Shown here: positions 1-64,000 of the stretch, in pieces
Position numbering within the stretch: the stretch's first letter is position 1
Layout of the letters: every line of letters starts with the position of its first letter
Origin: Candidatus Eiseniibacteriota bacterium
GTDB taxonomy: Bacteria > Eisenbacteria > RBG-16-71-46 > JABDJR01
Assembly (NCBI GenBank): GCA_963762255.1
Contig: CAVXKA010000002.1
Coordinates: 640,001-704,000 of the forward strand
DNA length: 64,000 nucleotides
Direction: 5' to 3'
Notes under the pieces: generated by a model
What the model was told of the DNA's origin: nothing
Seen by the model: the letters and a program-made list of their open reading frames with translations, nothing else
The model's database searches: none
Position numbers and translations under genes: made by a program

Positions 1-1
1 G

Positions 2-115
2 GCCCTGATTACGGCAAAGGTGCCCACCCTCTACGTCATCATCGCCTGCATCATCCTGCTCGGCATTGGGATCATGACCGGCGTGAGTAAGACCCGGACC
101 AAAGACCACTCCTAG
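2..115 (+). CDS. 3' end of a membrane protein (partial)
   Basis: Frame from base 2 reads ALITAKVPTLYVIIACIILLGIGIMTGVSKTRTKDHS* (hydrophobic helix, TAG 113-115). Confidence 0.6.
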   Translation, partial: ALITAKVPTLYVIIACIILLGIGIMTGVSKTRTKDHS

Positions 116-190
116 CAGATTCCCAGGTAGAGATCCGGGTTCTCGCGACGATCTGGTACGATGAGACATGCAACACCCCGAGGTGAATTC

Positions 191-826
191 ATGAATCGAG
201 CTCTTCGTGCCGTCACGCTTCTTTGTGCCTGCGCGATCCTCTCCGGCGCTGCCATGGCCTGCGGCGTCCAGGAGCCATCCCAAGAGGCCGCCAGGCAGCC
301 TGCCTCCCCCACCCACACGGCGTCCTCGGACACGGCGGGGGCCCCGGCGACCAGCTTCTACGACTTGCGTACGCGCACTCTGGAAGGGGAACCCGCCGAT
401 CTTGGGGCCTATCGAGGCCGGGTGGTGCTGGCTGTCAACGTCGCCAGCAAGTGCGGCCTGACCCCGCAGTACGAGAGCCTTGAGGCGCTGCATCGGGAGC
501 TCGCCCCCCGCGGCTTCAGCGTGCTTGGCTTTCCCAGCAATGACTTCCTGAATCAGGAACCCGGCAGCCCCGAGGAGATCCGCGAGTTCTGCTCCACCCG
601 CTTCGACGTGACCTTTCCCCTGTTCGAGAAGATGAAGGTCAAGGGGGACGACAAGTCGGAGGTCTACCGCTTCCTGACCGCGCGGCACCCCGAGCCGGAC
701 TGGAATTTCACCAAGTACCTGATCGATGGCGAGGGGCACGTGGTTCAGCGCTTTTCGCCCCGTACCACGGTGGAGGACGCCGAGGTGCGCCGGCAGATTC
801 TGGCGCTCTTGGACCAGACCAAGTGA
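191..826 (+). CDS. Cys-type glutathione peroxidase, probable lipoprotein
   Basis: VNVASKCGLTPQY, LGFPSNDF..QEPG and WNFTKYL motifs; GAGGTG RBS before ATG 191; TG-N-TACGAT extended -10 at 154-162. Confidence 0.92.
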   Translation: MNRALRAVTLLCACAILSGAAMACGVQEPSQEAARQPASPTHTASSDTAGAPATSFYDLRTRTLEGEPADLGAYRGRVVLAVNVASKCGLTPQYESLEALHRELAPRGFSVLGFPSNDFLNQEPGSPEEIREFCSTRFDVTFPLFEKMKVKGDDKSEVYRFLTARHPEPDWNFTKYLIDGEGHVVQRFSPRTTVEDAEVRRQILALLDQTK

Positions 827-1662
827 TGCGAGGCCGCGTGTGGCGCCTTCTGGTCGCCACCGCCGCGCTTGGATTCCACAGCGCGGTCGGAGCGGCCGCA
901 CCTCCTGACGCGGCACGCGGCGAACTCGTCGCCGCCACGCTCAACATCTGGCATGACCAGCAGGACTGGCCGGCGCGGATGGCGGTGATCCTCGACAGTC
1001 TGCGGGCATTGGACCCCGACGTGGTCTTCCTCCAGGAAGTCCTCGAAAAGGAGGGCCTGCCCAATCAGGCGGAGAGCCTGGCTGAGAGCCTCGGCTACAG
1101 GTTCGTTTTCGCCTCCGTCGATCCCCTCGGGGCCCCCAAGCGATACGGCAACGCGATCCTCACCCGACACCACATCGTCGGAACGCACGAGATCAAGCTG
1201 GAGCCGCTCGACGACTACAGGGTGGCCGCCCACGCCCGGCTGGATGTGGAAGGCCGGTTTGTGGATGCCTACGTGACCCATCTCCACCACACGCTTGAGG
1301 GAACCGCCATCCGGGCCAAGCAGGTCCGGAGCCTCCTCGCCTTCATGGACACCACGCGTGCTCCAGGAGCGTTGCTCCTCGGCGGTGACTTCAATGCCGC
1401 CCCGGACGCGCCGGAGTTGCAGCCCATCCTGGAGCGCTTCACGGACACCTACGCTCTCCTCCATCCGATCGCGACGGAGTCCCCCATCACCACGCTCAAC
1501 ATCGCCATGGGACATTCGCCTCGCCGGATCGATTACATCTTCGCCGGGCCGGATGTGCTGAGGGCGGTTGCCTCCGAGGTCTTTCTCGATGCGCCTGCGG
1601 CCGGGGAGGTCTGGGCGTCGGACCATTTCGGCGTCTGGACGCGCTTTGTGTGGGGCGATTAG
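826..1662 (+). CDS. Secreted endonuclease/exonuclease/phosphatase (EEP) family protein
   Basis: TLNIW, DVVFLQEV, THL, GGDFNA, RIDYIF, SDH motifs; signal peptide; TGATG overlap with gpx. Confidence 0.9.
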   Translation: MRGRVWRLLVATAALGFHSAVGAAAPPDAARGELVAATLNIWHDQQDWPARMAVILDSLRALDPDVVFLQEVLEKEGLPNQAESLAESLGYRFVFASVDPLGAPKRYGNAILTRHHIVGTHEIKLEPLDDYRVAAHARLDVEGRFVDAYVTHLHHTLEGTAIRAKQVRSLLAFMDTTRAPGALLLGGDFNAAPDAPELQPILERFTDTYALLHPIATESPITTLNIAMGHSPRRIDYIFAGPDVLRAVASEVFLDAPAAGEVWASDHFGVWTRFVWGD

Positions 1663-1706
1663 CCCCCATCCCCTCGCTACCTGTTCCATCTCACCCGAAG
1701 TACTTG

Positions 1707-1712
1707 TAGAAT
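1707..1712 (+). promoter_or_regulatory. Probable -10 box of the molybdenum hydroxylase operon
   Basis: TAGAAT in an AT-richer patch; favours the ATG at 1752 (GAGGAA RBS) over 1713. Confidence 0.4.
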
Positions 1713-1751
1713 ATGATCTTCACGAATCCCAGCTTGCGAGAGGAACCCAGT

Positions 1752-2585
1752 ATGATCGAGCAGTTCCACCGGCCCAAGACGGTTCGAGAGGCGCTCGCCC
1801 TGAAGGCGCGCTACCGGAACCGGGCCGCGTTTCTGGCCGGCGGCACCTACGTCAACTCCAACGAATCCGCCGATCCACCGGCGCACTGCATCAGCTTGGC
1901 GGCTCTCCCTCTCGGCCGCATCAAGGTCGAACCGGCCCGGTACACGATCGGGGCCCTCTGCACGCTCCAGCAGATCGCGGATGATCACAAGCTTCCCGAG
2001 GCGCTCAAGGACGCGGCGCGCCAGGTTGTCAGCCGCAACGTGCGCAACATGGCGACGATTGGCGGGCACGTCGCGCTCAACCCTTCCTACAGCGACCTAT
2101 TGCCACTGTTGGTGGCACTCGATGCGAAGGTCGGGGTTGCCGCCCGAGGCGCGACCAAGCTTGTGCCGATCGCGGACTTCGTCGCCAGGCCGACCCCGGG
2201 GCTCATCACAGGCATCGTCGTGCCGAAGCCGGCGCCTCGGCGGGTGTTCGCATGCCGGAACTTCCGAGTGTCCGCCAACGCGCGTTCTTTGGTCACGGCG
2301 GCGGTATCGATGTCGATTTCGGCGAAAGGCGTGATCGACCCGATCATCGCGGTGGGCGGTGTGTCGCCGCATGTCATCCGGCTGTCCGCGGTCGAGAAGG
2401 CGTTGGACGGCTGCCCGCTCCCGACATGCGCGGAGATCCAGGCACTCGTGAGCCGCTCGATTCATGTGCCGAGAGCAGGGAGGGCCGCGTCCGGCGGCAG
2501 CGCCGATCTCATCAGGCACGAGGCCGGTGCCGTGGTCGCTCTCGCTCTTGAAACGGCGGGCCGTGGCAAGCGAGGTGGCCGATGA
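1752..2585 (+). CDS. ygfM: Molybdopterin dehydrogenase FAD-binding subunit (YgfM-like)
   Basis: MIEQFHRP start, FLAGGT, RNMATIGG, SDLLP.L.ALDA; ATGA overlap with xdhD. Confidence 0.85.
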   Translation: MIEQFHRPKTVREALALKARYRNRAAFLAGGTYVNSNESADPPAHCISLAALPLGRIKVEPARYTIGALCTLQQIADDHKLPEALKDAARQVVSRNVRNMATIGGHVALNPSYSDLLPLLVALDAKVGVAARGATKLVPIADFVARPTPGLITGIVVPKPAPRRVFACRNFRVSANARSLVTAAVSMSISAKGVIDPIIAVGGVSPHVIRLSAVEKALDGCPLPTCAEIQALVSRSIHVPRAGRAASGGSADLIRHEAGAVVALALETAGRGKRGGR

Positions 2586-5461
2586 GGATCCAGGTCACCA
2601 TCAACGGAGCGCGCCGCGAACTGGAGGTCCAGCCGGGTGAGCGCGTGCACGACCTGCTGCGCCGCGAGAACGTTCTCTCCGTTCGTAACGGCTGCGATGG
2701 GCAAGGAAGCTGCGGCGCCTGCACGATCCTCCTCGACGGGCGCTCGGTCAACTCATGCCAGTTGCTGGCTCCGCAGGTGGACGGCAAGGTGATCGTGACC
2801 GCCGAGCACATGGCCAAGCACCGCGAGCTGTCCCCCATCCAGACCGCGTTCATCGACGCCGGCGTCGTGCAGTGCGGCTACTGCACACCGGCGATGCTGC
2901 TCGTCACCAAGGATCTGCTGGCGCGGCACCCCAACCCGACTCGCGAGCAGATGCGGGATGCATTCTCGGCGGTGTTCTGCCGGTGTACCGGCTACGAGCA
3001 GTTCTTCTCCGCCGTCGAGCTGGCCGCCCAGCGTCTCAAGGACCCGGCCCACGCCGCCGATCGCGGCCCCGAGTTCCGCGAAGATCTGCGGCTGGTTGGC
3101 AAGTCGGGCAAGAAGGTGGACGCTCCGCGACTGGTGCGGGGCGAGAAGGCGTTCGTCGAGGACATGATCTCGGCCGACACCTGCCATCTCAAGGTGATGG
3201 GATCTCCGCACGCGCACGCGTACATCAAGCGCATTGACGTGCGCCGCGCCGAGGCGCTCCCCGGCGTCGTGCTCGTCATCACGCATGAGAACTGCCCGGA
3301 CGTCTACTACAACCAGGCCGGGCAGGGTTTCCCCGAACCGTCCCCGTACGACCGGAAGATGTTCGGCAGGAAGGTGCGCCACGTTGGAGACCGCGTGGCG
3401 GCGGTCGTGGCCGAGACGCCGGAGATCGCCGAGGAGGCGCTGCGGCGTATCAAGGTCGAGTATGAGGTGCTCAAGCCCGTGCTCTCGATCGACGAAGCCG
3501 CCGCGCCGGGCGCGCCGCTCATACACAACAGCGTGCTCGAGTACGTGACGGGCGAGCCGGCCGGTCTCGACAACAGCAAGGCCGACCCGCGCGACGGGCG
3601 AATCATCTACCAGTTCCCGATTCACGCCGACCCCCGCCACAACATCGCGGCCAGCGTATCGGGCGGGATCGGGGACGTCGCCCGCGGGTTGTCCGAGGCC
3701 GAGGTCGTGCTGGAGCGCGAGTATGAGACCTCGCAGGTCCAGTGCACTCCCCTCGAACCGCACGTCGTCTACACGCGGATGGACGGCGACCGACTCGTGA
3801 TCCACGCTTCGACACAGGTCCCGTGGCACCTCCGTCGAATCGTCTCGCGGATCCTCAAGATCAGCGAGAATCAGGTCCGCGTGATCAAGGAACGCGTGGG
3901 CGGCGGTTTCGGCGCGAAGCAGGACATCGTCCTGGAGGAGCTGGCGGCCTACGCAACCTGGGTGACCGGACGGTCCGTCCTCTACCGCCTCACGCGCGAA
4001 GAGGAGTTCATCGCCTCGCGCACCCGCCACCCGATGAAGATCAAGGTCACTCTGGGCGCCAAGCGGGACGGCAAGCTGACCGCGATCGAGATGGAGGTCC
4101 GGGCCAACACCGGTCCTTACGGGGCGCACGCCCTGACCGTGCCGATGAACGCGTGCTCGAAGAGCCTGCCGCTTCTCCTCTGCGAGAACGTGCACTTCAA
4201 CGTGACGACCTACTACTCGAACATCCCGCCGTGCGGGGCTTACCAGGGCTACGGCGCGCCGCAGGGATCGTACGCGCTGCAACTGGCCTGCGCGGAGCTG
4301 GCCTCCGAGCTGGGCATGGATCACCTGGCGTTCATCGAGAAGAACCGCGTGCGCGAGGGGATGACCCTCGAGATCCTGCGTTGCCTGGGCGAGGGTCGCG
4401 AGGGCACCCCGCAGGCAGTCTCGAGCTGCGGCCTCGGGCCGGCGATCGAGCAGGGATCGGCGATGATCGAGTGGGGCAAGAAGGTGGAGACCACCGATCC
4501 GCACGTGCGAATCGGTAAGGGGCTGGCGATCATTCAACAGGCCTCGGGGCTCCCCGGAATCGACTCCGCCAACGCCACGGTGAACCTGCTCGGCGACGGC
4601 ACCTTCATGCTGCTGAGCGGCGGCACGGACCTGGGCACCGGGCTGGACACGCTCATCGTCAAACTGGTGGCCGAGTGCCTTTGCACCGGAATGCAGGACG
4701 TCTCGCTGATCGTAGCCGACACCGACGTGACGCCTTACGACGATGGCGCCTATGCCTCGAGCGGCACGTTCTTCTCCGGCAACGCGGCTCTCAACGCCGC
4801 TCAAGGGATGAAGCAGCGGATCCTGGAGACGGCGGCCAAGATGCTGGGCGAACCGGAAGAGGATCTGTCGCTCGTCTTCCCGTCCACGGTTCAGGGGCGC
4901 AAGGGTTCGGTGACCTACGCCGAGGTGTCGCGCTTCACGGTGTCGGGCACCGGCAGCGGCCAACTCACGAGTTCCGCGTGCTTCACAACGGACAAGGCCG
5001 CGTTCCCCTACGGAGCGCACTTCTGCCAGGTCGCGGTTCACATGCTCACCGGCGAGATCACGGTCCAGAAGTACTACGCGCTCCAGGACTGCGGAACGCC
5101 CATCAACCCCAAGCTGGCGCTTGGACAGATGTACGGCGGCGTGCTCAAGACGATCGGCCATTCCCTCTTCGAGGAGATGATCCTGGATGCGAAGGGGCGC
5201 TGCCTCAACGCGAACCTGCGCGACTACAACGTGCCGATGATCAATGACGTACCGGAGGACTTCCAGGTGGTGCTGATCGAGACCACCGATCCCTTCGGCC
5301 CGTTCGGCGGGAAGTCGGTGTCGGAGATCACCTGTAACGGCGCGGCGCCCTCGATCGCGGCGGCCATCCACGACGCCACCGGGGTATGGATACGGAGTTG
5401 GCCGTTCAGCGCGGAAAAGATCCTGGACGGATTGAGGCGCATGCGGGAGTCCTCCCGGTGA
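2582..5461 (+). CDS. xdhD: Fused 2x[2Fe-2S]/molybdopterin-binding hydroxylase (XdhD-like)
   Basis: GCDGQGSCGAC and QCGYC...CRCTGY Fe-S motifs; GGGFGAK, AYQGYG, FGGKSVSE; 959 aa. Confidence 0.9.
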   Translation: MRIQVTINGARRELEVQPGERVHDLLRRENVLSVRNGCDGQGSCGACTILLDGRSVNSCQLLAPQVDGKVIVTAEHMAKHRELSPIQTAFIDAGVVQCGYCTPAMLLVTKDLLARHPNPTREQMRDAFSAVFCRCTGYEQFFSAVELAAQRLKDPAHAADRGPEFREDLRLVGKSGKKVDAPRLVRGEKAFVEDMISADTCHLKVMGSPHAHAYIKRIDVRRAEALPGVVLVITHENCPDVYYNQAGQGFPEPSPYDRKMFGRKVRHVGDRVAAVVAETPEIAEEALRRIKVEYEVLKPVLSIDEAAAPGAPLIHNSVLEYVTGEPAGLDNSKADPRDGRIIYQFPIHADPRHNIAASVSGGIGDVARGLSEAEVVLEREYETSQVQCTPLEPHVVYTRMDGDRLVIHASTQVPWHLRRIVSRILKISENQVRVIKERVGGGFGAKQDIVLEELAAYATWVTGRSVLYRLTREEEFIASRTRHPMKIKVTLGAKRDGKLTAIEMEVRANTGPYGAHALTVPMNACSKSLPLLLCENVHFNVTTYYSNIPPCGAYQGYGAPQGSYALQLACAELASELGMDHLAFIEKNRVREGMTLEILRCLGEGREGTPQAVSSCGLGPAIEQGSAMIEWGKKVETTDPHVRIGKGLAIIQQASGLPGIDSANATVNLLGDGTFMLLSGGTDLGTGLDTLIVKLVAECLCTGMQDVSLIVADTDVTPYDDGAYASSGTFFSGNAALNAAQGMKQRILETAAKMLGEPEEDLSLVFPSTVQGRKGSVTYAEVSRFTVSGTGSGQLTSSACFTTDKAAFPYGAHFCQVAVHMLTGEITVQKYYALQDCGTPINPKLALGQMYGGVLKTIGHSLFEEMILDAKGRCLNANLRDYNVPMINDVPEDFQVVLIETTDPFGPFGGKSVSEITCNGAAPSIAAAIHDATGVWIRSWPFSAEKILDGLRRMRESSR

Positions 5462-6939
5462 TGAGTCCCCCGCGATTCGTCCTCTGCCGCGCGGATTTCC
5501 TGTTGCCGCTGGCGGCGCCGGATCGCACCGAGCGCATCGCCGACGGCTACGTCTTGAGCGAAGGCGAGACGCTGCGCGAGGTCGGCCGCTACACGCCCGA
5601 AATCGGTCGTCGCATCCGCGCGGCGTGCGGATCTGAACTGCTCATCCTGGGCGACGCCGCACCGGGCGACGACGTGCCGAGGATCAACGGCGTCCTCATG
5701 CCGTCGTTCGTCAAGGCGCACGGGCACGATCACGAACAACCGCTCATCGGCATCGCCAAGGACGAGCCGCTGACCGACTGGCTCGACCACGCGGTCAATC
5801 CCTTCACCGCGTTCATGAACACCCAGCACGAGCGCCTGTGCCGCGAGTTGGGCGACTCGCCGCACCTCATCACCTACCGGCTGGCGCGGCTCTGCGACAT
5901 CCACTACGGCATCACGACGAGCCTGGTCCACCACTGCAACTTCAACAAGCACCATGTCCGCGAGGTCGCGCAGGCCAACGAAGCCGCCGGCACGACCATG
6001 ATCGTGGGGATCGGGAGCCAGGACCGCAACTACGTGGCCGAAGCGCTGGATCGGCCGGCGGAGGCGATCGAGCGCCTCGACGCCGCGCTCACGATCCCCG
6101 GTCTGACGCGCACCACCTTCTGCCCCGGGCCGGATCAGTTCTTCTCCAACGGTCGCGAGATGCTCGTTCCGCTCAAGGCGTGGGCGCGCGCTCACGGGAC
6201 GCTCTTTCATATTCACAGCGCGGAGGAGCCGCTTACGACGCGCTGGTTCAGCGCGGAGGTCGAGCCGGGGCTGACCGAGGTCGAGTTCGCCGAATCGCTC
6301 GGGATCCTCGACGCCGATACGATGCTCGCGCACCAGGTGAACTGCGGGCCGCGAGACATCGAGATCCTGGCACGCACCGGCACCAGGATCGTGCACAACC
6401 CGCTGGCGAACACGATCCTCGGCTCGGGCATGCCACCGGTGATCGAAATGATGGCCGCCGGGGTCCTGGTGGCGATTTCGACGGACGGTTCAGGATCCGC
6501 GGACAACCAGAACATCCTCGCCGCCGCGCGACTCGCCGCGCAGTATCAGAAGGCGCTCCACCAGGACGCTACGCTCCTCAAGTCCCAGCAGCTCCTGGAG
6601 ATGATCACGAGTGTCCCCGCGAAGATACTGAGGCAGAATCAGGGCGAACTCGCTCCAGGCCGTCAGGCGGACTGGATCGTGATCGGGCTCGATCGTCCCA
6701 ACCTCACCCCCACCCGTCTCGACAACGTCGTCGAGAATCTGATCTGGGCGGCCGACGGGAGCGAGGTGGACACGGTTGTGGCGCGCGGGCGGGTACTCAA
6801 GAGGGACGGTCGGATTCAGTCGTTTGCCGACGGGTCCGATCCCACCGGGATCCGTTCAGCGGCGCAGCGGCTTTCCGAACTCTACGCCGAGCACCGGCGC
6901 ACCTCCCCGGAGCTGAGAGGCACGGGAGCCCACCGCTAG
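5461..6939 (+). CDS. Metal-dependent amidohydrolase (purine/nucleoside deaminase-like)
   Basis: AHGH, HIHSAE, LAH, HNP..N..LGSG, STDG motifs; TGATG coupling to xdhD. Confidence 0.85.
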   Translation: MSPPRFVLCRADFLLPLAAPDRTERIADGYVLSEGETLREVGRYTPEIGRRIRAACGSELLILGDAAPGDDVPRINGVLMPSFVKAHGHDHEQPLIGIAKDEPLTDWLDHAVNPFTAFMNTQHERLCRELGDSPHLITYRLARLCDIHYGITTSLVHHCNFNKHHVREVAQANEAAGTTMIVGIGSQDRNYVAEALDRPAEAIERLDAALTIPGLTRTTFCPGPDQFFSNGREMLVPLKAWARAHGTLFHIHSAEEPLTTRWFSAEVEPGLTEVEFAESLGILDADTMLAHQVNCGPRDIEILARTGTRIVHNPLANTILGSGMPPVIEMMAAGVLVAISTDGSGSADNQNILAAARLAAQYQKALHQDATLLKSQQLLEMITSVPAKILRQNQGELAPGRQADWIVIGLDRPNLTPTRLDNVVENLIWAADGSEVDTVVARGRVLKRDGRIQSFADGSDPTGIRSAAQRLSELYAEHRRTSPELRGTGAHR

Positions 6940-6943
6940 TCGG

Positions 6944-7516
6944 ATGAGCGTTACTGCAATCCTCCTGGCCGCCGGTTCCGCTCGTCGGTTCGGGAGCGAG
7001 AAGCTGCTTGCGCCCTATCGCGGACGACCGCTCTACGAGCATGCGCTCGAGGCGCTCAAGTCCTCGCCTGGCGTGGGCGAGATTCTGGTGGTCGTTCAGC
7101 TGGAGTTTCCGCTGCCACCCGAGCAGCCGCGCGTGAGATTCATCACCAACCCGGACCACAAAGAAGGCATGGCGTCTTCGCTGCGTACCGGCGTGCGGGC
7201 GGCGTCGGCGGGTACGGCGGCGTATCTCATCGCGCTGGCGGACATGCCGGGGGTCAGCGCGAATCTCATCGCCGCGCTCTTCGAGTTCCGTCGCGCGACC
7301 GGCGCACGGATTGTTGTACCGCGATACGAGGGCCGCCGAGGCCATCCGGTGCTCATAGACGCCGACTTGCGCGATGCGCTGCTCGCGCTTTCCGGCGATG
7401 TCGGCGCGCGTGAGATCATCGCCGCCCACCCGGAATGGGTCGGCAACTTCGAGACAAGCGACGCAGGCGTCGTCTTCGATGTGGATGATCCCAATGACCT
7501 CGCGTCCGATGGCTGA
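6944..7516 (+). CDS. mocA: Molybdenum cofactor cytidylyltransferase (MocA/YgfJ-like)
   Basis: ILLAAGSARRFG.EKL, EGMASSL, LADMP, GHPV, GDVGAR, DVD. Confidence 0.88.
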   Translation: MSVTAILLAAGSARRFGSEKLLAPYRGRPLYEHALEALKSSPGVGEILVVVQLEFPLPPEQPRVRFITNPDHKEGMASSLRTGVRAASAGTAAYLIALADMPGVSANLIAALFEFRRATGARIVVPRYEGRRGHPVLIDADLRDALLALSGDVGAREIIAAHPEWVGNFETSDAGVVFDVDDPNDLASDG

Positions 7517-7526
7517 GGGGGGTACC

Positions 7527-8339
7527 GTGCGGGAACGGATCGTGATCAAGGGAGCGGGAGAGCAGGCGTCTGCCACCGCCCACCGACTCTTCCGGTGCGG
7601 ATACCGGGTTGTGATGACGGACCTAGATCAACCGACCGCGGTCCGCCGCACCGTGTCGTTCTGCTCCGCCATCTACGAAGGCGAGATCGAGATCGAAGGG
7701 GTGCGCGGGGTGCGGCATCGTCTCGAAGACATCAACGCACTGTCGGACGCGGCATGGACTCACATCCCGGTGTTCGTCGATCCGGAGAGCACGCTCGTGC
7801 GGCGATGGCGACCCGAGGTGATCGTGGACGCGAGGCTCCTCAAACGGAACTTAGACAACCACCGTGATGACGCGCCCCTCGTGATCGGCCTCGGGCCCGG
7901 GTTGGAAGCGGGGCGGGATGTGCACTTCGCGGTCGAGACGATGCGGGGGCATGATCTGGGCCGAATCATCGCGAGCGGGTTCACTTCGAACGACACGGGC
8001 GAGCCCGGCGAGATCGGCGGGTATGGCCGCGAGCGCGTGCTGCGGGCTCCGGTTCAGGGGCTTTTCGCGAGCCCGCACGTGATCGGAGACCACATCGCGG
8101 CCGGGGAGGTCGCAGGAACCGTCGCCGGCGCGGAAGTTCGCGCCGAGATCCCAGGTGTGATCCGCGGCCTCCTCCGGCCCGGACTCAAAGTGGAAGCGGG
8201 CACGAAGCTGGCCGATGTTGATCCGCGCGATGATCCCACCCTCTGCTACAGGATCTCCGACAAGGCACGCGCCACCAGCGGCAGCGTTCTCGAAATCGTG
8301 GTGGCTCATGCCGGCCGGAAATCGCACTCCGATTCTTGA
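7527..8339 (+). CDS. yqeB: Selenium-dependent molybdenum cofactor biosynthesis protein YqeB
   Basis: IKGAGEQASA.AHRL, VRRTVSF, VDARLLKRN, IGLGPG, ETMRGHDLG, ERVLRAP, DVDPR, ISDKAR. Confidence 0.9.
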   Translation: MRERIVIKGAGEQASATAHRLFRCGYRVVMTDLDQPTAVRRTVSFCSAIYEGEIEIEGVRGVRHRLEDINALSDAAWTHIPVFVDPESTLVRRWRPEVIVDARLLKRNLDNHRDDAPLVIGLGPGLEAGRDVHFAVETMRGHDLGRIIASGFTSNDTGEPGEIGGYGRERVLRAPVQGLFASPHVIGDHIAAGEVAGTVAGAEVRAEIPGVIRGLLRPGLKVEAGTKLADVDPRDDPTLCYRISDKARATSGSVLEIVVAHAGRKSHSDS

Positions 8340-9090
8340 GGCCTTCTCCGCAAACGAGTTCCGCTACGTCCACCTGATCGGGGGCGGCGGCAAGACCAGG
8401 CTCATGTTCGCGCTGGCACACGCGCTTGCGGACACAGGGGCTACCGTCCTCACCGCCACGACAACGAAGATCTACGAGCCCGAGACGGAGGAATCGGATT
8501 GCGTCGTCTTCGAGTCCGATCGTGCGCGTCTCGTGAACCGCCTGCGCGCCGAGTTCGCCGTGCGCCGCCACGTCACCGCGGTCGCGGGGCCGGACGCGAC
8601 AGGGCGGAAACTCGAGGGGCTGGACGTCGCCGTGCTCGACGCCGTCGTGGACTCGCGCGTGGCCGATCACGTGTTGGTGGAGGCCGACGGCGCGGCGGGG
8701 CGATCGCTCAAGGCGCATGCCGATCACGAGCCTGTCATCTCCGCACGCGCCGATCTCGTGATCGCCGTCATCGGCGTGGACTGCCTCGGCTCGCCCATGG
8801 ATGATGAGTACATCCATCGCGCTGCGCTCTTCCGCGAGCGGCTGGGCCGCCCGGCGGAGGCGATTGTCACACCCGAGGACGTGGCCGCCATCCTGCTCCA
8901 TCGCCTTGGTTACCTGGCCCGCGTGAGTTCGAACACCCGCGTATTCGTCTTCATCAACAAGGCGGGGACGGCGCAGGCGCGCGAGCAGGCGCGGCAGATC
9001 AGCGCGCAATTGAAGCGGGACGATCGCGAGGGCCGCGTGAGCCGCATCGTCATCGGCGACGTGAGGGAGCGCGTGTTCGAGGAGACCTGA
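8308..9090 (+). CDS. yqeC: Selenium cofactor biosynthesis protein YqeC
   Basis: IGGGGKT, TATTTKI, LVEADGA.GRSLKA..HEPVI, FINK. Confidence 0.9.
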   Translation: MPAGNRTPILEAFSANEFRYVHLIGGGGKTRLMFALAHALADTGATVLTATTTKIYEPETEESDCVVFESDRARLVNRLRAEFAVRRHVTAVAGPDATGRKLEGLDVAVLDAVVDSRVADHVLVEADGAAGRSLKAHADHEPVISARADLVIAVIGVDCLGSPMDDEYIHRAALFRERLGRPAEAIVTPEDVAAILLHRLGYLARVSSNTRVFVFINKAGTAQAREQARQISAQLKRDDREGRVSRIVIGDVRERVFEET

Positions 9091-9135
9091 CCACCAGAAC
9101 GGCCGACCGATTCCCGAAAGCTCTCTCCGGAAGAT

Positions 9136-10065
9136 CTACTCCTCGGACAGCACGCGAACCGAGTCCCCCTCGATCTGCAGAACCTGGAGCGCGCCACCGT
9201 AGGCGGCCGACATCCCCACGTCGATACACCACACCTTGCCGTCGCAGTAGCTCGTGATGCCTTCCTCCTGAATCGAATGGCCGACGACCATCCGCTTGGC
9301 CGAGAGCCGGGAGAGCACGGTGCTCAGCGTGTCGCACGCTCCTTCACTCACATCTACCGAGTAGAGGCGTGTCCAGGTGGGACTGCAACATCCCTTGTGG
9401 GCCCACTCCGGATTGGGGCCCTCCCCGAGCATCCAGGCGCGGATCTCGGCGTTCACCGCATCCAACCCCTTGTCGACATGCTCCGGCAAGACACCTCCAT
9501 GGACGAAGACGTTGTCGCCGACCACGGTCACGGTGTTCCGCTCCGCGAGCACGCGGGCATAGGGCCCCCCGGGGCGAAACGCGGCGGCGCGGGGCCGCTG
9601 CGATTCGTCAAAGCGGAGCAGCACCGAATCTGCCTGCCCCACGGTCACCGCATCCCGGAAGTCCTCGAAGCCACCCGGCGTCGCGTAGCGCAGATCCAGG
9701 GCCACATTCATGAGCTCGTGGTTGCCGTTGAGAACGTGCACCGCTCCTCCGGCGGCGGCCGCCTCGCCGGCCAACCGGGTGAAGAGGTCGAGGATGGCTT
9801 GCTCATCGTCGCCGCGATCGAGCTGGTCCCCGGTCTGGACGACGACCAGATCGCCCCCGATCCACCGGTCCGTTTCATCGATGGCGCCCGCGAGTCGCAG
9901 CGCGCGCCGACACGCGTCGAGGTCACCGTGGAGATCGCCGATGGCGACGATCCGGGGCACTGCCGGGTAACGCGTGGGAATCGCGTCGCCGGCGATCGCC
10001 GGAAGCGCGGTGATCGACCCTTCGATCAGCAAGACAAGTAGCGACACCAGCCATTTCACCCGCAC
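9136..10065 (-). CDS. Secreted metallophosphoesterase (Shewanella-like PPP phosphatase)
   Basis: GDLHGD, GDQLDRG, GNHE, FVHGG, VGHS, IDVG motifs; signal peptide. Confidence 0.88.
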   Translation of the reverse strand: MRVKWLVSLLVLLIEGSITALPAIAGDAIPTRYPAVPRIVAIGDLHGDLDACRRALRLAGAIDETDRWIGGDLVVVQTGDQLDRGDDEQAILDLFTRLAGEAAAAGGAVHVLNGNHELMNVALDLRYATPGGFEDFRDAVTVGQADSVLLRFDESQRPRAAAFRPGGPYARVLAERNTVTVVGDNVFVHGGVLPEHVDKGLDAVNAEIRAWMLGEGPNPEWAHKGCCSPTWTRLYSVDVSEGACDTLSTVLSRLSAKRMVVGHSIQEEGITSYCDGKVWCIDVGMSAAYGGALQVLQIEGDSVRVLSEE

Positions 10066-10325
10066 CGTGCCCCCTAACTAAGAACTCATGAAAAGGTCTC
10101 CGCGCAGTTACCGCCGCCAATATAGCTGCAGGCAGGGCGCCCACCTCGCAGTAGCCCAGTGGGTCCGCAGAAGAGCATCATGATATGGTGCGGGCTCGTA
10201 GCCGACCCGTCTATGGAGGAATCCCATGCAAGAACTGGACATCCCTTCAGCTTCATACACCCGGCCACGCTGAGCGGGGCGTTGCGCCGACGCCGGCATC
10301 GAGATCCCCTATCCGTACCAGAACG

Positions 10326-11105
10326 TTATCGTGACGAGCCGGGCATGAGGGCGGCGGGATCCTGTTCATAGAACCGAGTCAGCTCGGCATACAGCTCCGG
10401 GTGCTCCCGCCGCATGGCGACCGGCCGCTCGAAGAACGCTTCCGTCACCACCGCGAAGAACTCGGCGGGGTTGGTAGCGCCATAGGCATCGATCACGGAT
10501 TGGTGGCCCTGATGCAGTTCGGCGATCAGGCCTTCGTACTCCCCGCTCAGGACACGCGCCCATTCTCGGTAACGGGCCGGCGGCCCGAGCGCCGGCGCGC
10601 CTTCCATCGCGCCGGACTCACTGTCGATCTGATGGGCGAACTCGTGAAAGACGACGTTGTGCCCGTCCGCGGGATCGACCGCGCCGCTGAGCACGTCCGA
10701 CCACGACAAGACCAACGCGCCTCGCTGCCAGGACTCACCGAGTCGCGCCTGCGGTCCTTCCTCGATGACGCCGCCCGGCTGAACGCGTTTCGACCGGGCT
10801 ATGTAAGCGTGCGGATAAACCAAGATCGACGTGAGCGTCGGATAGAAGTCGGTCCTGCGATGAAGGAGCAGCACCGCCGCCTGCGCGGCGATAGTCACAC
10901 GGATTTCGTCGGTGATCTCCAACCCCGCGCACCCTTCGAATCGCTTCTCGTCCAAGAGCACCTGAGCGACTCCCGCAAGCTCTTTGCGGTCGGCACTGCC
11001 AAGCGACCGAACATAGGGCACGTTGCGGTCAATGATCCGCCACCATGCTTCGGGGAGCGGGCGATCACGGAGTTGGCGACGTCTTCGCGCACGAATTCCA
11101 AACAC
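10326..11105 (-). CDS. MtfA/M90 family zinc peptidase
   Basis: RLGESW, NVVFHEFAHQID, YGATNPAEFFAVVTE.FFE. Confidence 0.9.
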   Translation of the reverse strand: MFGIRARRRRQLRDRPLPEAWWRIIDRNVPYVRSLGSADRKELAGVAQVLLDEKRFEGCAGLEITDEIRVTIAAQAAVLLLHRRTDFYPTLTSILVYPHAYIARSKRVQPGGVIEEGPQARLGESWQRGALVLSWSDVLSGAVDPADGHNVVFHEFAHQIDSESGAMEGAPALGPPARYREWARVLSGEYEGLIAELHQGHQSVIDAYGATNPAEFFAVVTEAFFERPVAMRREHPELYAELTRFYEQDPAALMPGSSR

Positions 11106-11146
11106 GGGTACACCCTTGCGTGAACGGGGTCACTCCCCCGCTGTTC

Positions 11147-13573
11147 CTATTCGGAAGCCGGCCTCCGGGACGTAACGTTGACAACAAAATCAGCGCCCTC
11201 CCAGCGGTCTGCGTCAGGCCAGTAGAACGTGAACCTCACTTGCTTCCCTGCCGGTAGCGCCCGTGTCGGCAGATCGGCGACATGGATGGCCAGTCCGGTA
11301 TCGTGCGAGTCAGTATCACGGACCGTATTCCAGCCGTCGTTACTCCAGTGGATGACCGCGGGGGCGCATGTCTCGATGCGCAGCGTCTTACCGGCCGACA
11401 TGAAACGAATCTTGTGGTTGAAGCGCCACACCGCGTGCGCCGATTCGATCTTGTCCACGAGATACCGCTGCACCGTCTGCGGGGGCATGTCGAAGACCCG
11501 ACCATCCCGTAGTGAACGAAGCAACTTCAGGTACTCGGCATGCGCCCATACCAGCGGCATGGCGGAGCCGGATGGCCGCCCGAAGTACAGCTCCCGTTCC
11601 GCAATGTCCGGAGCGTCCCAAACCTGCTCTGGAAGCAACCCCTCCGCCCCGGCGAAAGACTCTAGAGCCGCCTGAAGCCGCTGGGCCTCTCCGACCCGGC
11701 CAGCAGCCAGTTCGAAGTGGGCCCGCTCGCCGGTCAAGAGCGGCCACACCCGACCGATCCCTGTGCCGTCAAAAGGCTCGCCATCCCTATGCTCGCCATA
11801 GCCGTCGCCGTTGTACCGGTGCCAGATCGGGCCCTGTGCGGTCTCGACCTTGAGCAGCGCGTCGATGACTTTGACCGTGTCGACCATGCGCGGATCATCG
11901 GCTGCGCGCAGACCAAAACGAACCAGAGCGAGGGCATCGGGGCTCACCAAGTGACTGGCAAAACTGCTGGCTCGCTCGAAGGCGACGTTCTTTACCGGAA
12001 CGCTCTTCTGGAAGCGGGACGCTCCCTCTTCCGTCTCCACCGGAGCGATGCGGACGTAGTACCCCGCGACTTCAAACTCCCGGCACCAATCGGTGCCGGT
12101 CACGTACATCCACCGATCGATGGATGCGTTCCAGGCGTCGGCGGTCTCACGCAGGTAGGTCGCGATCGACGGCTCGTGGTGCACCTCGGCCAGATCGGCT
12201 GCGGCCAGGAGCGCTGAGATTTCGGCCGCGACCGTGAACGGCGAGTATCCGGGATCCTCCTCCCATCGGTCCTGCGGGCTGACCGGCCCGTTGTGGATCA
12301 AGTAGACCGCGGCTTGCCGGACCATCGGCCAGAACCTGGCCACGTCGTCCGCGTCCAGTGCGTTCTCGCGCCGAGCCGCATCCACGAGGAGAATCGGCAG
12401 AGCTGTCTCGTCCATCTGAATGCCGTTCCAGTAGGGGGAGCCATCCAGCCACATGTTCTGAGCCCAGTGTCCGTCAGCTTCTTGGGTCGCCTGCAGGTAG
12501 CAGAGGACGCGACGAACCTCCTCGTGGGCACCGGCAGCCAAGAACCCCCCCGCCGACTCCACCAGATCGCGCGGCCAGGTGAGGTGATAGCCGCCCAGGT
12601 CGTTGTCACCCTTGCTGAATCCCCACGGAATGGAAAGGCTGGCGATGATTCCACCGGGGAAGGTGGCCGCCTCGTGAGTGCGTAAGACGGCCGTGCTGAC
12701 TCGGTAGAAATTGTGCCCGCCGGCCGGCCATTGCGTATCGAGCGGCAGCAGCGTCTCCTGCCATTTGCTCCACTCCTCGACATATGCCGATTGCGCGGCG
12801 TCGAAACCGTCCTGAAGGGCCGCGCGGGCTCGGTTACCCGCCTCGGCTGCGTTGCGCCCGAACCCCAGCGCCAGCAGAAACTCTCCGCCCCCCGCATTCA
12901 GGTCGATCTCCGCCGTCAGGGCAATGTTGCCGTTTTCGGCCCGTGTGTACTCCCACGTCATCCGCTTGTGAGACGACAGATCCTGCCAGCCGTCCGAGAA
13001 CCCGACGAACCCCACGGAACGTTTGAGCCAGGGGAAGGAACACGCCAGGGCCAACGCGTTCCCGTCCCGTTCGGCGAACAACATCGGAATGCCCTTGTAC
13101 TCGTCGATCCATCCGGTGTTGCCGGCTCCGTGATTGCCCAAGTGAGGGGCGAGCACTACATGGAGCCGATAGTCCGAAATCCGTCCCCGCTGGGCAACGA
13201 ACCGGGTCTGCTGCAATACGGCCTCTCGCCGAGGATCGGCCACGATCTTCTTTTCGATGCGGTAGCGCCCCTGAAGGCACGTGTTGACCTGAGAGAAGGC
13301 CGGCACGCCGTCGGCCAGCCAGTGCACTTCGCTCCTGGCATCCCGTTTCTCCTCGGAGAAGAAGTCCGCGCCGTTGGTGACGATCAGCCCCATGTCGCGT
13401 ATGCACGCTTCGTCAATCCGGGGATGGTAAATCTCGTTGAAGATCCCGTGGCTCAGCGTGAACCAGACGCGGCTCTTGCTGTGGAGGGAAGTCCCTACCC
13501 CCGACTTGGCACTGGAGGTCCAGCGCGCCGGAATCCCCGGCCACCCCGGTGGGTGGCGTTCCGGTGTATCCAT
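11147..13573 (-). CDS. Glucoamylase/glucodextranase-type GH15
   Basis: PGWPGIPARWTSSAK, ASLSIPWG, GGYHLTWPRD, QMDET, DRWEE, RYNGDGYGE, LPEQVWD, SAMPLVWAHAEY. Confidence 0.92.
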   Translation of the reverse strand: MDTPERHPPGWPGIPARWTSSAKSGVGTSLHSKSRVWFTLSHGIFNEIYHPRIDEACIRDMGLIVTNGADFFSEEKRDARSEVHWLADGVPAFSQVNTCLQGRYRIEKKIVADPRREAVLQQTRFVAQRGRISDYRLHVVLAPHLGNHGAGNTGWIDEYKGIPMLFAERDGNALALACSFPWLKRSVGFVGFSDGWQDLSSHKRMTWEYTRAENGNIALTAEIDLNAGGGEFLLALGFGRNAAEAGNRARAALQDGFDAAQSAYVEEWSKWQETLLPLDTQWPAGGHNFYRVSTAVLRTHEAATFPGGIIASLSIPWGFSKGDNDLGGYHLTWPRDLVESAGGFLAAGAHEEVRRVLCYLQATQEADGHWAQNMWLDGSPYWNGIQMDETALPILLVDAARRENALDADDVARFWPMVRQAAVYLIHNGPVSPQDRWEEDPGYSPFTVAAEISALLAAADLAEVHHEPSIATYLRETADAWNASIDRWMYVTGTDWCREFEVAGYYVRIAPVETEEGASRFQKSVPVKNVAFERASSFASHLVSPDALALVRFGLRAADDPRMVDTVKVIDALLKVETAQGPIWHRYNGDGYGEHRDGEPFDGTGIGRVWPLLTGERAHFELAAGRVGEAQRLQAALESFAGAEGLLPEQVWDAPDIAERELYFGRPSGSAMPLVWAHAEYLKLLRSLRDGRVFDMPPQTVQRYLVDKIESAHAVWRFNHKIRFMSAGKTLRIETCAPAVIHWSNDGWNTVRDTDSHDTGLAIHVADLPTRALPAGKQVRFTFYWPDADRWEGADFVVNVTSRRPASE

Positions 13574-13617
13574 ACCGTCTCCTGTCGCTGCTTCCTGCAT
13601 CAGCCTCTGGCGGGTCT

Positions 13618-14400
13618 TCAACCGCCGTGTGAAAAGTCCGGGTAGTCGGTCATTCCCCCGTCGACGAATATCGTCCGGCCGGTCACGTAGGAGCCGATGT
13701 CCGATGCCAGCACCGCCACGATGCGGGCGACTTCCTGGGGATCGCCGATCCGGTTGAGCGGGATCTTCTCCAGCAAATCCCGCAGATTCTCCGGATCGCT
13801 CCAAACCGCGCGGTTGATCGGGGTCCTGATTGCCCCCGGCGCAACCGCCAGCACGCGAACCCCATGCGGCGCCGCCTCCTGCGCCAGGGTCTTGGTCAGC
13901 ATGCTGACGGCAGCCTTACTGGCCGTGTAGGCGCTGTAGCCAGACCAAGCGATCTCTTCATGCACCGAACTGATGTTCACGATGACGCCATGTTTCTGCG
14001 GCACCATTCGCTTCAGAGCTTCACGAGCACAATAGAAAGCGCCCAGCAGGTTCACCTCGATTACCTTGGTCCAGACGGCAATCTCGGCCTCCCACCCGAA
14101 TGCGCGGCCACCGTCGATGCCGGCATTGTTGACCAGGATGTCGATCCCCCCCCAAGTCGATTCGAGGGTTCCGAACATGGATGCTACGGCCCCGGGGTTG
14201 GATACATCAGCTTGAATGGCCATGGCGACGCCGCCCTGCTCCTTGATCCGCTGCACAAGCGACTCCGCCGTTTCAGGATGGGTGATGTAGTTGATCGCTA
14301 CTCGTGCACCGGCTTCGGCCAGACACAGTACGATCGACTCACCGATGCCGGAATTGCCGCCGGTAACGAGGGCCCGTTTGCGGTCAAGCGAGACGTTCAC
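13618..14400 (-). CDS. SDR, glucose 1-dehydrogenase-like
   Basis: VTGGNSGIG, LVNNAG, SSVHE.I.W, YTASK, PGAIRTPIN, DGGMT.YP.F; GTG start overlapping the aquaporin stop. Confidence 0.85.
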   Translation of the reverse strand: MNVSLDRKRALVTGGNSGIGESIVLCLAEAGARVAINYITHPETAESLVQRIKEQGGVAMAIQADVSNPGAVASMFGTLESTWGGIDILVNNAGIDGGRAFGWEAEIAVWTKVIEVNLLGAFYCAREALKRMVPQKHGVIVNISSVHEEIAWSGYSAYTASKAAVSMLTKTLAQEAAPHGVRVLAVAPGAIRTPINRAVWSDPENLRDLLEKIPLNRIGDPQEVARIVAVLASDIGSYVTGRTIFVDGGMTDYPDFSHGG

Positions 14401-15209
14401 GGTGTTCCCCCCAGTCTTTGAGCACCATCTCTGCCCCTCCACCGAAATACACCGTACCGGTCGTGTCCGAAGTGGTAGAGCTTCGCGACCTCGATCGTGA
14501 ACCACCGAAGACCGGTGAACCGATGCACGGCCGCACCGGCCAGAGTGCCCACGATTGGGCCTACCCAGTAGATCCACCATGCATGCCAGGTCTGGGAGAT
14601 CACCGCCGGCCCGAAGCTTCGCGCCGGATTGGTGCTGGTCCCGGAAACGGGGGCTTCGATGTAGACCATGGCCGCATACAAGATGGGAAAGAGGGCCGGT
14701 GTGAACCGGCGCAATCGACGATGCCCCAAGAAGAAGAACAACCCGACGATGAGGCAGAACGTTGTTGTCGCCTCTCCCAGCAGCGCCCAGCCAGTCCCGT
14801 AATCCGCACCGGGCAAGGTGGCCCCGAAATCCACGCTGCGTCCCATGCGCCCCCAGGCTAGCAACGGCAACGACCCCAATGCTGCGCCCGCAAGCTGTGA
14901 AAGTACATACCCCAAGGCATGACCTGTTCTCAGCTTGCCCATGAGCCAGAACCCCATGGTAACCACGGGATTGATGTGCGCCCCGCTCTCTTTGCCGAGC
15001 GGGGAGAGTGCAATCAGGGCGCCCGTGGTACCGAAGAGGAACCCGGTGACCAGCCGCCGCCAGCCGGGACTGGGAATGACGTGAATGACCGGGCTGCCCT
15101 CGCCGAAGGCCAGGATCACGAAGGACAACCCAACCGCGACAAGCAAGACCGTACCCATCAACTCCGCGCCGAACACTAGCCACGGAACAGATCGCTGAGT
15201 TGGAATCAT
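14397..15209 (-). CDS. MIP/aquaporin family channel
   Basis: AELMGT, SGAHINPVVT and GTSTNPARSFGPA boxes, WIYWVGP; start could be 15245. Confidence 0.9.
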   Translation of the reverse strand: MIPTQRSVPWLVFGAELMGTVLLVAVGLSFVILAFGEGSPVIHVIPSPGWRRLVTGFLFGTTGALIALSPLGKESGAHINPVVTMGFWLMGKLRTGHALGYVLSQLAGAALGSLPLLAWGRMGRSVDFGATLPGADYGTGWALLGEATTTFCLIVGLFFFLGHRRLRRFTPALFPILYAAMVYIEAPVSGTSTNPARSFGPAVISQTWHAWWIYWVGPIVGTLAGAAVHRFTGLRWFTIEVAKLYHFGHDRYGVFRWRGRDGAQRLGGTP

Positions 15210-15246
15210 CGGCCCCCAAGCGGGCCGTTCGACGCCGACTCCCACC

Positions 15247-15825
15247 TCAGTTCGCGGGCACGTAATCCGTCAGATCGTAGGAGACGCCGGAATGCTCCAG
15301 AATCCTGATCGCGCCGACTTCGGGAGCTACAACGTAGGTCATGTCTAGAACGGCGTCGTCTGATATGTCAAAGAAAAACGTGTAGCAGTCGGTGTATGTG
15401 CCCGCAGGAACGGTCACCACATCCGTCTTGCTGATGAGGGTGACGGTGGGAGCCGGCACATCCGTACCTACTGCGTATTCCCAGGACTCTCCGGCGTCCG
15501 CAGTGAAGTCAAAGAGTACTGACTCAAGCGCGCTTGTCTCGGATTTCCGAACGAGTAGACGGCCGCTGTCCATGCGGACCAGTGAGTGCGGGAACAAGGT
15601 TCCGCTGATTTGCGTGTATTCCTTTCCGTCCAGCGTCACCCGTGCAGCAACTGAATCCGATCGCCCCGCGGTGTACTCCCACAGCGTTCCAATGCCCAAC
15701 GGATACATAACATCCAACGAATTAGGTTGGGTCACTTTCTTGTTACAGCCCACAAACATGAAACATGTGAGGAGAATAATGAGAAGCGGTCTCCCGCCAC
15801 TTCCTAATGGCCTCGATGCGATCAT
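15247..15825 (-). CDS. Hypothetical lipoprotein
   Basis: AAGGAGAG RBS; lipobox FVGC; YPL.IG..WEY and VTVPAGTY.DC motifs; visibly lower GC. Confidence 0.7.
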   Translation of the reverse strand: MIASRPLGSGGRPLLIILLTCFMFVGCNKKVTQPNSLDVMYPLGIGTLWEYTAGRSDSVAARVTLDGKEYTQISGTLFPHSLVRMDSGRLLVRKSETSALESVLFDFTADAGESWEYAVGTDVPAPTVTLISKTDVVTVPAGTYTDCYTFFFDISDDAVLDMTYVVAPEVGAIRILEHSGVSYDLTDYVPAN

Positions 15826-15975
15826 CTGGCTCTCCTTTGGGTATGCGTGTATTGAGTCCGTGGCGTCCCCGAGCTTTGTCGCTCCGATATCCATTCTAAG
15901 TCCGCGGGTCAGCATATTCCAGAGTAGGGCGCAGACGGGGTCGGGACGGACGACTCGGGGGATTAAGGCCGCCGA

Positions 15976-16053
15976 TCAGATGCCGAGATCAACCCCGTCG
16001 TCGCGGACTCGTTGGACCACGTCGAAGATCTCCCTGACGAGAATCGGGGCGAG
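15976..16053 (-). pseudogene. Remnant of a LivF-like branched-chain amino acid ABC ATPase
   Basis: Reads LAPILVREIFDVVQRVRDDG, resembling the post-Walker-B segment (GLAPILVREIF..I..I...G); no flanking homology. Confidence 0.45.
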
Positions 16054-16169
16054 GCACTGTCCCCCGCGCCCCGTCACGTTGTTGTAGATTATGGGCTCGT
16101 TGTGACGGAGCCGACGGCCTCCGGGGTTCTTGTCCGACTCGCCCCGAGCCACTCAGATGGAGGAAGACG

Positions 16170-19100
16170 ATGCCGGGATTCACCCCAGGACGACGTTTCC
16201 AGCCGGCCTACCTAAGCTTCATACGCCGGCCGGCTGCTGAGCGCCTGCTCGCGCTCTTGGAACGTCAGACCAAGGGCACGCTGTTCGGCTGCCGCATGTG
16301 CGGCAACTGCCTGCTGCAAGAGACCGCTTTCATCTGCCCGATGGAGTGTCCCAAGGGGCTGCGCAACGGACCTTGCGGCGGCTCCACTCCGGAGGGTTGC
16401 TATGTGGATCCCGGGCGCCCCTGCATCTGGCACCACATCTTCGAGCGCGCCGACCGGATGGGGCGCACCGACCGCCTGATGGAGGTCCTGCCGCCGCTCG
16501 ACTGGGCGCGGGTGGGCCGGGAGACGTGGGGCGAGGTCATCGACGAGGTTCGCCGCCGTGGATTCGGCAAGGCCTTGGCCAGCTTCCTCGCGGGCCGCGA
16601 GCAGCGAGCCGCCTTCTGGGATCCCCTATTTCTCGGTATCCGCCAGCCCGACTGGTGGCAGGGGGACGACGCACCGCACCCTGCGCTGGCACACGCGCCG
16701 GTGTCGCGACTCGAGGAGAAACTGGCGGCCGGCCGCTTAGTCGTCACCTCGGAGGTGGCCCCCCCACTCTCGGTGGCGCCCGAGGAGCTGACCGGCACCC
16801 TGCGCCTCCTGCGTGACTGGATCGACGCGGCCAACTTCACCGACAACCCGTCGGCAACCCCCAGAATGTCTTCGCTGGCTTGCTCGGTGCTGGCCCTGGC
16901 CCAGGGTGTGGAACCGGTGATGCAGGTGGCTGCGCGTGATCGCACCCGTATGGGACTGCAGGCTGAGATTCTGGGCGCTGCGGCGTTGGGCATCCGCAAC
17001 GTTCTCTGCCTGACCGGGGATCATCCCGTCCTGGGTCCCTCGCCGCAAGGACGCATGGACATCTGGGACATCGACTCCATCCAGATGCTCTGGATTCTGC
17101 GCCGCATGCGCGATGCGCGGCAGTACATGGACGGCCGGGCGATCAAGAATCCGCCCGCGCTGTTCCTCGGCGCCGCGGCCTCGCCATTTTCATCCACGCC
17201 GCGGACACAGGCCCTGCGGGAACTCAAGAAGGTTCACGCCGGCGCTCAGTTCTTCCAGAGCAACCTCATCTACGATGTCGAGGGTTTCGAGAGCTACGCG
17301 GAAGCGCTGGACAAGGCGGGTGTGCTCGGAAAGACGCCGTTCCTGGCCGGGATCACGCCAGTGCGCAGCGCGCGCGCGGCGCACGCCATGTCGAAGGTGC
17401 CCGGCGTGAAGATCCCACCGGCCCTCATCGAGCGCCTCGAGAAATCGCGCAACCCCCAGGAGGAGGGGGTGCAGATCGCCCTCGAGATCATCGACCGGGT
17501 CAAGCGCCTGCCGGGGATCAGCGGTTTCCACATCATGGCCGTGGGCTGGGAACTGATCGTGCCGCGGCTCGTCCGCGAATCGGGATTGAAGGAGCCGCCG
17601 GCGCCGACGGGCGACCCCGGCATCTCGATCCGCACACCCACCCGGGCGCCGCGTGCGTCGCGGCCCGCCGAGCGCCCGCCGGCGGAGCACACCGACCGCC
17701 GCTACCTGGACGCGTTGACCTCAAAGGTCCTGGTCTTCGACGGCGCCATGGGCACCGCCATCCAGATGTGCAACCTGACGGCTGCCGACTTCGGCGGCGA
17801 AAAGACGGCCGGCTGCAACGACTACCTGGTCCTCCAGAAGCCCGACGTCATCGAGGGGATCCACGCCTCCTACCTGGAGGCCGGCTGCGACGTGATCGAG
17901 ACCTGCACCTTCCGCGCGAACCGGCAAACCATGGCGGAGTACGGGCTCGAGAACCGCATTCCGGAGATGAACCGCGCGGCGGCGGTGCTGGCGCGCCGAG
18001 CGGCCGACTCCTTCTCTACCGCGGAGCGACCCCGCTTTGTGGCCGGCTCCATCGGCCCCACCGGCATGCTCCCCTCTTCCTCGGATCCCGAGCTGTCAGC
18101 CATCGCGTTCGAGGAGCTGGCCGACATCTTCTCCGAGCAGGCCGAGGCCCTGGTGGAAGGGGGCTGCGATCTCCTCCTCATCGAAACCTCCCAGGACATG
18201 TTGGAGGTCAAGGCCGCCATCATGGGTGTGCAGGACGCTTTCGCCCGGACCGGCAAGAGAATCCCGCTTCAGGTCCAGGTCACCTTGGACGCCACGGGCC
18301 GGATGCTCCTCGGCACCGATGCGGCCGCTGTGCTTGCCACGCTGGAGCGAATGCCGGTGGACGTGCTGGGCATCAACTGCTCCACCGGGCCCGAGCACAT
18401 GCGCGCACCGCTGGCCTATCTGGGCGAGAACTCCTCGAAGCCCGTCTCCTGCCTGCCCAACGCGGGTCTGCCTGAGAACGTCGATGGAGAGGCGGTCTAT
18501 CCGCTCCAGCCGGACGGCTTCGCCGAGGAGATGGCGGACTATGTGGAGCGCTTTGGACTGAACGCGGTGGGCGGCTGCTGCGGCACAACCCCGGAACACA
18601 TCCGCATGCTCGTCGAGCGACTGCACGGCCGAGAGCCCCGGCCTCGGACGGCCCGCCCGCTCTCACTCGTGTCATCAGGAATCACCGTGGCCGACCTGGT
18701 CCAGAACCCGCGTCCGATGCTCATCGGCGAGCGGTTGAACGCCCAGGGGAGCAAGAAGATGAAGGAGCTGCTGCTGGCCGAGGACTACGGCGGCATCGCA
18801 GCCGTGGCCCGGGAGCAGATCGACGGCGGCGCGCACACGCTGGACATCTGTGTGGCGATGACCGAGCGGCGGGACGAGAGCTACCTCATGTCCCGGGTGG
18901 TCCGGACGCTGAGCCAGACGGTGGAGGCGCCGCTGGTCATCGACACCACCGAAGCCGAAGTGCTAGAAGCCGCGCTGCAAGCGGCCCCCGGTCGCATCAT
19001 CGTCAACGCGGTGAACATGGAGAACGGCCGCCATCGTGTGGACACCATGCTGCCGCTGATCCGCGACTACGGCGCCGCCACCATCGCGCTGACCATCGAC

Positions 19101-21197
19101 GAGATCGGGATGGCCCGCACTGCCGAGCGCAAGCTGGAGGTGGCCCGGAAGATCCACGACATCGCCACGAAGGAGTACGGGATTCTGCCCGATGCGCTCA
19201 TCTTCGACGCCCTGACATTCACGCTGGCCACCGGCGACCCTGAGAGCGCCAACACGGCCGTGGAGACGCTGGAGGGAATCCGGCGGATCAAGGCCGCACT
19301 TCCCGGCGTGATGACATCCCTCGGGGTGTCGAACGTCTCCTATGGATTCAAGCCGGCGGCGCGCCGGGTGCTGAACAGCGTCTTCCTCTACCACGCGGTG
19401 GAGGCCGGGCTGGACATGGCCATCGTGAATCCCAAGCAGGTGACGCCGTACGCCGAGATCCCGGCCGCAGAGCGCGAGCTCGCCGAGGACCTTCTTCTCA
19501 ACCGGCGGCCGGATGCCACGGCCCGGTTCATCAGTTTCTACGAGGGGGCCAAGGCCAGGCAGGTGGAAACGGTCGATCCCACCGCCGGGCTGCCGCCGGC
19601 GGAGCGGTTGCACGCGCGCATCCTGCACCGCAAGCCGGAAGGGCTCGAAGCCGACGTGGACGCCCTTGTCGTGGCCGGCGTGCGCGAGAAGACCGGGGTG
19701 ACCGATTTCACGGCGGAGCCCGGCTATCACTTTCCCAATGCCGACACCTCGGCGGTGGCGGTGCAGGTTCTGAACCAGGTGATGCTGCCGGCTATGAAGG
19801 AGGTCGGCGACAAGTTCGGCTCCGGCGAGTTGATCCTCCCCTTCGTGCTCCAGTCGGCCGAAGTGATGAAGAAGGCGGTGGGACAGCTCGAGAAGTATCT
19901 GGAGAGGGCCGAGGGGGTCAGCAAGGGGAAGGTCGTCCTGGCCACGGTCTACGGTGACGTCCACGACATCGGCAAGAACCTGATCAAGACGATTCTGGCC
20001 AACAATGGCTACAGCGTGTACGACCTGGGCAAGCAAGTGCCGGTGAACGTGATCGTAGACCAGGCGGTGGAGCTCAAGGCCGACGCCATCGGGCTGTCGG
20101 CGCTGCTCGTGTCCACCTCGCGGCAGATGCCGCTCGTGGTCCGCGAGCTGGACCGGCGCGGATTGTCCATGCCGGTGCTGGTGGGAGGTGCGGCCATCAA
20201 CCGCCGCTTCGGCCGGGAGATCGCGCACGTGGAGGAGGATCGCCCCTACGCCGGCGGCGTGCTCTACTGCCGCGATGCGTTCGAGGGGCTGGAGACGATC
20301 GATCGGCTGGCCGATCCAGCCGCGCGCAAAGAGCTGCTGGCAGGCGAGCGTCGAGCGGCACAGGAGCAGCGGAAGCCGGCGGCGGCTGGGGGGGCCTCCG
20401 CGCAGGAAGACTCCGCCCGGTCGTTGGTGACGCCTCGACCCGAGGACGTCCCCACGCCGCCGTTCTGGGGGTCCCGCACGGTGGCCGAGCTGCCGATCGA
20501 GGAGGTCTTCTCCCGTCTCGACGAGAACAGGCTCTTCAAGATGTCCTGGGGGGCAAAGAGCAAGCTCGATGCGGAGTCGGAAGGACTGCGCGGGGAATTC
20601 GGCGCGCGCTTGGTGCGGATGAAACGCGCGGCGATCGAGGAACGGTGGTTTGCGCCTCAAGCGGTCTACGGCTACTTCCCTGCCCAAGCTGACGGCAACG
20701 ACCTGCTCATCCTCGACCCCGCCGACCATCACCAGGTGCTGGCCCGCTTCTCGTTCCCGCGGCAGAAGGGACCGGAACGTTTCTGCCTGGCGGACTACTT
20801 CCTGCCGGTCGGCTCGGCGAGGGCTGACGTTGCGGCGCTGCAGGTGGTGACCGTCGGCTCCGCGGCCACTGCGCGGTTCGACGCAATGGATGGCAAGGAC
20901 GAGTACAGCGAGGCCTATTACTTCCACGGGCTGGCCGTGCAGACCGCTCAGGCGGCCACGGACCTGCTATTCGAACGGATCCGGAAGGAGCTGGGCCTGC
21001 CGGATGGGCGCGGACGATCGTACGCGTGGGGCTTCGGTGCGTTGCCCGACGTGGAAGAGCATCGCAAGGTATTCCGCCTGCTCCCCGCGGAGCGGGACCT
21101 GGGGATGACCCTGACCTCGGCGGGGCAGATGGTGCCCGAGCAGTCCACGGCGATGCTGGTCGTGCATCACCCGGAGGCGCGGTACTTCAACGTGTAG
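16170..21197 (+). CDS. metH: MetV-MetF-MetH fusion (methylene-THF reductase plus cobalamin-dependent methionine synthase)
   Basis: CRMCGNC..CPMECPKGLRNGPCGG..C..CIW (MetV); EVAPP, NFTDNP, RDRTR, TGDH (MetF); DGAMGT, GINC, GGCCGT, IGERLN, GDVHDIGKN, PEQST (MetH); GGAGG RBS. Confidence 0.92.
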   Translation: MPGFTPGRRFQPAYLSFIRRPAAERLLALLERQTKGTLFGCRMCGNCLLQETAFICPMECPKGLRNGPCGGSTPEGCYVDPGRPCIWHHIFERADRMGRTDRLMEVLPPLDWARVGRETWGEVIDEVRRRGFGKALASFLAGREQRAAFWDPLFLGIRQPDWWQGDDAPHPALAHAPVSRLEEKLAAGRLVVTSEVAPPLSVAPEELTGTLRLLRDWIDAANFTDNPSATPRMSSLACSVLALAQGVEPVMQVAARDRTRMGLQAEILGAAALGIRNVLCLTGDHPVLGPSPQGRMDIWDIDSIQMLWILRRMRDARQYMDGRAIKNPPALFLGAAASPFSSTPRTQALRELKKVHAGAQFFQSNLIYDVEGFESYAEALDKAGVLGKTPFLAGITPVRSARAAHAMSKVPGVKIPPALIERLEKSRNPQEEGVQIALEIIDRVKRLPGISGFHIMAVGWELIVPRLVRESGLKEPPAPTGDPGISIRTPTRAPRASRPAERPPAEHTDRRYLDALTSKVLVFDGAMGTAIQMCNLTAADFGGEKTAGCNDYLVLQKPDVIEGIHASYLEAGCDVIETCTFRANRQTMAEYGLENRIPEMNRAAAVLARRAADSFSTAERPRFVAGSIGPTGMLPSSSDPELSAIAFEELADIFSEQAEALVEGGCDLLLIETSQDMLEVKAAIMGVQDAFARTGKRIPLQVQVTLDATGRMLLGTDAAAVLATLERMPVDVLGINCSTGPEHMRAPLAYLGENSSKPVSCLPNAGLPENVDGEAVYPLQPDGFAEEMADYVERFGLNAVGGCCGTTPEHIRMLVERLHGREPRPRTARPLSLVSSGITVADLVQNPRPMLIGERLNAQGSKKMKELLLAEDYGGIAAVAREQIDGGAHTLDICVAMTERRDESYLMSRVVRTLSQTVEAPLVIDTTEAEVLEAALQAAPGRIIVNAVNMENGRHRVDTMLPLIRDYGAATIALTIDEIGMARTAERKLEVARKIHDIATKEYGILPDALIFDALTFTLATGDPESANTAVETLEGIRRIKAALPGVMTSLGVSNVSYGFKPAARRVLNSVFLYHAVEAGLDMAIVNPKQVTPYAEIPAAERELAEDLLLNRRPDATARFISFYEGAKARQVETVDPTAGLPPAERLHARILHRKPEGLEADVDALVVAGVREKTGVTDFTAEPGYHFPNADTSAVAVQVLNQVMLPAMKEVGDKFGSGELILPFVLQSAEVMKKAVGQLEKYLERAEGVSKGKVVLATVYGDVHDIGKNLIKTILANNGYSVYDLGKQVPVNVIVDQAVELKADAIGLSALLVSTSRQMPLVVRELDRRGLSMPVLVGGAAINRRFGREIAHVEEDRPYAGGVLYCRDAFEGLETIDRLADPAARKELLAGERRAAQEQRKPAAAGGASAQEDSARSLVTPRPEDVPTPPFWGSRTVAELPIEEVFSRLDENRLFKMSWGAKSKLDAESEGLRGEFGARLVRMKRAAIEERWFAPQAVYGYFPAQADGNDLLILDPADHHQVLARFSFPRQKGPERFCLADYFLPVGSARADVAALQVVTVGSAATARFDAMDGKDEYSEAYYFHGLAVQTAQAATDLLFERIRKELGLPDGRGRSYAWGFGALPDVEEHRKVFRLLPAERDLGMTLTSAGQMVPEQSTAMLVVHHPEARYFNV

Positions 21198-21528
21198 GTT
21201 TGCCACCCCGGTAGAATCGAATCTGCACCCGCTCCATAGTGGCGAGCCCTTCGTTGACGGCCTCATCCACTAGCGGCAGGAATGCTTCGATCTTCTCGAG
21301 CGTGTCCACGATCTCCACGATGATCGGAAGATCCACCGAGAGTCTCAGGATCTTGGCTGTGTGAAGGCGGCTGTGGGCCCCGAAGCCCTCGGTGCCGCGC
21401 AGCACCGTCGCGCCGGCGAGACCGTGCTCGCGAGCCTTGAGCACCAGCCACTGATAGAGCGGTTTCCCATCGTGCTTGTCGGACTCTCCGATGAAGATGC
21501 GCAGCAGGTGCCCCTCTTCAGGAAGCAT
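21187..21528 (-). CDS. DUF190 (PII-like) protein
   Basis: LLRIFIGESD, GLAGATVLRG.EGFG, LS.DLPIIVEIVD. Confidence 0.92.
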   Translation of the reverse strand: MLPEEGHLLRIFIGESDKHDGKPLYQWLVLKAREHGLAGATVLRGTEGFGAHSRLHTAKILRLSVDLPIIVEIVDTLEKIEAFLPLVDEAVNEGLATMERVQIRFYRGGKPTR

Positions 21529-21532
21529 CGTC

Positions 21533-21919
21533 TCACCTCCCCGGCAGGAGTTGCGTCAACGCGGCCCCCGCCCACACGGCGCCGATCCCAAGAACCACCT
21601 GGAGTACGACCGAACTGGCGAGCGCCAGCATCTGACCGTCTCGAATCAGTTGGAAGGATTCATACCCGAACGTGGAGAACGTGCTGAACCCTCCCAGGAA
21701 ACCGATGAACAAGAATACCCGGGTTCCCCCACCGATGACACCCCGCGCCTCGGACAGGGTCGCCAGGAACCCGATCGCAAGACACGCTGCGACGTTGATG
21801 ACGAGCGTCTCGTATGGGAAACTGGCGCCCTGTTTCACTCGGTTGATGAGCCCACCGACGCCGAATCGCAGCATCGCGCCGAGGAACCCGCCGAGTCCGG
21901 CCAAGAGATAGAGTTCCAT
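21533..21919 (-). CDS. crcB: Fluoride channel FluC/CrcB
   Basis: GGFLGAMLR, FPYETL.IN, GFLGGFSTFSTF; GGAGG RBS. Confidence 0.92.
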   Translation of the reverse strand: MELYLLAGLGGFLGAMLRFGVGGLINRVKQGASFPYETLVINVAACLAIGFLATLSEARGVIGGGTRVFLFIGFLGGFSTFSTFGYESFQLIRDGQMLALASSVVLQVVLGIGAVWAGAALTQLLPGR

Positions 21920-22005
21920 CCAGATCACCCTCCGAAACCGGCGTCGCCCGGCCGTTGCAGTCTCGGGTTGCGGGTCCGGTGCTTCGTCCGAGTCAACGAT
22001 CATCT

Positions 22006-22143
22006 TCACGATACGGACCCCGTTCCTTGAATAACTAGCGGGTTCAGCAGGGTCGACTTGCCGCGCTTGGATTGGCCGACGAGGGCAACATGGAAGAGCC
22101 CCGCAGTGAGGCGGTCGGCCAACGATCGGGCATCCTCTGCGAG
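22006..22143 (-). pseudogene. N-terminal remnant of a bacterial dynamin-like GTPase
   Basis: Reads LAEDARSLADRLTAGLFHVALVGQSKRGKSTLLNPL then stops; matches the dynamin G1 region (V.VVGQFKRGKSTLLNAL). Confidence 0.65.
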
Positions 22144-22269
22144 GCGCAGGATCCGCAGTCTAGCATCCGGGGGGAGGCCGGACAACGCATGGAAAAGGGT
22201 ACCTTGACCTCGCGGCCGACTTGGTCAGTAATAGGGTGATCTATCAGCCGCGTATCGACGGGAGACCGC

Positions 22270-23844
22270 ATGTCCAACGAGCCCAAGAAGAGTCCGCTGA
22301 AGGAGATCACCCAGCCGTTCGTGGACGTATGGCACGCTCCGCGGGCTCTGTGGGGCGTGAACCTCGGCTACACGCTCGAGGGGTTGGCCTACTTCGGCGT
22401 GCTGGGCTACCTCACCATCTACTTCTCGCAGCAGGTCTTCGCCGGGGTGCCGAACCCCGATACCTATGCCCACAACATGGTGGCGGTGCTGACCGGCGGG
22501 ATCACCATCTCCATGCTGTTCCTGGGCTTCGTGCCCGACAAAGTGGGCGTGCGCCGGACGCTCATCTGGTCGTTTGTCCTGCTGGTCATCGGACGGGTGC
22601 TGATCGCCGCCGCGCCGACGCTGCTCCACCTGCGCGCGGGTCTCTGGTCGCCACTCCACCTGACCACGATGCTGGGCATCATCATCATCGTCATCGGTTA
22701 CGGCGTCTACCAACCCGCGGCCTACGCAGCAGTGCGGCAGTTCACGAGCCCCAGGAATTCGGGCATGGCCTTCGCCATGCTGTATGCGCTCATGAACCTG
22801 GGCGGATGGTTCCCGACATTCGCCTTCCTTTTGCGCGACACCGCGGGAATGGGCATCACCGGGACCTTCTGGGTCTATGCCGCGATCACCGTGCTGGGAC
22901 TGATCTCGACCGTGCTCCTGCTGACCTCCGACACGGTGCGGAAGGCCATCGCCGGAGCCAAGGCCGACACCGCCCGCGAGCAGGCGGCGGAGTCCAAACC
23001 GGCGGATGAGAAGAAGCCGGAGGCGCCGGCGAAGGGCGTCACGGGGCGCTATCCCCCGGTGCAGATGTGGCTCCTCATGGCCATGTGCGCTGCCGCGCTC
23101 TGGTGGAAGGTGCCCGCCGGCCCCCCGCTGGCCGGCCTGCCGCTCAACATCGCGATCGCGCTGCTCGCGGCCGTGGTCTGGGTCGCTCTCGCGCTGGTGC
23201 CGGCGACCGGCCGCTACCTGGCGCGGCACCCGTTGGCCGACCGCAAGTTCTTCTTCTTCATCTTCGCCCTGATCCCGGTACAAACGCTGTTCACCTACAA
23301 CTGGCTCGTGCTGCCGGAGTACATCAATCGTGCCTACACCGGCTGGGTCGGCCGGTACTTCGAGGTCGCCTCCAACTTCAATCCTATCCTGATCTTCGTC
23401 CTCACGCCGATCATCGCCGCGCTGACGATGAGGAAGAAGGTCTACAACGTGATGATCTGGGGCACCTTCATCATGGCGGCTCCGGCTTTCCTGCTGGCCA
23501 TCGGGACCTACTGGTGGACCCTGTACCTCTACCTCATCGTCATGACGGTCGGCGAGGCCATGTGGTCGCCGCGCTTTCTGCAGTATGCGGCGGAGATCGC
23601 GCCTGAAGGGCGGACCGGGGAGTACATGGGCGTGGCTCAGCTACCCTGGTTCCTGACCAAGGTGCTGGTGCCGCTGCTCTACTCCGGGTACATGATGGAC
23701 CGTTACTGCCCGGCGCCCGAGACGGGCAGGGCCGCCAACACCCAGCCCATGTGGCTCATCTTCGGGATCATCGCGATGGGCTCGACCGTCTTGCTGCTGC
23801 TGGCGAAGAACTGGGCGGGGAAGGACTTCAAGGCGCAGGCGTAG
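22270..23844 (+). CDS. MFS transporter (POT/peptide-like)
   Basis: Many TM helices; LEGLAYFG, LYALMNLGG, GEAMWSPR...IAPEGRTGEYMG. Confidence 0.85.
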   Translation: MSNEPKKSPLKEITQPFVDVWHAPRALWGVNLGYTLEGLAYFGVLGYLTIYFSQQVFAGVPNPDTYAHNMVAVLTGGITISMLFLGFVPDKVGVRRTLIWSFVLLVIGRVLIAAAPTLLHLRAGLWSPLHLTTMLGIIIIVIGYGVYQPAAYAAVRQFTSPRNSGMAFAMLYALMNLGGWFPTFAFLLRDTAGMGITGTFWVYAAITVLGLISTVLLLTSDTVRKAIAGAKADTAREQAAESKPADEKKPEAPAKGVTGRYPPVQMWLLMAMCAAALWWKVPAGPPLAGLPLNIAIALLAAVVWVALALVPATGRYLARHPLADRKFFFFIFALIPVQTLFTYNWLVLPEYINRAYTGWVGRYFEVASNFNPILIFVLTPIIAALTMRKKVYNVMIWGTFIMAAPAFLLAIGTYWWTLYLYLIVMTVGEAMWSPRFLQYAAEIAPEGRTGEYMGVAQLPWFLTKVLVPLLYSGYMMDRYCPAPETGRAANTQPMWLIFGIIAMGSTVLLLLAKNWAGKDFKAQA

Positions 23845-23898
23845 CGAGGGACCCACCGCCTCTCGTGCTTCCCCTCGTCACGCCCCTCTCCCGCTTCC

Positions 23899-25834
23899 TC
23901 AGCGGAAGAACTGGATGTAGAGGTACGGATAACCGCTGTCCCAGTTCGTCGAGACATAGTCGTAATCGTAACTTGTACCGTAATCCGGGTGATGCGAGAT
24001 ACTGCGGGTCATGCTGACGAACACGTTTCTCGCGTTGCTGCCTTGCATGCCGAAATCAAATCCGTCGTATGGGACCAGGTTGTAGTCCTCGTCGTGCGGG
24101 AGGTTCTTGAGCTTCAACTGCGTGGTCTCTATGTGCCAGCCGCCCTGGAAGGACCTCATGACGTAGGTATCTACCGCCGTCACCATGCGGCCGTCCGCGC
24201 TGACACTGCCGGTGATCGTGAAGATGTGGTGGTCGTCCTGCTCATTGGTCGAGTCGAGCGTGAAGGAGAAGTTTCTCCCGCTCCACGACAGCGGCGCGAG
24301 CCCGATGCTCGGTTCCGGATTGTAGTAGCCGGCATCGATCAACTCGTCCCGCGTCGCGCCGGTGTAAACATTGGTCGCCGAGAACCAGACGACCACCGCC
24401 CGCGTTGCGAGCAACTGCTGCAGGAAGCTGGTGTCAGCTACCGTGTACTCCTCCGACCGTACGAACATCCCGCCGATACGGTACTCCGCGACGACGATGT
24501 CCCCGTTCTTGAGCGTAAGCCCTTCGACGGTGAACCCCCCGTCGCTGCGCAGCGTCCCCTGTCCGACCGCCTTGTTGGCCACGTAGATGAACACCCGGCC
24601 CGCCACCGTCGACACCAGAGGAATACTCCGCATCGGCGTTCAGGGACACCGAGCCTTCCACCTTCCCATCCTCCTTGGCGGAGGAGATGGATACCTCGAG
24701 CTTTGGAATGAAGAGCCGGATGACGTTCGCCCCGGCCTCGATGATGTTGGGGATCAGCACCGCGCTCTGCGACTCGACGCACTCCGCGTCCATGTAAGGA
24801 TAGGTGCGCTGCAGGAAAAACCCCTCGTCCTTGCACATCACCACGGTCTGCCCCCCCGGGAAGGCCTTCGTGAACTTGTACGTGCCGGGGTTGTAGGTCA
24901 GCTGCTCCAGTTTCGGAGACGCGTAGGGCGAGGACGGCCGGATGATCTGCTGGTACGTGGACGCCCCGGTGCCGCTGATGGTCTGGGCCGTGAAGAAGTT
25001 GCTGTTGGTGAAGCGCGCGAGTTCTTCAAAGATCACGTCCGCCCGGTCCGCCGCGCGCACCGCGGTTTTGAGCGCCGGGTCCGCCGCTCCCGCTGCGTAC
25101 TCTGTGACGTAGGACGGCTTGACCAGTTCCTCGTACGGATCGGGGTCGCCGAGCGCGATGCGGTACGTCCAGCCGACCGGGGCGGCATGACTGTCGTTGC
25201 GCACGTGCGGAGGACACCCCATGTCGGCCACGAGATGCAGCGTCTCGCCAAGACAGCGCCACGCCCGCGCCATGTGCTGGTCGCGCTTCGTCTCGTCCGC
25301 CTCCGCCAGCGCCTTGCGCATCCACTCCTTCCCCTTGTCCCACGTCCATGTGTTCCCGCTGTTATGCAGCGCCCAATCCTTCGCGTCGATATGTGGGTTG
25401 AGGAGGTTGTTGTTGATGATGAACTCCCAGTACGTGCCGCGATCGGAGAGGTACTTCTTCCCGCCGTCGATGCCCAGCGGATCGTAGAAATGCCGCAGCG
25501 CGGCGGGAACCTCCGGCTCGTCGGCCGAATAGCCGCCGTGCGAGATCCACTGCTTCGGCGTCTTCGTCACCATCGATTCGCCCGTCGTGGAGGCGAAGTA
25601 CCCGGGATTCGTCACCGCGGGTCCCTCGAACACCGAACTGCCGTCGAAGACGAAGACGTAGTGCTTGAAGGTATCCGGACTGCCGAGCCCGGTGACGAAA
25701 CGGTCGACGAAGGCGTCGACGATCGGTTCGTTGATGGCGGGATGCATGTCCTTGTTGCCGTAGCCCGAGACCATCAACGAGAGGGCGAGGCAACTGAGGG
25801 CGCCGGCGAGCCAGGAGAGGATTCTGCGTATCAT
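23899..25834 (-). CDS. Secreted Zn phospholipase C/P1-nuclease-fold protein with beta-rich C-terminus; +1 frameshift near 24600-24620
   Basis: Signal peptide then YGNKDMH, ADEPE..RHFYDP, LGETLHLVADMGCPPHVRNDSH..PYE; coding signal switches from ORF 24434-25834 to ORF 23899-24633. Confidence 0.7.
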
Positions 25835-25844
25835 GGCGTCCTCC

Positions 25845-26240
25845 TCAGAACCGCACGAGCTTCCACACGCCGTCGTCCTGCGCGGCGAGTGCGAAGCTCA
25901 TGGTGCGGCCGCCCGCGGTATAGCGGTACTCGGCGTAGCATTCGGTATAGACGTCGAGTTGCCGCGTGTCGATCGCGTCGGCGAATTCCGGCATCCGGGC
26001 GGTCAGGGACTCGAGGTCGGCGTCGCAGATGCCCAGCGCTTCCTCGGTCATCACCGCGCGGACGGCCGCGGGATCGCCACCGCGGAACGCGTCTTCCACC
26101 GCCTGCGCGGCCTCGTGGATCTTCTCGACGTCGACCGTCGGATCCGGATCGGCGATTCGATCCCTCTCCCCGCAGTTGACGAGAAGCAGCACCCCCGCGA
26201 CCGTAATAAATCCTGCGATGAACGCTCTGAGCGCTGGCAT
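25845..26240 (-). CDS. Small lipoprotein, possible NTF2-like fold
   Basis: AAGGAGGAG RBS; lipobox LVNC; AF..GD...V..VM and DGVWKLVRF. Confidence 0.7.
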   Translation of the reverse strand: MPALRAFIAGFITVAGVLLLVNCGERDRIADPDPTVDVEKIHEAAQAVEDAFRGGDPAAVRAVMTEEALGICDADLESLTARMPEFADAIDTRQLDVYTECYAEYRYTAGGRTMSFALAAQDDGVWKLVRF

Positions 26241-26467
26241 GCTCTCCTCCTTCTTGGTGGGAGAGAAGGAAACGGCCTGGGAGCATGGGGATACTCCTGC
26301 CGGCGAAAGTACCACCGCCGGGCCGCATAATCAACGGCTAGGTCGGCGGCCTTCGAGGGCGTGGGCCTCACCTTGAACCCCACCGGACGGGGCTCGTCGG
26401 ACCGAGGCGAGGGGTGATATCGTGCGGGACACGCTTCCGTCACGGTGGAAACCATAGCGAGGTGAAT

Positions 26468-27481
26468 ATGCGCCGCTCGGCGCTCCTGCTTCTGGTGATC
26501 TTGCTTCTCGTCGCGTCCCCCTCGATGCCGGCGAGCCCACCGAATTCCTCCGACCGCCCCTTCCCGCTCCTGGCCGGAGATCCCGCGCCAGCGCTCGCGG
26601 TGAGCGCCTGGATAAAGGGCGATCCCGTGCCGCGCTTCGAGCCCGGTCGCGTCTACCTATTGGACTTCTGGGCCACCTGGTGCGGGCCCTGCGTAGCCGG
26701 CTTTCCGCACCTATCGGAGATCCAGGCTCGGCACCGTGACCGGGTGACCGTGATCGCGGTGAACGTGCTCGAGATGCAGCCGCAGTTGGTACCGGCCTTC
26801 GTGGAGAAGCAGGGGGAGAGGATGGCGTTTGCGGTGGCCACCGACTCCATTCCGGCGGGGAAGGAGGCGATGGCGGGGCTCGCGTTCACGGGATGGCTCT
26901 ACGACTCGGGGACCGATGCCATCCCCGCCGAGTTCATCGTGGACGGAGGCGGAAGGGTGGCGTGGATCGGGTTCTCGTCCGAGGCGGACAGCGTGCTGGA
27001 GGCGGTCATCGTCGGCACCTGGGACACCGACGCCTTCGCGGCGGCGTACCGGGAGAGAAAGGTGAAGGAGGCGCCCGGCTTCCGCTTCCGCCGGGAGCTC
27101 GATGCCGCCCAGGAAGACCAGGAGTGGCCCCGAATCTGGAGCCTCTCGGAAGGGTACTCGGCCGCGGACTCCGTAAGCGAGCGGAGGGAGAATCTCCACG
27201 CGGTCTGGAGCGCGCTCGGAGTCGCCGCGGCAACGATCCTCGAAGGAAACGAGACCGTCCCCGTTGACCTGGAGTGGGCGCGCCGGTTCGCGGAGCGGGC
27301 CGACAGCCTGCGCGCCGGAAATCCCTGGGCACTGTCTGTTCGGGCCCGGGTGGAGGCGCGGGCGGGACACGCGGAGATCGCCGCCGCCCTCCTCAGGCGC
27401 GCGATCGAGCTTTCCCCCGAGGCATGGAAGCCGCGCTACCAGAAGCTGCTCGAGCGGGTGGAGGCGGGCGAGCGGCCGTGA
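26468..27481 (+). CDS. TlpA-like thiol-disulfide oxidoreductase with C-terminal TPR-like helices
   Basis: GDPAP.L, LDFWATWCGPC, AIP.EFIVD; signal peptide; GAGGTG RBS. Confidence 0.88.
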   Translation: MRRSALLLLVILLLVASPSMPASPPNSSDRPFPLLAGDPAPALAVSAWIKGDPVPRFEPGRVYLLDFWATWCGPCVAGFPHLSEIQARHRDRVTVIAVNVLEMQPQLVPAFVEKQGERMAFAVATDSIPAGKEAMAGLAFTGWLYDSGTDAIPAEFIVDGGGRVAWIGFSSEADSVLEAVIVGTWDTDAFAAAYRERKVKEAPGFRFRRELDAAQEDQEWPRIWSLSEGYSAADSVSERRENLHAVWSALGVAAATILEGNETVPVDLEWARRFAERADSLRAGNPWALSVRARVEARAGHAEIAAALLRRAIELSPEAWKPRYQKLLERVEAGERP

Positions 27482-27793
27482 GCGCTGATCGGCTGCGTAC
27501 GATGGAAGCACGAGTGTTGCCGCCCCGCAGATTCCCGGTGCGCGCCGGGGTCGCGCGCAGAAGACTCGGCCCATTTCGCCCGCGCCGCGCGGGCCAACGA
27601 TCTCGAAGCGGCCGAGGCTGGTTCAGGGGGTGCGGCGTATCGGGCACATATACACGATCGCGCCACATCCTCGGAATGGCGTCTATCTCGATGTAGGATG
27701 CATACTATGATCGTCGTCGTCGGGCCAAGCTGCCTCGCTGCGAAGCTCATCATTCCCAGCACGGTGGTCGGGATCCACCCACGGAGGTGAGAC

Positions 27794-30700
27794 ATGCACA
27801 GGCTCCCTACTCTCCTCACAGGTCCCAGACGCCCTTTCACATGCCAGGCAGCAAGGGGCATGTTGGCTCTCTCCTTGGTTCTTTCCAGCCTGCTTTCAGC
27901 TCCGGCCGCTGCCGTCGAGACCAGGCTGCTCAGGCTGCACAGCGACCCGGGGGACTGGATCGGCAAGGGAGCGGATCTCCACTTCACTGGCGCTGACGGG
28001 GCGTTCTCGCTGACAGGTACTCCCAGTGCCATCGTCGTCATCGTCAATACCCTGGAGGCGCACTGGCGCCTGGAGTTCGGCGCGCCCGCCGGAACGACGC
28101 TCGCTCCCGGACTCTATGAGAAAGCCAGGCGATGGCCATTCAATGATGGGGCCCCCGGGATCTCGATCGATGGCAATGAGGGGGGCTGCAACGAAATCCT
28201 CGGACGGTTCACGATCAAGGAGATTGAGTTCAGCGGCGCTCGGCCAACCAGGTTTTGGGCTGTGTTCGAGCAACATTGCGAGAACGGCACCGACGCTCTT
28301 TGGGGCGAGATTCGATTTGACGCAAGAGTCCTCGTGGACATAGACGTCCCGGTTCGCGCATTTGCTCCAACGTTGAAATCGTTGACCATTCCCGTCTCAG
28401 CAGAAGCGCTCGAAGGCGGTGATGTCGCATTGAGCGCCACTGGCTTGCCCGGTGGCTCCACATTCACCGATCATGGTGACGGATCAGGGACTTTTACTTG
28501 GACTCCGGATCGCAAGCAGGTTGGTCGCCACATTGTGACGTTCTCAGGGCGGTCGGGCCCTTACCAAGGCAGCGCAACGACCACGCTTCTGGCCACGGGC
28601 GACTACCTGCTCTCCATCAACAGCGACCCCGACCACGCAGTAGGACAGGGAGACACTCTCCTCTTCACCCCTGATGACGGCTGGTTCCTGGACAGGTACT
28701 CAACGAGCGCGTGGGTCCAAACAGAATTCCAGCTTCCGGATCACAGCAGCTGGAGATTCGGGTTCCATACTGATGGCACCCCGATCACCCCCCGGTTCTA
28801 CACCGACATCCGTGGAACAGACGAGGCCGGACCCGGTCTGATATTGGACGTGAGTGGCAACAGCATGGTGTGTGGAGGTGTCCGAGGGTGGCTCCAAATC
28901 AAGAAGCTGTCATTTGACTTGGACGGTCGCTTGGAGAGCCTCTGGGCAACACTGGAGCATCACTGCGCGCGTTATACCGATCCGGGGCCCGCTCTTTTCG
29001 CCGAAGTCCGGTTCAACTCCCCCACCGCGGTGGCCGTGAATCCCATCCCCACACAGACCGCGGTGATCGGACACAGACTGGAATTCCCGGTCGTCGCTAG
29101 TGATGTCCAGGGACGGTCGGTCACGCTCGCAGTGGTTGACCCGCCTCCGGGATCGTCCCTGGTCCCCGCCGGAGCGGGAATGGGTAGCTTCCAATGGACG
29201 CCGGAGTTTGACCAGGCGGGAGATCATGTTGTCTTCTTCCAGGGCAGCAACCAGGCCGGTGACCGGGACTCTTCGGGCGCACTGATTCACGTCCGCGGCG
29301 AGACCTCGCTAACCCTGAGAGAGGAAGGGGAGGACGGAATCGAGGTCTACAGGCGCCTTCCCGCGGACGGGGAGTTCGAGGTGTTGGCCAGCAATCGGGC
29401 TCGCCTACGGGTGACCTACAAGACACCCAACTACTCGGAGCATTTCTTGGTGGAACTGACCACGCCATCCGGCGTGGAAGCCTTTACTCCGGGATTCTAC
29501 GAAACCGGACCTGGATTGGCTGGGCTCAGCATGATGGGAAGGCTCAATGATCAGTCGGTGCTCTGCGAGGACTCGGGTGGAATGTCACCACAGGGCGCTT
29601 TTGAGATAAGGAGGCTGATCTGGGGTGGCGACAATCAGCCGGAACAACTTTATGTGGCGTTTTCTGCCCCCTGCAAGGAAGGGAAGTCAGTAGTCCGGGG
29701 AGAACTGCGAATCGACGCGCGGGTCCTCACGGATCTCCAAACCCCGGTCTGGAGTCGCGCCGAGGCAGGGAAACCCGTCTCCATTGAGGTGAAGGGGATA
29801 GACGCGAGAGGCCGCAGCTTGGCGCTCTCAGGCGTTCACCTACCGGAAGGAGCATGGTTCGATGACCGCGGGGACAATTCGGGGGTCGTTACGTGGGTGC
29901 CGGACCCCAGTCACATCGGGGGCAGTCAGCTTGTCTTCGGGGCACGCGCTGGAAGCGAGGATGTGACAACGAGTTCAAGCTGGGTCGAGGTTACCGGGGA
30001 GACTTGGCTCAACGTGCACAGCGAAGCCGGCGATCCCGTTGGTGAGGGCCTGGATCGCCGTATTGAGCCCCCCTCGGCGGAGTTCGACTCCTACATTCTT
30101 GCTGACAACTCGGTCCATGTTCGGGCTTTCGAAGGTGGACGCCGGTGGACTCTGCACTTCGCTGCGGGCTTTGATTCCATTCTGACGGCAGGGGAATACG
30201 AGAACGTCACACGCTGGACGGCTACCGGACCTCATGAGACTCCAGGAATCCTCATCGAGCGGACCGGGGAGACGTGTGGCGCCATCACGGGACGTTTCAC
30301 CGTTCACTCCATCAGCTATGGGTTGAATCGCACGTTGAAATCGCTGCACGCATCGTTCAGACAAACCTGTGAGGGCGCTCCCGGGGCCTTGGCCGGCGAG
30401 CTGCTGGTCAACTCATCGCCGGAGCTGATCCCGGTCCGAGTACTGAACTTCAATGCCTGCCCTGTGCATGGACAGGTCCGTCTGCAGTGGGTGACTGGCG
30501 AAGAGACAAGCGCTGTGGGATTTGATATCTGGCGGCATGTGGAGGCAGGCGACTGGGAGCAGTTGAATGTCAGTCCGATTACCGGCGGCCCCACATATGA
30601 CTATCTGGATCCCCATCCTCCGGTTGGGCAACCCATCTTCTACTTCATCGACTCCATCGACCTGTCGGGGCACCGGGAGCGACACGGGCCCGTGAACGCG

Positions 30701-30991
30701 TACGTTGAGTCAGCAAGGAACCCTGCTCTCGCGGTCGCCAACAATCCCACTCGGTCACCCACGCGAATCCGGATGGCGTTGCCGCTCCCCGGTCGTCTGC
30801 AATTGTCGGTCTTCGACGTGGCCGGCCGCCGGGTTCGGCTTCTCATGGATGAGCAAGTTCCGGCAGGGTGGCACGAGATCGAATGGGACTTGCGCAACGA
30901 CCGCGGACAGACTGTGCCTGCCGGAGTCTATTCCCTCCGCCTCGCGACTCCCCTGGGCCTCCGGAAGGAAAGACTGGTCGTTCTACGGTGA
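27794..30991 (+). CDS. Large secreted repeat protein (4 Cys-paired domains, 3 Ig-like spacers, FlgD-Ig tail)
   Basis: Repeated S.PGD.IG.G...C...G.F.I....F.Q.CE..L.GE.R units; LP.G..F.D.GD.SG...W.P spacers; L.VFDVAGRRVR.L..GWH..WD..GVY tail; GGAGG RBS. Confidence 0.85.
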   Translation: MHRLPTLLTGPRRPFTCQAARGMLALSLVLSSLLSAPAAAVETRLLRLHSDPGDWIGKGADLHFTGADGAFSLTGTPSAIVVIVNTLEAHWRLEFGAPAGTTLAPGLYEKARRWPFNDGAPGISIDGNEGGCNEILGRFTIKEIEFSGARPTRFWAVFEQHCENGTDALWGEIRFDARVLVDIDVPVRAFAPTLKSLTIPVSAEALEGGDVALSATGLPGGSTFTDHGDGSGTFTWTPDRKQVGRHIVTFSGRSGPYQGSATTTLLATGDYLLSINSDPDHAVGQGDTLLFTPDDGWFLDRYSTSAWVQTEFQLPDHSSWRFGFHTDGTPITPRFYTDIRGTDEAGPGLILDVSGNSMVCGGVRGWLQIKKLSFDLDGRLESLWATLEHHCARYTDPGPALFAEVRFNSPTAVAVNPIPTQTAVIGHRLEFPVVASDVQGRSVTLAVVDPPPGSSLVPAGAGMGSFQWTPEFDQAGDHVVFFQGSNQAGDRDSSGALIHVRGETSLTLREEGEDGIEVYRRLPADGEFEVLASNRARLRVTYKTPNYSEHFLVELTTPSGVEAFTPGFYETGPGLAGLSMMGRLNDQSVLCEDSGGMSPQGAFEIRRLIWGGDNQPEQLYVAFSAPCKEGKSVVRGELRIDARVLTDLQTPVWSRAEAGKPVSIEVKGIDARGRSLALSGVHLPEGAWFDDRGDNSGVVTWVPDPSHIGGSQLVFGARAGSEDVTTSSSWVEVTGETWLNVHSEAGDPVGEGLDRRIEPPSAEFDSYILADNSVHVRAFEGGRRWTLHFAAGFDSILTAGEYENVTRWTATGPHETPGILIERTGETCGAITGRFTVHSISYGLNRTLKSLHASFRQTCEGAPGALAGELLVNSSPELIPVRVLNFNACPVHGQVRLQWVTGEETSAVGFDIWRHVEAGDWEQLNVSPITGGPTYDYLDPHPPVGQPIFYFIDSIDLSGHRERHGPVNAYVESARNPALAVANNPTRSPTRIRMALPLPGRLQLSVFDVAGRRVRLLMDEQVPAGWHEIEWDLRNDRGQTVPAGVYSLRLATPLGLRKERLVVLR

Positions 30992-31052
30992 GGCGGTCCG
31001 CCCCGCTGCGGCGATTCTGCGGCGCCGGCTCACCCGTCTGGCGCTTCGAGTC

Positions 31053-31100
31053 TGGTGCCGGGGGCCGGAGCCGAGTTCCCGAAGGGAACGAGACCCCGGC
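31053..31100 (-). repeat. Mini-tRNA-like duplicate of tRNA-Leu termini
   Basis: GCCGGGG...CCCCGGC-ACCA; 18-bp direct repeat 31052-31069 = 31138-31155. Confidence 0.7.
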
Positions 31101-31138
31101 CGCCTTGGAATCGTAGTGCTGCGCATGCAGCACGCAGC

Positions 31139-31227
31139 TGGTGCCGGGGGCCGGAATCGAACCGGCACGGACGTTGCCGCCCTGCGGATTTTAAGTCCGC
31201 TGCGTCTCCCAGTTTCGCCACCCCGGC
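31139..31227 (-). tRNA. tRNA-Leu(UAA)
   Basis: GCCGGGG acceptor stem, anticodon arm GCGGA-CT-TAA-AA-TCCGC, long variable arm, GGTTCGATTCC T-arm, encoded CCA. Confidence 0.96.
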
Positions 31228-31270
31228 ATCGGGACGAGCACGTTAGGGTAGCGGCTTTCCGGTCCGGCTG

Positions 31271-34200
31271 TCACCGGATGAGAAGCACCTTCCCCGCCAG
31301 CGTCCGGTCTCCCGCGGATAAGCGGAGAAAGTAGATCCCGGTCGCCATCGGCACCCCCATGTCGCTCCTACCATCCCACGCCACTTGATGACGGCCCGCC
31401 GGATGGGCGTCCGCGCTCACCAGCGTCCGCGCGAGCCGTCCGGTCACGTCGTAAACGGCGAGCCGGACCGGGAGCACCTGCGGCAGGTCGAAGCGGATCA
31501 CCGGGCTCGAACCTGCGGGTGCGGTTGGATGAAGCGCGAGCGCGCTCGGTAGGTCTTCCCGGCCGTCCTCCCCCGGCACCCCGGTGACTTCCTCATGAAT
31601 CGTATGGAGCTGGTTTACCTGCACCGGTGAGAGGAACTGCATCGTGCCGTCCGGCCAGCGAATCTGAAGGAGATCCACCTGAGCCGCGCTGCCGAGACCG
31701 AAGTGGGTGATATAGGAGCAGTTTCCCGACTCCCCCACCACCTCCCGCATCTGGGTCTTTCCTCCCGCGGTGACCCATATCCGGGCGCCCACTCCGAAGC
31801 GGTTGAAGTGGACACCGTCGAGTCGGATCTTGATCCAGTTGTTCCCACCACAACCGGGATCCGCATGAAGGTTGTAGAGGTACCGATTCTCCGTGCTTCC
31901 TCCGAACCCTGAGATCACGAACTCGATGTCCCCGTCAGGATCGATATCGCCGGCCGTCACGCCCCAGTGAGAGCCGCTCCCCGCGGCGGTGGAACCGAGT
32001 GCGTTCTCGAACACACCGCCGCCACGGTTGCGAAGCAGGCGATTGGGACCCGCTCCATAATCGGGCAGGAAGATGTCGATGTCGCCGTCGTTGTCGTAGT
32101 CCGCGCAGGCCATCCCCATGCTCTGGGTCGAATCGGCGAAGGCCAGCGGTGTCGCGTCGGTGAAGTTCCCTCCACCGTCGTTGCGCAGGAGATAATCGTC
32201 CCCCTCGGCGACGATCAGAAGGTCCAGGTCCAGATCGTTGTCGTAGTCGATCCATGTCGCCGCCGCGTAGCCGTCATAGGTGGTGCCGAGCGGGCCGGTC
32301 GTCACGTCCACGAAGGTGCCCGCGTCGTTGCGCAAGAGTTGGCTGACGGACCCTCCCCCCGGCGATTTGGCCACGTAGAGATCGGGGTCACCATCGTCGT
32401 CGAAGTCCCCCCATGCCCCAGCCCGCCCTTCTCCAAACTGTAGGGCGGCAGGGGTCCTGTCGGTGAAGTACCCGTCGCGCGAGTTGTGGAAGAGCTTGTC
32501 GCCGCCCCCGTTCGCAAGGAAGAGATCCAGGAATCCGTCCCGGTCGTAGTCGGCCCACGAGGCCCTCTGGCCGCTCACAGGGTCGTTCAGCGGCGGGAGC
32601 GTCGCATCGACGAAGGTTCCGTTGTCGTTCCGATAGAGCGCGTTGGTCCCGATGTTGACGACCGCGTAGATGTCGAGATCCCCGTCGTTGTCGTAGTCCC
32701 CCCAGACCGCATCGAGATCGTACCCGGGGTGGTCGAACGGCGACGGCACCACCTCCACGAGCGTGACCCCATTGTTGTGGAAGAGCTTGTCGGGACCGCC
32801 CGGGACCACGGCGTACAGGTCGAGGTTGCCGTCCCCGTCGTAATCCGCGATCGCGACGCCGGTGGCGCTGAACGGACCCGCCAGCGCCGGCGGGGTTTGA
32901 TTAACGAACTGCTCGAACACCGCGAGTTGGTAGCTTCCGCTCTGCCCGTCGTCGTTGGCGGCGACAAGACCGTGATAGGCGCTCGCCGTGGGAATGAAGT
33001 GGGTGCATCCCCCATCGGAGTCGACGAGCGCGTCGAGGCGCGATTGCCAGAGACCGGCATCCGGACTCAGAACGACCGCCTTCACGTCCGCGCCGTACCG
33101 CTGCAAGTGGACCTGATAGTCGACGTTGGCCTTCGGGAGGAAATCCCAGATCTCGAGCACGTCGTCCGAGCTGGTGCTGCGCGACACCCACGAGGCGAGG
33201 GGCAGTACATTCCCCCCGTCATCCCATTCCGTCCTGGCGTCCCCCGGTCCGGACTCCCTGGAAACCGCGGCGTAGTACGTGCCCAACGGGCCATACCCCC
33301 GATTGAAGTTCCCGGCCGCGAAATCCACGAATCCGGCCGGATGAGAAGTCTGCGCCAGAAGCTCACCGAAACAGACCGGCCACCAGGATCCAGTCGGGGT
33401 CCCGTAGCTCGCAACGTTCCAGTTCGTCTCGGGCCCGTCGGCGCGGACCCCCACCGCAGACCAGTATTCCTCGGTCTGCTGCATGCTGTAGTGCGCGTTC
33501 ACAGCCGGCGTCACGACGCTCGTCCCGCTCACGAGAGGTGTCGCGGAGGGACAGGCGCCTACTTCCACCGTGTACGTCCCGGACTCCCCATTGTCATTGA
33601 CCACAACCAGGCCGTACCAGTCCGAGACGCCTGGCATATAACTCACGCCGAAGTTGGACGTCGCATAGCACACCGCGCTCGCTCTGGCCGCGTAGTACTC
33701 ACCCGAGCCCGGACTCTTGAAGACGAGGATCTGCAGTTGGGCGGCCCCGATCGACTTCAGCAGGACGTGGTAGTCCTTACTTGCTTCCAGGTACACGTCC
33801 CAGATCTCGAGGATGTCCTCGGGTCCGGTCGTCCGCTCCAGAGGTGGGGCGTTCACCGTGATCGTTTCCGCGCCCGAGTCCCACTCGATGAGTCCGTTCT
33901 CCGTGCCGTAGTAGTGGGAGTAGGCGACGATGTCCTCACCGAGCGCATTGTGATTGAAGTCGCCAACTACGAAATCCACGCCTGAGGATCGATTGGAATA
34001 GGTCAGTAAGGTCTCGACACAGGGGGGAGGGAGCGCCCCCTCATCCGCGTAGAGCTGGATATCCCAGTCCTCCCCCGGCGCCGATCGAATGCCCACCGCC
34101 GACCAGAAGCCGACCGACTGCTGATAGGAATGGTAGTACTCGTCCGGGGGGCTCGACGGATACGCGGTGGCGCTCACTCCGGAAGCGAGAGGCGTGAACC

Positions 34201-34348
34201 AGCAGTTGATGAGGTCGAGCGGGCCCGCCGAAGAAGTGGTGGCGGTCCGAGTCCCCGCGTCGGCTGGCTTGGACGCCTCCGGAGAAGAGACGGTGAGGCT
34301 GGCGAGGGCAAGACCTATCAATCCGACGCCGATCAGGCAAGAGCGCAT
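31271..34348 (-). CDS. Secreted FG-GAP/VCBS beta-propeller plus ASPIC/UnbV protein with duplicated N-terminal module and FlgD-Ig tail
   Basis: Repeated (W/A)xDYDNDGDLD units; N..GVGARI.V.AGG..Q.REV..HFGLG..IRWPDG; VYDVTGRL..WDG..GIYF tail. Confidence 0.88.
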   Translation of the reverse strand: MRSCLIGVGLIGLALASLTVSSPEASKPADAGTRTATTSSAGPLDLINCWFTPLASGVSATAYPSSPPDEYYHSYQQSVGFWSAVGIRSAPGEDWDIQLYADEGALPPPCVETLLTYSNRSSGVDFVVGDFNHNALGEDIVAYSHYYGTENGLIEWDSGAETITVNAPPLERTTGPEDILEIWDVYLEASKDYHVLLKSIGAAQLQILVFKSPGSGEYYAARASAVCYATSNFGVSYMPGVSDWYGLVVVNDNGESGTYTVEVGACPSATPLVSGTSVVTPAVNAHYSMQQTEEYWSAVGVRADGPETNWNVASYGTPTGSWWPVCFGELLAQTSHPAGFVDFAAGNFNRGYGPLGTYYAAVSRESGPGDARTEWDDGGNVLPLASWVSRSTSSDDVLEIWDFLPKANVDYQVHLQRYGADVKAVVLSPDAGLWQSRLDALVDSDGGCTHFIPTASAYHGLVAANDDGQSGSYQLAVFEQFVNQTPPALAGPFSATGVAIADYDGDGNLDLYAVVPGGPDKLFHNNGVTLVEVVPSPFDHPGYDLDAVWGDYDNDGDLDIYAVVNIGTNALYRNDNGTFVDATLPPLNDPVSGQRASWADYDRDGFLDLFLANGGGDKLFHNSRDGYFTDRTPAALQFGEGRAGAWGDFDDDGDPDLYVAKSPGGGSVSQLLRNDAGTFVDVTTGPLGTTYDGYAAATWIDYDNDLDLDLLIVAEGDDYLLRNDGGGNFTDATPLAFADSTQSMGMACADYDNDGDIDIFLPDYGAGPNRLLRNRGGGVFENALGSTAAGSGSHWGVTAGDIDPDGDIEFVISGFGGSTENRYLYNLHADPGCGGNNWIKIRLDGVHFNRFGVGARIWVTAGGKTQMREVVGESGNCSYITHFGLGSAAQVDLLQIRWPDGTMQFLSPVQVNQLHTIHEEVTGVPGEDGREDLPSALALHPTAPAGSSPVIRFDLPQVLPVRLAVYDVTGRLARTLVSADAHPAGRHQVAWDGRSDMGVPMATGIYFLRLSAGDRTLAGKVLLIR

Positions 34349-34463
34349 GTTCACCTCCGAGGACGTGACAACGCCGGTACTCGATAATGATGACAATTCT
34401 TATTCTATTTGCTGGTCGAATTATTGTAGCAGAATCCAGGAAGCCGCGTCGGATCAGGCGAAG

Positions 34464-35249
34464 CTAGGCCCCGCCCTCGGTCCGCCACGCTTCCGGCAGC
34501 AGCGCCGCCGCCGAGCGATCGAGCAGCCAGAGCGTGGACTTGAGCGACACCATGCGCGCGGGATGGTGCGGCGAGGCCTCGGGGGCCTGGAGCGCATCCC
34601 GCACTGCCTCGGCCTTGTCGGCGCCGGAAACCAGAAACATCGTGCACCGCGTGGAGCACAGCGCGGCGGGAGTCAAGGACACGCGCGGCTGACCGCTCGG
34701 GTGCGCGGTGGCCACCGCAAGCCGGACACCGAAGTCGGGCCACTCGTCCGCGGGGAAGAGCGAGGCGACGTGCCCGTCGCTGCCCAAGCCCAACACGACG
34801 AGATCGAAGAGCGGCACGCGCTGCGCCCACACGAGAAGCATCTTGTGCGTCTTCTCCGCCGCTTTCTCGGGGGAATACTCGCCGGGGATGCGGATCAGGC
34901 GGTCGGTGGGCACGCCGAGCGGCGCGAACAGCGCCTCGTTGGCCATACGAAAATTGGATTCCTCGTCGGTCACCGGAACACAGCGTTCATCGGTAAGCAC
35001 GAAGCGCACGCGCCGCCACGGCACGCGACTGCGCAGCGTGGGCGCCGAGAGGCGTTCATATACGGGGAACGGCGTGCGTCCACCTGCCAGGGCCACACGG
35101 GGACCGCTCGGCGACTCCCCCAACCGCGCGGTGAAGTAATCGGCCGCGGCGTCCATGAGCCCCGTCTTGTCGTCGTAGATTCTCAGGCGATGCCCCTCGG
35201 GCAGCGTGTCGCTCACCGCATCATCCCCCGCTCCGAGCCGTGCCGTCAT
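34464..35249 (-). CDS. pgl: 6-phosphogluconolactonase
   Basis: ALAGGRTP, DERCVP..ESNF, LGLGSDGHVASLFP, RVSLT, VSGADKA. Confidence 0.92.
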   Translation of the reverse strand: MTARLGAGDDAVSDTLPEGHRLRIYDDKTGLMDAAADYFTARLGESPSGPRVALAGGRTPFPVYERLSAPTLRSRVPWRRVRFVLTDERCVPVTDEESNFRMANEALFAPLGVPTDRLIRIPGEYSPEKAAEKTHKMLLVWAQRVPLFDLVVLGLGSDGHVASLFPADEWPDFGVRLAVATAHPSGQPRVSLTPAALCSTRCTMFLVSGADKAEAVRDALQAPEASPHHPARMVSLKSTLWLLDRSAAALLPEAWRTEGGA

Positions 35250-36392
35250 CACGGCCTTTCCAGTGCGCCCAGGCGCCGGGCCAGATCCATGGCCTCGCGT
35301 GCCGCGCGCGACATCTCGCGCCGGCGTATCTCCTCCACCACCGCGCTTGCCCGGCTCGTCTTGGTCTGGTTGAGCCGGGCGGCCGGTGCACCTCCCTCCT
35401 CGATGAGGATGGCTCCCTCGGCAGGGAGGCGCCTCCAGCATACAGAAACCGAAGGCTCCGCGAAGTCCATCGTGACGGCAAGGAGCGTGGACCCCCCTGC
35501 CGGGACGGACGCCGCGACAATGCGGACGGCGATCGGGCCGGCCAGACCGACGAACGAAGCGCCTGTTTCGGCGGCGCGCGCCCTGTCGAGGACGCGCCAG
35601 CCAAGACGCGAGGCAAGCCAACCGAGGAAGAGCCATGCCTTGAGCCGGCCTCCCGAGCCCTCGGCGACTGTCACGCTCACCGCGCGGATTGCGTCCAGAT
35701 TCTGCGCGCGCACCCCGTCGAAGCGGGAAGCCACCGCGCGCCGCCAATCGCCGAGTTCCGTCCAGAGAAGATCCCGGCAGGGCGGCGTCACGGTGTCCGG
35801 CGCCAGGCAGCGATCCCACAGCGCGAGCCCCTCGGCGATCCCGAGGTGGGACGCGTTGCCCAATAGAAGGTCGAGGTCGGACGAGAGCTCGCGCACCCAT
35901 CCCAGTGCCAGCGGCGACGTGCGTTCCGAGAGCGCGACCAACGGCACCCCGCCCACCGCGAGCGCACGCACTCCAGCCGCGATCACGCGATCCGCTCCGG
36001 TCGGCGCTTCCAGGTGAACGCTTTCGCAGCACACGAGCGACGCGCCGCTGGCGTAGCGCGAGCAGGTCGCGCTCACCCACGCCTGCGACCGTGTGTGCGC
36101 TGCGTCTGTCTCGACAAGCGATCACCCGCGAGGGATGTAGGCGCGCGATGTCGTCGACGAGATCCTGCATCCCGTCGTCTCCTGCGGCGGGTGCGACCAG
36201 CGTTGCCCGGCAGGCGCGCGCCACCGAGCGCCCCGTCTCACCCTCGCCGACCGCCGCTTCCGACTCCCAGAGCGCGGCGAGATCGCGCTCCACCGCGGCC
36301 GCGTCGAATCCGACCGGCGCGCTGCGGCCTAGCTGGACGACGTCTTCGTGTCCGGCCCGTGGCGCCGACGGCGCAGCGTCCGGCGCGTTCAT
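35249..36392 (-). CDS. opcA: G6PD assembly protein OpcA; +1 frameshift near 36120
   Basis: VERDLAALW, RAC..TLV, HPSRVI then shifted frame AWVSATC..VCCE.V.L, DLLWTEL..WR, WLFLGWLASRLGW; lies between zwf and pgl. Confidence 0.8.
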
Positions 36393-37981
36393 CAGAGCCG
36401 CAACCACCGGCGGCCATCCGCTTCGAGCAGACGGTCCGCCTCGGCGGGACCCCACGTCCCCGCCTCGTAGAACGCGGGTTCCGGAGCGTTGCGTTCAGCG
36501 CCCCACGCTTCCGCGATCGGATCGACGAGGGACCACGCGAGCTCGACTTCGTCGCGGCGCGCGAACAGCGTCGAGTCGCCGGTGATCGCGTCCAGAAGAA
36601 GGCGCTCGTACGCCTCGGGGGGTTCCTTGCCGAACGAAGTGGAGTAGTTGAAGTCCATCCGCACTTCGTCGATGCGCATCGCTTGCGCCGGAGCCTTCGA
36701 CTCGAAGGAGAGCGAGATCCCCTCGTCGGGCTGGATGCGCAGGCGCAGCACGTTGGACCTCGGCCGCTCGGCGCCGCTCCCACGAAAGAGTTCGTAGGGC
36801 GGCTTCTTGAAGACGATGCCGATCTCTGTGGCGCGCTTGGGGAGCCGCTTGCCGGAACGCAGGTAGAACGGCGTTCCCGCCCACCGCCAGTTCGCCGCTT
36901 CGAGCTTGAGCGCGAGGTAGGTGTCCGTCCGCGAGCCGGTCGCCACGCCCGGTTCCTCGCGATAGCCGGGCACGCTCTCGCCGCCGGCGAGCCCCGCTCC
37001 GTACTGCCCGCGCACCACGCGGCGCGCGATCTCGTCCGGCGCGAAGGGCACGATGGAACGGAGCACCTTGGCCTTCTCGTCGCGCACCGACTTGGCGTCG
37101 AAGCGGACCGGCGGCTCCATGCAGACGAGCATCATGAGCTGGAGCAGGTGGTTCTGCAGCATGTCGCGCAGCACGCCCGCCTCCTCGTAGTAGCCCGCGC
37201 GCCCCTCCAATCCCACCGACTCGGCCACCGCGATCTGAACGTGATCGACGTAGCGACTGTTCCATAGCGGTTCGAAGATGCCGTTGTCGAGGCGGAACAC
37301 CAGGATGTTCTGCACCGTCTCCTTGCCCAGGTAATGATCAATACGAAACACCTGATCCTCATCGAACACGCCGAGCAACGTGTCGTTGAGGGCGCGCGCA
37401 GAAGCGAGATCCCGCCCAAACGGCTTCTCGACGACGATGCGCGACGCGCCCGCCTGGCCGGGGGCCCGCACGAGCCCGGCCCGGCCCAGATTCTGGATGA
37501 TCGTGGGATACGCGCTGGGCGGAGTGGCGAGATAGAAGAGATGCACGCCGGGATGGCCGCGCTCGGCGTCGATCGCGCGCAGCCGCTCTCCCAGCTTGCG
37601 GTAGGTCGCCTCGTCCTGGAACTCGCCGCAGACGTAGCTCAGGTCCCCGCAGAGCTGCGTCCACACTGCGTTGTCCACCGGACGACGGCGCGAGAAGCGG
37701 TCCACTCCCTCTCGCATTTCGGTGTGGAACTTCTCATCGGTCCAGTCACGCCGCGCCACGCCCACCACGCTGGTGTCTGGATGGAGAAGGCCCTCCCAAG
37801 CCAGGTTGTAAATCGCGGGGAGGAGCTTGCGGTGGGTGAGATCGCCGGTGGCGCCGAACATGACGAGCGTGCACGGGACCGGCTCGCGCTGCGACTCCAT
37901 CCCCACGCGAAGCGGGTTCGCACTCGCTGCGGCGGACGGCGGAGCGGCGGGATCCCCGGCGCCTCGGTCGGCCCCGCTCAA
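36392..37981 (-). CDS. zwf: Glucose-6-phosphate 1-dehydrogenase
   Basis: FGATGDL..RKL.P, EKPFG, RIDHYLGKETVQN, RDMLQNHL, YERLL; TTG start inferred from overlap with gnd stop. Confidence 0.95.
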   Translation of the reverse strand: MSGADRGAGDPAAPPSAAASANPLRVGMESQREPVPCTLVMFGATGDLTHRKLLPAIYNLAWEGLLHPDTSVVGVARRDWTDEKFHTEMREGVDRFSRRRPVDNAVWTQLCGDLSYVCGEFQDEATYRKLGERLRAIDAERGHPGVHLFYLATPPSAYPTIIQNLGRAGLVRAPGQAGASRIVVEKPFGRDLASARALNDTLLGVFDEDQVFRIDHYLGKETVQNILVFRLDNGIFEPLWNSRYVDHVQIAVAESVGLEGRAGYYEEAGVLRDMLQNHLLQLMMLVCMEPPVRFDAKSVRDEKAKVLRSIVPFAPDEIARRVVRGQYGAGLAGGESVPGYREEPGVATGSRTDTYLALKLEAANWRWAGTPFYLRSGKRLPKRATEIGIVFKKPPYELFRGSGAERPRSNVLRLRIQPDEGISLSFESKAPAQAMRIDEVRMDFNYSTSFGKEPPEAYERLLLDAITGDSTLFARRDEVELAWSLVDPIAEAWGAERNAPEPAFYEAGTWGPAEADRLLEADGRRWLRL

Positions 37982-38886
37982 GACGACGCCTTCTTCACCG
38001 CGTGCCCTCCGAACTGCTGCCGGAGCGCGGCCAGCACCTTGGCCTGAAAGGAGTCTTCCTGCCGCGAGCGGAACCGCGTCATGAGCGCCGCGTAGAGCAC
38101 CGGCGCGGGAACGTCGTGGTCGACGGACTCCTGAAGCGTCCAGCGTCCCTCGCCGGAGTCGGACACGTAGCCGCTGAGCGATGCCAGCGACGGATCCTCG
38201 GCGAAGGCCCGCCCCGCCAGCTCCAGAAGCCACGATCGCACCACGCTCCCCTGCATCCAGACCGAGCAGAGCTGCTCGAGGTCGAACCCGTAGTCGGAGG
38301 CGTTGAGGATCTCGAAGCCTTCCGCGTAGGCCTGCATGAGGCCGTACTCGATCCCGTTGTGGACCATCTTCGCGTAGTGCCCCGCCCCCGACGGACCCAC
38401 GCGGGCCCAGCCCTGATCGCGCGCGGGAGCCAGGGTCTCGAAGATCGGTCGCACGCGATCCACGACCGACGTCTCGCCGCCGATCATGAGCGAGTAGCCG
38501 TTATCGAGCCCCCACACGCCGCCGCTCACACCTGCGTCGATGAAGTGAAGGCTGCGCTCCCGCAGCGCCTGCCCGCGGCGCACCGAGTCCTTGAAGTAGC
38601 TGTTGCCGCCGTCGATGACGACGTCGCCGGGAGCGAGCACATCGGCCAGGCTCCAGATCGTCGTCTCTGTCGGGTCCCCCGCCGGAACCATGACCCACGC
38701 GGTGCGCGGCGGCCGCAGCTTCCCCGCGGCCTCGGCGAGCGTCGACGCACCTTCCGCTCCCTCCGCGACCATGGCCGCCACGGCCTCGCGATCGAGGTCG
38801 AAGACCACCACGCGATGCCCGCCGCGCAGGAGCCGCCGCGTCATGTTGGCGCCCATCTTGCCGAGTCCGATCATCACGATATCCAT
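37978..38886 (-). CDS. gnd: Decarboxylating 6-phosphogluconate dehydrogenase (short form)
   Basis: IGLGKMG, MVPAG, DGGNS, DAGVSGG, KMVHNGIEYG, DSGEGRWT, LRQQFGGH. Confidence 0.95.
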   Translation of the reverse strand: MDIVMIGLGKMGANMTRRLLRGGHRVVVFDLDREAVAAMVAEGAEGASTLAEAAGKLRPPRTAWVMVPAGDPTETTIWSLADVLAPGDVVIDGGNSYFKDSVRRGQALRERSLHFIDAGVSGGVWGLDNGYSLMIGGETSVVDRVRPIFETLAPARDQGWARVGPSGAGHYAKMVHNGIEYGLMQAYAEGFEILNASDYGFDLEQLCSVWMQGSVVRSWLLELAGRAFAEDPSLASLSGYVSDSGEGRWTLQESVDHDVPAPVLYAALMTRFRSRQEDSFQAKVLAALRQQFGGHAVKKASS

Positions 38887-39602
38887 CACAGATCTCCTCC
38901 GTCGGGTCGAAGCACGATCTCCTCCGGCACCGAGCGCGGGTCCGTGGACAACGCCCAGATCACCGCGTCCGCCACCGAGCCCGGCGACATGAGTCGATCC
39001 GCGGGCGGGGCCTTTGCGTGCTCCCACATCGCGGTCGCGGTCGCGCCGGGAATGACCGCGGTGACGCGCACGCCGGTTCCGAGCGTCTCTTCCCGTAGCA
39101 CGCGCGTGAACCCGAGCAACCCGAACTTCGACGCGCCGTAGGCGCCGCAGCCGCGATACGCCTTCACACCCGCCACCGAGACGTTCATCACGACGTGCCC
39201 CTCGCGCGCGGCCAGCATCTCCGGGAGCACCTCGCGGGTGAAGAAGAACGGTCCACGCAGGTTGGTCTCCATAGCGCGATTCCAGACTTCCGTGGTGAGC
39301 TTCGCCACCGAAGCGTATTCCGCCACCCCCGCGTTGTTGATGAGGATGGACACGCGGCCGAAGCGCTCGCGCGCCGCATCCACCGCCCGGCGCACATTGT
39401 CCTCGCGGCGCACATCGCACACGATCGGCTCGAACGCGACCTCGTGCCCCGCGGCGTCGGCATCCCGCCCCAGCGCCTGGAGCGGCTCCTCGCGGCGGCC
39501 GACGCCGGCTACGTTCACGCCCAGCGCCAGCAACCGGAGCGCGATCTCGCGCCCTATGCCTGTCCCCGCGCCAGTCACGATCGCGGTACGGCCGGAGAGC
39601 AT
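38886..39602 (-). CDS. SDR, sepiapterin reductase-like
   Basis: VTGAGTGIG, INNAG, YGASKFG, PGAT.T.MW, C-terminal EEIVLRPDGGDL (recalled Chlorobium enzyme ends EEIILRPTSGDI); follows folE and PTPS. Confidence 0.7.
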   Translation of the reverse strand: MLSGRTAIVTGAGTGIGREIALRLLALGVNVAGVGRREEPLQALGRDADAAGHEVAFEPIVCDVRREDNVRRAVDAARERFGRVSILINNAGVAEYASVAKLTTEVWNRAMETNLRGPFFFTREVLPEMLAAREGHVVMNVSVAGVKAYRGCGAYGASKFGLLGFTRVLREETLGTGVRVTAVIPGATATAMWEHAKAPPADRLMSPGSVADAVIWALSTDPRSVPEEIVLRPDGGDL

Positions 39603-40183
39603 CAGATCTCCGTCCTGTGCTTGAGCAAGTCCAGGAATTCGTTGCGTGTCCCGCGGTCCTCGCGGAACACGCCCAGCATGGCGCTGGTGATCGCCACCGA
39701 GTGCTGCTTCTGCACGCCGCGCATGGTCATGCACATGTGCGTCGCCTCGATCACCACCCCCACCCCCTGCGGCTGCAAGAGCTTTTGGATGGTCTGGGCG
39801 ATCTGGTTGGTCAAGCGCTCCTGCACCTGGAGTCGCCGCGCGCACACATCCACCAGGCGCGGGATCTTTGAGAACCCGACGATCTTGCCGTTGGGGATGT
39901 AGGCCACATGGGCCTTTCCCACGAACGGGAGGAGATGGTGCTCGCACATCGAATAGAGTTCGATGTCCCGGATGCAGATCATCTCGTCGGTGTCCTCGCT
40001 GAACAGGGCCTTGTTGAGCACGTCTTCCGGATCCTGCTTGTAGCCCTGCAAGAGGAAGCGATAGGCCTGGGCCACGCGGTGGGGTGTGCGCAGGAGCCCT
40101 TCGCGCTCGGGATCCTCGCCCAGCTCGACCAGCATCTCGCGCACCAGCGCTTCCAGTCGCGCGTTGTCCAATGGTTTCATCAT
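39602..40183 (-). CDS. folE: GTP cyclohydrolase I
   Basis: [43 protein letters not shown]. Confidence 0.96.
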
Positions 40184-40611
40184 CAACCTCTTTCGGGTCC
40201 GTAGAAATCCACGACGTTTCGATCGGTCTCATAGAGTCGGATGCGATACAGGATCCCCGCGGGAAGCGCCGGCTCCAGCACCTCCCAGGCCGCCACGGCG
40301 ATGTTCTCCGCGGTCGGGATGCGACCCCGCATGAAGTCCACGTCGCGGTTGAAATCGCGGTGGTCGCAACGCTCCCAGAACTCGCGCACGATGACCGCCT
40401 TGAGATGCTTGAGATCGACAACCATGCCGGTCTCAGGATCGGGCTTCCCGCGCACCGTCACCTCGAGCACGTAGTTGTGGCCGTGCCCGCCCTCGGTGGC
40501 GCACTTGCCGAAGACGGCGGCGTTCCGCGCATCGTCCCAGGCCGGATTGTGGAGCCGGTGCGCCGCGCAGAAGGCGATGCGCTTGGTGAGGTAGAGAGAA
40601 CCGTCCCGCAT
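40183..40611 (-). CDS. 6-pyruvoyl-tetrahydropterin synthase (PTPS-II, animal-like)
   Basis: F.AAHRL.NP....N..VFGKC.....HGHNY, TGMV, DH, PTAEN, LYET..N. Confidence 0.88.
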
Positions 40612-41825
40612 CATCGCGCATCTCCTTCGCTCTCAGCGCCCGGCGCGCCTCCGCCACGCCGCCACGCATCCGCAAGCTCGCTCAGTCGTCCGGCGGGGAG
40701 TTTGCCCGTTCCAAGCCGATCGTTGCCCCCTCCGCGTCCTTCGCACGCGGCCAGCAGACCGCGCAGCACAGTACCGGCATGCGCGGGCCACCCCGAGGGC
40801 ACGGCGAGCGCCGCCCGCCCCTCGGCGCCGTTCGCGCTGGTGAGCAGCACCGGCGCGCCCCGCCGATCCGCCAGCGCCGACGCCATCGGCACCAGCCACT
40901 CGGCGCGGCCCGGCCCGACGTCCCGCACGAACGCGCCATCCACCGGCTCGGCAGCCCAGCGCTCGATCCGGTCCTCGCGCAGCTCGGTCTCGGCCTTCTC
41001 CGCCCGCGCGCGCTCGGCCCGCGCCTCCTCCTGAATCGCGGCGGCCCGCTCCGGCACGTCGAACTCATCGACGGTCAGCGCCAGGGCCAGACCCCGTAGC
41101 GCGCGATGCCGCCGCGCGTAGTCCCCCAGCGCGCGCGCCCCGCAGACGAACTCGATCCGGAGTCCCCCCTTCTTCCGCTCCCAGCGCAGGATCTTGATCG
41201 GTCCCACCTGGCCCGCCCGGTCGCAATGGGTGCCGCAGCAGGGAGTCGCGTCGAAAGTGCCCACGGCCACGACGCGGACGGGTCCTTCCGCCGGCGCTTC
41301 CTTGCGGAGGTGCCGAGGCGCGGAGGCGGCGTCGGGGTACCATGCGGCCACCACAGGGAGATCGGACATGACCACAACGTTCGCGGCGCGCTCGGCGCGG
41401 TCCATCGCATCCTCATCCAGGTTATCGCGGTCGAGATCGATCGTGCAGCGGTCCGCCCCCAGATGGAAGCCGACCGTGCCCGCCGCGGCCAGGTCGAGGA
41501 ACGCCCGACTCAAGATGTGCTGCCCGGTGTGCTGCTGGCGGTGATCGAGCCGGCGCTCCCAGTCCACCTCGCCGCTCACCGGACCCTCGGCGAGCACGCC
41601 CAAGATACGGTGGACAACGGTCTCGCCCTCTTCGAACACGTCCACGACGCGGCAGCCCCCGAGCACGCCGAGATCGTGCGGCTGGCCTCCTCCGGTGGGA
41701 TAGAGCGCCGTGCGATCGAGCACGACGTCGCAGAGCCCCTCTCCCGCGGCGCGGGCAGAGAGCACGACGGCGTCGAAGGCGCGCAGCGCGGAATCCTCGT
41801 AGTAGAGTCGTTGGGTGGCCGGCAT
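40611..41825 (-). CDS. Alanyl-tRNA editing protein (AlaX with DHHA1-like C-terminus)
   Basis: LYYED, T.LYP.GGGQPHD, QQHTGQH, CCGTH, RIEFVCG.RA, GRGGG. Confidence 0.88.
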   Translation of the reverse strand: MPATQRLYYEDSALRAFDAVVLSARAAGEGLCDVVLDRTALYPTGGGQPHDLGVLGGCRVVDVFEEGETVVHRILGVLAEGPVSGEVDWERRLDHRQQHTGQHILSRAFLDLAAAGTVGFHLGADRCTIDLDRDNLDEDAMDRAERAANVVVMSDLPVVAAWYPDAASAPRHLRKEAPAEGPVRVVAVGTFDATPCCGTHCDRAGQVGPIKILRWERKKGGLRIEFVCGARALGDYARRHRALRGLALALTVDEFDVPERAAAIQEEARAERARAEKAETELREDRIERWAAEPVDGAFVRDVGPGRAEWLVPMASALADRRGAPVLLTSANGAEGRAALAVPSGWPAHAGTVLRGLLAACEGRGGGNDRLGTGKLPAGRLSELADAWRRGGGAPGAESEGDAR

Positions 41826-41853
41826 CGGTCGAATACCCCGCAGGTGACGTTCC

Positions 41854-41883
41854 AGTATACGCGAAGGCGACTTCTGCTATACT
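41854..41883. promoter_or_regulatory. Divergent promoter pair
   Basis: TATACT on - strand (41854-41859) and TG-C-TATACT extended -10 on + strand (41875-41883) between divergent operons. Confidence 0.5.
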
Positions 41884-41946
41884 GCTTCACGAGCGTGATC
41901 GGCGGCCTTCCCTGCATGGTCTTGCCGGATCGGGTTCAGGAGTCAG

Positions 41947-42357
41947 ATGCGCAAGCTCATTTCACTCGTCCTGGGATTCTCTTGCTGCGCGGCGGTCGCG
42001 ACCGCCGGCCCGCGTCAGTCCGGGTCTCCTCTGGACTCGACACCGTTCCGCAGCGATCGCGCCAACTTCAGTCTCTCCGCCGTCGGGGGCCAATCTCAAC
42101 TTTTTGACCGCGCCGCTCCGGCCTCCAAGGAGGCCACGGAAGCCCGAGAGCTCGCCGAGGTCCAGGCGATCGCCTACCGCATCTCCTACGCCGGGGTTCT
42201 GCTGCTGACCGCAGACCGGCTCTTCCGCTCGTTCGACTCCGTTCTCGAGAGCATGCAATTGAACGCCGAGGACGGGACCAACTTCCACTTCGTGATGGAG
42301 CCGAAAAGCCGAGGTTTCGAGATCGGGCTCCGCCTCTCCCGACCGATCGGCTTCTGA
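41947..42357 (+). CDS. Hypothetical exported protein
   Basis: AGGAG RBS, signal peptide, C-terminal beta-strand ending in Phe. Confidence 0.6.
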   Translation: MRKLISLVLGFSCCAAVATAGPRQSGSPLDSTPFRSDRANFSLSAVGGQSQLFDRAAPASKEATEARELAEVQAIAYRISYAGVLLLTADRLFRSFDSVLESMQLNAEDGTNFHFVMEPKSRGFEIGLRLSRPIGF

Positions 42358-42381
42358 TCCGCTCCTCGAGTTGAGGGGGTT

Positions 42382-42729
42382 ATGAGCGATACCTGTCTCT
42401 TCTGCAAGATCGCTCGCCGCGAACTGGACGCCGCCGTCGTGTACGAGGACGACGACGTGCTCGCCTTCAAGGACATCCAACCGCAGGCGCCCGTTCATGT
42501 GCTGATCATCCCCAAGCGCCACCTCGCCACCCTCAACGATTTCCGACCGGACCACGGCGACCTGATCGTCAAGCTCGTCCTCGCCGCGACCAAAATCGCG
42601 CGCGACCAGGGGGTGGCGGACGACGGCTACCGCCTGGTGTGGAACTGCCAGGAAGGGGCTGGGCAGTCGGTCTTTCACGTCCACCTGCACCTCCTCGGCG
42701 GGCGGCGCCTGAACTGGCCTCCCGGCTAG
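42382..42729 (+). CDS. HIT family nucleotide-binding protein (HinT)
   Basis: CLFCKI, AF.DI.P.AP.H.L, GQSVFHVHLHLLGG, WPPG. Confidence 0.95.
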   Translation: MSDTCLFCKIARRELDAAVVYEDDDVLAFKDIQPQAPVHVLIIPKRHLATLNDFRPDHGDLIVKLVLAATKIARDQGVADDGYRLVWNCQEGAGQSVFHVHLHLLGGRRLNWPPG

Positions 42730-42769
42730 CCTCAAAACCCCGCGAAGGTTCGGCCGATAACTCCCTGAG

Positions 42770-44431
42770 ATGCAATCTGTTCCTCTCCGGACCGCCCCGA
42801 CCGGCGGTCCTCGACCTCTTTCAGTTGTGGAGGGGCGCCGCGCCTATCTCGGGTGGGCGGTGGGCGTCGGCGCGTGCATGCTGCTTGTGCTCGGCGTCGC
42901 GATCGGCCGCCACGGCGCATCGGTCACGCCCGATTCCGTCCAGTACCTGAGCGCGGCCCATCATGTCGCTCGTGGGGACGGGGTCGTGACCTCGGTCACC
43001 GAACTCTCCGTTCTCCCCAAGATGGTCCCGCTCGGACCATGGCCTCCCCTCTACCCCGCCCTGGTCGGAGTCCTCATGCGGGCGGGGCTCGATGTCTTCG
43101 CGGTGGTGCGATGGCTGAACGTGATCCTTCTCCCGCTCGCGCTCTGGCCGCTGGCCGCGGTGGCGCGGCGCATCGCGGGGCCCCGCGTGGCCGCGATCAC
43201 GGTGCTCGCGCACACGCTTCTCTTCTATCCGGTCATGCTGTCCGCGTTCGTCTGGTCGGAGCCGGCGTACATCGTCTTCTCGCTGGCCAGCCTGGCGCTC
43301 CTCGGGCGCGGGATGGCGCGCACCGACGGGCGCCCGTGGGAACTGGCCCTGGCCGGGCTCTTCGCCGCCGCCGCGATGCTCACCCGCTACATCGGCTTCA
43401 CGCTGATCGGCGCCTCGCTCGGCGGTCTCTGGCTTCTCTCGCTGCATCGCCCGCCGAGGCGCTTCTGGCGCGACATGGCTTTCTACGCGGTTCCCGCGAT
43501 TCTCCCCAACGTGCTCTGGCTCTGGCGCAATCATCGAGCGACGGGATTCTTCTTCGGCGAGGCGCGCCCCGAGGCGTGGTTCCCGTGGGATCGCATCCTG
43601 GCCGATACGGGAAAGACGCTCGCCCTCGATGGAATGGCGCCGATCCTTCGACTCGACGCCCCCTGGGCGCCGGGACTGGGCATCGTGGGATTCGCCGGGG
43701 CCGTCCTCCTGGCGGGACTTCTGGTTCGCCGTCTTCGCCTCGTGCGCGTGACGAGCGCGGACGAGCGGGGCGGGCTCTCGTTCATCCTGTGGCTCTATGC
43801 GGCGGGCTTCATCCTCGGCATGATCCTGCTCTCGCGCCGGGTGGGGTTCGATCCGATCAACACGCGCTATCTCTCGCCCGCGTATCCGCCGCTGCTCGTC
43901 CTCATCGCCGCGTTCGTCGCGAAGGTGCTGGCCGGAGAGCGGCGTCGCCGGCCGCGGCACGCCGAGCGCAACCTGCTCATCACCGCGCTCGTGTTGCTGG
44001 CCGTTCCACAGGCAGCGAGCACCGTGCATCTCATCGCCCGCGCGGGGCACGAGGAGCGTGGGCTCACCGGTCCCTATTGGACGAGCAGCGCCTGGGACGA
44101 CGCGTCGTGGGACGCCGATCCGGGCCTGCGGCGGGCACAGATGCTGGCAGGCGACGGCGCACTGATCATCTCGAACGTCTGGGATCTGATCGGCATCCGC
44201 ACCGGGTTCGCCACCAAGGCGCTTCCCGAACTCACGTGGCCCGGCTTCCCGGAACGGCTCTGGGAGCATCCGGGCGCGGTGGTGGCGGTGCACCGCGATA
44301 TGCGGCGCTACCGGACCACCGATGAGGACCTGCGGGCGCTCGCCGAGGCCTCGGGACGCCTCATCTCGCTTGGTGAAACAGGCACGTGGTCCTTCTATCG
44401 AATCGTCGAACCCGAGGAGCGTGGGCAATGA
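42770..44431 (+). CDS. GT-C fold membrane glycosyltransferase (ArnT/PMT-like)
   Basis: TPDSVQY, WPPLYP, WSE, LTRYIG, RYLSP; many TM helices. Confidence 0.75.
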   Translation: MQSVPLRTAPTGGPRPLSVVEGRRAYLGWAVGVGACMLLVLGVAIGRHGASVTPDSVQYLSAAHHVARGDGVVTSVTELSVLPKMVPLGPWPPLYPALVGVLMRAGLDVFAVVRWLNVILLPLALWPLAAVARRIAGPRVAAITVLAHTLLFYPVMLSAFVWSEPAYIVFSLASLALLGRGMARTDGRPWELALAGLFAAAAMLTRYIGFTLIGASLGGLWLLSLHRPPRRFWRDMAFYAVPAILPNVLWLWRNHRATGFFFGEARPEAWFPWDRILADTGKTLALDGMAPILRLDAPWAPGLGIVGFAGAVLLAGLLVRRLRLVRVTSADERGGLSFILWLYAAGFILGMILLSRRVGFDPINTRYLSPAYPPLLVLIAAFVAKVLAGERRRRPRHAERNLLITALVLLAVPQAASTVHLIARAGHEERGLTGPYWTSSAWDDASWDADPGLRRAQMLAGDGALIISNVWDLIGIRTGFATKALPELTWPGFPERLWEHPGAVVAVHRDMRRYRTTDEDLRALAEASGRLISLGETGTWSFYRIVEPEERGQ

Positions 44432-45903
44432 ACCGCACCGTATGGCGGAGCGTCCTGTCGCTCGGGCTTCTCGTGCTGCTCGTCGCCAACGCGGCCTACG
44501 CGTTCGACGCGCCGTCGTGGCGGGAGCGCATCCGTGCGAACCACGCGAACGCGGACTCCCTCATCGCTCTTGGCGCGGAGGCCGCGCGCAACGGTCATCC
44601 CCGCGAGGCGGTTCGCGCCTATGAGCAGGCGGTTGCAGTCGCCCCCGCGCGAAGGACCGAGATCGGTGGGAGACTCGCCTACCAGTACGCATGGGCCGGT
44701 GACCTCGGCCGCGCCCGGCGCGAGTTCGCCCGCGCTCGCGCGGCGCACCCGGAGGATAGAGATCTGCGGCGCGGCGAACTCCTGGTCATGAACTGGATGG
44801 GCGATCATCTGGCCGCATGGAAGGGATACGAAGTCCTGGTTGCGGAGAACGGAGAGCTGGACGACCGCGCGGAAGCTTGGGTGGAATTGGCCACGGCTCA
44901 GAACTGGGCGGGTCGGCGCGATCTCGCGTTGCGCTCCACCGAGTGGGCTCTCCACCTCGACCGCGGCAGTCGTGGGGCGCGCGATCTCGAGTCGACGATC
45001 CGCGCGGGACTGCGCCCCCGCGCAGGACTCTTCTATGACGGGGCCGAGGACTCGGACGACTACCGGGTGAACGGCGTGTGGGCGGAGGCAAGCGTCTCCC
45101 CGCACCCGCAACTCACCCTCTCTCCGTTCGCGAACGTGCAGGGCATCCGCCGGCCGGACATGCCGCACATCGACGAGACATGGGCCGGGATCACGGTCTC
45201 CGCGCAGCCGTTCACGCGCGCGGGCCTGTGGGCGCGGGCGGCCTGGCTCACCGACGTGCCGTCCGCGGCCGACTACGCCCCTCTGACCGGCGCGGCGACG
45301 ATCGACTATCGCCCGCACGACCGCACGCGCCTCGGCGTCTCCGTCGAGCGCTTCGCGGTGGTCTCCTATCGCGCGTACCCCGAGAAGATCACCGGCGAAA
45401 CGTACGGGCTCTTCGTCGAGACGCGTCCCGACTGGTTGAGCCGGGTGCGCCTCAGCGCCGACCGAGCGTTCTACCGCGGAGTGGCTCTCGCGGACGGAAC
45501 CCGCGCGCCCGCGAACCGGCGATGGAACATGGCGGTCGCGGCATCGCGACAGGTGTGGGCTCCCGCGCGCCTGCGCGCCGGCGCGATGGCGCGCCGTCTC
45601 ACCTTCGACCGCGGGGTGGACTACGGGATCTGGACCCCGCGCCGGTTCCACGCCGCCGCGGGTACCCTCGAGTGGGACTGGGGCACCCGCGACCGCTGGT
45701 CCTTGAACGGCGGCCTCGAAGGCGGGGCGGCTCGCGAGAACGGCGGCAAGACGGTCCTCTATGCCGGGTACCGGCTCGGGGCGTACCGAGCGCTCGGCTC
45801 GTTCACGCTCGAGTTCTCGGCGGGCCACACCGAGGGAAACGCGGAAACCGGCACCGGCTACGACCGCTCGTACGCCCACCTCGGCCTGCGCCGGCGCTTC
45901 TGA
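44428..45903 (+). CDS. TPR plus probable outer-membrane beta-barrel protein
   Basis: Signal peptide, TPRs with W.G, then alternating aromatic beta-strands ending in F; ATGA overlap. Confidence 0.7.
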   Translation: MNRTVWRSVLSLGLLVLLVANAAYAFDAPSWRERIRANHANADSLIALGAEAARNGHPREAVRAYEQAVAVAPARRTEIGGRLAYQYAWAGDLGRARREFARARAAHPEDRDLRRGELLVMNWMGDHLAAWKGYEVLVAENGELDDRAEAWVELATAQNWAGRRDLALRSTEWALHLDRGSRGARDLESTIRAGLRPRAGLFYDGAEDSDDYRVNGVWAEASVSPHPQLTLSPFANVQGIRRPDMPHIDETWAGITVSAQPFTRAGLWARAAWLTDVPSAADYAPLTGAATIDYRPHDRTRLGVSVERFAVVSYRAYPEKITGETYGLFVETRPDWLSRVRLSADRAFYRGVALADGTRAPANRRWNMAVAASRQVWAPARLRAGAMARRLTFDRGVDYGIWTPRRFHAAAGTLEWDWGTRDRWSLNGGLEGGAARENGGKTVLYAGYRLGAYRALGSFTLEFSAGHTEGNAETGTGYDRSYAHLGLRRRF

Positions 45904-46031
45904 AGCCCGGAATCCACGGGGCCCGCCCGCCTCTGGCATCCCCGCATCGCCTCCGGTAGACTCGATCCGTTTTCACCGCCCATGCGCTGTCATCGTGCCG
46001 TTCGCGGGACGTGGTCAGGAGGAGGAGGACG

Positions 46032-47584
<1,553 letters not shown>

Positions 47585-47588
<4 letters not shown>

Positions 47589-49018
47589 GAAGCGCACGCT
47601 CGGGGCCGGCGGCTGCGCTGGCCGGCCTCTTCGGACTGATGGCGGTGGCGGGGGCGGCACGGGCTGCCGCCCCTCTCGCCAGCACCGCAGACGTCCCTCC
47701 CGCCGGCGATCCGGTCGGACAGGCGGTCCAGGCGGTCTCCGCGGCGCGGATCGAAGCCGACATCCGCCGTCTGGCGGCGTTCGGCACCCGTCACACGCTC
47801 TCCGAGACCACGCCGGCTGAGCGCGGTATCGGCGCCGCGGCGCGTTGGGTGCAGGCGCAGTTCGACAGCATCTCCGCCGCCAACGGCGGACGTCTGCAGG
47901 TGGTGTGGGACGCGTGGGATCAAGAGCCCGAGGAACGCGTCCCCACTCGCGCGCGTCTCGCCAACGTGGTCGCGATACTCCCGGGGACGGCATCCGGCGC
48001 CGTGCCCGTGGGGGACGCCGGCACAGCCGTCCCTGCCGGTGGAGACGTCTGTTTTGTGGTGGGTGGCCACCTTGACTCCCGCGCCGCCGACATCATGGAT
48101 GCGGTCTCGGACGCACCCGGCGCCGACGACGACGGGAGCGGGATCGCGGTCGTGCTCGAATGCGCGCGGGTCATGGCCCGCTTGCAGTGGGACCATACGC
48201 TCGTCTTCATCGCGTTCACCGGCGAGGAGCAGAACCTTCTCGGCAGCACCCATTGGGCGCAGCTCGCCGCGGCGGATTCGCTACGACTCGGCGGCGCCGT
48301 CGCCGTCGACATGGCCGGTAATACGCGCGCCGCGGACGGAGCCCTGGTCGACGACTACGTGCGTGTATTCAGCGAGGGCGTCCCGGCGGTCGAGGACGAG
48401 GCGGCGGCGCGGCTGCGCGCGGCCACCGGGGGCGAGAACGATTCTCCCTCACGGCAGTGGGCACGCTACGTGCGCGAAGCCGCCGAGAAGTACGTCCCCG
48501 AGTTCGAAGCCCGGCTGGTCTTCCGCCGCGACCGATTCCTGCGGGGCGGCGACCACATTCCGTTCAACCGCGCCGGGTTCACGGCGGTGCGCCTGACCGA
48601 AGCCGTCGAGAACTACGATCACCAACATCAGAACCCGCGCACCGAGAACGGCGTCCGCTACGGCGACCTTCCCGAGTTCGTCGACTTCGCCTATGCCGCC
48701 CGCATCGCCGGCGTCGCCGTGGCCGCTCTCGGCCACGCCGCGTCGGCCCCCGAGGCGCCGCGCGGAGTCACGATCGACGTGAGCGGCCTCGCTGTCGACA
48801 CCACGCTGCGCTGGGAGCCGAGCCCCGAGGAGGATCTCGACGGCTACGAAGTTGTGTGGCGCGCCACCACCGAGCCGGTGTGGACTCACTTCCTCGACGT
48901 CGGCCCGGTGACCGAGGCCACGCTCCCCCTTTCCAAGGATGACACCCTGTTCGGCGTCAGGGTCCGTGACCGCGCCGGCCACCTGAGCCCGGCGGTCGTC
49001 CCGGTGCCGAAGCGATGA
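47585..49018 (+). CDS. M28 family metallopeptidase with FN3-like C-terminus
   Basis: FGTRHT, GHLDSR, PGADDDGSG, GEEQ, GGDH.PF, HQH; start uncertain (TTG overlap). Confidence 0.85.
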
Positions 49019-49695
49019 AGCTCACCGTCATCATCCCTGTGTTCAACGAGGAGCGGACGATCGAGCAGGTCGTGCGCGCGGTGGCGGCGGTCCCCATCGA
49101 CACGGACATCGTCGCTGTCGACGACGCTTCCGTCGACCGTACCCCGGAGATCCTGCGCGCGTTAGAGAGCGAGGGCCTGGTCCGCGTCTTTCGCCAGACT
49201 CGGAACCTTGGCAAGGGCGCCGCGGTACGCCGGGGCATCGACGAGGCCCGGGGGGAGATCTGCGTCATCCAGGACGCCGACCTCGAGTATCAGCCGAGCG
49301 ACTTCCCGGCACTCATCCGGCCCATCGTCGAGTACGGCGCCGACGCGGTCTACGGCAGCCGCTTTCTGGGACCGCACCGCGTCTTCCTTCACTGGCACTA
49401 CGCCGCCAACCGCTTCCTCACCGGGGCGGCCAACCTGCTCTTCGACACGATGCTTACCGACATGGAAACGGGGTACAAGGCGGTACGCACCGAGGTTCTG
49501 CGGGGAATGAACCTGCGGTCGAGCACCTTCGATATCGAGCCCGAGATCACGGCCAAGCTCTTCAAACGCAGGTGCAAGGTGTTCGAGATCCCGATTACGT
49601 ACAACGGCCGGACCTACGCCGAGGGGAAGAAGATCCGGGCCAAGGACGGCCTGCTGGCGGTGATCGCGCTCCTTCGCTTCCGTTTCGTCGACTGA
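49015..49695 (+). CDS. GT2 glycosyltransferase (DPM1/polyprenol-phosphate-sugar synthase-like)
   Basis: IIPVFNEE, VDDAS.D, GKGAA, QDADLEY, YGSRF, TDMETGYK, EGKKI. Confidence 0.9.
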   Translation: MKLTVIIPVFNEERTIEQVVRAVAAVPIDTDIVAVDDASVDRTPEILRALESEGLVRVFRQTRNLGKGAAVRRGIDEARGEICVIQDADLEYQPSDFPALIRPIVEYGADAVYGSRFLGPHRVFLHWHYAANRFLTGAANLLFDTMLTDMETGYKAVRTEVLRGMNLRSSTFDIEPEITAKLFKRRCKVFEIPITYNGRTYAEGKKIRAKDGLLAVIALLRFRFVD

Positions 49696-49704
49696 TCGGG
49701 CCCG

Positions 49705-49713
49705 TGATAGACT
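49705..49713 (+). promoter_or_regulatory. Possible extended -10 promoter for the kinase/DHS pair
   Basis: TG-A-TAGACT in the 66-bp intergenic gap. Confidence 0.35.
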
Positions 49714-49761
49714 GCGCGCCCGGAAGAGAATCCGGGTGCATTTCACTGTGGTGAGGGACCA

Positions 49762-50325
49762 TTGAAGATCGCGTTCATCGGCACGCATGGGGTGGGAAAG
49801 ACGACCCTGTGTTTCGATCTCGCCGCCAATCTCAAGCGCCTCGACTTCACCGTGGACCTCGTGAAAGAGGTGGCGCGGGATTGTCCCCTGCCCATCAACC
49901 GCGACACCACCTACGACGCGCAATCGTGGATCTTTCACACCCAGATCGCGCGCGAGCTGGCCTCGGCGGGACGCCACGAGGTCGTCATCTGCGACCGCTC
50001 GGTGCTCGACAACTACGCGTATCTGGTCAACAAGATCGGGCGGCGCAAGGAAATGGACCCCCTCATCACCCACTGGCTCACCACGTACGGCGCGCTGGTC
50101 AAGGTGCCGATCTGGAAGGCCCCGAGTTTCGACGGCGTACGCGACGTGGGGCTCGAGTTCCAGCGCGAGATCGACCGCACGCTGGAAGCCCTCATCGCCG
50201 ATTTCGGCGTCTCCGTGCTGCGGCTGGAGCCGAGCGAGATGGAGATGTGGACCCAGCGTGTGCTCGACTACCTCGACCTCCCCACGCGGGCCGAACAAGT
50301 GCAGCTCTTCCCGGAGGATGCATGA
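49762..50325 (+). CDS. P-loop NMP-kinase-like ATPase (AAA_28/NadR-like)
   Basis: [32 protein letters not shown]; TTG start with GAGG RBS. Confidence 0.8.
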
Positions 50326-51470
50326 CCCGTCACGATTCCAAGCACCATTACCTTGCCGGGCCCCGCATCCAACCGCAAGCCATCCGCGGCGGCATGACGG
50401 TGGACACGCTCATCGACGAGACGTTCCTGGCCTACAACGCGGGGCGCATCCAGACCGCGGCGCGGCTCCTGGTCGAGAAGGGACTGCACGCGGACACGAC
50501 GATGGGGCTCTCGCTGGCCGGAGCCATGAGCCCGGCGGGGGTGACGCTTTCGACCATCATCCCGCTCGTGCAGGCGGGGTTCATCGACTGGATCGTCTCC
50601 ACGGGGGCGAATCTCTACCACGATGCGCATTTCGGGCTGGGGCTGGCGCTTCACCGAGGCAGCCACACCCTCGACGACCGTCAGCTCTTCGAGGCGGGGG
50701 TGATTCGCATCTACGACGTCCTCTTCGACTACGAGGTCCTGCTCAAGACCGACGCCTTCATCCGCGAGGTGATGAAGAACCCCGAGTTCAAACGCACGAT
50801 GGGCACCGCGGAGTTCCACCACTTGCTCGGCAAGCACCTCGCCGCGCGTGAGGAAGCGCTGGGGCTCAAGGACACGTGCCTCCTGACCGTCGCCTACCGC
50901 TGCGGCGTGCCGTGCTACGTCTCGTCGCCCGGGGATTCCTCGATCGGCATGAACGTGGCCGAGATGGCGATCCGCGGCGAGGGCCCGGTGATCGACGTGA
51001 GTCGCGACGTCAACGAGACGGCGGCCATCGTCTACGATGCCAAGAAGCACGGGAAGAGCGCGGTGCTGCTCCTGGGCGGCGGCTCACCCAAGAACTTCGT
51101 ACTGCAGACCGAGCCGCAGATCCAGGAAGTGCTGGGATTGCCGGAGAAGGGGCACGACTACTTCATTCAGGTGACGGACGCGCGGCCCGACACAGGCGGG
51201 CTTTCGGGGGCGACGCCCTCCGAGGCGGTCTCGTGGGGCAAGATCGATCCGTCCCAACTCCCCGACACGGTCGTCATCTACTCCGACACCACGATCGCGG
51301 CGCCGCTCCTGGCCGCCTACATGCTGAGTCGGCACGAGCCGCGCCCCTTGAAGCGGCTCTACGACCGCCGCGATGCGATCTACGGGCGATTGCGCGAGGA
51401 CTTCCTGTCAGCTCGGCGCGAGCCGGAGGACATTCGCGGCACACGCGACGAGGTGCGCCCGGGCGGTTAG
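50322..51470 (+). CDS. Deoxyhypusine synthase-like protein (probable homospermidine synthesis)
   Basis: [44 protein letters not shown]; GGAGG RBS; ATGA overlap. Confidence 0.9.
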
Positions 51471-51503
51471 CCGCTCGGTCTGGACGACGCCGAGACGAGT
51501 CTT

Positions 51504-54161
51504 CTACTTCGCCTCGAAACGACCCTGGAAGAAACGCAGCTTGTCCGGCTCGTACACGAACGTGAGTCCCTTGAGACTCTCCCGCCGGGCGTAGACCCGC
51601 TGAATCCCCTCGGCGATCCCCCGCATGTGGTCGTTGGTGTAGACCCGGCGAGGAATCGTGAGGCGAACCAATTCCAGGGCGGGGCGGTAGTTTTGGCCCG
51701 TCTGCGGGTTCCGGCCCTTGGAGACGTTGCCGCGCTCCATGGCCCGCACCCCGGTCTCGACGTAGATCTCGGCCGCAAGTCGCTGAGCCGGGTACTCGTC
51801 CTGATCGATATGGGGCAGAAATCTCTTGGCATCGATGAAAATCGCATGCGTTCCCGCGGGGACGACGATCGGAACCCCGGCCTCTTGCAGGAGCTGCCCC
51901 AGATAGTGGGTTTGCTGCACGCGGGACCGGATGTACCGATCGTCCAGCATCTCCTCGATTCCGCGGTTGATGGCTGCGAGGTCCGCGGTGGCCAGCCCCC
52001 CGTCGGTGACGTTCCCCTCATAGATCCGCAGCAACTCCAACGCCTTGTCCGCCCATGCCTGATTGTCCCGGAAGGCGAGGAGGCCGCCGATGTTGATGAG
52101 GAAGTCCTTCTTCCCGCTCACCGTGCAGCCGTCTCCGTAGAGCATCATCTCCCGCACGATGTCTCGGATCTTCACCCCGCGGTAGCGAGGATCCCGATTC
52201 TGGATCATGTACGCATTCTCGACGAACCGGGTGGCATCGAAGAAGATCGGGATGCCGAGCGCGCTGCAGTACTCGTACACCTCCTTCATGTTGTCCATGC
52301 TGACCGGCTGGCCGCCGGCCATGTTCACCGAGTGCTCGAAGGAGATATAGGAGACCTTCTCCGCCCCGTGCTCGTCGACCACTGCGCGGAGCTTCTGCAG
52401 ATCGATGTTCCCCTTCCAGGGGAATTCGCTCTGGGTGTCATGGGCCTCGTCCACGATGATGTCGACGAAGACGCCCCCCGCCAGTTCCTGATGAAGCTTG
52501 GTCGTGGTGAAGTACATGTTTCCCGGCACCCATTGCCGATCCTTGATCATGACCTGGCTCAGGATGTGTTCGGCCGCCCGCCCCTGGTGGGTGGGAATGA
52601 TGAACTGGTACCCGAGAACATCCTGAAGCGTCGCGGTCAGGCGGTGGTACTCGTCGCTGGACGTGGCGCTCGCTCGCGCGCCGTCGTAGGCCGCCCACTG
52701 ATCGGTGCTCATGGCCGTGGTCCCGGAGTCGGTCAGGAGATCGATGGAGACGTCTCCGGAGCGAAGCAGGAACGTGTTGTACCCCGCCTCTCGAATCGCC
52801 CGCTCGCGCTGGTCCCGGGCGAGAACTCCGACCCTCTCCATGGTGTGGATCTGGTAGGGCAGGGTATCGAATTCGAAGGACCGGAGGTTCGGGAAGACCC
52901 AGTGGTAGTGCATCTGGTCCCGCCAGGCTCCACCCGCGATCTCCTGAAGACCCGCCACCTGGTCGCACTGCCCCTGCAAGGCAACGATCGCATCGGCCAC
53001 CTGATCGAGCTGCGCGTTGGTCATGGCCAACCGAGGAATCTGAACCGGCACCAGCCGGTCCTTGCCGACCAGACCGGTGGCCACCGCGCGAACTCCGGAG
53101 AGCAGATAGAGCGCGGCCGAGAACGTGTCCTGCTGGTGCTCGGTGATGTGCGGCAGGAATTCATCGGCCCGGATGTAGGCCCCGTCGCACCCCCGCTCCA
53201 GAGGGACGCCCGCATCCCGGAGCCTCTGTGTGAAGCGTTCCGTCTGGTGCATGACCCAGTGAACTTCACCCTCGTCGCACATCTCCTGGATCCCGCGGGC
53301 GAGAACTTCCATGGTCCGGCCGGCCATCCCCCCGTAGGTGTGCAGGCCCTCGTAGACCACGACCTCGTTCATGAACTTCTCGTGCACGTCGGGGTCGTCG
53401 GTCGTGAGAATGCCCCCGGTGTTGCACTTGGGATCCTGGGCTCCGTCCATCTGGAAGACATCGGTGGTCTTTACGATCTGCTTCACGATCTCGGCGACAG
53501 GCCTGTCGGCCTGGCCCGGCTCGTGGTGCTGGATGTACCAAGCGTTCTCGATCACCCGGGAACCGTCGCAGATGACGAGCTTCCCGTGCTTGGCCGCGGC
53601 TGCCTTCACCGCCCGCAGGTTGGCGAGGCTGAAGGGGTGCCGCCCGTCGGCGAACGCCTGAAGCCCGACGAAGGCCACGTTCCCCTGCTTGAGAACTCCC
53701 TCCAGTCGTCCCAGGTCGACGTTCCCGGTGAACACCGGCTCCTCGGTGTCCCGCACGTCCGGGTACTGAACGTTCAGCGGTCTGAACACGTCCAGCCGCG
53801 AGCGCGCGTTGCTTGGCACGGCGGACCCGGCCGGCACCAGGGTCGACACCACCAGCTTCACGCAGCCCAGCACGTTGTGAGTGGGACAGACGTACCCGTG
53901 CCCGAGAACGTCCTTCACCGCCCTCTCGAGCGATTCGAAATTGCGGGAGCCCGCGTAAGCCTCGTCGCCGATCAACTGACCGGAGAGCTGCTCCTGACTG
54001 AACGCGCTGGTTCCCAGCGAGCACATGTCGAAGTTGACCTGGGTCGGGGTCAGATGCCAGACGTTGAATCGGGCCCGGGAGAGATACTTCTTGCGCTCTT
54101 CCAGCGTGGGGAAGGAGAGAAGCCGGACCGTCTTGATCTTGTGGGGCTCGTGCGTGACCAT
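51504..54161 (-). CDS. tpl: Tandem-duplicated tyrosine phenol-lyase (885 aa)
   Basis: C-half: DLLTDSGT, THQGR, GNMYFTTT, DATR, SGKKD, MERG, RLTIPRR, LRFF (TPL-type); N-half is a divergent second copy; AAAGGA RBS. Confidence 0.9.
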   Translation of the reverse strand: MVTHEPHKIKTVRLLSFPTLEERKKYLSRARFNVWHLTPTQVNFDMCSLGTSAFSQEQLSGQLIGDEAYAGSRNFESLERAVKDVLGHGYVCPTHNVLGCVKLVVSTLVPAGSAVPSNARSRLDVFRPLNVQYPDVRDTEEPVFTGNVDLGRLEGVLKQGNVAFVGLQAFADGRHPFSLANLRAVKAAAAKHGKLVICDGSRVIENAWYIQHHEPGQADRPVAEIVKQIVKTTDVFQMDGAQDPKCNTGGILTTDDPDVHEKFMNEVVVYEGLHTYGGMAGRTMEVLARGIQEMCDEGEVHWVMHQTERFTQRLRDAGVPLERGCDGAYIRADEFLPHITEHQQDTFSAALYLLSGVRAVATGLVGKDRLVPVQIPRLAMTNAQLDQVADAIVALQGQCDQVAGLQEIAGGAWRDQMHYHWVFPNLRSFEFDTLPYQIHTMERVGVLARDQRERAIREAGYNTFLLRSGDVSIDLLTDSGTTAMSTDQWAAYDGARASATSSDEYHRLTATLQDVLGYQFIIPTHQGRAAEHILSQVMIKDRQWVPGNMYFTTTKLHQELAGGVFVDIIVDEAHDTQSEFPWKGNIDLQKLRAVVDEHGAEKVSYISFEHSVNMAGGQPVSMDNMKEVYEYCSALGIPIFFDATRFVENAYMIQNRDPRYRGVKIRDIVREMMLYGDGCTVSGKKDFLINIGGLLAFRDNQAWADKALELLRIYEGNVTDGGLATADLAAINRGIEEMLDDRYIRSRVQQTHYLGQLLQEAGVPIVVPAGTHAIFIDAKRFLPHIDQDEYPAQRLAAEIYVETGVRAMERGNVSKGRNPQTGQNYRPALELVRLTIPRRVYTNDHMRGIAEGIQRVYARRESLKGLTFVYEPDKLRFFQGRFEAK

Positions 54162-54328
54162 GCTCGTTCCTTTGGAGAGATCCGATTCCGAGCGCGACCC
54201 GTCGATTAGAGCGGAAGGGGGCTCCGCCGGGCAAGAGGGTAAGAGATCATTCCCAAAATGTATCGCCGCGGACTTCCGGTATTTCGGGTTACTTGCCCAA
54301 CCGGCGAGCCCGGACGCGATCGACATCG

Positions 54329-54361
54329 CGAGGGGGGGTCGGATTCCCCGATCCCCCCTCG
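54329..54361 (-). terminator. 14-bp GC-rich hairpin after the 54388-55845 gene
   Basis: CGAGGGGGGGTCGG-ATTCC-CCGATCCCCCCTCG, one non-Watson-Crick position; no U-tract. Confidence 0.45.
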
Positions 54362-54387
54362 AACGGACAGTTCCCCGATAGGCTCGA

Positions 54388-55845
54388 TCAGCGCATGAGT
54401 AGGAGCTTCCGGGTGAGCTTCTCCCCCGCCACCTCCAGGCGGTAGAAATAGATCCCCGACGGCATGGAGTCCGGCGACGTCGCATCGAGCGTCACCCGCT
54501 GCAAGCCGGGTTCCATCGGCGCGTTCACGATGACCCTCACCAACCGGCCCTGCACGTCGAAGAGGCTCAGGCGGACGGGCACTGTAGCTGCCCCGTCCTT
54601 CGCCGCGGGAACCTGGAACGAAATCTCCGTGCTCCGGGTGAACGGGTTCGGCGAGTTCTGGAGAAGTCTCGGAGTCGGCGAGAGGTCGCCGTCATCCAGA
54701 CCGCCCTGGCCGGTCGGGAAGATCTTGAATCCCTCGGGGGCGCGCGTCTGCAGTGTCGCCATCACGATGCCCCTGCTGGGGATGTTCCAAGTGAGGTTGG
54801 CCCCCGAGAAATAGGGCTCGTTCACCACCGGATTGATCGAGAGCAGCGGGTCGATGGGCACGCCGAGGGGAATCACATTCCCGTAGTCACTTATCGCCCA
54901 TGCGTCCCCGGTGAAGACGTCGATGACGGCGAAATCCAGCAGGACCCCCGCAGGCACACAGGTCGAGTACACGCCGGGAGCGGGATCTAGACCATCCGAG
55001 AAATCCCATGCGCCCTCGTCGGTCATGAAGCCAAGCCTCAGCACTTCGGGCGCGGCCATCAGCTCGACGGTAATTGTCACCCAGGTGCAATCTGGCTTGA
55101 ACTCCTCCGGCCAGCCGGTGCCGCCAAAGACCGGCATGACATTGAAGTTCTGCTTCTCATCCTTGGCCCTGTAGGGCTTGTACGAATGGCCGTTCGTGAT
55201 GTTCCTGATCTTCTGCTGCTTGTCGGCCTCGGTGAACGACCGATTGTCCTGAGCTCTCTGGCTTGCAGGCACGAGGGTTCCGTCACAGTTGACGTCCCCG
55301 GGATTCCTCGAATGGCCGGCTCCGCGAAGGATGTGATCGAGTTCGTGCGCGGCATTCTCCCCGATCGCATTGGAGCGGGCGGTCGAGTTGCTGAACCACG
55401 TCGAGACGTTCGGATCCGCGGTGAACTCTCCACCGTAGATGTTGGCCGTAGTGCTCCAGGCCTCCCCCCACACCAATCCATCCCCGGTCACGGTATCCCG
55501 ATCCGGAGTGATATTGAGCTGGTGATAGGACCCCGTCGTCGGCTTGACCGTCGTGAAGTTGATGAGCGTGGAGGCGAAGCCGTACTTGCTCTTCAGCGTC
55601 TCCATGACCATGCCTCGCTCGGTCGCGTTCAGCCAGTTGGACTGCATGCTCACATAGACGGTGATGACCGCACCGGTGCCCGGCTGGAGCATCATCCGGT
55701 CGGAGCGGGAGAGAGGAACAGGCGGCGAGAACCCGGGGGCGGGGCCGGACCACGCGGGGTCACGTCGACCCAGGTCGGCCGTCGCCGGAGCCGCGAGAAG
55801 GACGAGGGCGAGAGGGATCAGCAGGGCGATCGCGAACCAACGCAT
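54388..55845 (-). CDS. Secreted zincin-like metalloprotein with FlgD-Ig/T9SS-like tail
   Basis: Signal peptide; NAAHELDHILRGAGH; QNSPNPF..T.I.F..LFDVQGRLVR..SGIYFYRL tail. Confidence 0.75.
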   Translation of the reverse strand: MRWFAIALLIPLALVLLAAPATADLGRRDPAWSGPAPGFSPPVPLSRSDRMMLQPGTGAVITVYVSMQSNWLNATERGMVMETLKSKYGFASTLINFTTVKPTTGSYHQLNITPDRDTVTGDGLVWGEAWSTTANIYGGEFTADPNVSTWFSNSTARSNAIGENAAHELDHILRGAGHSRNPGDVNCDGTLVPASQRAQDNRSFTEADKQQKIRNITNGHSYKPYRAKDEKQNFNVMPVFGGTGWPEEFKPDCTWVTITVELMAAPEVLRLGFMTDEGAWDFSDGLDPAPGVYSTCVPAGVLLDFAVIDVFTGDAWAISDYGNVIPLGVPIDPLLSINPVVNEPYFSGANLTWNIPSRGIVMATLQTRAPEGFKIFPTGQGGLDDGDLSPTPRLLQNSPNPFTRSTEISFQVPAAKDGAATVPVRLSLFDVQGRLVRVIVNAPMEPGLQRVTLDATSPDSMPSGIYFYRLEVAGEKLTRKLLLMR

Positions 55846-56014
55846 GCGCTACCCCCTATATTGGGGCACCCCGTGGGGGCCAAACCATGGCTCCGTACAG
55901 ATGCGATACATATATATAGTATTTCGGTTCTTGCCGCAGGTCAACGCATATGGCGGGGTCGTGCCGAGGATTCCCGCCGCCCGATGGACTCAATACAAGA
56001 CTAATTGCATCGTG

Positions 56015-57802
56015 TTAGTCGGTTTTGACGGTACGGACGCCATCCCCCGATCCTCGGCGCCGCACCCCCTCCAGGGCGCGCTTCAGCCCCTGTGCGTATG
56101 GAGCATCCGGCTCGCCCGCGAGAACTGTCGCCAGTTCCTCCTCGGCACGGTCGAGATCTCCACGCCGATCGGCGTCCTCGAGATATAGCTCGAAGTGGCA
56201 GCGGGCCAGTACGTACCTCGTGAAAAGCAGATCGGGAAAGCTGGCCAGCACCCGATCGAGGGGGTCGATGCACTCCTCGTAGCGGGCCGCCTCGTAGTCC
56301 GCCTTCACCTGATTGAGCATTCGGCTCGCCTCCCCGAAGGGAACCGTGCGATCGATCCGTGGATCCTGCTGCTCGGCGAGACGTCGATACGATTCCAGGT
56401 CTCGGAGGAAGGAGCGCGATTGCATGACTGAAGGAGCCCAGGACGGGTCCCGAGCGGTGAGAACGAGCGTCGCCCCCATCACTCCCATGGCGCCGAGAGC
56501 ACGCCACCGGCGCCCGGAGCGGAGCGTCGCCGCCAGCCAACACAACCCGGCAGCGGCGAAGATCGCCAGGTAGGGCACGATGAGAAGCCGGAAGCGGGCA
56601 AGAACGATGAACGCGATCGTCTGCAGGAAGATGAGCGCCATGAACACGTACAGGGGCAACAATTCCCTGCGGCGTCTCGCCGTCACGATCATTCCCAGGA
56701 TCGCGAAGGGCAGAAGAAAAGCGTACGAGGTGAACGGAAGCCGCAGCCCGGCGACCACGTTTCGGGCGTGGTAGAAGTTCACGTTGTTGGGAACCTCGTA
56801 GTCCCTCCAGAAGGCGCGCGTCTTCCTCCACCAGAGATTCGCGAGTCCTTCCGGCGCACCGGCATGGGCTTTGAAGACCTCGATGACGGTGGCCGGGAAC
56901 TGGTTCTTCGTCTTCCACACCGTCTCCTTGGTGGAAGGAGGAAGGTGAAATCCTACCGACCCCTCCACCGCAGTGTCCGGCGCGTTCCCGGAGATGAACG
57001 TCACCGGTCCCCGCGTGTCAATCTGGAGCAGCGGTTGACCCACCTCGGCGTTCCTCGCCGCGAGCAACCCCAGAGGAACGGCGAAGAGAAGCGCGTAGAC
57101 GGCGATGAACCTCAGGCGCTCGCGCCACACCTTCGTGGCGACGAGGACAAGGATCACCGCGCCCAGCCAGTACGCCGACGGTTTGGCCAGCAGGTCGATT
57201 CCGGCCACGAAACCGGCCGCCGCCCAGAGAGCCGCCCGCTTGCGGCTCATCGCGGCCAGGAGGGTGAGGAGCGCTGCGAGGTTGAGGAGGGTGAGGAGTG
57301 TCTCGCGGAGCAGGGTCATCTCGAAGAAGATGAAGGGACCGTAGACGGCGGTGATCAAGGCGGCAAGCAGAGGGATCCAGCCCGGGAAGAACCGGCGCGC
57401 GACGAGATAGACGAGCAGCACGCGCACCACCCCGAGAAGGAGCTGCGCGGCGTACGCGCGGTCCGGGTTCACCCCGGCGACTGCATAGATGGCCCCCACG
57501 AAATAGCCGTAGAGAGGGGCCTGATAGAAGGCGCTCGGCCCGCCGTACCACGCCACCCACTGCTCGGCGGGCGCGATGACGCGGGCCCAGGAGTGGCAGG
57601 GCAGAAACGCGTTCCGGTACAGGATGTCCCCGCCGGCAATACGAACACCGAATTGATGCCACGTGAAGTTGTCGAGTTCCGTGAAGTGCGTGTAGTCGAG
57701 CGGCATCTTGGACGTGAACTCGGCGAATATCGCGGCCCTCAGCAGCGCCGCCAACAGGAGGATCGCGCCGAGGAGAGTCCAGTCACGGCGACTTGGGTTC
57801 AC
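56015..57802 (-). CDS. GT-C (ArnT/PMT-like) glycosyltransferase with C-terminal TPR
   Basis: LRAAIF..ELD..W, FYQAPLY.YF, LLRE.L, F.SGN.P, E.PNN, ARFRL. Confidence 0.8.
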   Translation of the reverse strand: MNPSRRDWTLLGAILLLAALLRAAIFAEFTSKMPLDYTHFTELDNFTWHQFGVRIAGGDILYRNAFLPCHSWARVIAPAEQWVAWYGGPSAFYQAPLYGYFVGAIYAVAGVNPDRAYAAQLLLGVVRVLLVYLVARRFFPGWIPLLAALITAVYGPFIFFEMTLLRETLLTLLNLAALLTLLAAMSRKRAALWAAAGFVAGIDLLAKPSAYWLGAVILVLVATKVWRERLRFIAVYALLFAVPLGLLAARNAEVGQPLLQIDTRGPVTFISGNAPDTAVEGSVGFHLPPSTKETVWKTKNQFPATVIEVFKAHAGAPEGLANLWWRKTRAFWRDYEVPNNVNFYHARNVVAGLRLPFTSYAFLLPFAILGMIVTARRRRELLPLYVFMALIFLQTIAFIVLARFRLLIVPYLAIFAAAGLCWLAATLRSGRRWRALGAMGVMGATLVLTARDPSWAPSVMQSRSFLRDLESYRRLAEQQDPRIDRTVPFGEASRMLNQVKADYEAARYEECIDPLDRVLASFPDLLFTRYVLARCHFELYLEDADRRGDLDRAEEELATVLAGEPDAPYAQGLKRALEGVRRRGSGDGVRTVKTD

Positions 57803-60690
57803 GGCTTGCCCCGCTCGGCGACGTGCGCGGCGTACGCCGCGCTGGCAGGGTCGAGACGCGCTGCCATTTCCCAGGCGCGGGCCGCCTCGTCGCGGCGACC
57901 CAACCGATCCAGAGCCCGGGCGCGCGTATCGTGGTACGAAGCGCGCGTGCTGTCCACGCCGACGGCCGCGTCCGCCCAGCGCAGCGCCTCTTCGGAAGCG
58001 CCGCCCGACCCGTCGATCCGCCGCAGCAGCAGCCAGGCCAGAGCGTTCATCCCGTCACCGTGCTTCTCGTAGAGTCCGAGCAGGTTTCGCAACGTCCTCT
58101 CCGCTTCATCGAGCCGGTCGCGTTCGAGCAGGAAGCGTCCGTAGCGAAAGAGGTACTCCGCGTGCTTGGGTTGCGCAGCGAGAGCGGCGGTCATGGCCTG
58201 ATCGGTCTCCGTCATCCGCCCGAGAGATTCGTAGAGGAGCGCCGCGCGGAATCGATGCGCGGCCGACACGTCCGATCGCTCCGAAAGTACCGCCAGCGCG
58301 CGCAGCGCGGGCTCGGTCCGTCCCTCGTCGACGTCCAACTGAATCAGGTCCAGGTCCAGCGTGACCGGATCGAATCGGGACTTTCGCGCTTCGCTCAGAA
58401 GCGAGCGGGCAAGCCCTCGGTTGCCCCGCGCGCGCTCGAGTTCCGCTCGAGCGGCGAGAACCTCTCCCGATGCCGGACGGACGGTCCATGCGCGACGTAG
58501 CTCACGCTCTGCCCTTGCGAGATCGCCCGCCGCGATGTGGACCCGGGCCAGATGAAGAGCGGTCACGGGATCCGTCGCCCTCAGCGCACGCGCCTCGACC
58601 AGGGCCGATTCCGCCTTCGCGACGTGGCCCAGGGCGAGCTCGGCTAGACCCAGAACCTGCAGGACGTCCACCGCGTATCGGTTCCGCTCGAGTGCCTGAC
58701 GCGCCTCGTCGGCCGCCTCGCGGTGGGCCCCCCGGCGCAGGAGGTGCTGGGCCAAGGCTCCGCGCGCGAAAGCGCTGAGGGGGTTCAAGCTCGCCGCCGC
58801 CGCGAAGTTCGTGTACGCCTGATCGGTCCGCCCGATCTCGTCGCAGATGAGGCCGAGATAGACATGGCTCTCGATGTCCCACGGGCGTGCGGACGCGGCC
58901 ACGCGTTCGTACCGGCGGCGCGCATCACCGGCGCTCCCACGATCCCTTTCCAGGAGTCCCAGGAAGTACTCCGCGGAAAGAGCCGTGGGGTCGAGGTTCA
59001 GCACGGACTCGAAAGCCGCCGCGGCCCTGTCGACGTTGGCCGCCGCATAGTGGGCGACCCCGGTCTGCACGCGTGCGTCGAGATGAAGCGGTGCGATGTC
59101 CGCGCAGCGTCGAAACGCGTCGATCGCCTCGACGTATCTCCCCTCCTGCTGGCAGAGCCGGCCCAGTCCATAATGTGCGCCTGCATCGTCGGGATCGAGC
59201 CGGACCGCCTCGCGGAAGCGCCGTTCCGCATCCACGAAATCGCCCCGGCCCATGTGGGCGTAGCCCAGCTCGCCGATCGCCTCCGGGTTTCCGGGGAGGA
59301 TCTCGAGGGATTCCTCCAGGCGTTCGATGGCTTCGTCATGGCGGCCGATCTGGCTCAGGTACCGGCCATAGTAGAGATGCATCCGCGAGCTGCGCGGGAC
59401 CACGTCCAGGGCCGCGGCAAAGAGCGTGGCGTCGTCCCGCCAGTCCCGGCTCCGCTCCGCGGTTCGCGCACCGTAGAGTGCGAGCAGGACTCCAAGCGCC
59501 CCCCATCCGAGTGCGCGTCGTCGCGGCCGCGCGAGCCATTCGAAACCGAGCGCCAGGATCACCGCAAATCCCAGGGTCGGGAGGTAGAGGAGACGCTCGG
59601 CGAGGATCGTCCCGATGGGAACGATCAGGTTGGAGACAGGCAGGAGCGGCCCCAGGAGCAGCACCGCTCCCACGAGAAGCGCGTGATGGCGCCCGAAGGA
59701 CCGCAAGAGGAGCCAGGCGCCGGCGAATCCTACCGCGAGGGCCGCCAGCACTCTGACATTGAGGAGACTGACCAGAGGCGGGATCTGACTGTAGGAGTAG
59801 TCGGCGCTCAAGCGCAGCGGAAACGCGAGAAGCGCCGCATAGCGACCCAGGACATAGAGCGCACTGCCGATCCGCTGCGCGGCGGGCAGATCGTAAAGCG
59901 GATTGTCCATGATGCTCACCGCGGCCGGGCCGCCTGTCTGCTGCGGACCGAGTACAAGAAGGCGCAGGAGGCCGACCGCCAGCAGGGCCACCCCGTAGCC
60001 CGCGTAGACCGGCCAGGCGAATCGGCGGGCCGGCGGCCCCGACGCCGCACGCGGCGCGGCTCGCGCCGACGCTTCGATCACGACGGCCAGAAGCGGGAGC
60101 ACGACGGCGGATTCCTTGGTGAGGAGTGCGAGCAGGTAGGCGACGGAAGCACCGATCAGACGGCGACGTCCGCCGGACTCGATGTATCCGAAGTGGAAGA
60201 GCAGGGCAACAAGCGTGAAACCCGCGCTCAAGATGTCGGCGCGCCCGACGATCCCGGATACCGCCTCGACGTGGACGGGGTGCACGGCAAAGATGAACGC
60301 GCCGACGGCGGCGGCCGCTCGGCGCTTGATGAGCGCGAGCAGGAGAGCATAGGCGAGCAAAGACACGACGGCGTGCAGCGCGATATTGACCGCGTGGAAG
60401 CACGCGGGTCGGTAGCCCCAGAGCGCATGGTCGAACGCATAGGTCGCGATGACTACCGGCCGGTAGAGGCCGGCGTCGGCATTCTCCGCGCCCCAGTAAC
60501 CGGTGCTGAAGATGCGCGGGAGATTCTCGATGCTTCGGATGAGGGGGTTGCCGGCCACGATGGCGTTGTCGTCGTAGACGAACCCGTTTCGAAGCGTGTT
60601 CGCGTAGGCGGCGGCGCAGAGCAACAGGATGATGGCGGCCACCAGAAGGTGCCGCCTGGCGCCTGGTCTGATTTCCGGCTCCGCCATCAT
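57799..60690 (-). CDS. TMTC-like GT-C protein with long TPR array
   Basis: GFVYDD, YRPV, HPVHVEAV.GIVGRAD, KE, P..LSADY, AERLLYLP, R..DWRD..TL, then many TPRs. Confidence 0.85.
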   Translation of the reverse strand: MMAEPEIRPGARRHLLVAAIILLLCAAAYANTLRNGFVYDDNAIVAGNPLIRSIENLPRIFSTGYWGAENADAGLYRPVVIATYAFDHALWGYRPACFHAVNIALHAVVSLLAYALLLALIKRRAAAAVGAFIFAVHPVHVEAVSGIVGRADILSAGFTLVALLFHFGYIESGGRRRLIGASVAYLLALLTKESAVVLPLLAVVIEASARAAPRAASGPPARRFAWPVYAGYGVALLAVGLLRLLVLGPQQTGGPAAVSIMDNPLYDLPAAQRIGSALYVLGRYAALLAFPLRLSADYSYSQIPPLVSLLNVRVLAALAVGFAGAWLLLRSFGRHHALLVGAVLLLGPLLPVSNLIVPIGTILAERLLYLPTLGFAVILALGFEWLARPRRRALGWGALGVLLALYGARTAERSRDWRDDATLFAAALDVVPRSSRMHLYYGRYLSQIGRHDEAIERLEESLEILPGNPEAIGELGYAHMGRGDFVDAERRFREAVRLDPDDAGAHYGLGRLCQQEGRYVEAIDAFRRCADIAPLHLDARVQTGVAHYAAANVDRAAAAFESVLNLDPTALSAEYFLGLLERDRGSAGDARRRYERVAASARPWDIESHVYLGLICDEIGRTDQAYTNFAAAASLNPLSAFARGALAQHLLRRGAHREAADEARQALERNRYAVDVLQVLGLAELALGHVAKAESALVEARALRATDPVTALHLARVHIAAGDLARAERELRRAWTVRPASGEVLAARAELERARGNRGLARSLLSEARKSRFDPVTLDLDLIQLDVDEGRTEPALRALAVLSERSDVSAAHRFRAALLYESLGRMTETDQAMTAALAAQPKHAEYLFRYGRFLLERDRLDEAERTLRNLLGLYEKHGDGMNALAWLLLRRIDGSGGASEEALRWADAAVGVDSTRASYHDTRARALDRLGRRDEAARAWEMAARLDPASAAYAAHVAERGKP

Positions 60691-60866
60691 CGTCTTCCCG
60701 GGGAAGGACTCATCGGCCTCGTCTCGGCGGCTCGGGGTGAACCCGCCTGGGACATTCTAGTACGGCACGGGGGCCGAGTTCTTCATGAGAAGCGATATGC
60801 ACTATCAGTCCGTCTCGCCTCCATTCCCGTAGCTTTCGGCGGGTGGCGTCCCGTACGATTGTGCCC

Positions 60867-61760
60867 ATGAAATCTCGGATACCCGTCTACCTGCTCGTCC
60901 TCCTGTCTCTGCTGCCGTCGACGGCCGGGGCCTGGGGCGGTGACGTTCACCGTCTCATCAACCGGTCGGCCGTGGGGTGCCTGCCCGCGGACTTCCAGGC
61001 CTTCAGCCAATGGGCGGGGACTCTCGAGCAGCTCTCCACCGCTCCCGACGAGCGCAAGGACTATGTGAGCACGGAGGGGCAGCGCCACTACATCGACATC
61101 GACGATTACCCCGAGTTCTTCGCCGGCACCCTACCCCATGACTACCAGACCATGGTCGCCAGCTACGGCGCCTACAGGGTGATCGGCAATGGGACCCTCC
61201 CCTGGGCCATCGACGAGACGTACCGCAACATGGTGGCCGCGTTTCAGGCGCAGAACTGGACGGAGGCGGTGAGGCTCGCCGCCGACATCGGCCACTATGT
61301 GGGGGACCTGCACAATCCGCTCCACGATACGACCAATTACGACGGAGATGAGACCGGGCAGAGCGGCATCCACTCCCGCTTCGAATCCAACATGACGCGT
61401 ACCTACATGAGCTTTCTCACCCCGAGGCCGGAGCAGGCGCCCGTGGTGCACAACGTGCTCGACACCTCCTTCGACTGGATCGACGAGATCTATCCCGGGG
61501 TGAAGGTGATCCTCGACGCGGATTTAGAGGCCAAAGTGGAGTCCGGGGGAAGCACTAGGAGCACCGTGTACTACCAGACACTCTGGTCGGAGGTCGGCCA
61601 GTACACGGCCCTCTGGATAGAGAGCGCCACCGTCCGTGTCGCCTCGCTCTGGTACTCCGCGTGGATCGAGGCCGGCTCGCCCCTGCTCCCGGGGACGAGC
61701 CCCGTGCAGTCCGTGACCATCGGCCGGCTCAAGACAATGTTCCTGGTTCCCCGCCGTTGA
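60867..61760 (+). CDS. Secreted Zn phospholipase C / S1-P1 nuclease family protein
   Basis: Signal ending AGA-WG..VH, APD, HYIDID, GTLPW, GHYVGDLHNPLH.T.NYDG, IHSRFE. Confidence 0.88.
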   Translation: MKSRIPVYLLVLLSLLPSTAGAWGGDVHRLINRSAVGCLPADFQAFSQWAGTLEQLSTAPDERKDYVSTEGQRHYIDIDDYPEFFAGTLPHDYQTMVASYGAYRVIGNGTLPWAIDETYRNMVAAFQAQNWTEAVRLAADIGHYVGDLHNPLHDTTNYDGDETGQSGIHSRFESNMTRTYMSFLTPRPEQAPVVHNVLDTSFDWIDEIYPGVKVILDADLEAKVESGGSTRSTVYYQTLWSEVGQYTALWIESATVRVASLWYSAWIEAGSPLLPGTSPVQSVTIGRLKTMFLVPRR

Positions 61761-61880
61761 CCTTTTGTGGTACAAGCGCCGGACGCAGATGATCGGCGAT
61801 CCCCCGCATGGGGGCGGCGAGGCCTAGGCCGGAGCCGTCGCGGGGGCCGCCCCGGCTCCAACGCAGGACAAGAGGCCGCC

Positions 61881-63404
61881 ATGACGACACCCTCCCACGA
61901 AGCCGCCAACCAACGCGAGGGGCTCTGGTTCTTCGGATTCCCCCTCGGCTATTGGATGCTCAACGTCATCGAGATGTGGGAGCGCATGGCCTTCTTTCTC
62001 GTCCGCAGCGTGGTGGCGATCTACATCATGCAGGCGGACGAGGTCAACGGCCTCCACTTCACCGCCATGCAAAAGGGGACCATCTACGCCTGGTGGGGAG
62101 TCTTCCAATCCATCCTGCCGATGATCACCGGCGGGTACGCCGACCGCTACGGCTACAAGAAGACGCTGGTGTTCTCGGTGACCGTCAACATCCTGGGCTA
62201 CGTCCTCATGGCCTACACCCGCAGCTTCTGGGGATTCTTCGCGGCGATCATGGTGCTGGCCACCGGCACCGCGTTCTTCAAGCCGAGCTTGCAGGGATCC
62301 CTCGCGCAGAACCTGACCAAGGCGAATTCCTCGGTGGGCTGGGGCATCTTCTACTGGATCGTAAACGTCGGAGCCGCCGCCGCGCCGCTCCTCGCCGCGT
62401 TCATCCGCCACGAGTACTCTTGGCGCATCCTCTTCCTCACCGCGGCCGGCATCACCTGCCTCAACTACGGGATGCTCTTCACCTTCAAGGACTTTCAATC
62501 CGGCGCCGACAAGACCCGCAATCCGCTTCAGGTCTTCTGGTACACGCTCAAGAACATCTTTCAGCTCCGCCTGATCGTCTGGCTTCTCATCATGTCCTGC
62601 TTCTGGCTGATGATGTATCAGCTCTGGGACCTCCACCCCAACTTCATCACCGACTGGATCGACAGCTCGCCGCTGGCCGCGACGCTTCAGGGATGGAGCT
62701 TCGTCCCGCAGAGCTGGATCACGATGACCGCGCGCGGGCCGCAGGTGCCGCAGGAACTTCTCCTGAACCTCAACGCCGCCCTCATCGTGATCCTCATGAT
62801 TCCCGTCTCCTGGGCGGTCCGTAAGATGCGCACGCTCTCGGCGATGGTCATCGGCATGTGCGTGGCGACGGTCGGCATCCTGGTTTCGGGGCTCACCGTC
62901 AGCGGCTATGTGTTCCTCCTCGGCGTTGTCTTCTTCTCACTGGGCGAGATGCTGACCGGCCCCAAGAAGAACGAGTACCTCGGCCTCATCGCCCCTCCCG
63001 GGAAGAAGGGGCTCTACCTCGGCTACGTGAACATCCCGGTGGGCATCGGCCTGTACGTGGGATCCAGCCTCGCCGGCTACCTCTACGGCAACTTCGGCGA
63101 CAAGTCGGTTCTCGCCCAGAAGTACCTCATCGAGCACACGCCGTTCGGCGCGGACAAGCTCCCGTTCTGGAAGGGGGGCGTGGGGCAGCTCGAGGGCGTG
63201 CTCGGGGTGCCGCGCACCGAGGCCATGGCCAAGCTCCAGGAGGTCCTGGCCATCGATAACGTCGCGGCCACACGGCTGCTCTGGGATACATACAGCCCGC
63301 AGTACCATGTTTGGCTGCCGTTCGCGGCGATCGGGGTTGTGGCGATCATCGCCCTCATCATCTTCAACCAGATGGCCAGGCGCTGGTCGGACATGAACGC
63401 CTGA
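61881..63404 (+). CDS. MFS transporter (POT/peptide-like)
   Basis: [39 protein letters not shown]...[12 protein letters not shown]. Confidence 0.88.
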
Positions 63405-63413
63405 TCGGGTCGG

Positions 63414-64000
63414 CTACTTCTTCCCGAACCAGCGACGCAGGCGGGTTTGGAACCCGTCCATGTAGATGTAGAAGACCGGCGTGACGAAGAGGGTGAGGAA
63501 CTGCGAGAAGAGCAGTCCGCCCACGACGGCCAGACCGAGGGGGCGCCGGGACTCGGAGCCCGCGCCCAGCCCCGACCGCGATCGGCAGCGTCCCCATGAG
63601 CGCGGCCATCGTCGTCATCATGATCGGCCGGAAGCGGACCATGCACGCCTCGTAGATGGCCTCGCTCGGCGTCTTTCCCCCGCCCCGCTGCGCGTCGAGG
63701 GCGAAGTCGATCATCATGATGCCGTTCTTCTTCACCAGCCCGATCAGCATGATGATGCCCGACGAAGGCGTAGACGCCCAGATCGATCTTGAAGATGAGC
63801 AGCGTGACCAGGGCGCCGAACCCGGCGAAGGGCAGGGCGGAGAGAATCGTGAGCGGGTGGATGAAGCTCTCGTAGAGGATGCCCAGCACGAGGTAGATGA
63901 CGAGAATGGCCAGCCACAGGAGGAGCCCCAGTCCCCGGCAAGGAGGACTGGAACGCCTGGGCCGTCCCCTGAAAGCTCGTGCTGATGGTGGCAGGGAGTT
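63414..64000 (-). CDS. RND efflux permease (MdtB/C-like), 3' part, two +1 frameshifts
   Basis: [53 protein letters not shown] spread over three frames; extra G near 63760 and 63572. Confidence 0.88.

Follow-up and report, generated by a model that had tools for sequence, protein, structure and literature searches.

One DNA locus raises the question of whether two enzymes that catalyse consecutive reactions, methylene-THF reductase (MTHFR) and methionine synthase (MetH), can be carried together with the iron-sulfur protein MetV on a single chain, and what such a protein would do for its host. The locus lies in a window of 64,000 nucleotides, the whole stretch of DNA that we analysed, from a Candidatus Eiseniibacteriota bacterium. 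We find that the three-part architecture is a genuine single polypeptide, and the joined MetV-MetF-MetH form is apparently previously undescribed.

The open reading frame (16170..21197, plus strand, as are all features below) starts with ATG, is uninterrupted by internal stops in translation and encodes 1675 amino acids plus a stop codon. A Shine-Dalgarno sequence, GGAGGA (16159..16164), can be read 5 nt upstream of the ATG. The chain begins with a MetV domain (PF12225/DUF5981/MTHFR_C; aa 21–112, 16230..16505, Pfam E 2e-27), which a partly helical connector (aa 113–180, 16506..16709; identity to the query 0.61 over 41 proteins) joins to the MetF TIM barrel (MTHFR, PF02219; aa 181–468, 16710..17573, E 1.6e-28). 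After a Pro/Ala/Arg-rich inter-enzyme linker (aa 475–508, 17592..17693), Pfam places five MetH modules in order: the homocysteine-binding domain (S-methyl_trans; aa 521–817, 17730..18620, E 4e-85), the methyl-THF domain (Pterin_bind; aa 853–1087, 18726..19430, E 2.7e-41), the cap (B12-binding_2, aa 1194–1241) and cobalamin Rossmann domain (B12-binding, aa 1253–1342), which together span 19749..20195, and the AdoMet-dependent reactivation domain (Met_synt_B12, PF02965; aa 1484–1675, 20619..21194, E 6.3e-26). The domain boundaries of the original prediction agree with these to within a few codons, and the reading frame and the Pfam matches bear out its view of one polypeptide in which MetV, rich in Cys, is followed by the MetF barrel, a flexible linker and all of MetH.

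The same prediction had argued against two genes joined by error, on the grounds that the linker offers no in-frame ATG or GTG and no convincing pair of ribosome-binding site and start. A sequence scan confirmed this: no ATG or GTG is in frame between 17587 and 17705, and the 20 nt upstream of the in-frame TTG codons at 17586 and 17715 hold no Shine-Dalgarno-like sequence. The proposed search by domain architecture turned up another 40 clusters (clustered at 90% identity) that carry this set of seven Pfam domains at 71–93% identity, drawn from four sources (JGI, ENA, NCBI and Logan); the close homologues are fused, not split. The linker measures 34–83 residues in the 33 of 41 fused proteins in which it can be measured. 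In the alignment of all 41, its identity is 0.34 as against 0.72–0.88 for the domains, and this difference (34% versus 72–88%) indicates that both enzymes are under constraint.

Metagenome contigs supplied four more fused loci, three of them complete. Among the contigs compared (soil runs X1–X3 and a bioreactor RNA library, X18), one of 2445 nt from X2 covers 17376–18100 with 34 substitutions and no gaps. Another, of 3485 nt from X18, covers 17294–18097 and carries insertions of +2 and +1 nt, 11 nt apart, which sum in frame and so keep the reading frame; the X18 library, the sole hint of a transcript of the fusion, may contain DNA. Independent contigs therefore cross the linker in frame, with no disrupting indel or stop, and the clusters, the contigs and the lack of a start or Shine-Dalgarno sequence all support the argument against an erroneous join. 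Among 1.84 billion cluster representatives, a single one extends across the junction. Candidates for natural split forms within fused cluster 4 (P0472, P0473, P0474 and P0479) were rejected, as their out-of-frame-looking tails fall at different positions and P0473 continues through the linker. A candidate second fusion family was also rejected: P0313 (570 aa, MTHFR followed by the start of a homocysteine-binding domain) is a probable frameshift join, its domains are flanked by Arg-rich low-complexity sequence, and its longer MTHFR-bearing relatives are single-member ENA entries.

The MetV-MetF half has the features of an iron-sulfur MTHFR. Eight MetV cysteines (Cys 41, 44, 47, 56, 60, 69, 77 and 85) are kept in 98–100% of fused proteins (alignment, n = 41). 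In an AlphaFold2 model, helices of the connector lie at aa 120–158 (the connector also occurs in single-chain MetV-MetF proteins of Chloroflexota), and the MetF module is an MTHFR barrel (pTM 0.84) that Foldseek matched to the Thermus and E. coli MTHFRs with TM scores of 0.80–0.84 on the target. The barrel averages 81% identity among fused proteins. E195 and D284, whose aligned counterparts in Thermus MTHFR are Glu18 and the Asp of GDPP, are invariant across fused proteins and free relatives. Where E. coli has a Gln that contacts folate and NADH, the Thermus alignment has Asn, and the substrate may therefore be contacted differently than in classical MetF.

The nearest biochemical parallel is type II MetVF, described in an excerpt of PMC8760232 for the acetogens Clostridium ljungdahlii, Thermoanaerobacter kivui, Eubacterium callanderi and C. 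formicoaceticum. According to that excerpt, two [4Fe-4S] clusters are predicted in MetV, and the type II enzyme, which has FMN besides these, takes electrons from reduced ferredoxin and not from NAD(P)H; the physiological donor is disputed. For anaerobic acetogens, this agrees with the earlier view of MetV/MetF as the Fe-S-linked reductase of anaerobes. The fusion resembles type II MetVF in its Cys-rich Fe-S domain and MetF barrel and in the absence beside it of the RnfC2 (type III) or HdrABC-MvhD (type IV) partner genes. It differs in that MetV and MetF are not separate, adjacent genes but one chain that runs on into MetH, and in that its host has oxidases and lacks acetyl-CoA synthase, which makes the setting anabolic rather than acetogenic. 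By analogy, the fusion probably shares the cofactors and low-potential donor of type II MetVF.

The second half is a complete MetH. It scores 1048.4 bits against the NCBIfam metH equivalog TIGR02082 over aa 517–1675, above the cut-off of 1010.85, and falls below that of the E. coli-type model NF007024 (782.7 versus 1497). The module begins at the native MetH N-terminus, with an RRYLDAL motif, and is colinear with full-length Thermus MetH 8ssc (812.7 bits, query 3–1159 to chain 13–1149), the alignment of the reactivation domain extending through the C-terminus; the five modules and catalytic motifs are shared with 8ssc and 8g3h alike. Cys 737, 803 and 804, which we take to be the zinc ligands of the homocysteine site, are invariant in all 38 aligned fused proteins, as are D1263-x-H1265-x-x-G1268, S1310-x-L1312 and G1339-G1340, presumably the DxHxxG/SxL/GG cobalamin-binding motif. 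The pterin-binding domain is 0.88 identical across fused proteins. Free MetH proteins with Anaerolineales labels (P0123–P0197) are 59–65% identical to this half at 100% coverage, but lack the 510-residue N-terminal extension with its second enzyme. Identity to the split MetH of the host itself is only 43%.

The original prediction had contrasted the architecture with YitJ-type fusions, and the contrast was upheld. YitJ-type proteins (NF006396) also join an MTHFR barrel to a homocysteine-binding domain, but they place the homocysteine-binding domain first, whereas the fusion has MTHFR first, and they lack the MetV, folate, B12 and reactivation domains. The fusion scores 421.8 against NF006396, below the cut-off of 453 and in two separate stretches, and its MTHFR is 33% identical to that of the host's YitJ. 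MetF-(TPR)-CdhD fusions (P0043–P0054, P0220 and P0221; Dissulfurirhabdus and Dissulfuribacterales labels) have a MetF of the same clade (43–48% identity) and likewise tether a producer of methyl-THF to a corrinoid system that consumes it. Their partner is the delta subunit of acetyl-CoA synthase, not MetH, and the chain has no MetV.

In phylogenetic trees (FastTree, with midpoint or paralogue roots), the fused sequences formed one clade with 100% support both for MetV-MetF (42 of 119 rows) and for MetH (39 of 180 rows). Both clades are nested among Anaerolineae-labelled Chloroflexota genes, and in the MetV-MetF tree the fused clade has as its sister group the free single-chain proteins of that phylum. 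These free proteins (~480–520 aa; for example, that of Leptolinea tardivitalis, L076) are 56–68% identical to the fusion over residues 1–474..505, but their chain stops just past the barrel and none of the 78 loci has metH in its fetched flanks. Conversely, none of 74 free metH loci has MetV-MetF beside it; in G206 and G207, the gene after metH is of the YitJ type. No unfused adjacent-gene intermediate was found among the 78 free metVF and 74 metH loci examined; for P0130, which is sister to the fused MetH sequences, the best locus covered was 70% identical. The tree topologies indicate a single origin, in which one event would have joined a single-chain MetV-MetF to an Anaerolineae-type MetH. 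The GC3 of the fusion (0.87) lies inside the range of nine neighbouring genes (0.65–0.91) and therefore gives no signal of foreign composition. Two flanking genes are each present in 4 of 10 genomes of the order (G000 included), at 38–60% identity and on unrelated contigs or positions; these relatives are too distant to be informative.

A limited set of bacteria from soils and sediments has conserved the fusion, which is patchily distributed (sequencing-run shares below 0.2 were left out of habitat claims). It is carried by 3 of 206 genomes of the window's phylum, at least three carriers lie outside Chloroflexota, and it is spread unevenly over lineages with different labels. In the window, it is flanked by genes for an aquaporin, an SDR, a DUF190 protein, CrcB and an MFS transporter, and across six loci no gene, RnfC2-/Hdr-like or other, is conserved beside it. 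Apart from one tRNA, the whole window has no RNA family at gathering score; no riboswitch or leader was detected at E ≤ 1 in 15700–16300, nor at the host's split metH and yitJ loci. A second MetH is present in all four carriers, and a YitJ-type MTHFR in three of the four; in the host, these are the additional split MetH and a 622-aa YitJ-type gene elsewhere in the genome. Since carriers keep these other enzymes, the fusion is dispensable for methionine synthesis as such, and it is best read as an accessory second system beside conventional MetH and MTHFR. In the fourth carrier, G211, no MTHFR match other than the fusion was found, a weak observation given that the completeness of G211 is not stated.

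The host genome, which is 93.6% complete, has six POR_N matches, representing 2-oxoacid:ferredoxin oxidoreductases, and four haem-copper oxidase (COX1) matches. It has no CdhC match for acetyl-CoA synthase, and its only CdhD match is sub-threshold, on the fusion's own pterin domain. By this gene content, the host is not an acetogen. Because it has haem-copper oxidases, an oxygen-sensitive Fe-S reductase may work there only part-time.

We consider it likely, from the domains and conserved residues, that the protein is an accessory trifunctional enzyme that would convert methylene-THF and homocysteine to methionine, probably driven by ferredoxin. The domains, the conserved residues, the fusion itself, its single origin, its distribution and its redundancy are observed; the enzymatic activities, the electron donor, any advantage of closeness or channelling and the circumstances of use are inferred. 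The eight MetV cysteines, enough for two [4Fe-4S] clusters, would accept electrons, most likely from reduced ferredoxin, and hand them on to the MetF flavin, where 5,10-methylene-THF would be reduced to 5-methyl-THF. A disordered tether of 34–83 residues would connect these parts with the complete, cobalamin-dependent MetH, where the methyl group would pass via cob(I)alamin to zinc-activated homocysteine, with the AdoMet-dependent repair domain retained. Now sporadic in a few soil and sediment lineages, the fusion would serve as a self-contained accessory gene beside MetH and YitJ-type MTHFR, plausibly at low oxygen, when reduced ferredoxin is present and Fe-S clusters are safe.

A serious alternative, to which we assign somewhat less than an even chance, is that both enzymes are active and tethered without kinetic coupling, the fusion being kept because one gene is a handy, self-sufficient package for horizontal transfer and secures 1:1 stoichiometry. 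It differs from the accessory trifunctional enzyme solely in whether methyl-THF is channelled to the MetH folate domain, as the original prediction suggested it could be. The long, variable and poorly conserved linker suits it, as do the lack of conserved neighbours, the scatter across differently labelled lineages and the Chloroflexota-like character of both halves even though at least three carriers are not Chloroflexota. We count no evidence against it, and tethering alone raises local concentration. A docking prediction of MetV-MetF (aa 1–480) on the folate domain (aa 845–1100), run without controls, scored 0.00, 0.38 and 0.00 and favours neither reading.

MetV-MetF might also act on cobalamin, to whose cob(II)alamin form MetV could supply electrons in the original prediction. 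An extension of the trifunctional enzyme that we regard as unlikely is a self-sufficient synthase, in which MetV/MetF would make methyl-THF and in addition deliver in cis the electron that repairs cob(II)alamin, replacing flavodoxin. If true, one ferredoxin-fed polypeptide would need only methylene-THF, homocysteine and catalytic AdoMet. Very unlikely, in our estimate, is the stronger version in which MetV-MetF is not mainly an MTHFR and serves as dedicated electron delivery for cob(II)alamin reactivation, as flavodoxin or methionine synthase reductase does elsewhere. No flavodoxin (PF00258) was found in the 93.6%-complete genome, the reactivation domain is still present, and Fe-S clusters and flavin, as the excerpt of PMC8760232 ascribes to type II MetVF, are a suitable type of cofactor. 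However, the invariance of the MTHFR residues and the conservation of the barrel exceed what an electron relay needs, the host's split MetH requires reactivation without such a domain, and the Thermus control, also without a flavodoxin match, has a working MetH.

Operation in reverse, by which a methyl group from a methyl-corrinoid or methionine would pass to methyl-THF and on to methylene-THF, seems very improbable. An AcsE-like pterin-binding gene lies upstream in 33 of the 78 Chloroflexota metVF loci, which places the closest free MetV-MetF in a methyl-branch context compatible with either direction; against this, the MetH half exceeds its equivalog cut-off, has all five modules and retains the Cys triad of the homocysteine-zinc site, the proteins most closely related to it are ordinary MetH enzymes of full length, and the host lacks acetyl-CoA synthase. 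An artefact or pseudogene, in which sequencing or assembly error merged adjacent genes, has a negligible chance of being correct: such joins do occur, as P0313 and its ENA relatives resemble frameshift-joined yitJ-metH neighbours and fused cluster 4 includes members cut short by frameshifts, but the 40 further clusters keep frame despite linkers that differ in sequence and length, independent contigs agree, a separate MetH would have no start, and the truncations are scattered, with P0473 passing the linker intact.

In databases, the fused proteins (1,650–1,830 aa) are labelled simply "methionine synthase," a label that hides their MTHFR from pathway reconstructions, including the only MTHFR match of G211. 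Because the host is non-acetogenic and oxidase-bearing, with no bioenergetic bookkeeping to be balanced, the question of the MetVF electron donor can be isolated here, and the single chain is a tractable system for methyl-THF channelling, for MetH reactivation without flavodoxin and for the reason that a cell keeps two methionine routes. That the two enzymes occur naturally joined gives strong genomic support to the view that an Fe-S reductase of the MetVF type supplies methionine synthesis in a non-acetogenic setting.

The fusion is encoded by a single ATG-started open reading frame of 1675 codons (window 16170–21197, plus strand), with a Shine-Dalgarno sequence (GGAGGA) at 16159–16164 ahead of the ATG. 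Pfam recognized seven domains in order, all on the plus strand: DUF5981/MTHFR_C (MetV, aa 21–112), MTHFR (MetF, aa 181–468), S-methyl_trans (aa 521–817), Pterin_bind (aa 853–1087), B12-binding_2 (aa 1194–1241), B12-binding (aa 1253–1342), and Met_synt_B12 (aa 1484–1675). In NCBIfam, residues 517–1675 passed the equivalog cut-off of the metH model TIGR02082 (1048.4 vs. 1010.85 bits), and the whole protein missed that of the YitJ-type model NF006396 (421.8 vs. 453). The original prediction, which described one frame containing MetV, MetF, a linker, and a full MetH, was thus accurate, as was its statement that the linker offers no internal start: positions 17587–17705 contain neither ATG nor GTG in frame, and the two TTG codons that are in frame, at 17586 and 17715, both lack an SD-like sequence ahead of them. 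The protein does not belong to the class of YitJ-type fusions, in which an Hcy S-methyltransferase domain is followed by MTHFR, and it differs from the canonical MetVF enzyme, which has two subunits.

In a homologue search scored on residues 1–560, 216 of 8000 scored candidates (921–2932 aa) matched at E≤0.001. Among the 120 matches listed, the same seven-domain order was found in at least 40 further clusters at 90% identity (P0002–P0041), whose proteins are 1630–1830 aa long and 71–93% identical to the fusion. These clusters derive from JGI, ENA, NCBI, and Logan, and two named members are annotated as ‘methionine synthase [Vicinamibacterales bacterium]’. When 41 fused proteins, query included, were aligned, mean identity to the query was high in every domain (MetV 0.84, MetF 0.81, Hcy 0.78, pterin 0.88, cap 0.82, B12 0.88, reactivation 0.72) and just 0.34 in the linker (aa 475–508). 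Linker length varied from 34 to 83 residues in the 33 of 41 proteins in which our pattern found both edges; the remaining eight are pattern misses. Because the reading frame is kept across a linker so variable in both sequence and length, the fusion is not an error.

Sequencing runs argue the same way, contrary to an indel or stop in the linker. A 2445-nt contig from soil run X2 spans 17376–18100 with 34 substitutions and no gaps, and a 3485-nt contig from X18, an RNA library, spans 17294–18097 with insertions of +2 and +1 located 11 nt apart, so that the frame is restored. Every run contained less than half of the words sampled; both contigs are therefore from relatives rather than from the same strain. 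The X18 contig is a hint of transcription only, since the library may contain DNA. We also considered as natural splits four proteins of reduced length that belong to a single fused cluster (P0472, P0473, P0474, and P0479). They terminate in Arg/Gly-rich tails at four different, scattered positions, and the frame of P0473 goes through the linker; we read them as frameshift truncations.

The architecture is rare among its relatives. HMMER comparison of residues 1–640 with 1.84 billion 50%-identity representatives gave 13,870 matches at E≤0.001, and among the best 150 of these the junction was spanned only by P0026 (1681 aa). The other proteins in the best 150 were all ≤1038 aa: single-chain MetV-MetF (∼450–500 aa), MetF (∼300 aa), YitJ-type proteins (∼610–640 aa), and MetF-CdhD fusions (845–1038 aa). 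A colinear MTHFR-to-Hcy match, P0313, was examined as a second fusion and rejected; it resembles two adjacent genes joined by a frameshift, and those of its relatives that are longer and carry MTHFR are ENA entries with one member each. A further protein, P0247 (709 aa), has the odd architecture of MetV and the first MTHFR half followed by FG-GAP repeats, and is possibly a chimeric gene call. Of the genomes in the collection, one of 10 from the window’s order has MetV, as do three of 206 from its class, which there equals the whole phylum. In those three genomes, including G010 (= G212; locus L020, labelled Candidatus Eisenbacteria), it always lies within open frames of 1718–1843 aa. Metagenome contigs contributed three further complete fused genes (L092, L093, and L094) and one truncated copy (L110).

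Species-representative genomes contained 456 confirmed MetV-MetF relatives, the best 80 of which comprised two fused (L017 and L020) and 78 free (unfused) forms. We set the 456 beside a passage of PMC5736913; most of the free ones kept carry Anaerolineae or Chloroflexota labels. The 78 free frames are single-chain, ∼476–570 aa (two are longer, 748 and 755 aa), and 56–68% identical to the query, and nearly all, Leptolinea tardivitalis included, have one of these two labels. Two Anaerolineae-like loci, L043 and L048, bear other-phylum labels (Bacteroidota and Syntrophothermus) and lie on short contigs of a single project (4.8 and 3.9 kb); they are sisters within the Chloroflexota group of the MetV-MetF tree, so mis-binning is possible. 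For the MetH module, the nearest unfused relatives are MetH proteins of 1166–1220 aa, 59–65% identical at 100% coverage and, where named, labelled Anaerolineales. The host’s own MetH is just 43% identical to the fused module, which begins where free MetH has its own N-terminus (RRYLDAL motif). An insertion before the cap relative to Thermus MetH is also found in the nearest free MetH and is thus not an adaptation specific to the fusion.

In a FastTree phylogeny of MetV-MetF (119 rows; P0009 and L087 dropped; midpoint root), a branch with an SH-like support of 100% set the 42 fused rows apart, with 27 Anaerolineae-type rows next to them. In the MetH tree (FastTree, 180 rows, with P0009, P0041, P0122, and proteins outside 1100–1300 aa dropped), the 39 fused rows were monophyletic (100%) and sister to the free MetH P0130, within the Anaerolineales-type radiation. 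The root of this tree falls on the long branch of the host’s split MetH, and neither tree has a proper outgroup. The two phylogenies are consistent with a single origin from Anaerolineae-type genes, a direction they do not prove.

In free form, metVF and metH are not neighbours: metH was found in the fetched flanks of none of 78 free metVF loci, and MetV-MetF beside none of 74 free metH loci. Thirty-nine of these 74 Anaerolineales-type metH loci (metagenome contigs, L090–L167) have an MTHFR gene downstream on the same strand, 28–34% identical and, where the frame is visible, YitJ-type of ∼630 aa. On contigs G206:C36 and G207:C145, metH is likewise followed by a YitJ-type gene, so metH-yitJ looks like a recurrent pair. 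Upstream of metVF, on the same strand, 33 of the 78 loci (within L022–L086) have a pterin-binding gene 26–31% identical to the MetH folate domain; this AcsE-like gene before single-chain metVF suggests a methyl-branch cluster in Anaerolineae.

In the host, the fusion gene stands alone. Upstream, on the opposite strand, are genes for a 222-aa protein without family, an aquaporin, and an SDR, and downstream are DUF190, CrcB, and an MFS transporter; no flanking gene was common to six fused loci. GC3 of the fusion (0.87) is inside the range of neighbouring genes. No Rfam element was found upstream of the fusion. The DUF190/CrcB pair (21187–22009, minus strand) follows immediately. At gathering score, the 64-kb window showed no fluoride riboswitch, and its sole Rfam match is a tRNA gene (31142–31227, minus strand, 58.1 bits).

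The host genome (G000; 4.14 Mb, 93.6% complete) has a second, split MetH ∼52 kb before the window start (contig C2:584320–587719, minus strand, L004/L006), consisting of a 952-aa frame (metH model positions 3–865, 999 bits) and an adjacent 313-aa frame with the reactivation domain (positions 909–1181). The second MTHFR of this genome is part of a 622-aa YitJ-type protein (contig C3, L002:484–2352, plus strand); the MTHFR in it is 33% identical to that of the fusion, and the locus showed no riboswitch at gathering score. MetE was not found in this genome. Another MetH occurs in all four distinct carriers (G000, G010, G011, and G211) and a YitJ-type MTHFR in three; in G211 the fusion is the sole MTHFR match. 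The host has six POR_N and four COX1 matches, no CdhC, and a single, sub-threshold CdhD match that lies on the fusion’s own pterin domain. Thus, it is an oxidase-bearing non-acetogen able to make reduced ferredoxin.

Over its whole length, the MetH module can be aligned to the solved full-length Thermus MetH (8ssc, 812.7 bits). C737/C803/C804, D1263-x-H1265-x-x-G1268, S1310-x-L1312, and G1339-G1340, which we take to be functional MetH motifs, are kept in 38 of 38 aligned fused proteins. The N-terminal module, predicted from a 45-row alignment, gave a mean pLDDT of 79.7 and a pTM of 0.84. Confidence was low in the Cys-rich stretches 40–59 and 63–68, as would be expected of a model from which the clusters are absent. 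Foldseek returned MTHFR barrels only (e.g., Thermus 8eac and E. coli 1zp4; target TM 0.80–0.84), and no PDB sequence covers residues 1–180, so we found no solved relative of MetV. E195 and D284, invariant in fused and free MetV-MetF forms, are aligned to two residues of Thermus MTHFR, Glu18 and the aspartate of GDPP. In the E. coli enzyme these correspond to Glu28 and Asp120, mutant structures of which were among the Foldseek matches.

According to PMC8760232, type II MetVF enzymes have a MetV with two predicted [4Fe-4S] clusters and a MetF carrying FMN. In vitro they use reduced ferredoxin but not NAD(P)H, and which donor serves them physiologically is debated. From these properties, electrons would flow from ferredoxin through the MetV clusters and the MetF flavin to methylene-THF, and the methyl group from methyl-THF through the folate domain and cob(I)alamin to homocysteine. 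The tether may also permit channelling of methyl-THF to the folate domain, as the original prediction proposed. Because the host genome has no flavodoxin (PF00258) match, a putative second role of the redox module in repairing cob(II)alamin is attractive.

Each part of the fusion is from a known family; the novelty is the combination. Public records name the protein simply ‘methionine synthase’, and we found no description of a MetVF/MetH fusion among the papers listed for the open full-text literature. A set of proteins labelled Dissulfurirhabdus or Dissulfuribacterales (P0043–P0054, P0220, and P0221; 845–1057 aa) joins MetF to a CdhD (acetyl-CoA synthase delta) domain, often via TPR repeats, and likewise tethers MTHFR to a corrinoid system that consumes methyl-THF. 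Although enzymes of successive steps are known to become fused in evolution, this case should be noteworthy and of experimental use to workers on one-carbon metabolism.

Follow-up and report, generated by a model that had tools for sequence, protein, structure and literature searches.

Tyrosine phenol-lyase (TPL) ordinarily works as a catalytic dimer of two identical subunits with two active sites, each made up of the PLP pocket of one subunit and residues lent by its partner. Among the lent residues is Glu69, the cation ligand contributed by the partner subunit, although our literature search found no paper on Glu69 in this role. Four identical subunits of ~51 kDa, each with its own PLP, make up the canonical enzyme; PLP is bound by Lys257, Tyr71 serves as general acid and Arg381 as base, and the substrate is acted on by Thr124 and Phe448/449 (PMC10170061). 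In Escherichia coli tryptophanase, Tyr74 and Tyr307 reach across to bond the neighbour's PLP phosphate, and replacement of Tyr74 (Y74F) leaves the enzyme nearly inactive (PMC2770544); these contacts with the PLP of the partner support a cross-subunit logic. Judged by its place in the conserved YGG loop rather than by direct alignment, Tyr307 would be the counterpart of TPL Tyr291, an equivalence that is our own. TPL and tryptophanase are textbook PLP enzymes with sites shared by identical subunits, and a natural single-chain form would be a direct test of whether each residue works in cis or in trans.

In serine palmitoyltransferase (SPT; LCB1/LCB2), a lysine-bearing subunit is paired with a homologue in which the lysine is missing. 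The trypanosomatid AdoMetDC-prozyme and deoxyhypusine synthase paralogue pairs likewise need a dead or impaired paralogue to build or activate an interface site, but these eukaryotic pairs are separate polypeptides with other folds and cofactors. Most coccolithovirus (EhV) genomes have both SPT subunits fused in one gene, as stated in a passage of PMC5371807 that cites Han et al. 2006. Beta_elim_lyase domains are also found in PKS/NRPS proteins (thiocysteine lyase SH domain, 9cen; LnmJ), and these TPL-like domains have Tyr71 and Arg381 changed according to an excerpt of PMC3870968.

Here we describe a gene in a window of 64,000 nucleotides (the whole stretch analysed) from a Candidatus Eiseniibacteriota bacterium in which, in contrast to TPL, two diverged copies of the enzyme are fused. 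The lysine-bearing copy (C-half) is without Glu69, Tyr71 and Tyr291, and the other (N-half) is without Lys257, Arg100, Arg404 and the Phe448/449 tail. As in the TPLs of Citrobacter freundii and Erwinia herbicola (1tpl, 2ez1, 1c7g), the C-half keeps Lys257, Asp214, Arg100, Arg404, Thr124, Arg381, Met379 and Phe448/449, and the predicted interface between the halves resembles the TPL catalytic dimer. Fold and family are common to tryptophanase (TnaA; 1ax4, 2c44); however, the C-half has TPL-type Thr and Arg where a standalone protein (L002) has tryptophanase-type Asp and Ile, and it scores lower on TnaA models. SPT offers a fold-type I PLP analogue: as in the fused viral form, one chain here holds a lysine-bearing domain and a homologous lysine-less domain that would complete its site, a likeness drawn from residue pattern and predicted interface. 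The analogy is functional only: SPTs are alpha-oxoamine synthases of other chemistry, membrane-associated and eukaryotic or viral, and our protein is no member of that family. The PKS/NRPS SH domain is also a TPL-like domain within a larger protein, but it is a single lyase domain in an assembly line with no tandem reciprocal loss, and it is distant (E 6e-24). Our homologue search, too, matched proteins of great length, namely P0169 (3002 aa) and P0186 (1552 aa).

A gene for two fused TPL-like domains

The gene (protein P0001; Table 1) was translated from an ATG at 54161, preceded by the stretch AAAGGAA, into 885 aa with two Beta_elim_lyase domains; a longer reading frame (to 54485) would run into the 3' part of the upstream gene, which ends at 54388. 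Exactly 885 aa are found in 60 of the 121 fused proteins compared (query included), and the homologue search yielded further clusters of such proteins, at least 120 in number and 866-925 aa long, from several data sources. The fused form is frequent among uncultured bacteria of soil and sediment. Source databases label these proteins just 'tryptophanase' or 'tyrosine phenol-lyase', plain names that hide the architecture and would double-count active sites. The gene neighbours encode an M28 peptidase, GT2, AAA_28, a deoxyhypusine synthase-like protein, a Por_Secre_tail protein and PMT_2. Across 38 related loci, not one of these six is kept beside the gene, and the neighbours give no functional hint. 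The tryptophanase-type gene L002 stands separately in the same genome.

Family searches found only PF01212 (Beta_elim_lyase) in the protein, in two stretches (323.9 bits; cut-off: 27). The C-half aligned end-to-end with solved TPLs (E 8.6e-163 for 1c7g, chain residues 4-454) and matched 1c7g_A in Foldseek with a TM of 0.97 at 54% identity, while the N-half aligned at ~E 1e-59, with its alignment stopping near residue 407. The halves share 27% identity with each other (E 2e-44). No solved chain in the Foldseek search spans both halves, the best query TM being 0.51. Two TPL copies in one gene had been proposed in an earlier sequence-only reading of this DNA; the alignments bear this out, our motif coordinates agree with all of its figures, and its Citrobacter numbering was confirmed on the 1tpl alignment, from which the numbering used here was taken (Glu69, Tyr71, Lys257, Met288, Tyr291, Arg381, Arg404).

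Among the curated models, TIGR02618 (TPL equivalog, cut-off: 720.7) scored best for the C-half. The whole protein reaches 879.1 as the sum of its two domains, each of which is below the cut-off (C-half: 633.5; N-half: 250.6). The tryptophanase subfamily model NF009709/PRK13238 (cut-off: 285) places the C-half above (562.9) and the N-half just below (281.4). The cut-offs of the TnaA equivalogs TIGR02617 (825.8) and NF053783 (750) are reached neither by the whole protein (627.9 and 672.9) nor by the C-half (434.8 and 456.9). As the C-half alone is below the TIGR02618 cut-off, assignment to tyrosine rests on the specificity residues and not on a curated threshold.

Table 1. Features of the fused gene (positions in the window; n/121, close fused homologues; A1, 36-row alignment)
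Feature	Residues	Positions	Strand	Remarks
Whole gene, tandem TPL-like fusion (P0001)		51504..54161	-	885 codons + stop
N-half, degenerate TPL-like domain	1-433	52863..54161	-	No PLP lysine; interface-crossing residues kept
N-half GDEAYAG	65-71	53949..53969	-	Glu67 = TPL Glu69; Tyr69 = TPL Tyr71 (general acid)
N-half HNVL (vs HQGR)	95-98	53868..53879	-	Phosphate-binding Gln98, Gly99, Arg100 lost
N-half DGAQD (vs SGKKD)	239-243	53433..53447	-	Lys257 -> Gln242; Gln in 121/121
N-half EGLHTYGG	271-278	53328..53351	-	Leu273 = Met288; Tyr276 = Tyr291; second interface-crossing loop
Linker	~408-434 (about 27)	52860..52940	-	In place of last ~17 TPL-domain residues incl. Phe448/449; runs into N-terminal strand of C-half
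C-half, near-canonical TPL-like domain with PLP site	434-885	51507..52862	-	TPL match, profile scores
C-half GARASAT (vs GDEAYAG)	494-500	52662..52682	-	Glu69 -> Arg496; Tyr71 -> Ser498
C-half HQGR, PLP phosphate site	525-528	52578..52589	-	121/121; invariant in A1
C-half SGKKD	682-686	52104..52118	-	Lys685 = PLP lysine 257; 121/121; 12/12 deep lineages
C-half EGNVTDGG	715-722	51996..52019	-	Met288 -> Asn717; Tyr291 -> Asp720; Asp in 121/121
C-half AMERG	807-811	51729..51743	-	Met808 = Met379; Arg810 = Arg381; 121/121
C-half Arg833	833	51663..51665	-	= Arg404 (substrate carboxylate); 121/121; invariant in A1
C-half LRFFQG	875-880	51522..51539	-	Phe877, Phe878 = Phe448, Phe449; 121/121

Division of the active-site residues between the halves

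The PLP pocket and carboxylate set of TPL (Lys257, Asp214, Arg100, Ser254 and Arg404) is found in the C-half only, as Lys685, Asp642, Arg528, Ser682 and Arg833, each in 121/121; the corresponding N-half residues are Gln, Asp, Leu, Asp and Pro. The tyrosine-specific residues Thr124, Arg381 and Phe448/449 correspond to C-half Thr552, Arg810, Phe877 and Phe878, which are invariant in all 121, as are Gln526, Gly527, Phe551, Arg645 and Met808. A TPL would have the PLP site and Tyr71 in every subunit, whereas here the equivalents of Tyr71 and Tyr291 occur only in the lysine-less N-half. The C-half has Arg (112), Lys (7) or Leu (2) at position 496, Ser (100), Cys (14), Thr (6) or Gly (1) and never Tyr at position 498, and YEGNVTDGG at residues 714-722.

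The N-half shows the converse. Its GDEAY (residues 65-69, positions 53955-53969) contributes Glu67 and Tyr69, neither of which varies in the 121 proteins or in the 36 rows of A1, and YEGLHTYGG (residues 270-278) contributes Leu273 and Tyr276, both invariant in the 121, as is Gln242 at the lysine position. THNVLG (residues 94-99) aligns with C-half THQGRA (residues 524-529), RAVATG (residues 358-363) stands opposite AMERG, and Arg404, Phe123 and Thr124 are changed to Pro, Ser and Arg, respectively. The linker is partly conserved, with columns of Trp, Arg, Asp and Tyr at 95% or above.

The reciprocal pattern is fixed in 121/121 close fused homologues, a count that overstates the support since these are kin and not independent, and for which 12 deep lineages are a fairer sample. 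The deep sample consisted of full-length two-domain rows, namely P0001 and 11 cluster representatives with 31-36% identity to the N-half. GDE(A/T)YAG and the xYGG tyrosine were found in the N-half of all 12 and SxKKD and QGR in the C-half of all 12, while Tyr291 was found in the C-half of none and an aligned Tyr71 in the C-half of two. In A1, the invariant columns coincide with these elements. On sequence comparison, the recurrence of the pattern in 121 homologues is far beyond chance. The sequence-only reading had called for a search for ~880-aa double Beta_elim_lyase homologues with this pattern and had named, as one of the points on which it would stand or fall, a conserved N-half tyrosine; the 121 proteins (query included) are of the former kind, and the tyrosine is present in 121/121 and in 12/12 deep rows.

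We compared these positions with the background of each half, using 'same-subunit' and 'lent' residue sets that were picked in part on general knowledge of the family. Same-subunit positions are invariant at 22/22 in the C-half, against a background of 35%, and at 4/14 in the N-half, against 21.5%; lent positions are invariant at 7/8 in the N-half and at 1/8 in the C-half. Judged from these counts, selection follows the composite-site model. The N-half as a whole is clearly under purifying selection, with a mean identity of 75% among the 121.

A probable composite site in one chain and its alternatives

Prediction of a complex of C-half, N-half and PLP gave an ipSAE of 0.91 (best of three controls: 0.00), a height reached by 58/80 solved complexes and 2/110 mismatched pairs, although the score may reflect memory of solved TPL dimers and the run used our own alignment. 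The runs share at least 96% of contacts, with a partner pLDDT of at least 92. Predicted contacts pair C-half Thr477 with N-half Tyr69, C-half Gly480, residue 481 and Asn690 with N-half Glu67, and C-half 714-716 with N-half Leu98, a confidently modelled two-fold interface of the catalytic-dimer type. The contacts of Glu67 with Gly480 and Asn690 fit the role of a partner-lent cation ligand. For the whole chain, AlphaFold2 gave a mean pLDDT of 87.9 and a pTM of 0.76.

The protein is thus probably a single-chain pseudo-heterodimer of the tyrosine phenol-lyase/tryptophanase family with one composite active site, most likely cleaving L-tyrosine. The C-half would carry PLP on Lys685 and supply the tyrosine-type substrate residues Thr552, Arg810, Arg833, Phe877 and Phe878. 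The N-half would bind neither PLP nor the amino-acid carboxylate; its part would be to supply the C-half pocket with Tyr69 as general acid, with Glu67 and with the Leu273-Tyr276 loop. The other of the two sites would be dead from both sides, hence one PLP and one active site are expected per chain. The reaction predicted from the residues is L-tyrosine to phenol, pyruvate and ammonium.

It is unlikely, in our view, that the live site instead serves a different substrate, such as a tyrosine derivative or some other beta-substituted amino acid, or a reaction in the synthetic direction. Such a change of substrate would suit the sub-threshold TIGR02618 score of the C-half alone (633.5 vs 720.7), the Leu at the lent Met288 position, and an N-half without its own Phe448/449 tail, followed by a linker that may alter the way into the pocket; the standalone tryptophanase-type gene in the genome also suggests that aromatic amino-acid lyase paralogues have diverged here. 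However, the residues that the literature ties to tyrosine (Thr124, Arg381, Phe448/449) are invariant in all 121 C-halves together with Met379, TIGR02618 is the top model for the C-half, and the C-halves nest with standalone proteins (P0146, P0150) of the same residues. P0146 also has Leu at the Met288 position. LHT for MPS, which the sequence-only reading linked to a change of specificity, is no mark of the fusion, and that idea gains no support, as the standalone representatives P0146 and P0148 both have EGLHTYGG.

The same reading had suggested a regulatory or ligand-binding role for the dead site, and it is quite improbable that the N-half pocket takes up an effector, or PLP without a covalent bond, and thereby exerts control over the live site from across the interface. 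In the close clade, Asn96, Asp199, Arg202 and Gln242 are fixed in 121/121 and Asp243 in 120/121, C-half Arg496 (R 112, K 7 of 121) takes the place from which Glu69 would point at the cation site of the N-half, and the purifying selection on the N-half would also be in keeping with such a role. Over eight deep class I lineages, however, the pocket is variable: the Lys257 position reads Q, D, Q, Q, Q, E, E, K; Arg100, L, R, Y, I, R, R, R, R; Arg217, R, Y, N, H, Q, R, G, S; and Arg404, P, A, P, N, A, G, F, Y. Even among the 121, the invariant pocket positions (4/14) are near the N-half background.

Equally composite, though very unlikely to be the arrangement in use, would be a site formed by the N-half of one chain and the C-half of a second, in a domain-swapped dimer or polymer. 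The halves entered the complex prediction as separate chains, where pairing within and between chains is indistinguishable, and higher assemblies are to be expected, as two catalytic dimers, interlocked through their N-terminal arms, make up the canonical TPL tetramer (PMC10170061). Against it, the single-chain pTM suggests defined packing within the chain, the linker of ~27 residues is partly conserved, and fusion would bring no obvious benefit in that case. An artefact of assembly or annotation, or a pseudogene in decay, is hardly credible as an account of the fusion: frameshifts occur in 4 of the 38 related loci (L014, L039, L043, L042), but 31 are uninterrupted, in line with the expectation of the sequence-only reading that relatives would have the fusion, three merely end at a contig edge, an independent soil-metagenome contig (X2 record 18) spans junction and linker with 0 gaps, the further clusters come from several data sources, and both halves are under purifying selection.

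Significance and likely history of the fusion

Our literature search found no paper on a fused TPL with reciprocal loss, which agrees with the sequence-only reading, whose author knew of no description. In the fused form, the effect of a trans mutation such as Y69F could be read without the cis subunit bearing it as well. For biocatalysis, TPL is the industrial catalyst for L-DOPA (PMC10170061), and tryptophanase loses activity in the cold as PLP-dependent contacts of its catalytic dimer weaken (PMC2770544). Stability might be gained where the two partners of the dimer are covalently joined.

In the tree, the class I N-halves group together (98), as do the class I C-halves (97), and both groups pair P0001 with P0126 and next with P0127; judging by this shared order, the two halves have evolved together. 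The C-halves sit inside a standalone TPL-like clade that includes P0146 and P0150, with the same specificity residues, as well as P0184 and P0178, whereas the N-halves form a separate long-branched clade. This topology fits equally a duplication followed by fast evolution of the N-half and a fusion of two paralogues. Of the duplication, fusion and reciprocal loss proposed in the sequence-only reading, the reciprocal loss and the composite site are supported in every computational test made here, by conservation, the literature on interface residues and the predicted interface, while the duplication is not shown by the tree.

Class II proteins (P0134, P0135, P0137, P0138) have the lysine and Arg404 in both halves and have already lost Tyr291 from the C-half, and in class I, which includes P0001, the N-half pocket is erased. 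The likely order would be fusion first, then loss of the lent residues from the C-half, then decay of the crippled N-half pocket. The graded forms of class II and class I offer a series on how fusion and reciprocal degeneration turn irreversible. In a more far-reaching reading, which we regard as improbable, the family would record a stepwise ratchet in a PLP enzyme from class II to class I; in its boldest form, the dead N-half pocket of the P0001 clade would bind an effector or non-covalent PLP and control the single live site across the pseudo-two-fold interface, making a natural allosteric single-chain TPL.

Gene, start codon and the residues of the two halves

The minus-strand reading frame that ends at window position 51504 is open as far as 54485. 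Judged from the sequence, the ATG at 54161 is the preferred start of the fused gene because it is preceded by AAAGGAA, leaves the upstream gene (end at 54388) clear and results in a product (P0001) of 885 aa, a length shared exactly by 60 of the 121 fused proteins when the query is counted. The calculated mass of P0001 is about 97 kDa. The 993-aa frame from 54485, which overlaps the upstream gene, was rejected on the same grounds. A promoter and terminator scan of window 51300-54500 found none.

Beta_elim_lyase was matched by Pfam in two stretches of P0001, whose N-half (residues 1-433) and C-half (residues 434-885) share 27% identity. Both halves could be aligned to solved tyrosine phenol-lyases (TPLs), the C-half over chain residues 4-454 with E 8.6e-163 and the N-half with about E 1e-59, and every motif that a sequence-only reading had placed in the two copies was recovered at its position when residues were converted to window coordinates.

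TPL is a tetramer made of two catalytic dimers, in which PLP is bound by Lys257, Tyr71 and Arg381 serve as general acid and general base, and Thr124 and Phe448/449 are assigned an action on the substrate, according to an excerpt of PMC10170061. According to part of PMC2770544, Tyr74 and Tyr307 of E. coli tryptophanase reach into the neighbouring subunit and bond to the phosphate of its PLP, and activity of the Y74F enzyme is negligible; by their place in the GDEAYAG and xYGG motifs, these tyrosines would correspond to TPL Tyr71 and Tyr291. The residues of P0001 at the active-site positions are listed below, with Citrobacter numbering for both halves taken from the printed 1tpl alignment. An architecture with one live site per chain, as the sequence-only reading had proposed, is probable.

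Residues of P0001 at TPL active-site positions
TPL position	C-half	N-half
Glu69	Arg496	Glu67 (kept)
Tyr71	Ser498	Tyr69 (kept)
Gln98-Gly99-Arg100	kept	Asn-Val-Leu
Phe123, Thr124	kept	Ser, Arg
Asp214, Arg217	kept	Asp199, Arg202 (kept)
Ser254	kept	Asp239
Lys256, Lys257	kept	Ala, Gln
Met288	Asn717	Leu273
Tyr291	Asp720	Tyr276 (kept)
Met379	kept	Val
Arg381	kept	Thr
Arg404	kept	Pro
Phe448/449	kept	tail exchanged for linker

Conservation and spread of the fusion

The close set comprised 121 fused proteins including the query, the other 120 being at least 74% identical to P0001 over the whole length. The reciprocal pattern was complete in all 121: N-half Glu67, Tyr69, Leu273, Tyr276 and Gln242 were each present in every protein, all 22 same-subunit positions of the C-half were invariant, and the C-half carried S, C, T or G at the Tyr71 position and Asp at the Tyr291 position throughout. 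Against a background of 21.5% invariant columns in the N-half, 7/8 of the residues that a TPL subunit lends to its partner were invariant there, as were 4/14 of its supposedly useless same-subunit positions; in the C-half (background 35%), the equally useless lent set had 1/8 invariant.

When 1.84 billion cluster representatives were searched exhaustively by HMMER for the N-half, 11 full-length two-domain representatives at 31-36% identity were obtained, plus fragments. Counting P0001, all 12 full-length rows had GDE(A/T)YAG and the xYGG tyrosine in the N-half together with SxKKD and QGR in the C-half, and the columns that do not vary in alignment A1 (36 rows) fall on the same motif elements. 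C-half Tyr291 was found in 0/12 rows and an aligned C-half Tyr71 in two (P0134 and P0138), while the C-halves of P0127 and P0140 have an ambiguous Tyr near that position; an aligned N-half Lys257 occurred in 5/12. The N-half tyrosine on which the proposed architecture depends is thus conserved among close and deep homologues alike.

The fusion is not peculiar to this assembly, and the double Beta_elim_lyase proteins of about 880 aa anticipated in other genomes do exist: multiple sources contain at least 120 other such clusters (866-925 aa), which bear the labels Eisenbacteria, Gemmatimonadota, Acidobacteriota and Myxococcales and are named merely 'tryptophanase' or 'tyrosine phenol-lyase'. Among contigs sampled at one genome per species, 38 loci were found, mainly in Gemmatimonadota MAGs, the remainder including three from Planctomycetota and one each from Myxococcales, Thermoanaerobaculia and Deltaproteobacteria. 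In 31 of these loci the gene is an unbroken ORF of 881 aa or more in which GDExYAG and SxKKD each occur once; in three it is cut by a contig end, and in four (L014, L039, L043 and L042) it is frameshifted with the halves still adjoining. Three of the frameshifted loci are from MAGs of a single isolate-name series (MFD...), hence the frameshifts may stem from indels in sequencing and not from pseudogene decay. A soil-metagenome contig of 3121 nt also crosses the junction of the halves at 52860; aligned to 51886-54161, it shows 95 differences and is free of gaps. The genomes in which the fused gene was seen are all uncultured.

Of 151 genomes sampled from the window's phylum, 26, the window's own included, had an N-half-type match of at least 57% identity among the matches listed, and nine more had, among the matches listed, a standalone-type match only (35-40%); in the rest of the window's own family the standalone type alone was seen. 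No free-standing N-half type was seen among the N-half search matches. A short match that was inspected, P0122 (455 aa, 63% identical), was rejected as a free N-half and is a contig-end fragment, since its last part corresponds to the beginning of the C-half.

The share of sampled words found in sequencing runs was at most 0.33 in every run. In the metatranscriptome run X16, whose share was only 0.06, parts of the gene were matched by contigs 81-268 nt long, some of which had 0-3 differences; these pieces sit on conserved segments. Those at window 52068-52148 and nearby, in the PLP-lysine region of the C-half, are 81-99 nt long and have 0-3 differences. The X16 contigs are not evidence of transcription, being too short and too conserved, and DNA carry-over is possible.

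Predicted interface and the two fused classes

The whole chain of P0001 was predicted by AlphaFold2 on A1 with a mean pLDDT of 87.9 and a pTM of 0.76. Foldseek matches in the PDB were single-domain TPL and tryptophanase only, none containing both halves, and the best of them had a target TM of 0.97 and a query TM of 0.51. When the C-half, the N-half and PLP were predicted as a complex, the ipSAE was 0.91 versus 0.00 in the best of three controls, a mark reached by 58/80 solved complexes versus 2/110 mismatched pairs; the runs shared at least 96% of contacts, with partner pLDDT of at least 92. The sequence-only reading had expected the N-half tyrosine in the C-half pocket, and in the predicted complex Tyr69 contacts C-half Thr477 (TPL Thr49). 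Further predicted contacts join N-half Glu67 to C-half Gly480 (Gly52), residue 481 and Asn690 (Asn262), N-half Leu98 to C-half 714-716 and N-half Asn96 to C-half 722; as modelled, this is the two-fold catalytic-dimer interface. In TPL, a monovalent cation is bound by Glu69 together with two residues of the partner, Gly52 and Asn262; no paper on this cation site was found in the literature searched. The complex score may be memory because TPL dimers have already been solved, and the prediction indicates likeness to the TPL dimer rather than binding.

A quick LG+G4 tree search included the first 28 of the 54 single-domain representatives (440-480 aa), the other 26 being left out along with three fragments (P0122, P0123 and P0130). 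The N-half branches are long and their composition is odd, hence no inference was made on one versus two fusion events, and the tree was not used to decide between duplication and fusion of paralogues. Class I comprises P0001, P0125, P0126, P0127, P0131, P0133, P0136 and P0140. Its C-halves form a single clade (SH-aLRT 97) nested with standalone proteins in a clade (99) where the standalone P0146 and P0150 have TPL-type residues, and its N-halves form a single clade (98) in which Lys257 is absent from 7/8 and Arg404 from 8/8. The N-half and C-half clades agree in pairing P0001 with P0126, P0127 joining next.

Class II (P0134, P0135, P0137 and P0138), with C-halves that cluster with the standalone P0148 (96), has Val or Leu at Arg381 and the PLP lysine and Arg404 in both halves, N-half Lys257 and Arg404 being present in 4/4; Tyr291 is already gone from its C-halves. 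Set beside class I, this suggests an order of events in which the C-half would first lose its lent residues and the N-half pocket would decay afterwards. Class II proteins may be intermediate forms in which both PLP pockets persist, or may stem from a separate fusion with a different substrate. A genome from the window's taxonomic class has a 37%-identity match (G051:C69:7876-9132) inside a 951-aa open frame that may be another fused form, of class II or a further class.

Substrate, precedents and neighbouring genes

The best model for the C-half was TIGR02618 (TPL) at 633.5 bits, below its equivalog cut-off of 720.7, which the whole of P0001 clears solely through the sum of two domains. The tyrosine-type residues of the C-half are all fixed in the 121 close fused proteins, and the standalone paralogue (table below) is of tryptophanase type, with Asp and Ile in place of Thr124 and Arg381 and the tryptophanase subfamily as its best NCBIfam model (685.2 bits). 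From these sequence features, cleavage of tyrosine by the fused enzyme appears somewhat likely. Since the standalone gene is canonical, with GDEAYAG, QGR, SAKKD and Tyr291 all present, a fused lyase and an ordinary homo-oligomeric one occur together in the window's genome.

Two suggestions of the sequence-only reading were not supported. The replacement of MPS by LHT at 288-290 was rejected as a fusion-linked change of specificity, as LHT is also found in the standalone P0146 and P0148. A family-wide regulatory role of the dead N-half pocket is argued against by its residues, which vary among class I lineages; such a role may exist, with low probability, in the window's clade alone.

The impression that this architecture is undescribed held in the literature searched, largely outside subscription journals and without supplements, where no fused or tandem TPL or tryptophanase was found. 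In serine palmitoyltransferase, LCB1 is without the PLP lysine. The closest precedent, in another fold-type I family, is this LCB1/LCB2 pair, reported in part of PMC5371807 as fused into one gene in most coccolithoviruses. P0169 (3002 aa) and P0186 (1552 aa) have a single TPL-like domain inside a very long protein, presumably a PKS/NRPS assembly line, comparable to the thiocysteine lyase domain in PDB 9cen.

Genes near the fused lyase gene and its standalone paralogue
Feature	Position	Strand	Match
Fused lyase gene (P0001)	window 51504-54161	-	
Deoxyhypusine synthase-like gene	window 50334-51470	+	PF01916, 234.5 bits
485-aa predicted secreted protein	window 54388-55845	-	weak Por_Secre_tail (T9SS sorting domain)
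Standalone 455-aa tryptophanase-type gene	L002:1390-2757 = G000 contig C3 about 724154-725521	-	

The window neighbours of the fused gene are unrelated to the lyase, and none of six was found by tblastn in the 38 related loci. All-against-all ORF clustering of these loci gave no operon partner, the clusters being swamped by spurious high-GC ORFs and by neighbours common to close relatives only (at most 12/38 loci). No link to the lyase was found for the deoxyhypusine synthase-like gene, which does not adjoin the lyase in relatives; in the window it is convergent on the lyase 3' end, 33 bases apart. The next gene upstream of the lyase, on the same strand at a distance of 226 bases, encodes the 485-aa protein, whose Por_Secre_tail match scores 21.3 bits (cut-off 27) and whose remainder has no Pfam match.
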